29,797 nt of DNA, taken from the IMG/VR virus record IMGVR_UViG_3300020571_000016, positions 1 through 29,797 of that record, one strand, 5' to 3'. This document shows, piece by piece, positions 1-29,797 of the stretch; position 1 is the stretch's first letter, and each line of letters begins with the position of its first letter. The notes beneath the pieces are model-generated. The model was not told the origin of the DNA. It saw only the letters and a list, made by a program, of their open reading frames with translations, and searched no databases. Source of the stretch: a virus (taxonomy: Duplodnaviria > Caudoviricetes). A program made the translations under genes and the position numbers.

Positions 1-1670
1 CCATTAACAACGAACGCGCCTGCTGATCCCGTATTAACGCCCAGCGCAGTAACAACGCCGGTACCCGTTGTAATGCTGCTCGGCGCAGCGCCAGCGCCGC
101 CACCGACAACCAACGCATTTGCAGCCAGCGCAGTTGACGAGGCAATCGTTCCGGCAGCGGTAAAGGCCAACACGCCGCCGCTTGTTCCGCTGGTTAATCC
201 GGTGCCACCATTGGCAACAGGCAAAGTGCCTGTAACATCCGATGCAAGGTTAACCGAAAGCGTACCGCCCAGTGTCAGGTTGCCGGAACTTGTCACCGTG
301 CCGGTAAGCGTAAGGCCGTTAACCGTACCTGTGCCGCTAACCGATGTAACTGTTCCCGTGCCGCCGGTTGCTGCAATCGTAATAGCGCCGGAACCGTTGG
401 TAATGCTAATGCCACTACCAGCAGTAAGCGTCGCTTTTGTAAGCGTGTTACCAGTGGAGTTGCCAATTAACAACTGACCGTTGGTGTAAGACGTTTGACC
501 CGTACCGCCATTGGCAACAGGCAAAGTGCCGGTAATTTGGCTTGTTAGGTCAACACCAGACAGTGTACCGCCTAGCGTCAAATTACCCGACGAGGTAACA
601 GTGCCGGTCAGCGTAATGCCATTTACCGTGCCTGTGCCTCCAACAGAAGTGACCGTTCCAGTACCGCCAGCCGCAATCCACGACAGCGTGCCGGAGCCGT
701 TGGTTGAAAGAACATTCCCATTCGAACCATCAGCGCTTGGGAGCGTATAAGTCGTGCTGCCAGCAGCCGCAGCCGGAGCAATACCAACGTAACCAGATGA
801 AGAACCAGAAAGGCGAAGAGTGCCCTTAACATCAAGTTCGCTGCCGGGGGTAAGATAACCAGCGCCGATACCAACGTTGCCGTTGTTAAGAATAACCATG
901 CGAGTGACAGATACGCCACCGGACGACTCTGCTACATCGTAAAGATTAAACTGCATCGGCAACGGCGTTCCCGTGCCTTCTGAGTTTGAATTTAATGATG
1001 CCGCAACATTTGTAAGGCGAATACTTGCGCTGCCAGCGTTGTTTGGATCAGATGAACTATTAGACAAACTCCAACTTGTAGTCGTGCTGGTTCCATTTGG
1101 AATTACACTAACTCGAGTATCAGCGTTTGTCGTATAACTCTGAAAAACAGTTCTGCCGGACCAAAGACCGTTAAATTTTCCAGTAATTTTTTGGCTTGTA
1201 CTTGAAAATGTTAAGTTTCCAGAAGCCAAGTCAATTTTTTCAGACGGCGTGTTAGTGCTTACGCCAATTCGATCGGTTGACGCATCAACAAACAGCAAGT
1301 TTGCGTCAGTATCACCCTCAATGCGCGTATCCTTGTCTGCACCGGCTTCGTTAATAACTACAGCGCCATTCAGTGATGAATCGCCAGAAACATCAAACTT
1401 GGCCGACGGCGTATTAGTGCCAATACCAATACGATCCGTTGAGGCGCTGGCAAAGAAAAGATTTGCGTCTGAGTCGCCTTCAATACGGGTGTCGTTATTG
1501 CCGCCAGCCTCGTTAACAACCAGCGACCCGTTGATGGTCGTTGATGGCATCGCGCTTGCGATGTTTGAAAGCGTTAACTTGTAGTTAGCGCCTGATCTGG
1601 CAATGACATATTCGTCGCCTGATTGGGCTGGCGCGCCAGAACTTAATGCACTAATTTTAGTGTCGGCCAT
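1..1670 (-). CDS. Fibre-type virion protein (tail or head fibre) with Gly/Thr/Ser-rich repeats; 3' end runs off the window
   Basis: Not in the ORF track because it is truncated. ATG at 1670 follows GGAG. The frame is open to base 1: MADTKISALSSG...DRIGIGTNTPS...GNVGIG...TYTLPSADGSNGNVLSTNGSGTLSW...GTLPVANGGTG (x2), typical phage fibre repeats. Confidence 0.85.
   Translation of the reverse strand, partial: MADTKISALSSGAPAQSGDEYVIARSGANYKLTLSNIASAMPSTTINGSLVVNEAGGNNDTRIEGDSDANLFFASASTDRIGIGTNTPSAKFDVSGDSSLNGAVVINEAGADKDTRIEGDTDANLLFVDASTDRIGVSTNTPSEKIDLASGNLTFSSTSQKITGKFNGLWSGRTVFQSYTTNADTRVSVIPNGTSTTTSWSLSNSSSDPNNAGSASIRLTNVAASLNSNSEGTGTPLPMQFNLYDVAESSGGVSVTRMVILNNGNVGIGAGYLTPGSELDVKGTLRLSGSSSGYVGIAPAAAAGSTTYTLPSADGSNGNVLSTNGSGTLSWIAAGGTGTVTSVGGTGTVNGITLTGTVTSSGNLTLGGTLSGVDLTSQITGTLPVANGGTGQTSYTNGQLLIGNSTGNTLTKATLTAGSGISITNGSGAITIAATGGTGTVTSVSGTGTVNGLTLTGTVTSSGNLTLGGTLSVNLASDVTGTLPVANGGTGLTSGTSGGVLAFTAAGTIASSTALAANALVVGGGAGAAPSSITTGTGVVTALGVNTGSAGAFVVN
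200..672 (-). repeat. Two-copy internal repeat in the fibre (GGTGTVTSV.GTGTVNG.TLTGTVTSSGNLTLGGTLS...TGTLPVANGGTG), period about 300 nt
   Basis: The DNA ccattggcaacaggcaaagtgcc occurs at 208 and 508, and the two translated units are nearly identical. Confidence 0.85.
1243..1522 (-). repeat. Two-copy internal repeat in the fibre (V.NEAG...DTRIEGD.DANL.F..ASTDRIG..TNTPS)
   Basis: Seen in manual translation; boundaries approximate. Confidence 0.75.
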
Positions 1671-1673
1671 GAC

Positions 1674-1847
1674 TTACTCCAATTCAATCTTGCTGCCGTC
1701 TTCGAGCAGCACAAATGAGCCGTCTTCAAGCAGCAAAAATCCGCCGCCACTTGGCGAAGGCGCAGCCTTCGGACGGCCAAGAGCAATAATTGATCCTAGC
1801 CCAATGGCTAGACCATTTCTTAACGCTACGCCAAAATAACGAGCCAT
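1674..1847 (-). CDS. 57-aa small virion-associated protein with tandem LLEDGS motifs
   Basis: Manual translation MARYFGVALRNGLAIGLGSIIALGRPKAAPSPSGGGFLLLEDGSFVLLEDGSKIELE*. It overlaps the upstream stop (TAATG) and fills the gap to the fibre gene. Confidence 0.75.
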   Translation of the reverse strand: MARYFGVALRNGLAIGLGSIIALGRPKAAPSPSGGGFLLLEDGSFVLLEDGSKIELE

Positions 1848-2149
1848 TAGTTTTGGTTAATTGGTTTAGCGTAAACCGTTCCGCCAGAAGACACTTCAAT
1901 AGCGCTTACACGCCACGGAGCGCCCGTGCCTTGCGGGACAATAAACGGAATTGGCGTATTAGCCGGAACCGGAGTGCTATTGCTTGTAGCAGTAACGTTT
2001 TCGCCAACCGCTACGTAAGCATCCGATGTACACCAAACGACAACGCCTTGCGGACCAGCGGGCCAAGTTGATGTTGAGCCAGCCGTACCAGTATAAGAAG
2101 CGGTCTTGGCTGGAAACAGACCGTCAGCAAGTGGATTAAGAAGTTCCAT
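1847..2149 (-). CDS. Hypothetical beta-rich virion protein (100 aa)
   Basis: ORF in the operon with a GAGG RBS; Thr/Val/Gly-rich composition. Confidence 0.65.
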   Translation of the reverse strand: MELLNPLADGLFPAKTASYTGTAGSTSTWPAGPQGVVVWCTSDAYVAVGENVTATSNSTPVPANTPIPFIVPQGTGAPWRVSAIEVSSGGTVYAKPINQN

Positions 2150-2158
2150 GTCGTTACC

Positions 2159-2521
2159 TCAAGCCAAGAATTTTAGGCGGTAAATCGTAGATAAGTACAA
2201 GCCAAAAATGGCGTCTAACAGGTTTTGCAGCGTTGTGTCGTCTTTACTGACGACTTTATACCGCATTTCCTCAAGTTCCTTAAGTTCCTTTTCCAAAAAG
2301 TCAAGCACGTTGTTTGACTTCTGGGCAGAGGCTAGGGCAATCGGGCCGATCAGCCCGTGCCGCCCCTGATAGGCTTCGGCAAAGTCGTCCGCGAGCGGAA
2401 TAATGCCCTCGTAAAACTTCTGTAGCGCTTTGTGCTTGGCGTAGTTACGGGTATTTAGATGCGTGGAATGGGTCACATCCCGCGCTAGAAATAGCCGTCC
2501 GATAAAGACTTCGCAGGTCAT
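2159..2521 (-). CDS. Ferritin/Dps-like four-helix protein (DUF5856-like)
   Basis: H..HLNT..YAKHKAL..FYE.....AD.FAEAYQG motif and C-terminal YRLKFL; ATGA-coupled to the portal gene. Confidence 0.7.
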   Translation of the reverse strand: MTCEVFIGRLFLARDVTHSTHLNTRNYAKHKALQKFYEGIIPLADDFAEAYQGRHGLIGPIALASAQKSNNVLDFLEKELKELEEMRYKVVSKDDTTLQNLLDAIFGLYLSTIYRLKFLA

Positions 2522-4701
2522 TGCGGCGGTAACTCCATCGGCATTTGCGGGGGCATTTCCATCGGCATTTCAGCCTCTCTAGGGGCCGGGGCTACAAGGT
2601 CGTTGGCGGACAGCATCCCGCTAATCGTGCCCATTACGATGTCTTGAATCTGCTCTTCGGACATGCCCGCCTGAACCGCGCTGATACGCTTGGTCTCGGC
2701 GTCATACGCCTTAATCTGCGCTTCCTGCTCCTTGATACGCAGTTCCGTTGCTTCCATAGACTGCGAGACATTTCGGAGCATCTGGAACATCTGATCCATC
2801 TCAGCGCCCATCGCCTCAATCTGCTGATTAGCGGCTTGCAACGCTGGGTCTTCGTTAGGATCGGCAAGCAATTTTGGGTCAATGGTCTTAGAGAGACGCT
2901 TGGCAATTTCCTGCGCTCCCGGCCAGTCCATATTCTTGACAAACAGGTCGCCTGCCACGCCCCAAAGGTTCGGGTTGGCTTGCAAAATTTGCGACATTGC
3001 GTCCATCGCCTCTTGGCGCTTGGTCATGTAAGACGGGCCGGTCGTAACGGCTACGTCGTACTTACCCACGGACGGGTTGTAGATTTTTTCAATAACAACA
3101 CCAGCCTGATCCATGATTTTACGGACAGGCTCTTGTTGCATCGGGTCGATACGCACCGTCGAGGTTTCCCCATCGATGCCGATGATGCGAGCGATACGCT
3201 GGGTATCGTAAATCTTCGGAATCAAGTCAACGAGTTGACGCGTAACGTAGCGGATAGCGCGGGCAAGGTTATCTACGTAATGATATGACCCCGTATCGCC
3301 CTGACGTTCACGCGCCAATATGGCCCGACCCGAGCGCTCGTTAGACGTGGCGCCAAGGCTAGAGTCATAGTAGCCCGTCGTAGACTTAATGTCGTCCGAC
3401 GCGCCCATCTTAGCCTGAATAAGGCCCGTTTGTGCAAGGGGTGGGGCGGCACGTTGGGGCAACGGCAGCATGTTGCCAGCGCCGTCCGTAACGTCAGGAT
3501 TGACCTCCAAATACGGCCAGTTTTGCGTGTTGGCGGTCTTCCACTGATGCTCGTATCCCTCAAACTGCCCACCGTAGCCGATAAACGGCGCTTTGGGGGC
3601 CAAGGCGAGCATTTCCGCCTCTTGGGATACCCAGTAGTTGTACATGCGCTGCGCGTCTTTAGCGTTACGCACGAGGCCGCTGATGTAGATACGGCCTTCC
3701 ACTTCGTATTCGTTGCCGACCACGCGGACAACCGGAATCGACTTACCCGGCCACTCCTGCTCTTCCAGCACCTCGTAGCCGTTTGTCTTCATCCACTTAA
3801 TCTTGCGGATGTCTACGTCACGGGTGCGAATTGGAGAAAGGCCCATCGCCTCCATTTGGTCGGCTTCAGGCGAGCCAGCGTAGGCGGTAGCACCGCCCGG
3901 ATACAGGTTTAACTTGGCTTTTTCATAGTAAGCGTAGAAGTATTCCGCAATCCGTACTGAATCGTCGGTAATCCACTGCGCCAGATTCTCGTCACCAATA
4001 CCACGGCTCTGGATCGACGAGATGGGTTCGGCGTCAGGAAAATGACGCTCAAACTCCTCACGGGGCATGTCCTCGGTTATGAAACACCATTCTGCATCGG
4101 CTCCGCACGGGTCTTGGATGTGCGGGTCCATATATACCGAGAACGAGTTACGAACGCGAGCAATACGGATATCTTGGTCAAACGAATCCGGGTCGCAATA
4201 CTCGGTCAGGATGCGGATATAGCCTTCGCCGTACGTAACCTGATTCTCACAGGCGGTGTCGTAGGCAACGTCGGCATCCGAGATGTACTCGATGTGCCGG
4301 ACGATACCGTCAAACACTTCGGCGACTTCAATGTCTGCCTTGTCATCGACCGGGATGACTTTGCCAGCAGGACGGTTCTGGCGTTGGTCGTTCGTGACCT
4401 GTCGAACGTGCTGGGGCAGTTTGTTGATGGTCAGGCAGGGACGAGCGTTGATTGTCTGACCCTGCACTGCGCCACGGGTGGCTAAGACCTCTTGCGGCCA
4501 CTGCCAGCGGTTATCTGGAGAACCCGCCATAAAGCGCAGGTCGTCCAGTTCGCTATCGCGAGACTCGCTATAAGCCGTCAGGGACAACTGCATTCGGGTA
4601 CGCGCTTGGGCGAGGATATCGCCCGTACTACGCGCACGGCGGCTCTCGGGCGTATTAGCCACCTGAGCCGCGCCCTTCATCCCTGTCGGGTCTTTAGCCA
4701 T
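2518..4701 (-). CDS. Portal protein, P22-like
   Basis: 727 aa with DDLRF...QW, RPCLTINKL, GLVRNAKDAQRMYNYW, GKYDVAVTTGPSY.TKRQEA and a C-terminal coiled coil; downstream of terL. Confidence 0.93.
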   Translation of the reverse strand: MAKDPTGMKGAAQVANTPESRRARSTGDILAQARTRMQLSLTAYSESRDSELDDLRFMAGSPDNRWQWPQEVLATRGAVQGQTINARPCLTINKLPQHVRQVTNDQRQNRPAGKVIPVDDKADIEVAEVFDGIVRHIEYISDADVAYDTACENQVTYGEGYIRILTEYCDPDSFDQDIRIARVRNSFSVYMDPHIQDPCGADAEWCFITEDMPREEFERHFPDAEPISSIQSRGIGDENLAQWITDDSVRIAEYFYAYYEKAKLNLYPGGATAYAGSPEADQMEAMGLSPIRTRDVDIRKIKWMKTNGYEVLEEQEWPGKSIPVVRVVGNEYEVEGRIYISGLVRNAKDAQRMYNYWVSQEAEMLALAPKAPFIGYGGQFEGYEHQWKTANTQNWPYLEVNPDVTDGAGNMLPLPQRAAPPLAQTGLIQAKMGASDDIKSTTGYYDSSLGATSNERSGRAILARERQGDTGSYHYVDNLARAIRYVTRQLVDLIPKIYDTQRIARIIGIDGETSTVRIDPMQQEPVRKIMDQAGVVIEKIYNPSVGKYDVAVTTGPSYMTKRQEAMDAMSQILQANPNLWGVAGDLFVKNMDWPGAQEIAKRLSKTIDPKLLADPNEDPALQAANQQIEAMGAEMDQMFQMLRNVSQSMEATELRIKEQEAQIKAYDAETKRISAVQAGMSEEQIQDIVMGTISGMLSANDLVAPAPREAEMPMEMPPQMPMELPPQ

Positions 4702-4838
4702 TACTTGCCCTTCTTACCGGCTTTACGCTTGACCGAATACGCGATGGCAACAGCCTGCTTAACAGGCTTGCCAGCCTTCACTTCAGCGCGAATGTTCTTG
4801 CGAAAAGCCCCCTTAGAGGCGGACTTTACAAGAGGCAT
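4701..4838 (-). CDS. 45-aa small basic phage protein (MPLVKS...KQAVAIAYS type)
   Basis: Manual translation [45 protein letters not shown]; TAATG overlaps at both ends. Confidence 0.8.
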
Positions 4839-5026
4839 TAACGCATACCCCGTTTCATCGGAGTCGGTCGGAAATCGACCGCAGTGCGGATCATGTCCTC
4901 GTTAACGCGCTTCGGCATACGCGGAGCAGGCATCCGGGGCTTCTGCATCCGGCTGTTTTGGATCATGTCACCGACTGTTGCGCCGGGGGACACGCCGATC
5001 GGACCGGGGTTTTTCTTTCCGTACAT
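4838..5026 (-). CDS. 62-aa basic hypothetical protein
   Basis: Stop overlaps the next start codon; Met/Pro/Arg-rich. Confidence 0.65.
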
Positions 5027-5219
5027 GCTTCTTAGCCTTTTTTGGAGGTTTTACGGGGTTTTCGGGCGGTAAGGGCTGACTTTCTGAAATTGGCAGCCGT
5101 TGGAGCGCCCTTAGAACCCGGTTTACGCATCTTTTCGCCCGATCCCGCAGCGATTCGAGCGCGTTTAGCATGAATGTTCGCATATAGTCCCTTTTTTGCA
5201 GCCATTTCAGCATTTCCAT
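4968..5219 (-). CDS. Basic hypothetical protein (start uncertain)
   Basis: Fills the gap between 5207 and 5026 but overlaps the downstream gene by 59 nt. Confidence 0.45.
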   Translation of the reverse strand: MEMLKWLQKRDYMRTFMLNALESLRDRAKRCVNRVLRALQRLPISESQPLPPENPVKPPKKAKKHVRKEKPRSDRRVPRRNSR

Positions 5220-5467
5220 CGTTTTAAAGATGCTTTAGCGCGTTCGGCTGGCCCCTTGGCGTTGCGAACGACCCCTTTCATGCGGGCGCAAAACGACTTT
5301 TTACGTCCTGCGTCCGCTTTTGTCTTCGGACTGGGCGCCGGAGCCTTCAAATTAGACCCCGTTGCACGATTATATTTTGCACGACCTTTCGCGGTCAATC
5401 CCGCCCCTCTTGACACGGACTGCTTTTCTCCTCTACCAACTGAGAGGCTGACGGACTTTCTAGCCAT
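5207..5467 (-). CDS. Small basic protein, DUF6321-like
   Basis: GLTAKGRAKYNRATGSNLKAP...RKKSFCARM...LKRWKC; ATG 5467 overlaps the terL stop. Confidence 0.75.
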   Translation of the reverse strand: MARKSVSLSVGRGEKQSVSRGAGLTAKGRAKYNRATGSNLKAPAPSPKTKADAGRKKSFCARMKGVVRNAKGPAERAKASLKRWKC

Positions 5468-6996
5468 TAGGCACCCATCCAAGTGTTGACCATGCCGCTA
5501 TCGCGGCTAACAATAACGGTACGCGCTCGTTCGCGGTATTCGCGGTGCGCCACGGGATACGCAAACGTAACAGCAATAGCGTCGGCAGCGTCAGGCGACG
5601 CAAGACCGCGCGACTTCATGTCCTTTTTAGATTCCAGCAAGATAGCGCCAGAGGAATTGATCTTTTGCTTTGGACCTGTGAGGTCGGCTTTTAGTTGCCG
5701 GTCGTTCGGCAGCGCAGCGTCTTTTAGCCACGTTTTCATTTCGCCCCACAACTCTGCACGCTTGTTTTGCCACATAGCCGGGGTCTTGGACTTCCATCCG
5801 AAGTTAACGCCACGCACCACCTTATAGCGCTGCTCTTTCAAGCGATCAAGGATGCCGTAACCTAGTCCGCCTTCGTCAAGGACGACGAGTGTGGGTTGGT
5901 ACTCTTCAATCGCGTCGATAACTCGGCCAACAATCTCCATCGTGTCTTCTCCTTTGAAGCGCTTAATGGCGATGATGTCACGGCCCTGTCGGACTGCGAT
6001 AACCGTCGAGTCCGCTCCACTTCGCGCCGGATCGACTCCGATAACTCGTGGCGCTGTCTCGTCCTTATACCTGTTACGAGCCATGGCCTGATCCACAAGG
6101 CTAGGCGGTATAAATTGGTCGTTACCTTCTGACGGAAACTCTCCATAAACTTCCACCTTGGCTTGCGGTGAGTCGATGCCGTATTCGTCGATAATCTGCT
6201 GATACACCGACTTATCGGTTTCTTCAACGGTGCGAGCGTCAATGTTGCGGGTGTTCCAGAACGCACGCTTAGAGTGGAACGCCTCGAAGAAGTAGCCCTC
6301 GTTACGACGGGGGTTACTAAACGACATCCAGAAACGGTGCGGGGTGTTCTCCGTAAAAAAGCCTGCCGTCACCGACCAGATGGGGTCAGGGATACCGCTG
6401 GCTTCGTCGAAGATGACCATAACGCCGTCGAAGTTGTGGACACCGGCATACGAGTCGGGGTTCTCTTCGGACCACAAGCGACCCTCAACGGACCAGTAAC
6501 GCGTACCTTTCTTGAGGTCACGTTCAACGAGTTCGGCGAGCCATTTAGCGGGCATCACGCGGGTGGCGCTAATCTCAAACCAATGCGAATTGATCAGGAG
6601 CGCTGCCCACTTAGTAATTTCTGCCCATGTAATCGAGCGTAACTGCGCTTCGGAGTTAGCCGACACAATGGTCGTTGAGCCTATGCGGGTACTCAGCATC
6701 CAAAGGATGAGCCACGACACGAGCGCAGACTTACCGATACCGCGACCGGAAGCCGTTGCCATACGCAGGACTTCGTAGGATGTTGCGGTCTTATTCTTCG
6801 CAGTGTGGGCGGCAATGTCGCGCAGGATTTCCCGCTGCCACTTACGCGGACCCTTGAAGTGTTCTAAAGGCGTGCCTTTCTGGCCCCAAGGAAAAGCGAG
6901 TAGCACGAAGGCCTCTGGGTCGTCCTTAATAACGGGCGACCAGAGTTTGCTCATCAGCAACTCTTCTTCTTCAGGGCTATAGATCGGCTGTTGCAT
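5467..6996 (-). CDS. terL: Terminase large subunit
   Basis: Walker A ASGRGIGKS, Walker B VMVIFDEASG, motif III FSNP, RNase H-like nuclease IGVDPARSG...SPDAADA. Confidence 0.95.
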   Translation of the reverse strand: MQQPIYSPEEEELLMSKLWSPVIKDDPEAFVLLAFPWGQKGTPLEHFKGPRKWQREILRDIAAHTAKNKTATSYEVLRMATASGRGIGKSALVSWLILWMLSTRIGSTTIVSANSEAQLRSITWAEITKWAALLINSHWFEISATRVMPAKWLAELVERDLKKGTRYWSVEGRLWSEENPDSYAGVHNFDGVMVIFDEASGIPDPIWSVTAGFFTENTPHRFWMSFSNPRRNEGYFFEAFHSKRAFWNTRNIDARTVEETDKSVYQQIIDEYGIDSPQAKVEVYGEFPSEGNDQFIPPSLVDQAMARNRYKDETAPRVIGVDPARSGADSTVIAVRQGRDIIAIKRFKGEDTMEIVGRVIDAIEEYQPTLVVLDEGGLGYGILDRLKEQRYKVVRGVNFGWKSKTPAMWQNKRAELWGEMKTWLKDAALPNDRQLKADLTGPKQKINSSGAILLESKKDMKSRGLASPDAADAIAVTFAYPVAHREYRERARTVIVSRDSGMVNTWMGA

Positions 6997-6998
6997 TA

Positions 6999-7676
6999 CT
7001 ATTCTTCACCGCTCAATGGAGGCGCCATTGAAGACTGAATAAAACCTTTAAGGGAGCGGTTTTTAGGATTGTTTGCAATTCGCTTAAAGTTTTCAGTGTC
7101 TTTAGCGTATTGCTGGCTGGTTTCGTACTTGCTACGCCCTGTGCCAATCCAAGCACTTGCAAACGGAATGCCTAAACGTTTAGACACTTTAGACTTGTCG
7201 TAAATAGCGGCAATTAACCTGCCAGCCTCAGGGCCGTAATCAACAGAATAACGGTTATAAATAGCCACCGATTCTGGGTCATTAACGTTAAATTCGTTAG
7301 TGCCCAAGTTCTCTCGGCCTTCTTTTAACAACATAGCCGTCACTACTTCTGGCGACATGTTTTCTGCAACGCCCGGCACTTTGTTGCGAATAGCATCGCC
7401 AATAGCGGTCGAAAACAACCGGACTGATTCGGCGTTGTATTTAGACGGCAACGTTTCTAATTGCTGTTTACGGCGGTCGTAGCGGTATCCGCCAATAAAG
7501 ACTGGGTTGTTGTAGTTAGCCAGTGATTCGGCGTACTTAAACTTTCTACCGCCAAGTCCACCAATAGCGCGAACATCTAGTTGCGGCTCTTTAATGTAAG
7601 GCGACTGAGCCAGAACATTAACGTCCGGTTTAGGTTTGTACCCAAAAAGTTGAGCCAATCTATTCAGCATTGACAT
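6999..7676 (-). CDS. Hypothetical 225-aa protein between terS and terL, possible lysozyme/SLT-like fold
   Basis: Long ORF with visibly lower GC than its flanks. MSPEVVTAMLLKEGR resembles the SLT catalytic helix. Confidence 0.6.
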   Translation of the reverse strand: MSMLNRLAQLFGYKPKPDVNVLAQSPYIKEPQLDVRAIGGLGGRKFKYAESLANYNNPVFIGGYRYDRRKQQLETLPSKYNAESVRLFSTAIGDAIRNKVPGVAENMSPEVVTAMLLKEGRENLGTNEFNVNDPESVAIYNRYSVDYGPEAGRLIAAIYDKSKVSKRLGIPFASAWIGTGRSKYETSQQYAKDTENFKRIANNPKNRSLKGFIQSSMAPPLSGEE

Positions 7677-8154
7677 GGGCAGTGTCCTCCGGTGCGTACT
7701 GTATCGCAGCGGGTTGCTCGTGCGCTAATTGATCCGGCGTAGCGTCATATACGCGGCCCGCCAAGACGCGAGATTCTGCCTCTTGCAGCGCGGCGACAAT
7801 ACTGATTTGAGATTTAATATCGACCTGAACTTGCTGCTTGGCAACCCATCCGTGAAGGTGGGTAAGCAGGGCGAGGGCTGCCTTGCTATCTCCCTCAAGC
7901 GCGGCAGAGCGCAATTGAGTCGCCGCCTCAACCTCAGAGTCCGCACGACCTTTCCCCTCGGCGACCGCAGCCGCGTTATCTAACTGGCAGAGTCTACGGT
8001 ACTCGACGGGCAGCAACCCAGCCGCAAAGGCCAAGGCGTCACCCTTCAGCCCAAGTTTGGCAGCATCGTAAATTTTTTGCAGAACCTCCGGCGATGCCTT
8101 TAGTTCCCGAGGCGCAAAAGGAATGGACTTAAAGGATTCTGTTACGAGGTTCAT
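7660..8154 (-). CDS. terS: Probable terminase small subunit
   Basis: Upstream of terL. N-terminal HTH-like segment (IYDAAKLGLKGDALAFAAGL), A..GDSKAALALL.H.HGW motif and ISIVAALQEAESRV tail. Start placed at ATG 8154. Confidence 0.7.
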   Translation of the reverse strand: MNLVTESFKSIPFAPRELKASPEVLQKIYDAAKLGLKGDALAFAAGLLPVEYRRLCQLDNAAAVAEGKGRADSEVEAATQLRSAALEGDSKAALALLTHLHGWVAKQQVQVDIKSQISIVAALQEAESRVLAGRVYDATPDQLAHEQPAAIQYAPEDTAHVNAE

Positions 8155-8332
8155 ACCGGAACTCTTTGCCAGAACAGGCGGGAACGTCAGACATCCATCC
8201 GTGGTGGGTGGCATGGGCACACCAGACCTTTTCAGCAACCCTAGTCACTTGAGCGGCCCAGAAGCAAGAGCGGCATACCAGAGACTTGGCAGCAAACTCT
8301 AACCACTCTGCCTCAGACATCTGTATCGGCAT
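8129..8332 (-). CDS. 67-aa Cys-containing (CxxC...C...C) putative zinc-binding protein
   Basis: MPIQMSEAEWLEFAAKSLVCRSCFW...WC...PAC; ATG 8332 lies 6 nt after an extended -10-like TGTTACAGT. Confidence 0.6.
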   Translation of the reverse strand: MPIQMSEAEWLEFAAKSLVCRSCFWAAQVTRVAEKVWCAHATHHGWMSDVPACSGKEFRYEPRNRIL

Positions 8333-8376
8333 ACCGAGACTGTAACAGAAGGTTTGGCAAGGAAGGAAGAGCAAGA

Positions 8377-8572
8377 GCAACGTGCAGGGTGATCCTGCCG
8401 GGAGGCCGCGATCTCCAACAACCGTGGAGCCTGTGTGCCGAGGCGGAAGCGTTTAGGGAGAAAACGTTTAGTGCCTTAGATGGTGCGGCTCTTGGACATC
8501 CAAATTATCCAAGTCATCAAAACCGCTTCAGTTACCTCTCGGTCGCTACCAGCGCATCTGGTCAGACGTTGC
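8377..8572. ncRNA. Candidate ~196-nt multi-stem structured RNA (family unknown)
   Basis: Closing helix GCAACGT(8377-83)/ACGTTGC(8566-72) encloses GCAGG/CCTGC, CTCCA/TGGAG, CCGAG/CTCGG, GAAGCG/CGCTTC, CTTGGA/TCCAAG and ACCAG/CTGGT; intergenic. Confidence 0.5.
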
Positions 8573-8917
8573 AACAAGAAGTTTAGCGGAGTTTAAAAAA
8601 ATAAAAAAGTTTTTGTGGGGGTATTGTTAATGTCAAGGACCTTCCACAGGCCCTGTACCCCCCTTGTTGCTTACTCACAACAATTCTTGTGCGTGTACCA
8701 AAACTGCAACAGCCTTAAAAGTTTACGGCGAGAGTTAGCGAGAGAGGGTGCCAAAGTTTGGAAGTGCCTCGAATACCAACCGAGGATTTTTTAAAGGTGG
8801 TTGTTTTTCCCTAGGCAACATTCAGGGACGTTTTTTTTCTAACCATCACTTTTTTGTTTTTAGCCTAGACGCGAATGGTTATCGTTATGCGTAATAGAAT
8901 CGTTTGCAATACGTTAT

Positions 8918-9001
8918 GTTGCGTAGATGCAACGCGTTGCGTTTATGCAACATGGCTACGTTGTGGCGTAGATGCAACAGTTAGTGTTGCGTGGATGCAA
9001 C
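8918..9001. repeat. Array of four 16-bp palindromes GTTGCGTNNATGCAAC (putative protein-binding sites)
   Basis: Copies at 8918-8933, 8936-8951, 8963-8978 (GTGGC variant) and 8986-9001; degenerate copy at 8666-8681. Confidence 0.85.
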
Positions 9002-9057
9002 ACGATCAGGCGTCAGCAATCCGTAGTGACTACGGTAGGCTCTGTAGTCATTTCGAC

Positions 9058-9274
9058 TACTAACGCTCAAACCCTATAAAAATAGGCATTTACGAGCAAT
9101 GTTAGTAAGTCAGTAAGTATTTCTTCCCTATACTTTTACTGTACTAACTTTTTTTGCAACTTCACTACTCTCTGTCTTTTTTACTAACAGTTTCTATTTC
9201 TCCATGATTTTCAATAGTTTAGGTGTTAGTAATTTTCACCCTAACTTCTGAATAGTGCTACTACGCTTACTGAC
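9058..9274. other. Putative replication origin: TACTRAC/GTYAGTA iterons in both orientations in AT-rich DNA, with an IHF-like site
   Basis: TACTAAC at 9058, 9142, 9182; TACTGAC at 9268; GTTAGTA at 9101, 9225; GTCAGTA at 9109; TTTCAATAGTTTA at 9209-9221. Confidence 0.6.
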
Positions 9275-9311
9275 GCAACAGATACCTAGCGTTTTGTGTA
9301 TGTAACTTGTG

Positions 9312-9340
9312 TTGACAGCATCGACACAACAAGGTGTAAT
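9312..9340 (+). promoter_or_regulatory. sigma70-type early promoter
   Basis: TTGACA-N17-TGTAAT, 38 nt upstream of the first plus-strand gene. Confidence 0.65.
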
Positions 9341-9378
9341 GCAATCGTTGACAGACAAAACACACGGAGCAACTAGCA

Positions 9379-9630
9379 ATGTTTAGCCATTCAGACTTTG
9401 AAGCCAACCCGAAAAAGTACGAGTTAGTAAAAACGGCTCGTGTCGCTTCCCATGTATTTACAGAGAACGGCTCTGACGATCTTGCAAAGGGTCAATTTGT
9501 CGCCGTTCGTCACATTCGCAATGCCTATAACGGCTTGCGTCATCGCATGGAGCCTGTTTACAGCATCACCGCAAGCGGCAAGGTGTGGGGTGTGATGTTC
9601 GCTTCTAATCTCTCTGACTTCGTTCTGTAA
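9379..9630 (+). CDS. Early hypothetical protein (83 aa)
   Basis: GGAG RBS; first gene after the promoter. Confidence 0.75.
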   Translation: MFSHSDFEANPKKYELVKTARVASHVFTENGSDDLAKGQFVAVRHIRNAYNGLRHRMEPVYSITASGKVWGVMFASNLSDFVL

Positions 9631-9640
9631 GGGGATAACT

Positions 9641-9781
9641 ATGACTCACTTCCTTAACTCCATCGTCTTCGTAGGCTTCACCCTCGCTTGTGTTGCCTTT
9701 GTAATAGATTCCTTTACACTCGGAGCCGGTGGCATAACCGTTGCCGGTATCGCTGCCTTGATCGACTACGTTCGCAACTAA
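9641..9781 (+). CDS. 46-aa hydrophobic (about 2 TM) early protein
   Basis: Manual translation MTHFLNSIVFVGFTLACVAFVIDSFTLGAGGITVAGIAALIDYVRN*; AAGGGG RBS. Confidence 0.7.
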   Translation: MTHFLNSIVFVGFTLACVAFVIDSFTLGAGGITVAGIAALIDYVRN

Positions 9782-9799
9782 CTCTCGGAAAATCACAAA

Positions 9800-10057
9800 A
9801 TGAAGCCTTACGCACAATACAAACCAGACGGCAAACTGTGGTCAGCAGGTCGCACCATTTATGGCCTCTGCGCTGCTTATAACCATGCCACAAGCCCATC
9901 ACGCTTGATGACGGACGAGCAGCACCAACGCTCTAACGTCTACGCTCGCGCCATCCGTAACCGTATTAGACGCATGGGCTACCGATACGGAGAGCATTAC
10001 TCGGAATGGTCGAATGGTGCTCTCTATCCGTGTTCTGTTAAGTCTACCAATCCCTAG
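9800..10057 (+). CDS. Early hypothetical protein (85 aa)
   Basis: ORF in the plus-strand operon; its stop lies 4 nt before the ribozyme. Confidence 0.65.
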   Translation: MKPYAQYKPDGKLWSAGRTIYGLCAAYNHATSPSRLMTDEQHQRSNVYARAIRNRIRRMGYRYGEHYSEWSNGALYPCSVKSTNP

Positions 10058-10060
10058 AGA

Positions 10061-10110
10061 GGTCGAAACGCCGTGAGGCGTCTAGCAGTTATGCTGCTAC
10101 TGATGAGACC
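10061..10110 (+). ncRNA. Hammerhead ribozyme, type II; predicted cleavage 3' of C10082
   Basis: GGUC-GAA-ACGCC(GUGA)GGCGU-C^-UAGCAG(UUAUG)CUGCUA-CUGAUGA-GACC. All core nucleotides and three perfect stems are present; intergenic. Confidence 0.95.
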
Positions 10111-10125
10111 AACAAACTAGGAGAT

Positions 10126-10431
10126 ATGCACATGGGTTACACAATCAACGACACCGAATCCCGATACAACGGTTGGACTAACTACGCTACGTGGCGCGTC
10201 AATCTGGAGATCTTCGACGGGTTCGACCCCTCTGACTATTTCTCAGGCTTTGACGCTGACGATATCGACGCATTGGCTGACGGTCTGTCTGACTACGCCG
10301 ATCAAGTGTTGTTCGAGTGCGCTACCGTCGAGGGGTTAGCCGCTGACTATGCCCGCGCCTTTTTGTCTGACGTTAACTGGCGAGAGATTGCCGAGCATAT
10401 GTTGGACGCCATCAAGCAGGAGGCCGCATGA
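10126..10431 (+). CDS. Acidic early phage protein (YNGWTNYxTW type)
   Basis: AGGAG RBS; YNGWTNYATW...VNWREIA motifs. The start may be at 10132. Confidence 0.8.
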   Translation: MHMGYTINDTESRYNGWTNYATWRVNLEIFDGFDPSDYFSGFDADDIDALADGLSDYADQVLFECATVEGLAADYARAFLSDVNWREIAEHMLDAIKQEAA

Positions 10432-10739
10432 ACGCTCACACTCCATACCCGTGGACGGTAGACGGAACAATTGCCGCCGAAAATTTAGATGTAATCGGTG
10501 AAGGTGGCCGCGTTGCCATGCTTGATTGCGACGATATCGACGCCGACACGTTAGAAGCCAATGCTCGATTGATCGCCGCCGCACCGGAACTCCTCGAAGC
10601 CCTGATCCTTTTGCTGAATGTAGAAAGCGCAGCCTTATGGGGGGCGCGTTTAACCGCCGCGAATAATGGTTTAGATGTTGCCTATCATTTTGATAAGGCT
10701 AGAGCCGCCATCGCCAAGGCTAGCGGGGAGGCCGCATGA
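10428..10739 (+). CDS. Early phage protein with HTP.PW / ANARLIAAAPELLEAL motif
   Basis: Widespread phage motif; ATGA coupling and GGAGG RBS. Confidence 0.8.
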   Translation: MNAHTPYPWTVDGTIAAENLDVIGEGGRVAMLDCDDIDADTLEANARLIAAAPELLEALILLLNVESAALWGARLTAANNGLDVAYHFDKARAAIAKASGEAA

Positions 10740-10921
10740 GAGCCTTTGACGTGGTGCTATTTACCTGCATCCAAGAGGTCGTAACCGTTGAGGCACGCGA
10801 CGAGGACGATGCCGCCGAGATCGCCTTGCACATCGTCCGAGCGGGCTACACGAAACACGACCAACTGGATTGGGACGTCGAAGAGGTAAATATAGGAGAC
10901 CCTGCCGATGTCGCAGAATGA
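10736..10921 (+). CDS. Small acidic early protein (VEA.DEDDA.E.A motif)
   Basis: ATGA coupling and GGAGG RBS. Confidence 0.7.
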   Translation: MRAFDVVLFTCIQEVVTVEARDEDDAAEIALHIVRAGYTKHDQLDWDVEEVNIGDPADVAE

Positions 10922-11117
10922 CCAGATACGCGCCGCCCTGATTCTAGGGCGCTCGCTCACCCCGCTCGATGCCTTGCAGGACTATGGATGCTTCAGGCTT
11001 GCTGCCCGTATCGCAGACCTACGCCGTGAGGGCATGGACATTGAGTGCATTAACGAAACGAAGAACGGCAAGCGATACGCTCGCTATCAACTGCGGAGGC
11101 CGTATGCGTCTGCATAA
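10908..11117 (+). CDS. Winged helix-turn-helix protein (HTH_39-like)
   Basis: LTPLDALQDYGCFRLAARIADLRREG..I motif; GGAG RBS. Confidence 0.8.
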   Translation: MSQNDQIRAALILGRSLTPLDALQDYGCFRLAARIADLRREGMDIECINETKNGKRYARYQLRRPYASA

Positions 11118-11226
11118 ACTCTGGCAACTAGGGTACTGGTACGCTCGCGGCCACGATTGGCGACACGTACCGCCCCCGAACTGGCGATCCAGCCGCGCAC
11201 AACATCCGCTCTCCAATTACTGGTGA
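11104..11226 (+). CDS. 40-aa Trp-rich hypothetical protein
   Basis: GGAGG RBS before ATG 11104; MRLHKLWQLGYWYARGHDW... Confidence 0.55.
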   Translation: MRLHKLWQLGYWYARGHDWRHVPPPNWRSSRAQHPLSNYW

Positions 11227-11230
11227 CACT

Positions 11231-11440
11231 ATGGAAAAGCCACACATACCAACCCTGCAAGAATTAGAGGCTCTATTTGCCGACGACGATACACCCCTCA
11301 CCTACCGAGCACCCCCCGACCCTGCGCGGCTCCAAACGGCTGTGCGGGCGTTTATCAGCGCATGGGATGACGACTTGACGGTTAGGGAACTCGCGCCTTT
11401 TGTTGAGGAAGTGCGCCGCGCATTGGAGGGTAGGCCATGA
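11231..11440 (+). CDS. Hypothetical protein (69 aa)
   Basis: ORF within the coupled operon. Confidence 0.65.
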   Translation: MEKPHIPTLQELEALFADDDTPLTYRAPPDPARLQTAVRAFISAWDDDLTVRELAPFVEEVRRALEGRP

Positions 11441-11571
11441 CCGAGTTTCATGAACGATGGGGGTTGCAGCCAACCTATCCACGGCTAACCCGTTGCACTC
11501 GCCGGTATTGGATCACTTATCTCGGGCGATGCGTAGATACTGCGAGGGCGACACTATGGCGGGATTCTTGA
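11437..11571 (+). CDS. 44-aa hypothetical protein
   Basis: ATGA coupling and GGAGG RBS; MTEFHERWGLQPTYP...LWRDS*. Confidence 0.55.
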   Translation: MTEFHERWGLQPTYPRLTRCTRRYWITYLGRCVDTARATLWRDS

Positions 11572-11618
11572 TCGCCGTCGCCTTGACGGTACTTGCGTCG
11601 ATATTGTTCGACGATTAA
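11556..11618 (+). CDS. 20-aa hydrophobic peptide
   Basis: MAGFLIAVALTVLASILFDD*; GAGG RBS; ends just before the terminator. Confidence 0.4.
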   Translation: MAGFLIAVALTVLASILFDD

Positions 11619-11620
11619 CG

Positions 11621-11649
11621 GAGGGGGCTTCGCGCCCCCTCTCTTATTT
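11621..11649 (+). terminator. Intrinsic terminator between convergent operons
   Basis: GAGGGGGC-TTCGC-GCCCCCTC followed by TCTTATTT. Confidence 0.75.
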
Positions 11650-12969
11650 CACGGCCTGAAGATCAGGCTTACCCTCGACCATCGCCCGGATGTCTGACTT
11701 GCTACGGTCGGCCAACTCGGGAGCCACCCAGAGGTGTTTCGGCGTCTGATATTCGCGGCTCATAACTCGCCCGATATCCTTCCAGCCACTCTCTCGCAGG
11801 GCGACGAATAACGTCTCACGGGACGGTTTATGGCCGTCCGTACCTGCGGCAATGCCAGACAGCACCTCCGACCACGGAGAGCCTATAACGCCTCTAGCGA
11901 AGACTCCGCGACGTTGCCGCACCATGTCAGCGATAAATGCCTCGCCGCCGCTCATGCCAAGATCGACCATCGCCAATTTCGCATCAGTCAACGGCGGCAC
12001 GGCTCCGGGGTTGAACGCGCTAACGTCTCGCGCATCCAGGTAACCCGCCACAGCCTCAAACCCGCCCTTGCCGTACCAATCCCACAGCCTTGCGGCTTCG
12101 TCGTCCGGTAGGCGTGGCGCTTGCGACCAGATGACGAACCAGCGTCGATCATCAGCCGGAATCGTAATGGGCGCTCGATCATTACTGAACGCCAGCACGA
12201 AAATCCTATTCACCACATAGTACGGGTGCTGTTGCTTCTTATTGACCAGCAGCAACTCGGGCGGCGCAGCGATCACGGGCTTCAGGTTGTTTTCCATCGC
12301 TCGACGGTCATCGCCCTTGCGGTATCGAATCTCGTTTAGCACGATGACTTCGGACTCGTAGGTATAGCCCCACGAGCCAGCGACCTCTTCAGCCCTAGCC
12401 ACGGCTATGTTCTTGAGCGAACCGCCGCCAATAGACCACAGGAAAGGCGCCCAGAGCGTGTCCTTACCACCACCCGGCAAACCCGTGTGCAGCACGGCAT
12501 GGTTTATCTTGCGGCTCGGGTTCTGGCGCTTGTACGCCATCACGTTCAAAACGTGTTCGCGCTCAAAGTCGGCAGGGATCATCCGGTGCAGGTGGTTTAG
12601 CCACAGCGATACGTCCGCGCTCTGTGCGGCTGGCCGTGAGTCCTTCCACTTGTTGACGTAGCCCACCCCGGCTTTCTTCAGCAACTCGGTTTCACCCGGC
12701 GCATACGTCAGGGCGTTAGCGACGTAACTACCCATCGCAGCCCGGTTCTCATCGAAGAAGGTAGCCGCCTCAATGCGCCTAGCCTTGTTGTGTACGGAGT
12801 AGCACGGCGTGCCCCGAAACAGGGCGTTAAACGTCTGCCGGGAATAGTCCTGATGCGTCTTGACATCGAAAAACAGGTCGCCCTCGGCAACGTAAACAAA
12901 TCGTTTAAACCAGTCAGCCGGTGCCAACTGCGATACATCACCATCCGCGAGACTTTCGTATTCATCCAT
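11644..12969 (-). CDS. SF3/D5-type (DUF5906-like) replicative helicase without a primase domain
   Basis: Walker A GLPGGGKDT, Walker B VIVLNE, motif C AFSN, DDRRW arginine finger. Start at ATG 12969 (GTG 12999 is possible). Confidence 0.85.
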   Translation of the reverse strand: MDEYESLADGDVSQLAPADWFKRFVYVAEGDLFFDVKTHQDYSRQTFNALFRGTPCYSVHNKARRIEAATFFDENRAAMGSYVANALTYAPGETELLKKAGVGYVNKWKDSRPAAQSADVSLWLNHLHRMIPADFEREHVLNVMAYKRQNPSRKINHAVLHTGLPGGGKDTLWAPFLWSIGGGSLKNIAVARAEEVAGSWGYTYESEVIVLNEIRYRKGDDRRAMENNLKPVIAAPPELLLVNKKQQHPYYVVNRIFVLAFSNDRAPITIPADDRRWFVIWSQAPRLPDDEAARLWDWYGKGGFEAVAGYLDARDVSAFNPGAVPPLTDAKLAMVDLGMSGGEAFIADMVRQRRGVFARGVIGSPWSEVLSGIAAGTDGHKPSRETLFVALRESGWKDIGRVMSREYQTPKHLWVAPELADRSKSDIRAMVEGKPDLQAVK

Positions 12970-13006
12970 TGCATAACCCCACTGTTCTGCTATTCTCACG
13001 GAGCAT
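12962..13006 (-). CDS. Putative 14-aa leader peptide overlapping the helicase start
   Basis: GGAG-N9-ATG; MLRENSRTVGLCNG*; its stop lies within ATGGATGA at the helicase ATG. Confidence 0.4.
   Translation of the reverse strand: MLRENSRTVGLCNG
12969..12996 (+). promoter_or_regulatory. sigma70-type promoter for an antisense sRNA
   Basis: TTGCAT-N16-TATTCT with an extended -10 TG. Confidence 0.6.
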
Positions 13007-13071
13007 TGCGATTTTCTCCGTGTACTTCTCCTAGAGAGACTTCAGCCCCACCTCACCGTGGGGCTTTTTTT
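13001..13071 (+). ncRNA. Putative ~70-nt antisense/regulatory sRNA
   Basis: Bounded by a plus-strand promoter and a plus-strand terminator inside a minus-strand operon; contains two anti-SD tracts (UUCUCCG, UUCUCCU). Confidence 0.6.
13044..13071 (+). terminator. Intrinsic terminator oriented against the operon
   Basis: AGCCCCAC-CTCACC-GTGGGGC-T7. Confidence 0.8.
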
Positions 13072-13390
13072 ATGGACTGCCCATTCGTCGGTTAGCCGAG
13101 ATGGTGCGCCATGTGTCGAGGACGATGCGCTCGGTTTCGCGCTTGTTCGCCATCTTGGCGTAGAGCGCGACAGCCGCACAATACCGTTCGTGCGACTCTT
13201 TCGTGGCGTGGTGGGTCGCGGCAATCGCTTGCCGCTCCGCCACCGTACCCTCGGCATGAGTAAAGACGGCCTCACGGGTCGCCTTCCAGCCATACTCGGC
13301 ACGCTCCATCTCAGCCTTTGCCAGCGCGCACGGCTCGTCTGTATCGACGAGATACCGCAGCGCTTTCTCGGCTCTTTCTTCGCTAATCAT
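13070..13390 (-). CDS. Helical coiled-coil protein of the recombination module (loosely UvsY-like)
   Basis: Coupled ORF; C-terminal WRT..AN.R motif. Confidence 0.65.
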   Translation of the reverse strand: MISEERAEKALRYLVDTDEPCALAKAEMERAEYGWKATREAVFTHAEGTVAERQAIAATHHATKESHERYCAAVALYAKMANKRETERIVLDTWRTISANRRMGSP

Positions 13391-13704
13391 TAGAAGCCCA
13401 ACGGATCGTTGAGGTCAGCGTTTGCCCAATTCTCTTCGGTCAACCCTGCGGCTGGCGCGGCTTTCTTTGCCTGAACCTGCTTCGGGTTGAACTTCAGCGC
13501 AAGATACTTTTTGCCGCTCTTCGCAGTCTTTAAGCGTGCGTCAATCCAATATTCGGTGTCACCAATCAAGCCGCTGCCTTTGTAATCAGCGTCTTCGATG
13601 GTGTAAGTATCGCCCGTCGAACTTTTAACGGTGCGCGGCTCGCCCTTGTTTTCGTTTTTAAACACTGAACCCGTATTCGGGCGAACTTCATAAGTTTTGT
13701 TCAC
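13390..13704 (-). CDS. Putative single-stranded DNA-binding protein
   Basis: G.VFKN..K...DYKG...YWI.......GKKYL.L core and acidic-aromatic tail DLNDPLGF; next to the exonuclease. Confidence 0.65.
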   Translation of the reverse strand: MNKTYEVRPNTGSVFKNENKGEPRTVKSSTGDTYTIEDADYKGSGLIGDTEYWIDARLKTAKSGKKYLALKFNPKQVQAKKAAPAAGLTEENWANADLNDPLGF

Positions 13705-14315
13705 AGAGTCATCTCCTTCAATTTAGAAACCTTATCATCTAACTCAGCCAAAAACTCCTGCACCTCTTTCTCTAAAAGGGTGATGCAGTCTGTATCCCGT
13801 GGGATACGCACCACGAGCAGTTGTAATTCCTCGGGCATCCTCGGATCGTATGAGACCCAATCGCACCAGTCCGTACCCGTGCAGGCCATCTGCCATTGCA
13901 TCTGATAAAAATACTTTTGCGGCGGCTCACGCTCAAAGAGGTACTCAATGTGCGTAGCCGTAGACGGACACTTAATCTCGACGCAGCCATTGACGCCCAC
14001 CAATCCGTCAGGACTGGCTCCTGCCATTTCGATTGCAGGGTGGTTGATAAAGCCTACCTCGGTGACGAGTTCGCCTACTTTGGCGCTGTAAGCGTCTCGC
14101 GCTTTGGCTTCTTGCTCGACGCCCCATTCCATCGCGGCACTACTGAACCCTTCGGTCGGCTTGCCGGTTAAGCGTTCGCATACCAACTGCGCCATGTAGT
14201 TTGCGCGGGTAGCAGCATAGCCACTCTTCGTTCGTGCCACTACATCCGCCACCTTTGAGGCTGTCACCTTACCCAAACGGGCGGCGTGCCATTCTGTTGT
14301 TCGTTGCTCCATCAC
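13701..14315 (-). CDS. YqaJ-like (lambda Exo family) exonuclease
   Basis: EQRT.EW..ARLGKVTAS, GASPDG, EIKCP, YQMQWQM, SYDPR. Confidence 0.93.
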   Translation of the reverse strand: MMEQRTTEWHAARLGKVTASKVADVVARTKSGYAATRANYMAQLVCERLTGKPTEGFSSAAMEWGVEQEAKARDAYSAKVGELVTEVGFINHPAIEMAGASPDGLVGVNGCVEIKCPSTATHIEYLFEREPPQKYFYQMQWQMACTGTDWCDWVSYDPRMPEELQLLVVRIPRDTDCITLLEKEVQEFLAELDDKVSKLKEMTL

Positions 14316-14626
14316 TTGTTTCTCTTCATAAATTCCAGCGCCTCACGGCTGAAATTAAAACCGGCGTATTCGTAAGTGTATGTGCTGCCATCGTCCCAAA
14401 TGACAATGATGAAATCATTGCCTAGCACGTAACAGCCGCGAGCCTGAATCTCGCCGCCATCGCCACGAATAAAAGCGAAATGCTTTTCATCACAATTTGT
14501 TTTCGAGGTTGTAAAATATATCTGACCGTTAGCCCGATTGTTCACACTACCCAATAAATACGGCAAGTCATCTGCTGACGCCACGCCAATCATTAACGCG
14601 GCTACTGCTATCCACCTTTTCATCAC
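14312..14626 (-). CDS. Secreted/periplasmic hypothetical protein
   Basis: Signal-peptide-like N-terminus MMKRWIAVAALMIGVASA; two Cys; AGGAG RBS. Confidence 0.7.
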   Translation of the reverse strand: MMKRWIAVAALMIGVASADDLPYLLGSVNNRANGQIYFTTSKTNCDEKHFAFIRGDGGEIQARGCYVLGNDFIIVIWDDGSTYTYEYAGFNFSREALEFMKRNK

Positions 14627-14847
14627 TCTTCTCCTGTCTCCATGAGACGTTTAAGTTCTCGACACTCGCGCTCAAGGCGCTCCATCTTTTCTGTAGTTAC
14701 AATAAGTCGGCTGGTTGCCTCGTCCCGTTGCTCCAATACGCGCCTCAACTTCTCGGCCAACGCTTGCGATAATTCTGACGAGTCAGGGATCGCCATTGTG
14801 TGACCGATGATTTCGTAGTCGGTCATTAGCGCGTAGTAAGGGGTCAT
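14623..14847 (-). CDS. Coiled-coil hypothetical protein
   Basis: Four-base start/stop overlaps at both ends. Confidence 0.65.
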   Translation of the reverse strand: MTPYYALMTDYEIIGHTMAIPDSSELSQALAEKLRRVLEQRDEATSRLIVTTEKMERLERECRELKRLMETGEE

Positions 14848-15068
14848 TGCAGTTCACCTTGCTTCCACAGCAGGTAGTCGTACTGCTTGATGCCACGGTG
14901 CAGCGCAGAGGCCATGTGCATGGGCTTTAGCCCCCACTCCTGCGCTAGCGGCTTATAGTTGATGCGCTTCTTTCTGGCTTTGGCATCGGCTTTACGCTCA
15001 CGCAGCACCTTGTACTGCTCGAACGTAATGCCGGGGTTATAGCGTGACGGTTTAGTATAGGTTTTCAT
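14844..15068 (-). CDS. Basic hypothetical protein, possible HTH
   Basis: Start at ATG 15068; YKPLAQEWGLKPMHMASALHRG. Confidence 0.6.
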   Translation of the reverse strand: MKTYTKPSRYNPGITFEQYKVLRERKADAKARKKRINYKPLAQEWGLKPMHMASALHRGIKQYDYLLWKQGELQ

Positions 15069-15375
15069 GTCCGGGCACCTGATACCACGACAAAACAATC
15101 TTGGCCGCATCCCGATGATCTTTTATCAAGCGCAGGTCTTTGGCCTTGTTCTTCTCAAACACGCCGTTTGGATACGCACCAGCCTTACGCTCTTCGATCA
15201 TCTGTTCCATCATCTCAACGGTATTGGTCAGCGACCAAGCCACGATGTATGACTCAACGTCACTTAGTATTTCTTTCACTAGCCTCTGCTCCTTTACGCT
15301 GAGGCCAACTTGCTTTTCTTCTCGCTGAACAGGCTTAGATGCACCTTTCGCTCGCTTGCGTTTAGGCTTTTCCAT
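15052..15375 (-). CDS. Hypothetical protein (start uncertain, overlaps ERF)
   Basis: Only frame that covers 15068-15294. Confidence 0.6.
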   Translation of the reverse strand: MEKPKRKRAKGASKPVQREEKQVGLSVKEQRLVKEILSDVESYIVAWSLTNTVEMMEQMIEERKAGAYPNGVFEKNKAKDLRLIKDHRDAAKIVLSWYQVPGHENLY

Positions 15376-15875
15376 ATTCCGTTTAACTCCTCGATAGTGG
15401 CTGCTAGTTGTACTGCCGCCTCAACAGCAGGATCGGTCGTGGCTGCGGCGACTTCATGCGTCTGTGAGTCGGCGTCGTTATCGCCCTCGGTCGGGATGCA
15501 GAACGCTTGGAAGGCGGCGTACTTGTAAGCCGCAGACATGGCCTTGTTACTGGCCTTGTCGCCCGAGTCCATCGCTTCGCCTACGGTGATGACCGTGTGC
15601 TTGCTACCGTCTTCGGCGGCCACAAAGTCAAACTCCACGGTCAGCGTGACGTAGAACAGCGCAGTGCCTTGGCGGTTCTGGCGCTCGATAACCTGTCGGT
15701 CGGTAACGCGGGGCAGGATGCACAAGCCGTGCTTTGACAGCAACGGCGAGAGCGCACCGTACACAGCGTCGATGCCACGGAAAGCGTAGCCCTGCGACTG
15801 GTTCTTGCTGTCTTTGCTAATGCCGATCTTGGATAGTTCGGCGGTGACAGCGGCAATCTTCTCGTAGACCTTCAT
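15294..15875 (-). CDS. erf: ERF-family ssDNA annealing protein
   Basis: K...N..QGYAFRGID, GEAMDSGDKASNKAMSAAYKYA..QAFCIPT..D.D; GAGGAG RBS before ATG 15875. Confidence 0.88.
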   Translation of the reverse strand: MKVYEKIAAVTAELSKIGISKDSKNQSQGYAFRGIDAVYGALSPLLSKHGLCILPRVTDRQVIERQNRQGTALFYVTLTVEFDFVAAEDGSKHTVITVGEAMDSGDKASNKAMSAAYKYAAFQAFCIPTEGDNDADSQTHEVAAATTDPAVEAAVQLAATIEELNGIWKSLNASERKVHLSLFSEKKSKLASA

Positions 15876-16144
15876 GCTTGTTCTCCTCTTGCGCGGATAG
15901 CGTCGGCGCACTGTGAATTACCAAGAACCCATGCGACATGCGCGTCTGCCCTATTGCGCTCAACTAATTCGTCACACAGCCCAGCGCACGCTTCCCGCTC
16001 GACTGCGGCAACAAGGTGTGCGAACTTATAAATGGCCTCAGAAGTTTCGGCTTCAATTTGCTCAGTTACCGAATCGCCATCTATAAAGTCGATAAGGTAA
16101 AAGCCGACGCTCTGAGCCATACGTAAAATTTCTTCGCGGGTCAT
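15872..16144 (-). CDS. Phage hypothetical protein (MTREEI.RMA...EREACA...CADAIRARG type)
   Basis: Common phage motif; coupled at both ends. Confidence 0.75.
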   Translation of the reverse strand: MTREEILRMAQSVGFYLIDFIDGDSVTEQIEAETSEAIYKFAHLVAAVEREACAGLCDELVERNRADAHVAWVLGNSQCADAIRARGEQA

Positions 16145-16353
16145 TGCGGATTCCTCAGTTTGGCGGATGCAGCGTCAATCGCAGCAATGCACTCGGCAAA
16201 CGCTTGGTGCAGTTTAAAAGCGCCTTCGGCTTCGATGCGGTTGAGTTCGTTTAAGCCTTCGATGACGTTGAAGGCGGCGTGTTCGGCGCGGCAGTGCAAC
16301 TCCATGAGTCGGTCACGTTCCTGCTCGGCCAAGATGCGGTAATCGTCTTCCAT
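16141..16353 (-). CDS. Hypothetical protein, first gene of the leftward operon
   Basis: GGAG RBS before ATG 16353; alternative start at 16365. Confidence 0.65.
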   Translation of the reverse strand: MEDDYRILAEQERDRLMELHCRAEHAAFNVIEGLNELNRIEAEGAFKLHQAFAECIAAIDAASAKLRNPQ

Positions 16354-16386
16354 GTCTTTCTCCATCGGGGCCAATCCCCGAAGTGC

Positions 16387-16427
16387 AGTATACTCCCGTT
16401 GACGATCATGTCAACACCTGTTACTGT
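16387..16427. promoter_or_regulatory. Overlapping divergent sigma70 promoters on the palindrome GTTGAC-N6-GTCAAC
   Basis: Plus strand: TTGACG(16399)-N17-TACTGT with TG. Minus strand: TTGACA(16414)-N16-TATACT. Confidence 0.75.
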
Positions 16428-16434
16428 GCAACCT

Positions 16435-16593
16435 ATGACACCGAAACAACTACTGAAGATTTATGGCTCCCAGAGCGAGATTGCTCGGGCGTTGGGCGTA
16501 ACCCGGCAGGCTGTGCTGCGCTGGTTCAAGGAAGACAAGATTCCTGCGTTGCGCCTGTATCAAATTCAATGCGTGCTGAAGGTCAATGAATAA
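16435..16593 (+). CDS. Cro-like HTH regulator, probably leaderless
   Basis: MTPKQLLKIYGSQSEIARALGVTRQAVLRW....IPALR.YQI. Confidence 0.85.
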   Translation: MTPKQLLKIYGSQSEIARALGVTRQAVLRWFKEDKIPALRLYQIQCVLKVNE

Positions 16594-16900
16594 TCCAGTT
16601 ACGAATAGCACCGACATATCGTGGGCGTCACAGGCCAACGTGCGGTATTGGGAAAGCGTCAAGCACACGCCGTTTGGCAAACTGCGGTTAGCCGATGCGT
16701 ATCTCGCTCGGATCGGCGTAGGCGACTGGTCGCAGCGTGCAGAGCGCACCTCGTGGCTCAAGAACTACGTGGGTGACATCCTGCGCTCGCTGGACGATGC
16801 GACTGAGGCATACGGCGACCCGCACGTTCGGGGCATGGTGCGGGAACTGTGGGGCGAACCCGGCGTGACGAAGTTGAAGGCTAGGTGCAAACCGGCATAA
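16586..16900 (+). CDS. Hypothetical protein (104 aa)
   Basis: Overlaps the Cro-like stop; AAGG RBS. Confidence 0.7.
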   Translation: MNNPVTNSTDISWASQANVRYWESVKHTPFGKLRLADAYLARIGVGDWSQRAERTSWLKNYVGDILRSLDDATEAYGDPHVRGMVRELWGEPGVTKLKARCKPA

Positions 16901-16907
16901 TCGGCGT

Positions 16908-17216
16908 ATGCGCTACGCTAAACGCCGAGACAACAACCACACCGAGATTGTAGAAGCCCTCCGTAAGGCCAACTTCGAGGTCATTGACTACGCCTCGGCA
17001 GGGCACGACATCCCTGACCTGTTGGCCGTCAAGCCAATGCACGACGGCATGGCGTGGATATGCTGGATAGAGGTCAAGGCCAAGGGTGGGCGGCTGTCAG
17101 AGGGGCAGAAACGCTTTCAGGGCTTCTTCCAGCCTAGGGGCGAGTGGTACGAAGCCCGTGACCCCGACGACACCGTATGCGCCCTACAGGCGCTTTACTT
17201 GCAGCGCCTTAAATAA
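16908..17216 (+). CDS. VRR-NUC-like PD-(D/E)xK nuclease, possible junction resolvase
   Basis: RRDNNH.EIV.AL, IPDLL, IEVK..GGRLS..Q..F. Confidence 0.8.
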   Translation: MRYAKRRDNNHTEIVEALRKANFEVIDYASAGHDIPDLLAVKPMHDGMAWICWIEVKAKGGRLSEGQKRFQGFFQPRGEWYEARDPDDTVCALQALYLQRLK

Positions 17217-17234
17217 TTCATTTACAATACGGCC

Positions 17235-17498
17235 ATGAAGAACTGGCGCGTATTGAACCAAAACCTGAATCTGTTTAACGAGGCCGAGGTCAAGGCGCTC
17301 TTGGACGAGGAGATTGCCGGTCAGCGGCGTTCCACGTTCCTCAAGCGCCTACACCAGCGGTACTGCACCCTGCGTGCAAACCGCGAACGGGCTGAGATAT
17401 TCAGCGCCGCCGCAAGTATGTCAGGTAGTCAGCCCCTTCCTCCGGCTCCCACCACACCTTCACCAAGTCTGGATGGTCAGGCGGTAGCGCAGGGTTAA
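17235..17498 (+). CDS. Phage hypothetical protein
   Basis: LL.EE....RR.....RLHQRY..LR..RER core; TACAAT -10 box 6 nt upstream. Confidence 0.7.
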   Translation: MKNWRVLNQNLNLFNEAEVKALLDEEIAGQRRSTFLKRLHQRYCTLRANRERAEIFSAAASMSGSQPLPPAPTTPSPSLDGQAVAQG

Positions 17499-18462
17499 TC
17501 GTCGTTAGGGCACAGGGCGACAGGCAGTTGTCCCTGAACCCGCGCTCCTTGGCGTAGCGATCGTAAATCTTATAGGACGCCACCTTACAGGCGTGCATCG
17601 TGATGCCGCTGATCGCATCCTTCAAGACGCTATACGCCGACTCGTGCTTGTGACCGGCCACGTATAAATGGTCGCGGGTTCCCATCAGCGCAGCCTTCAT
17701 CGGCCCATGCGCCGGGTTCCAAATACTAGAGCCGCTGTGGTCGTGGCGGGCGTTAACCCGTACCTCTAGGCCGTTCGGGAATCGAAGCGCTAGGCGGGCT
17801 TCTGAGGACTTATAAAGGGCATCCTGCTGCTTGGCTATCCAACGCAGGGGATCGCCTGAGCCTGACCACAGGTCGTGGTTGCCGCCGATCATGTACAGCC
17901 AGTTGCAGCGGTTGATAAACCACTCGGCTATTTTCCAAGCCTGCGCTGCCGAGGTCGTCTGGTCGGCGTAGAGGCGGGCAAGGCGGCCACACCAGTTGTT
18001 CGTGGTGTCGCCTACGTTCGCTGCGAATAGCCCCTCGGTGCGGTTCACAAGGTCGGTGTGGCGCTCAATGGCTTCAATGTCGCAGCCGTCGTCGTCTACG
18101 TGCGGGTCACCAAAGTGCAGGATGCCGATAGCACCGTCCATCTTCACTTTGATAGGAATGAGTTTGCTGGCTTCTTCGTGTTCGCGCTTGTGCTGGAACT
18201 TACGCTTGCGCTGGGCAATCAGTTCCTCGATGGGAACGTCGTCGTCGGGCAGCGCGGTGAACTCGTAATCGCCCTTGTCTACGACTTGGCGTCCGGGCTG
18301 GTAGGTGGAGTCAGGGATAACGTACCCCTTGTCCTTCATCTTTTTTAGCCGCATCTGCAAAGTCCGCTCGTTCATTTTGAACTTTGCAGCGACTATTGCC
18401 CGTATGCCGTTTGCTTCCTGTAGCGACTTTAATATCTGATCATCGGATGCCTTGGACTGCAT
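17401..18462 (-). CDS. Calcineurin-like metallophosphoesterase with an N-terminal HTH
   Basis: GDPH, VGD, GGNHD, RHDH, AGHKH motifs; N-terminal VAAKFKMNERTLQMRL. Confidence 0.85.
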   Translation of the reverse strand: MQSKASDDQILKSLQEANGIRAIVAAKFKMNERTLQMRLKKMKDKGYVIPDSTYQPGRQVVDKGDYEFTALPDDDVPIEELIAQRKRKFQHKREHEEASKLIPIKVKMDGAIGILHFGDPHVDDDGCDIEAIERHTDLVNRTEGLFAANVGDTTNNWCGRLARLYADQTTSAAQAWKIAEWFINRCNWLYMIGGNHDLWSGSGDPLRWIAKQQDALYKSSEARLALRFPNGLEVRVNARHDHSGSSIWNPAHGPMKAALMGTRDHLYVAGHKHESAYSVLKDAISGITMHACKVASYKIYDRYAKERGFRDNCLSPCALTTINPALPPDHPDLVKVWWEPEEGADYLTYLRRR

Positions 18463-18465
18463 TGC

Positions 18466-18762
18466 TTACTCCATTGTTGTGAGCATCTGTTGCAGCAAGT
18501 GTCCAATCCGATCTACAAATTGCTCGTCTCGGCTTAGGTCATCGTGACCAGCGATGTCGAGCATCGCGTGAATCGCCTCATGCGCCCACACTTGCTGCCG
18601 GTTTGTGCCTTTACAAGAACTTACGATGTGTATCTCGTATTTGTCTGGAAGCCACATTCCAACACAATTTTTGCCGTGACGCCACTTGGAGGGCGGAATT
18701 ACTTTGACATTGATGGTGTGACCGGCTAGTTGGAAGCGCTTAGGTATGCCGTCTTGTCGCAT
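18466..18762 (-). CDS. Small HEXXH (minimal zincin-like) protein
   Basis: HEAIH followed by DEQFVD. Confidence 0.7.
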   Translation of the reverse strand: MRQDGIPKRFQLAGHTINVKVIPPSKWRHGKNCVGMWLPDKYEIHIVSSCKGTNRQQVWAHEAIHAMLDIAGHDDLSRDEQFVDRIGHLLQQMLTTME

Positions 18763-18785
18763 AGCGCCCGCTCCATTAAATGAGG

Positions 18786-19265
18786 CTAACTCAAAAACAA
18801 TACCCGCTCGTCGTTACGACGTTTGACGAGGCCGGGTAACACCTTACCACCGGCTTTTGTCCACTTTTTGAATTCTTCGGCTGCCTCTTCAAAGTCGCCT
18901 CGATTGACCTTCATCCGCAAGCCAGAGCGCTGAAGGTTGCCTAGCCCCACGTTAAAGGCAAAAGATACAAGAGCATCAAAGACTCCCTGACGGCCAACAA
19001 CAGCAGGGCAAAGTCGAACCACACCACGCTCAAACCGGCCAAGGTCTTGAGCAAGTATCCGGTCCACCTCGTCCATTGAGAGAGTTCGATCCCATCCTGC
19101 GGGTATCGGTAGGCTCTTGCGTTCCTCATACTTCACCGCAGCGTGAGCCGGGTCTATAACGTGGCCGACCCCGACCGTCCATAGCAGGGCCGGACACCGA
19201 TAAGGGCGCGTCCTTACGCCCTCATGATGCTTGATCATTTGTATTGCAGCAGGACTGACCTTCAC
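18786..19265 (-). CDS. Endolysin, GH24 phage lysozyme
   Basis: HEG.R..PY.CPA..WTVGVGH, FDALVSFAFNVG, LPGLVKRR..E. Confidence 0.92.
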   Translation of the reverse strand: MKVSPAAIQMIKHHEGVRTRPYRCPALLWTVGVGHVIDPAHAAVKYEERKSLPIPAGWDRTLSMDEVDRILAQDLGRFERGVVRLCPAVVGRQGVFDALVSFAFNVGLGNLQRSGLRMKVNRGDFEEAAEEFKKWTKAGGKVLPGLVKRRNDERVLFLS

Positions 19266-19747
19266 TTCTTGCCGAAAGCCTGCGTGCCAAACCAGAAGGC
19301 AATGATTGACGACAGTATTAGCATCTCGTCATCCGAAAACACTTCAGCCATTGCAGCGGCAAACGGCACACTCGTGTTGTAGGCATACCAGACGCCTGCG
19401 ATGTTGATGGCGACTAGTTCCAGCACAAAGATGTAGGTCACAACCGGACGCACCGACGCACGCAGGTTGATCATCCACTGCGAGGCCCCCTTGCCGATTT
19501 CCATATCGTGCTGGTACAGGGCTTGGCGTTCCTCGCCTGCCGTCTGCGTCTGGATTTGCTCTAACTTAATTTCCTCAACCCGTGCCTGCGCGATAAACCC
19601 GCGTTCTGCGAGGGCTAGTTCGCGCTCCTTCTGCGCGGCGACAAGGGCTAACTCATGCTTCTTGTCTTGGCGGTCTTGGAAGATTTGCAGAATCTTGGGC
19701 AAACCGCCTGCAAGGAACGACAGGAATGTGCTAACCATCGTCATCAT
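19262..19747 (-). CDS. Holin-like membrane protein (3TM-holin type)
   Basis: LRASVRPV.TY, hydrophobic helices, IIAFWFG; adjacent to the endolysin. Confidence 0.65.
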   Translation of the reverse strand: MMTMVSTFLSFLAGGLPKILQIFQDRQDKKHELALVAAQKERELALAERGFIAQARVEEIKLEQIQTQTAGEERQALYQHDMEIGKGASQWMINLRASVRPVVTYIFVLELVAINIAGVWYAYNTSVPFAAAMAEVFSDDEMLILSSIIAFWFGTQAFGKK

Positions 19748-20157
19748 TTGGAAGCCCTCACTACGTCGTCGCCCTTGGTAACGGTGACATGATCGCCCTC
19801 AACGTCCACCCGCATCGGCTGCTCTTTGCGATCCAGCCGGTCTAGTTTGGTGATCAGTTCCTTAATTACCTCAAACTCGGGTTTATCTTCCTTCTCCACC
19901 GTGCCTGCAATGCTGGCAAGCATAGAGATAAGAGCGGTCAGCGAGGCACCAAGCAGCCCCATCACGGCAGCGATCTTGTCCGAATCTAGCGCAAGGCTAG
20001 ACAGCACGCCGATCACCACAATGGCCGTGATGTATTTCAGCCCGTCCTTACCAATGGCTTTACCGGCTACGTCCTTGGCAGACGACTGCGCTTCAAGCCG
20101 TTGCAACTCGGCCTGTATTTGCACTTTTAGCAACTGGATGTCGGTAACGTCGTTCAT
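19744..20157 (-). CDS. Two-TM membrane protein
   Basis: Two hydrophobic segments; within the lysis cluster. Confidence 0.65.
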   Translation of the reverse strand: MNDVTDIQLLKVQIQAELQRLEAQSSAKDVAGKAIGKDGLKYITAIVVIGVLSSLALDSDKIAAVMGLLGASLTALISMLASIAGTVEKEDKPEFEVIKELITKLDRLDRKEQPMRVDVEGDHVTVTKGDDVVRASK

Positions 20158-20166
20158 TTTTAACCT

Positions 20167-20265
20167 TTAACTAAAGAACAGTATTGTTAATAGTGCTGCA
20201 AACAGTACGCTTACGCAGGCAATTACTTTTAAATTAGCGCGAGTCCGCACCCATGCCGCCCACAT
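20167..20265 (-). CDS. 32-aa single-TM peptide
   Basis: Manual translation MWAAWVRTRANLKVIACVSVLFAALLTILFFS*; TGATG coupling. Confidence 0.5.
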   Translation of the reverse strand: MWAAWVRTRANLKVIACVSVLFAALLTILFFS

Positions 20266-20486
20266 CACTTGTCAGCCTTTTCGTCCAACTTGTCCCAGAT
20301 GCGGGTCAGGATTTGCTCAATACGCTCTAAGGCGGACTTGTAGTCATCGCGGCGCACGAACTGGTGCATCATCTCTTTGTGGTCACGCTGAAGGTTCTCT
20401 AGGCTCGTCGTAATCGAGCGCAGCGTCCATCCGGCAAATGCCGCAGCCACAGTCATTGCAATGTTAAAAGCCGCCTGATAGTCCAC
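20265..20486 (-). CDS. Single-TM plus coiled-coil protein (lysis cluster)
   Basis: GGAG RBS and GTG start; FVRRDDY...I.DKLD.KADK. Confidence 0.7.
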   Translation of the reverse strand: MDYQAAFNIAMTVAAAFAGWTLRSITTSLENLQRDHKEMMHQFVRRDDYKSALERIEQILTRIWDKLDEKADK

Positions 20487-20487
20487 G

Positions 20488-20682
20488 TCACTTCTCCGAA
20501 AGCGCCTGCGTGGTGACAGCCCGCAGCACGAGGTTTGCCAAAGCGCCGACCATTAGTATCGCCGCAGCCACTTCCTGCCCCCACAGCACGGTCATGTGAC
20601 CGCCTACGAGTTCAAGGCCGCCAAGGACGGCAAGCAGGACATTCCACCAAACGGTCTTAGACTTAAGTGCGCCTTGCAGCAT
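20488..20682 (-). CDS. Small two-TM holin-like protein
   Basis: KSKTVW.N...NLVLRAVTTQ.L..K. Confidence 0.65.
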   Translation of the reverse strand: MLQGALKSKTVWWNVLLAVLGGLELVGGHMTVLWGQEVAAAILMVGALANLVLRAVTTQALSEK

Positions 20683-20690
20683 GTAATCGC

Positions 20691-22184
20691 CTAAAACCCA
20701 AGTTGGTTGATGCGCTCTTGCTCCGCAAGGAAGTCCATTTCTTCTGGCGATTCGCCGCCAAGAAGGGCTGGCCCTGCTTGCAAGAATGTTTCAGGACGAA
20801 ACGGCTGGGTCGGCACGCCGGAAGCAGCAAATGAGCGAAGTTGCTCCGCTCTGGCTAATGCAAGACGGTTAGCGGCTGCACGCGACGCATAACCCGTTCC
20901 GGCAAGAAGACCGGCACCGAGCAATCCGGCGCCCTTAAACGCGCCGGTATACCCAAGGCCGGGAGTAATTGACCGGAAACTGCCGCCGCGAATTTCGCTA
21001 AGTCGAGGAGGCGCGGCCAACACCCCAATACCTTCAAGCATGGAAATGTCAAAACGGCCTTTCCCGATTTTACGGATTAAGTCTTTTTCGGCTTCCGTAA
21101 ATTGCCGCATAGCGCGGTCATTGTCGGCCAGTTTGGCGAACTTCTCTTTAATCTTGACGGCAGGTTCGCCTTTGCCGGTAGTGGCCTCACGAATCGTTCG
21201 CTCGATTAGTTTGCTGCGACTCATCCGAGTGTACAAATCACGAGCCTTAACTAACTCTCGTTGAACGGCCTCGGGCGCAACATCTTTGATGAAGTCATCA
21301 ATATCTCTTACCAAGGCAGAGCCGATACGCGACTCATCCTTGCTAGTGCTTCCTGCTGCTCTGCCCGCCACTCGGCGCAGTACGTCCAACTGATTGATCG
21401 TAATGGGCTGACCAGTCTTGGCCTGCTCAACAAACGCATTAACCGCAACTTGCGCCTTGGGGTGCAAAACCGAGTTAAACCCAGATTTATTCAGAGTGTC
21501 TTCGATCTTGTAAGACAACTGAGCAATACGCTCAGGCCCCACATCGGCCTTTGCGGACTCAACGTTCGCATAAGCCCGCTCAGACGCTTTCTTCAGTTCT
21601 TTGGTTGTCGGGGCTTTTGCCGCCATAAACGGCCTGATCATGCCGCCAACAACAGGGGTGGCGGCGCCAATGACAGCGCCCTCTTCAATCGCTTCTGGAT
21701 CGGCAACGGCAGCACTAACGGCGCCAGCGGTACCGCCGCCCGCAATTCTCGTAAGAAGCGGAATATCTCGCCCCAAGCCACCAGACTGAACGGCTCGGCC
21801 AAACTGATTCACAATCCGAGTCGCTTCTGGGGCCATCGCACGGATGCCGGGAATGGCAGTACCAGCGCGAATAGCACTGCCAAGCAGAGGGCCAGCGGCC
21901 ATGCTGGCGGTAAACTGAGCGCCAGCACGCATGGCTTTCGCACGCTCTTCTGGCGTCATGCCAGTTTGGGCAACTTGCTCACGAAAGCCGGTTGCGCGAT
22001 CTATTGCCAAAGACGGGCCTTCCTCTCTGCGAGGAGCAGGCTTGTTTCGCTTGCCGCCACGAGTGCGCGGACCTTTAGGGATTGCTTCTACATCAGACCC
22101 AGATGCGAGGAACGCATCCACGTCAAACTCGTCGTTGCTCGTTGCGGTATCCGCTAAGAACGCATCAACGTCAAAGTCATCCAT
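20691..22184 (-). CDS. Putative DNA ejection (internal virion) protein
   Basis: Ala/Gly-rich helical protein, third gene of the ejection cluster. Confidence 0.65.
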   Translation of the reverse strand: MDDFDVDAFLADTATSNDEFDVDAFLASGSDVEAIPKGPRTRGGKRNKPAPRREEGPSLAIDRATGFREQVAQTGMTPEERAKAMRAGAQFTASMAAGPLLGSAIRAGTAIPGIRAMAPEATRIVNQFGRAVQSGGLGRDIPLLTRIAGGGTAGAVSAAVADPEAIEEGAVIGAATPVVGGMIRPFMAAKAPTTKELKKASERAYANVESAKADVGPERIAQLSYKIEDTLNKSGFNSVLHPKAQVAVNAFVEQAKTGQPITINQLDVLRRVAGRAAGSTSKDESRIGSALVRDIDDFIKDVAPEAVQRELVKARDLYTRMSRSKLIERTIREATTGKGEPAVKIKEKFAKLADNDRAMRQFTEAEKDLIRKIGKGRFDISMLEGIGVLAAPPRLSEIRGGSFRSITPGLGYTGAFKGAGLLGAGLLAGTGYASRAAANRLALARAEQLRSFAASGVPTQPFRPETFLQAGPALLGGESPEEMDFLAEQERINQLGF

Positions 22185-22186
22185 TA

Positions 22187-23446
22187 TCAGACTCCGAGTT
22201 TTTTGCGAACTTCAGCCGCACGCGGATGCTTCGGATTCTTTTTCAGCCAATCCATAGCCTTTTGACGTTCTGAGGCAGAAACGCCCGCAGCAGGTCTTTC
22301 AGCAGCAGGAGCCATGCGCTTGCCGGGTTTGTTGTCCTCAACAAACTGACGGATGCTCTTCAAAATAGCCCTGTTTGACTCGTAGTCATTAGCCGGATTC
22401 GTAACCGCATCCAACCATTGCTGGAGTTCAACGTTGCTGTTCAGTTCTTGCGCGGACATCCCAGTTGCGGCCTTGATGCCTTGCAACAAACGCAAACGAG
22501 CACTTTGTACTTGGTTACGCAACGATTGCGCTTTCGTGCCTGTTGCGCGACCGAGCATTTGCCCAAGATCACTAGTCTGAGCAGAGATTTTTAAATTCTC
22601 TTGTGCGCTTCGCTTCGTGCTAGGGATAGCGCCCATGCGGTTTAATTCGTCGTAGTTTGTCTCCATTTCCTCGATAACGGAAATGAAGGCATCACCACTC
22701 TTCTCGCCTTTTTCAACCGGGGCTTTACCCTTCGGGCCAATGACGCCGGGAGAACCGATGCCACCGCCGCGCCAACGCTTGACATCGACCAGCAAGATTT
22801 GGCTAGGGTCATTCGGGTCTTCAACTTCTTTAATTTCAGGGTTGTATTCAGAAGCCTTTTCTCTCGAAACGCCTTTCGTTAGGCGCGGGCCTGCTTCTTC
22901 CCCTGTCATCGGATTAACAAATGCAACGGTATCATTAAGGTCAACTTGCTCCAATTCCTTGGTCAGCAAGTCGGCAGTCATCAGACTATTGGATTTGTTC
23001 TCAGGGCTGTATTCAACCGGAATAATCGGGTCAAAATCGGGAAACTCTGTTACCAACTGTGAACGCCAAGAGTCCCAGCCGGGCTGGTCAGTTACCCTAG
23101 CCAAAGTGTCACGCGACGTTGCCAGAATGGCGTCAATCCCGCTTTGGCGCTCTTGTACGCCCTTGCCGATTGACTGCATACCTTTGCCGCGCTGCTCTTC
23201 AAGTTCGTACAGTTCTTTCTGAGCGCCGGGTACGGCATACGCAAAACCAGCGCGAGCCAGTTGATTGCCATACGCAAGCGGGTCAATCATGCCTTCCTTC
23301 ATGGCGGCAGTCGCAGCCTGACGCCGGGCCTCATTCAATCGAGCCATCTCAGCAGCCTGCGCTTCAGCAGCAGCACGCTGGCGGCCCAACTGCATGGCCT
23401 CATACGCATCAATATATGCGCGCCCAGATGCAAGTTCGTTAGCCAT
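22187..23446 (-). CDS. Putative DNA ejection protein (P22 gp20 position)
   Basis: Synteny and Ala/Gln-rich helical composition. Confidence 0.65.
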   Translation of the reverse strand: MANELASGRAYIDAYEAMQLGRQRAAAEAQAAEMARLNEARRQAATAAMKEGMIDPLAYGNQLARAGFAYAVPGAQKELYELEEQRGKGMQSIGKGVQERQSGIDAILATSRDTLARVTDQPGWDSWRSQLVTEFPDFDPIIPVEYSPENKSNSLMTADLLTKELEQVDLNDTVAFVNPMTGEEAGPRLTKGVSREKASEYNPEIKEVEDPNDPSQILLVDVKRWRGGGIGSPGVIGPKGKAPVEKGEKSGDAFISVIEEMETNYDELNRMGAIPSTKRSAQENLKISAQTSDLGQMLGRATGTKAQSLRNQVQSARLRLLQGIKAATGMSAQELNSNVELQQWLDAVTNPANDYESNRAILKSIRQFVEDNKPGKRMAPAAERPAAGVSASERQKAMDWLKKNPKHPRAAEVRKKLGV

Positions 23447-23448
23447 GA

Positions 23449-24207
23449 TTATTGGCCTCCGTATGGCGGTTCGTAATAACCATATTGCGGGCTACGCCAC
23501 GGAATAGCAGAAGATCGAACAGGGCTGTAAGTTGTTTTTCTGCTTTGTATATCCACCGGCTGTAACTGATTGGTTCGATATTGCGTAAAACCACTTAAGG
23601 CGTCGCCCAAAGCGGTTTGATAAATATTGCCAACCTGTCCCGCCCGATTGGCTTGAGCGGCTCCAATATCGCCATACGCTTGAGCAGCGCCGCCCGCGTA
23701 TGCACGTCCACCAACACCCGCCATTTGCGCGGCATTTTGCCCAAATTGACCAAGGTTCATCAGCGCGTTAGTTACCGTAGAGCGTTGGTCCATCAGACGG
23801 TTATAAGCATTCATAAACTCTTGCGAGGCAAGGTTTTGCCCAAACTCCGTGCCCGCCTTGATGGCTCCGCCACTCAAGTATCGGCCACGAGCGGATTGCA
23901 TACGAGCAAGGGCCTTCTCGCCCTCAGACAATCGGAATCCATAACCGGGATCAATCAGCACGTCTTCCATCGTTGGCGTCTTGGTATACATGCCGCCGGG
24001 GCCGTACAACGCCGTCAACTGGTTCATGCTCATCTCGCCAGCGCCAAGATACGGCTTCTGGCGGGCAACATCTTCCTCGTACATCTGCTTGCGAAGCGCG
24101 ATGTCTCGATCAGCCTGCTTTCGGACAGCCTGCTCTTGCTTATCGGCTGCACGCTTTTGAAGCACTCCCCCTACAACAGTGCCGATAATCTGAACCGGAT
24201 TAGCCAT
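23449..24207 (-). CDS. DNA transfer/ejection protein (P22 gp7-like position)
   Basis: PY..AG, DPGYGFRL.EG..AL...ARG..LSG...K....GQ.LASQEF; start at ATG 24207. Confidence 0.75.
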   Translation of the reverse strand: MANPVQIIGTVVGGVLQKRAADKQEQAVRKQADRDIALRKQMYEEDVARQKPYLGAGEMSMNQLTALYGPGGMYTKTPTMEDVLIDPGYGFRLSEGEKALARMQSARGRYLSGGAIKAGTEFGQNLASQEFMNAYNRLMDQRSTVTNALMNLGQFGQNAAQMAGVGGRAYAGGAAQAYGDIGAAQANRAGQVGNIYQTALGDALSGFTQYRTNQLQPVDIQSRKTTYSPVRSSAIPWRSPQYGYYEPPYGGQ

Positions 24208-24649
24208 TTGGGAATTCCTCGCGATACTTCGCAAAACTTTCGCCGTATAGTGCCATTACCGCACCTGCTTTTTCCATAGCAGACTCTCGGCCCTGACACA
24301 ACAGCACCACTAAAAGAACCAAGTCATAGTACGTAGCACGCCAAACAAACGACTTTTCATCTGCTTGACCGCTACGCTCGGCGTCATCCGACGCCTTCCA
24401 TTTCAGAATGGCCGTGCCCAGCGCGGGCAATAACTGCCCAGCGTGAGCCATAAAAAAACTGTTTGCAGGCATATTGACGAGCGCGCGCCATACGGTGTCA
24501 TCCAACACCTTGCGATCTACGGCATCGCCATCGGCCACGTCGTCAAACGTCTGCGTGACATGCCACAAGTCAATTAGCCATGCAGCAGCGTCAGGCGGTA
24601 TGTCTAGCACCTTAAAGTTTTCAATCAGCCAGTATTCGGCGTCGATCAC
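24200..24649 (-). CDS. Helical protein with an isoprenoid-synthase-like DDxxD motif
   Basis: WHVTQTFDDVADGD...P.NSFF...W.ASD..E. Confidence 0.65.
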   Translation of the reverse strand: MIDAEYWLIENFKVLDIPPDAAAWLIDLWHVTQTFDDVADGDAVDRKVLDDTVWRALVNMPANSFFMAHAGQLLPALGTAILKWKASDDAERSGQADEKSFVWRATYYDLVLLVVLLCQGRESAMEKAGAVMALYGESFAKYREEFPNG

Positions 24650-24981
24650 GAGATTTCTCGGCCTGAACAGCGAATGTTGATGGCAGAGGCAGCGGACGCA
24701 ATAGTCGAAATAGAGCCGCCAGAATCAATGGTGTGCCCGACCAATTCCGGGAACGTATACGTCTCGGAAGGCAACAAAGTCTTGCTCTTAACAATTAAGT
24801 TTGAATTGCTAGACGAACTGCCAACAGTAATTAAGTTTACAGAAATAGTGGCCGCACTAACACTGTAATTAGTGGCTGTAAACTTATCTATGATAGCCGT
24901 TACGTTGGACGCGGTGTATTGAGTCGTTTGCGCGTCAGCAGCCGTTCTGGCTGAAATTAAAACTTTAGATATGACTGCCAT
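24646..24981 (-). CDS. Small beta-rich virion/tail protein
   Basis: GAGG RBS before ATG 24981; TAIIDKFTATN...ETYTFPELVG...SGREIS. Confidence 0.75.
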   Translation of the reverse strand: MAVISKVLISARTAADAQTTQYTASNVTAIIDKFTATNYSVSAATISVNLITVGSSSSNSNLIVKSKTLLPSETYTFPELVGHTIDSGGSISTIASAASAINIRCSGREIS

Positions 24982-24988
24982 AAATACC

Positions 24989-26044
24989 TCAAGGCGCAGA
25001 ATCGACTTCAACAGTAATAACGCAGAAATTCACTATTTCTTGAGTCGCTGCATTACGAATTTGAATGTACAACTCACGTTCAACAGCGTTATTAGTTGCC
25101 GACAACGTGAAATCTCTTGTGGTGCCAAGCGAGAGCCATGTTTGCGGTGTGGCTCCGCCAACAACGCCACCGCCAGGAATCCCGCCGGGACCGCCTCCTT
25201 GCGGAGACCACTGAGCATAAACCTCATAATCTGATGAGGTTCCGCTGGTAAGCCATTCACCCGTGATGTTGACCAATGTACCCGATACGTTAGTGGCGAG
25301 GGCTTGACCGTCAGATCGCAATCGGTAAGTCGCGGTTGCCGTGCCTCCAACGCCAGATAACGACAAATTGGCCGCGTACTGATCGCTTAACACGACGTTT
25401 GATGGATAGGTCCAATAGAAGCAAATGCGCCCACCGCCGCCATTTCCTCCGACTGCGCTGACTACGCCGCCAGAGCCGACTCCGGGGCCGCCACCGCCGC
25501 CGGGAGTTCCGCCCGCAACGGAATAACTGGAGCCACCCGTACCCCCGCCTCCGGCGACGTTGCCAGCGTCTCCGCCGACCAAGTTAGTTCCGGCAGTTGC
25601 AGCGGACGTTGCTGGAAATGGAATGCCGCCATCAAGAACGTTGACCCCAGCGGCTCCGGGCGCAGTTTCTCCTCCCCCGCCGCCGTACCCAGCCGTTAAT
25701 TCAATGCCTCCGCCACCGGGCGGAAATTCAACAACAGAAGGGCCGCCATTAGAGCCATCAGCGATCGTAGTGCTTCCTGCGCCACCAGTGCCGACATTGT
25801 AGGAAATTTGCGAAGAACCGCCCGCAACCGAAAATGAACGCTTGGCATATCCTGCGCCACCGCCACCATACCCGGCGCTGCTGCCATTGACGCCACCTCC
25901 GCCACCGCCGCCCCACATTTCAACAGTGACGCCAGTGGAGCCTGTAGGGGCAGTGATTGTTCCGCTCTGGCCTGCCGCAAAGCATTGCCCACCCGGCGCG
26001 GATGATGCACTAGACAGCCACAGCAAAAAGTCTGCGCCTGACAT
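24989..26044 (-). CDS. Glycine-rich tail fibre/tip protein
   Basis: V.VEMWGGGGGGG...GGGGAGY...VG.GG glycine-rich domain plus a C-terminal beta domain. Confidence 0.75.
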   Translation of the reverse strand: MSGADFLLWLSSASSAPGGQCFAAGQSGTITAPTGSTGVTVEMWGGGGGGGVNGSSAGYGGGGAGYAKRSFSVAGGSSQISYNVGTGGAGSTTIADGSNGGPSVVEFPPGGGGIELTAGYGGGGGETAPGAAGVNVLDGGIPFPATSAATAGTNLVGGDAGNVAGGGGTGGSSYSVAGGTPGGGGGPGVGSGGVVSAVGGNGGGGRICFYWTYPSNVVLSDQYAANLSLSGVGGTATATYRLRSDGQALATNVSGTLVNITGEWLTSGTSSDYEVYAQWSPQGGGPGGIPGGGVVGGATPQTWLSLGTTRDFTLSATNNAVERELYIQIRNAATQEIVNFCVITVEVDSAP

Positions 26045-26844
26045 TAACTAACTCCGGGGCCGTTAATAATCCAGTTAGTGCTGCCTACCTTCAACAGTAC
26101 GGCCATAGCATTTTGCGCCAAAGTGCGAGTTCCAGTAGAAGTGCTATTCGCCAAGGTCAACGTGTCAGTGGTAATAGCCACTGAAAGCGACGTGGCATTT
26201 CCGTTTACAACCCCGATGATAGTGCCGATTGGAAACGCAGCAGCACTGTTTGCAGGAATGGTGAGCGTTATGCTCGTTCCATTCATGTAAATGTGCTTAC
26301 CAGCATCGCACAACTTTAATTCATAACTGGCTGTTTGGCTGTTCTGCGGGCAATCTCGATAGCCAATAACATGATTGACGTTTGGAGTGCAGTTATCAGG
26401 AACTTTGGCTTGCCCAGTAAAGGTTGGGCTTGCGATTGGGGCAAACGTCGCATCTGTCTGCGCCTTGGTATACGCATCCGTGATGCCGTAACCAGCCAAG
26501 GTCGTCGGTGTATTGGTAATGTTTGACCAATTTATTCCGGTTACTGCCGGATCAATAATTGCCGGGATGTTGTCGTATGTGCCAATCAAAACGCCCGCAG
26601 AGGTGCGAACTATGAATTTGTAAGCGTATCCCTCTGTTAACCAAATCTCCGCAGGCGTGCGTCCAGCCGAGTTCAGCACGATGGGATTGCTGTTAGCCGT
26701 TCCGCCCGTGCTGCTTGTATAGGTTGCGCGAGGGGTCGTGGTACCAGCGTCATACGAATAAACAAGACCGCCCGAAAGCGGATCGCCGTTGTTGTCGAAA
26801 AACTGTGCGCCAGCGCCAGCAAAGGCCGAAAGATTAACGGTCAT
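26044..26844 (-). CDS. Tail spike/fibre anchor protein
   Basis: N-terminal QFFDNNGDPLSGG.VY.Y.AGTTTP..TY...NP..L...GR virion-attachment domain, PTTLAGYGITDA repeat, C-terminal DAGK...TIP.N....FPIGT. Confidence 0.8.
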   Translation of the reverse strand: MTVNLSAFAGAGAQFFDNNGDPLSGGLVYSYDAGTTTPRATYTSSTGGTANSNPIVLNSAGRTPAEIWLTEGYAYKFIVRTSAGVLIGTYDNIPAIIDPAVTGINWSNITNTPTTLAGYGITDAYTKAQTDATFAPIASPTFTGQAKVPDNCTPNVNHVIGYRDCPQNSQTASYELKLCDAGKHIYMNGTSITLTIPANSAAAFPIGTIIGVVNGNATSLSVAITTDTLTLANSTSTGTRTLAQNAMAVLLKVGSTNWIINGPGVS

Positions 26845-27545
26845 ATATTCACCTGATTGACGGTAAGAATGACAGACGGAATGCCGGGATGCACCGCCGT
26901 TGCCGCCTCTGCAAGTAATTGAACCGATGTGTCATCTGCCGCCCACATCAACTCAAAGTAGTCGCCATTAGACATTTCAAAAAACAAATTTGCGGCACAA
27001 AAAATTTCGCCATTATTTCCTTGAATGCGTATTTGTGATGCGGTGTTTGAAACGTTTACGCCATTCAACCTAGCCCATACATACGCCAAGGCCGTGCCGC
27101 CTGATGTTTTATCAAACTGTATTGAAAAGGCAAAGTTATATACGCCGGGCCTATTAGCATAGATGCGCGACGTTGGAGTTCCTCGACGAACGCCTTTGGC
27201 AACTACGGTCGTGTTAAATGTAACTGGATATGGGGTGTTAATAGCAGCCGCGACTTGAGTCGTGGTGTCATAAAACGAACCATAATCTGCCGGAACAATT
27301 TGCTGCGGGGGCGGCAAAAGTTGCAGGGCTTGGATTTGAGATTGAATATCGCCTAACGCGGATTCTGTCTGTGCAAGCGCGTCCGGCTGAATCTCAAAGT
27401 CGTTCAGCGTAAACTGATTTGTTCCCGACCCAGTCAGCACAAACAAATTGTTGAAAAAACGAAACCACTCACGAGACACTAGTCCCGTGCGTTCGTCTAT
27501 CAACGGCACGCGAGGAGCCGGTATGCGGGTAATGTTGCTAGGCAT
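26841..27545 (-). CDS. Tail protein at the needle (gp26) position with a C1q/BclA-like C-terminal domain
   Basis: Follows the gp10-like gene; YGSFYD.TTQ...GVYNF.FSIQ...DYFELMW. Confidence 0.65.
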   Translation of the reverse strand: MPSNITRIPAPRVPLIDERTGLVSREWFRFFNNLFVLTGSGTNQFTLNDFEIQPDALAQTESALGDIQSQIQALQLLPPPQQIVPADYGSFYDTTTQVAAAINTPYPVTFNTTVVAKGVRRGTPTSRIYANRPGVYNFAFSIQFDKTSGGTALAYVWARLNGVNVSNTASQIRIQGNNGEIFCAANLFFEMSNGDYFELMWAADDTSVQLLAEAATAVHPGIPSVILTVNQVNI

Positions 27546-28968
27546 TGGTTCCCGATATGCTCAGTTCTGCGCCCATGATGGCGATTTTTACGGGGTCCGT
27601 GCCAGATACTTCGTACACGCGGTCGCGTAATTTAACCGTCATCCCTAGACGACGATAAAACACACGGAAAAAATACTGACCAATTTTGCCTATTGTTGCT
27701 TGATGGTAGTTAGACCATGTATGGCCTCCATCATCCGACCAGCGCAACATAATCTCGGGGTCGCTGCCTTGGCCGAGGTTTAAGCCAACGCCTGACTCCA
27801 TATCAATCTGAAGCGCGTGATGAGCGGTGCGCTTAAGATTGTTCTCGCCAGTTGGCAGGGCACGCCATGATCGCAACCATTTTTGCACCGCACCGTTGTC
27901 TTTGTATTCATCTAGGCTAAACGTATAAACGTTGCCGTTCTCAAAGTCGCCCACAGTCGGTTTATCAAGGAAGTTCGTTTGGCAGTTGGAGCGGTGGCGC
28001 TTGAAGTCGCCGTTATCAAACCCAGCGCGTTCGTGCCACGAGTTTGTCGAAGCGTCATATACCCAAGTGGCATTAGCCGACGGAAAAATCAGCACATAGA
28101 ACGTATGGCCGTCCTGCTGATAAGTATAAGCCAGCGCGTCCGTCGGATCGGAATAGCCCTGTATGGCGTATTCAATAGCATGGGTTGAAACGCGCACGCC
28201 TTGGTAGCCTTCCGCTCGATACACGATACCTGTACCACGAGCGTCTGAGCCAAGCCAAAAAACGCTGTTGTCCATCTTGGCAACAGAATATGGGGCAATA
28301 CAACCAATTTCGTTGTACGCGCCTTGAATACGCGCTAGAGGAAAATCAATCTCTCCAGCGTTGTACCAAACCTCAACCGAGTTCTCGCCAAACAACCATA
28401 CTTCTCGATGGTCAACAATAATTGCCACCACGTCATCAGGCGCACCTTCCGCGCTGGCAAAGTCCAGCGGGTCGATTGACAGGCCGTCTAAAAGGCTTGT
28501 AATCCAAATACGCTGGCTGTTGGGTTCATTAAAAACAAAGTACCCATCTAGATACCCAACCGTTACCGCACCCGGAAAGTCAGGGTCAGTGATCTGCCCA
28601 AACGCCAGTGTGTCAAAGTTGTAGATAAATCCGTCAGGATTGCAGGCAATAAATAATTGCGTGCCGTTATCGGCCATAGACACAGGGCCGGTTCCGGTGA
28701 CATCACCAATCTTGGTAATTACTAACGAACTGGAAACCTTGTAAAACTCGTTGGCTGAAATGACATATAAGATGTCATTGTGTGTGTATAGCCCACGGAT
28801 AGGGCCAGTGCCAACCGTAGTCAACAACTTTAAACCGGGACAACGCTGCAAGTACGCCGGTTCTTTTCCGCCTTCTGGGATAATTTCTGGATACAAATTG
28901 ATCATTCGATTGGCAGCCGCGTTTGGGCTGCGAATCAAATATGCTGACCCCAGAATTGGCGTCTTCAT
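27538..28968 (-). CDS. Tail hub / DNA stabilization protein (P22 gp10-like)
   Basis: 476 aa; FASAEGAPD, EVWYNAG, YQQDGHTFY, WHER, LRWSDDGGHTWS. Confidence 0.9.
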   Translation of the reverse strand: MKTPILGSAYLIRSPNAAANRMINLYPEIIPEGGKEPAYLQRCPGLKLLTTVGTGPIRGLYTHNDILYVISANEFYKVSSSLVITKIGDVTGTGPVSMADNGTQLFIACNPDGFIYNFDTLAFGQITDPDFPGAVTVGYLDGYFVFNEPNSQRIWITSLLDGLSIDPLDFASAEGAPDDVVAIIVDHREVWLFGENSVEVWYNAGEIDFPLARIQGAYNEIGCIAPYSVAKMDNSVFWLGSDARGTGIVYRAEGYQGVRVSTHAIEYAIQGYSDPTDALAYTYQQDGHTFYVLIFPSANATWVYDASTNSWHERAGFDNGDFKRHRSNCQTNFLDKPTVGDFENGNVYTFSLDEYKDNGAVQKWLRSWRALPTGENNLKRTAHHALQIDMESGVGLNLGQGSDPEIMLRWSDDGGHTWSNYHQATIGKIGQYFFRVFYRRLGMTVKLRDRVYEVSGTDPVKIAIMGAELSISGTNA

Positions 28969-29681
28969 TAGAAGTTGCCCGTAAAGATATTAAAGCGCGG
29001 ACGGTTAACGAGCAGCGCCGCTGGCATCGCCATCACGTCATCCGGGTTGTTGATGCGCTTCAAGTCGCGCTTGCTGTACATAGCAATACGCTGAACCTGC
29101 GGGGATGGTTCGACACCAAACTCGGCTGCAAGTTCACAGGCCAAGTTGAATCGAAATGCTCGAAGGTACCCCGGCGGAAACGCTAAATCAGTAGCCAATG
29201 TGGCAGGCGTTGTTAGCGGTCGCACGGATACAAAATGGAACTCCAGCACCTTGGTTGGCACCGGATAGATATAAATCTCAACGTCCGGGTAGGTCATGTT
29301 GACCCACATAAACTGCGGATACGTAGAGGTTACGGTCTTGACGGCAATATTGTTGTATTGCTCGTTGTTAATCAGTTTGATGCCATACGACACGTTGGTC
29401 GAGGCGTCACGGAAATAGGTGGCGTCGTCCATCAGGATAGGACGCTCGGCTACAAACGTGCCGGTCGGTCCCATCGTAATCGTGCGGACGTTGGGTTGCC
29501 AGTTGTAGACTTGATCTTGGGTTGAAAAGACCGATAGACGCTCGGTACTCCAAGAGTCAAGCATCTGGTTAAGTGCGGTGAGGGCGTCCTGCGACGTGGC
29601 TGCGGAGGGAACTTCACCCTCGGCCAACTGCCCGATCAGCCGCAACGCGCCGTTGATTTGATCGGCAGCAGTTGTAGCCAT
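28968..29681 (-). CDS. Head-tail adaptor (P22 gp4-like)
   Basis: I.GALRLIG.L..GE.P......DAL..LN.M.DSW; AAGGAG RBS; precedes the gp10-like gene. Confidence 0.82.
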   Translation of the reverse strand: MATTAADQINGALRLIGQLAEGEVPSAATSQDALTALNQMLDSWSTERLSVFSTQDQVYNWQPNVRTITMGPTGTFVAERPILMDDATYFRDASTNVSYGIKLINNEQYNNIAVKTVTSTYPQFMWVNMTYPDVEIYIYPVPTKVLEFHFVSVRPLTTPATLATDLAFPPGYLRAFRFNLACELAAEFGVEPSPQVQRIAMYSKRDLKRINNPDDVMAMPAALLVNRPRFNIFTGNF

Positions 29682-29684
29682 GAT

Positions 29685-29797
29685 TTACTCCTTACGGCGG
29701 CGACGCGTTCTCAACGCATTATGCTGAGAATCCCCCGACGCCGCCACATCTGACGACGCCGAGGGTTCAGACTCATCAGGATCAGAGGGGTCAAACT
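29685..29797 (-). CDS. C-terminus of a small hypothetical protein (truncated by the window)
   Basis: ...FDPSDPDESEPSASSDVAASGDSQHNALRTRRRRKE*; its last codons supply the RBS of the adaptor gene. Confidence 0.55.
   Translation of the reverse strand, partial: FDPSDPDESEPSASSDVAASGDSQHNALRTRRRRKE

Follow-up and report, generated by a model that had tools for sequence, protein, structure and literature searches.

In plasmid R1 (CopA/CopT), an upstream open reading frame (ORF) for a leader peptide could couple translation, and the C4 RNA of phages P1 and P7 (Rfam RF01695) is a phage RNA that limits replication or the lytic operon. According to the available text of one report, CopA is a cis-antisense RNA over the leader of the replication gene, with translational coupling involved (PMC5415839). 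Short cis-antisense RNAs with their own promoters are described for phages as well: P22 sar, which blocks initiation of ant translation, and lambda OOP (PMC12197685, as far as its accessible part goes). The P4 CI RNA is described as processed from its target transcript, with premature termination at seqA/seqC (PMC4825925, available sections). SviR, a small RNA (sRNA) of the phage satellite PLE, acts in trans on multiple targets and lowers translation of phage genes, in the portion of the report at hand (10.1101/2022.04.08.487710). Proteins can do similar work: T4 RegA and RegB switch off many early messages at their initiation regions (PMC3014915, in part).

A possible target side for such regulators has been described in cluster K mycobacteriophages. 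There, a repeated phage-specific tag called SAS is found at the ribosome-binding sites (RBSs) of uncoupled non-structural genes and is conserved beyond pairing with 16S rRNA. In four genomes a lone copy has the opposite orientation, and in the accessible text the authors leave open whether the partner is an RNA or a protein (PMC3203893).

Here we analysed a 29.8-kb phage sequence (the window, meaning the whole stretch of 29,797 nt). In a first-pass annotation of this DNA, a small RNA had been noticed whose sequence is complementary to the starts of early genes. Our results point to a conserved antisense unit at the start of a helicase gene which, in the clade of this phage, likely also blocks tagged gene starts in trans. 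We give this reading a probability of about 0.55.

An antisense unit opposite the helicase start

The unit lies opposite the start of a stand-alone helicase gene, whose product matches PHROG 1156 at positions 485-824 only. No primase domain was matched among the window proteins scanned. In distant relatives an N-terminal part is fused to the helicase (764 aa; L062/L128, 9770-12064); it is lost in the helicase of the window. The features of the locus are as follows.

11644..12969, minus strand: stand-alone DUF5906 (primase-associated) helicase (Pfam PF19263), the transcription unit targeted in cis
12962..13006, minus strand: upstream ORF of 14 codons in a different frame from the helicase, with the sRNA covering its SD and ATG
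12969..12996, plus strand: predicted sigma-70-type promoter of the sRNA (pattern TTGnnn-16..18-TAnnnT)
13003..13071, plus strand: predicted 69-nt sRNA, its ends placed by the pattern, +1 = G13003
13003..13009, plus strand: seed box 1, GCAUUGC, complementary to a start codon, at the predicted 5′ end; invariant in 37/37 clade-A loci
13016..13023, plus strand: seed box 2, CUCCGUGU, an anti-SD and four upstream bases; invariant in 37/37 clade-A loci
13027..13034, plus strand: second anti-SD, UCUCCUAG, partly inside a weak hairpin; complement of 10117-10124
13044..13071, plus strand: intrinsic terminator, 8-pair stem and U run

The promoter consists of a -35 box TTGCAT (12969-12974), a 16-nt spacer and an extended -10 TG-c-TATTCT (12991-12996), and its opposite strand holds the helicase start codon and the upstream ORF, with which it overlaps. 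In the terminator stem, two independent double-sided changes were observed among clade A/B loci. A 5′ hairpin at 12997-13022 was rejected as part of the sRNA because it would require a start inside the -10 discriminator; it can form in the mRNA.

Read on the minus strand, the same 20 nt (13004-13023) are the SD and ATG of the upstream ORF before the helicase, and the RNA is thus primarily cis-antisense. As in CopA-like systems, the unit faces the leader of a replication gene from the opposite strand and has a promoter and terminator of its own. The sRNA reached the gathering score of no Rfam family (there were four weak matches), it did not match the C4 or isrK-type models at E<=5, and blastn of the unit against a collection of named phages gave no match. 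A look-up of RNA runs for 9200-13400 also listed no match, a result that carries no information on expression. The unit is very probably a real cis-antisense RNA gene.

Conservation of the unit in relatives

Relatives of the helicase were taken from viral and metagenome contigs, which yielded 99 helicase-anchored locus records. A terminator match was found upstream in 86 of them, and each of these 86 terminator-bearing records also carried the TTGnnn-16..18-TAnnnT pattern, with an implied opposite-strand transcript of 54-73 nt. Inspection of the 13 misses revealed truncated loci, loci of the fused-primase outgroup and two loci with a stem variant outside the pattern. After removal of 10 duplicate records, 76 loci remained, which fall into five classes by seed (A, 37; B, 6; C, 9; D, 6; E, 18), many of them near-identical and non-independent, so that the clades represent about three independent groups. 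In the helicase tree A and B were joined (92/87), C was placed with D and E (100/99), and D and E were intermixed. The postulated small RNA is thereby supported as a conserved gene.

The -10 box was found in six forms (TATTCT, TATCCT, TAGTCT, TACCCT, TACGAT and TATCTT), with the T, the A and the final T constant. In 67/76 loci the predicted +1, seven bases after the -10, is a G followed by CAU, and clade C has CGACAU. Thus, the first bases of the predicted RNA are complementary to a start codon. Each of five complete genomes contained a single promoter-bearing terminator (1/9, 1/6, 1/9, 1/6 and 1/10), and it was always this unit.

Since the pattern was chosen after viewing clades A-E, the blind test is limited to two outgroup genomes, G004 and G005. 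In both, a unit covering the SD and ATG of the fused 764-aa primase-helicase was found without prior knowledge, with a poor -35, so that its promoter identification relies on the extended -10. An annotated relative, MW202483 (46.7%), has no such unit in the 200 nt inspected at its primase-helicase start. In L095 and L096 the gene start falls beyond the retrieved sequence.

In the clade-A sRNA, positions 1-7 and 12-22 are invariant in 37/37 loci and positions 8-11 are variable. D/E seeds carry UCACC in place of CUCC. In the clade-B RNAs of L092 and L093 the anti-SD is duplicated, and the clade-C RNAs (L035-L040) have two CAU-containing seeds in tandem; together these suggest repeated gain of extra seeds.

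In clade E and the outgroup, the sRNA covers the ATG of the replication gene itself; in clades A-D, the covered ATG opens an out-of-frame upstream ORF. In 37/37 clade-A loci this ORF stops within -7 to +11 nt of the helicase ATG, and in 6/6 clade-D loci its stop overlaps that ATG. In clade C and 5/6 B loci the covered ORF is long and overlapping, with its stop 20-130 nt inside the helicase gene; frame and stop thus differ in B and C, and coupling is not general. Because the cis arrangement is found in all clades and in the outgroup, antisense control in cis at the start region of the replication gene appears to be conserved and is probably the ancestral role.

Predicted targets in trans

The first-pass annotation had reported an ungapped Watson-Crick match at 17 of 20 positions between 13004-13023 and 9362-9381. 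The match is exact and unique in the window: the next-best site reaches 15/20, and a search allowing <=3 mismatches gave 2 window matches (itself and 9362), with a mean of 0.01 in 100 shuffles. As a duplex, it proved less continuous than the 17/20 complementarity implies. The cofold structure predicted at 9379 has one helix of 7 pairs (with 9376-9382) and another of 8 pairs (with 9362-9369), with a 6x6 loop between them. The proposed extension by G-U/A-U/G-U pairs falls mostly at 13001-13002, which is probably not transcribed, as the promoter pattern sets +1 at G13003. The 8-mer matches were confirmed as described: 13027-13034 and 10117-10124 are perfectly complementary, and CUUCUCCU matches the SD of ORF 14626/14623.

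To rank possible targets, 61 gene starts were curated by hand and sorted by the cofold energy of the full RNA. The top four were 9379, 14623, 16353 and 10132, listed here with the promoter of the first.

9312..9340, plus strand: predicted early promoter (TTGACA, 17 nt, TGTAAT), +1 near G9347, placed from the sequence and its variants in relatives
9362..9382, plus strand: initiation site (SD and start codon) of the first early gene, the top predicted target in trans (-16.6 kcal/mol, rank 1/61); belongs to the repeated early-gene start tag
14621..14640, minus strand: RBS of ORF 14626/14623, located within the upstream gene's 3′ end; predicted target (-16.2, rank 2/61)
16351..16366, minus strand: RBS and start of the gene that opens the leftward recombination/replication operon; predicted target (-14.9, rank 3/61)
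10117..10134, plus strand: RBS of the gene that follows the hammerhead, with its start at 10126 or 10132; predicted target (-14.3 kcal/mol, rank 4/61)

The first early gene, the RBS of ORF 14626 and the hammerhead-released gene, all named as targets before, thus stand at ranks 1, 2 and 4; the leftward start at rank 3 is an additional one that the first-pass annotation had not listed. The earlier identification of ORF 14626 as the replication gene did not hold up; it has no family match. In relatives the RBS at 14621..14640 is conserved while the gene downstream changes. The other eight early starts of the window ranked poorly (17 to 60 of 61), the label "early" being drawn from position, promoter and variability.

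In G001, the complete record corresponding to the window, 9379 was 4th of 1069 ATG windows by cofold, after the cis site and two internal ATGs. Its energy was reached by 1/300 shuffled seeds, and by 7/300 when CAU and CUCC were held. By plain duplex energy without accessibility, 9379 fell outside the top 22 of 2036 windows; as the two calculations disagree on this site, its ranking depends on the method. According to cofold with accessibility, an accessible conserved seed would pair over the SD/AUG of unlinked genes.

Two further elements were observed near these sites. Gene 11231 (11213-11233, plus strand) has a GGTGA-type SD that is kept in clades A and B and is unmatched by the local sRNA; it serves as a natural negative control and may lie outside the regulon. 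A short G/C hairpin (16367-16379, minus strand) lies at the 5′ end of the leftward transcript, just before its first RBS, and is conserved in all five clades.

Seeds and early starts across clades

The seed changes between clades and the early starts change with it, so that relatives retain complementarity in a form that depends on the clade. In 5/5 clades, the starts bound best were those of the own or the sister clade (mean cofold at uncoupled early starts, which were machine-called, some of them false, with A targets subsampled at 40/109). In clade A the mean was -11.4 for own starts and -5.1 to -8.0 for others, and in clade C -10.1 and -5.4 to -7.2. The remaining values were -10.9 (own) and -10.2 (A) for clade B, -10.9 (own) and -10.5 (E) for clade D, and -6.4 (own) and -5.6 (D) for clade E.

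Own seeds bound early starts better than non-early ones (rank-test p 0.004, 0.006 and 0.001, from non-independent samples), and there was no own-seed preference at the non-early genes of G001-G003. Since non-early genes lack this preference and clade A uses GGTGA-type SDs elsewhere, a genome-wide RBS style was rejected as the explanation of the match between seed and tag.

When CAU and anti-SD were fixed, shuffles equalled the real seed in 4, 0 and 1 of 300 cases (A1, A2 and B, respectively). In clades C, D and E the match beyond SD plus AUG was not significant (42/300, 141/300 and 197/300 shuffles). Thus, a match beyond generic SD plus AUG is present only in the clade of the window (A) and its sister (B), and the D/E match is a shared SD type.

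At the first early gene, the own sRNA outperformed four foreign sRNAs in 22/25 clade-A loci. At the first leftward gene, the own clade was best in 3/3 loci of A, 1/1 of B, 1/2 of C and 0/4 of D/E. L091, which gave no values, was left out of these comparisons. Seed and tag shift jointly between clades. The compensatory change proposed earlier as a check was not seen within clade A: there, which of the two main spacer alleles a locus carries is unrelated to its target spacer. Departures from the seed were not enriched for G-U pairs (28/156 in A, 7/30 in B).

The outgroup has a repeated early tag of its own. The G004 sRNA does not match it (-4.3), and G005-type RNAs match it about as well as they match foreign tags. 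Repeated tags thus arise with no RNA to match them, and recombination that copies a tag into the leader stays a real rival.

Hammerheads and tagged cassettes

The hammerhead noted upstream of 10117-10124 was recovered with its core present and the expected fold (z -2.2), and is a predicted ribozyme; Rfam gave no report for it at E<=5.

10061..10110, plus strand: predicted hammerhead ribozyme of type II arrangement (stem II open), full core and fold, predicted cut after C10082

Among relatives, a tag-type RBS follows the hammerhead in 13/13 contexts. Hammerheads occupy varied sites of the cassette region in L009, L034, L017, L018 and L075, always directly before a tag-type RBS, and L009 and L034 have two per genome. 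They look like part of a mobile cassette joint. A false hammerhead match in L085 was discarded.

The first early RBS keeps ACACGGAG in 25/25 clade-A loci where the site was found (in 12 of 37 it was not found or lay outside the locus), followed by 14 different N-termini. Part of this conservation is explained by block inheritance, since the first early leader abuts the promoter. The same tag also heads several later cassettes. As with SAS, this is a repeated, oriented motif at the starts of uncoupled non-structural genes which is conserved beyond the SD.

Genome content

The window is podovirus-like, with portal, terminase, head-closure and tail genes (PHROG), and its proteins are identical to those of a 38.5-kb IMG/VR record. 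G001 encodes a P22-type coat protein. Its ends are repeated (277-540 = 37364-37627), which indicates a genome of ~37 kb that is probably complete. In the window, the small genes from 9379 to about 11618 form a rightward operon. It is convergent with a leftward operon that encodes ERF, exonuclease and helicase.

The phage had been described as having no visible CI. This stands for the S24 type, but a Cro-like gene with an operator-like palindrome is present.

16435..16593, plus strand: gene for a 52-aa Cro-like HTH protein, oriented divergently to the leftward operon (Pfam P22_Cro, E 9e-12)
16398..16415, no strand assigned: perfect operator-like palindrome GTTGAC-N6-GTCAAC overlapping the leftward promoter, a candidate operator

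The Cro-like gene has no visible SD, and GTTGAC is common to the palindrome, the early promoter and the predicted early start. Imperfect inverted-repeat copies (GTTGCG-TAGA-TGCAAC type) at about 8900-9005, between the divergent late and early promoters, form a candidate origin, packaging or operator array. The portal gene is followed by a gene that matches PHROG 858, "starvation-inducible regulator" (window 2159-2521, minus strand), and L085 has a 2OG-Fe(II) oxygenase gene among its tail genes (13758-14360, minus strand). L083, a 1.9-kb clade-E helicase fragment inside a MAG titled Gammaproteobacteria, is a weak host hint and possibly mis-binned.

Proposed mechanism and alternatives

The most likely interpretation of these sequences is a cis-antisense brake on replication that later acquired control over early genes in trans and would act as a timing switch. 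Host RNA polymerase would transcribe the 69-nt RNA from the sigma-70-type promoter, and its 5′ end (G-CAU, spacer, anti-SD) would pair with AUG and SD. In cis, the RNA would pair fully with the helicase start region and cover the upstream ORF, whose stop overlaps the helicase start; this would lower coupled translation of the helicase or lead to cleavage of the duplex. In trans, ribosome loading would be blocked at the first gene of each divergent early operon, and the hammerhead-released gene and other tagged cassettes would be covered as well. As genome copies rise, the RNA would accumulate and serve as a feedback brake and an off-switch of the early phase in lytic growth. The sequences show the anatomy, conservation and clade-specific complementarity of the unit, and transcription, pairing, repression and timing are inferred. 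We lean slightly towards the view that the RNA also represses the tagged early genes of this clade. We hold more tentatively, at somewhat less than even odds, that the cis brake was repurposed as a master off-switch, with cassettes joining via a tag that mirrors the RNA 5′ end, hammerheads exposing further tagged starts, and seed and tag rewritten together in each lineage.

If the RNA controlled only the helicase leader, the likeness of early starts to it would come from recombination copying of one strong RBS tag at cassette joints, with no trans effect under selection. Such copying would suit a phage that encodes an ERF annealing protein and an exonuclease (PHROG) and swaps early genes behind a repeated tag, with up to 7 near-matches in L017. 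The cis arrangement is, moreover, the one that all clades and the outgroup conserve, a repeated tag occurs in the outgroup with no matching sRNA, and clade A shows neither internal compensation nor G-U bias. However, in the window no start codon follows the second anti-SD (13027-13034) in cis, and the two separate seeds of clade C each match a different type of early start. In A, B and partly C, the start context of the first leftward gene, outside the cassette region, changes along with the seed. Finally, if the RNA is expressed, a site with 15 pairs and -16.6 kcal/mol should allow it to act, regardless of how that site arose. We regard action in cis alone as unlikely. The RNA-based immunity switch put forward in the first-pass annotation, by which a resident non-integrated genome would be kept quiet and superinfecting relatives blocked, is less probable still. 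It would agree with predicted targets at the head of the two early operons and at the replication gene, with clade-specific seeds that resemble immunity groups, and with the absence of an S24-type CI (S24 peptidase PF00717, 0/5 complete genomes). Antisense control of a replication gene is also typical of plasmids, in the available text of PMC5415839. Still, tyrosine integrase (PF00589), serine recombinase/resolvase (PF07508, PF00239) and ParA (PF13614) were found in 0/5 complete genomes, and a scan of bacterial genomes returned 2 loci (one on a 1.9-kb contig, the other a 33% match on a 10-kb contig), neither of them showing an integrated copy. Most early genes are, moreover, weak predicted targets. 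A role in lytic timing fits better than immunity, which we consider improbable, although a partition-free carrier state is conceivable.

A functional RNA might also be missing altogether, the tag being a site for a RegA-like repressor, a RegB-like nuclease or a host factor, or just a strong RBS, and the hairpin a stop for read-through. T4 does shut off early mRNAs via their SD with proteins, as the accessible part of PMC3014915 describes. Against this, the -10 keeps T-A-x-x-x-T in six variants at a fixed distance from G-CAU and the terminator, the unit is unique in each genome, and the clade tag is not common to non-early genes, which makes this explanation very improbable. We give even less credence to host shut-off by an anti-SD RNA aimed mainly at host messages, like the toxic small RNAs of Burkholderia, whose function is given as unknown in the available text (PMC4603805). 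The sRNA has two CUCC motifs and a weak Rfam likeness to RF02278 (26.5 bits, E 0.17), but this score is far below the 50-bit cut-off, the D/E seeds carry UCACC, and seeds track phage tags.

Comparison with described systems

Three chromosomal RNA families, RF02278, MmgR/suhB (RF00519) and anti-hemB (RF02837), resemble the predicted sRNA in being short and having CUCC motifs before a terminator. It scored 26.5, 22.9 and 22.2 bits against them, with cut-offs of 50, 41 and 49.5, and the likeness comes down to anti-SD and terminator. CopA resembles it in arrangement, as a cis-antisense RNA over a replication-gene leader with an upstream ORF. Compared with the accessible description of CopA, the unit analysed here belongs to a phage without signs of plasmid maintenance, covers SD and AUG directly and has added trans targets; stops compatible with coupling occur only in clades A and D.

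In the available account, sar and OOP have single cis targets tied to lysogeny and share no tag with a gene class. P4 CI and C4 are phage RNAs that pair in two patches and limit replication or a lytic operon, as the predicted sRNA would. However, in the accessible text CI comes from the strand of its target, whereas the RNA described here would be a primary opposite-strand transcript aimed at start codons, and it has neither an Rfam match nor temperate markers around it. The proposed mechanism thus differs from that of the P4 CI RNA, as the RNA has its own predicted promoter on the opposite strand. Its conserved role is apparently in cis, and the trans match is lineage-specific. SviR is encoded by a satellite against its helper, and the available text describes no mirror of its own gene-start tag. 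We found no description of a phage sRNA that mirrors the start tag of its own early genes, in a search which covered little of the subscription literature.

The closest description of the target side is SAS. As far as the accessible text goes, a repeated RBS tag is common to both and the lone inverted copy is described for SAS; the sequences are unrelated and the SAS tag is looser. Of the 13-bp cluster K consensus only GGAG is present here, and the 17-bp inverted repeats are absent. Unlike in SAS, the opposite-orientation copy lies within a promoter-terminator unit that is cis-antisense to a replication gene. Start tags were thus known with their partner left open (PMC3203893, in its available part), and the 69-nt RNA is a concrete, small and testable candidate for such a partner. 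Natural sets of seed and tag exist in several clades of this phage group. They appear to represent evolutionary stages, from a cis-only outgroup through clades matching at the SD level to clades with an extended match, in which the helicase has its own downstream start.

T4 RegA and RegB, as far as the text at hand describes them, are proteins, whereas the factor predicted in this phage is an RNA, and its seed changes along with the tag. If the proposed reading is true, an RNA and not a protein would end the early phase in this group of small podoviruses. It would be an RNA counterpart of RegA and RegB, a trans-acting sRNA born from a cis-acting one, and a candidate for the type of partner that SAS-like tags may have.
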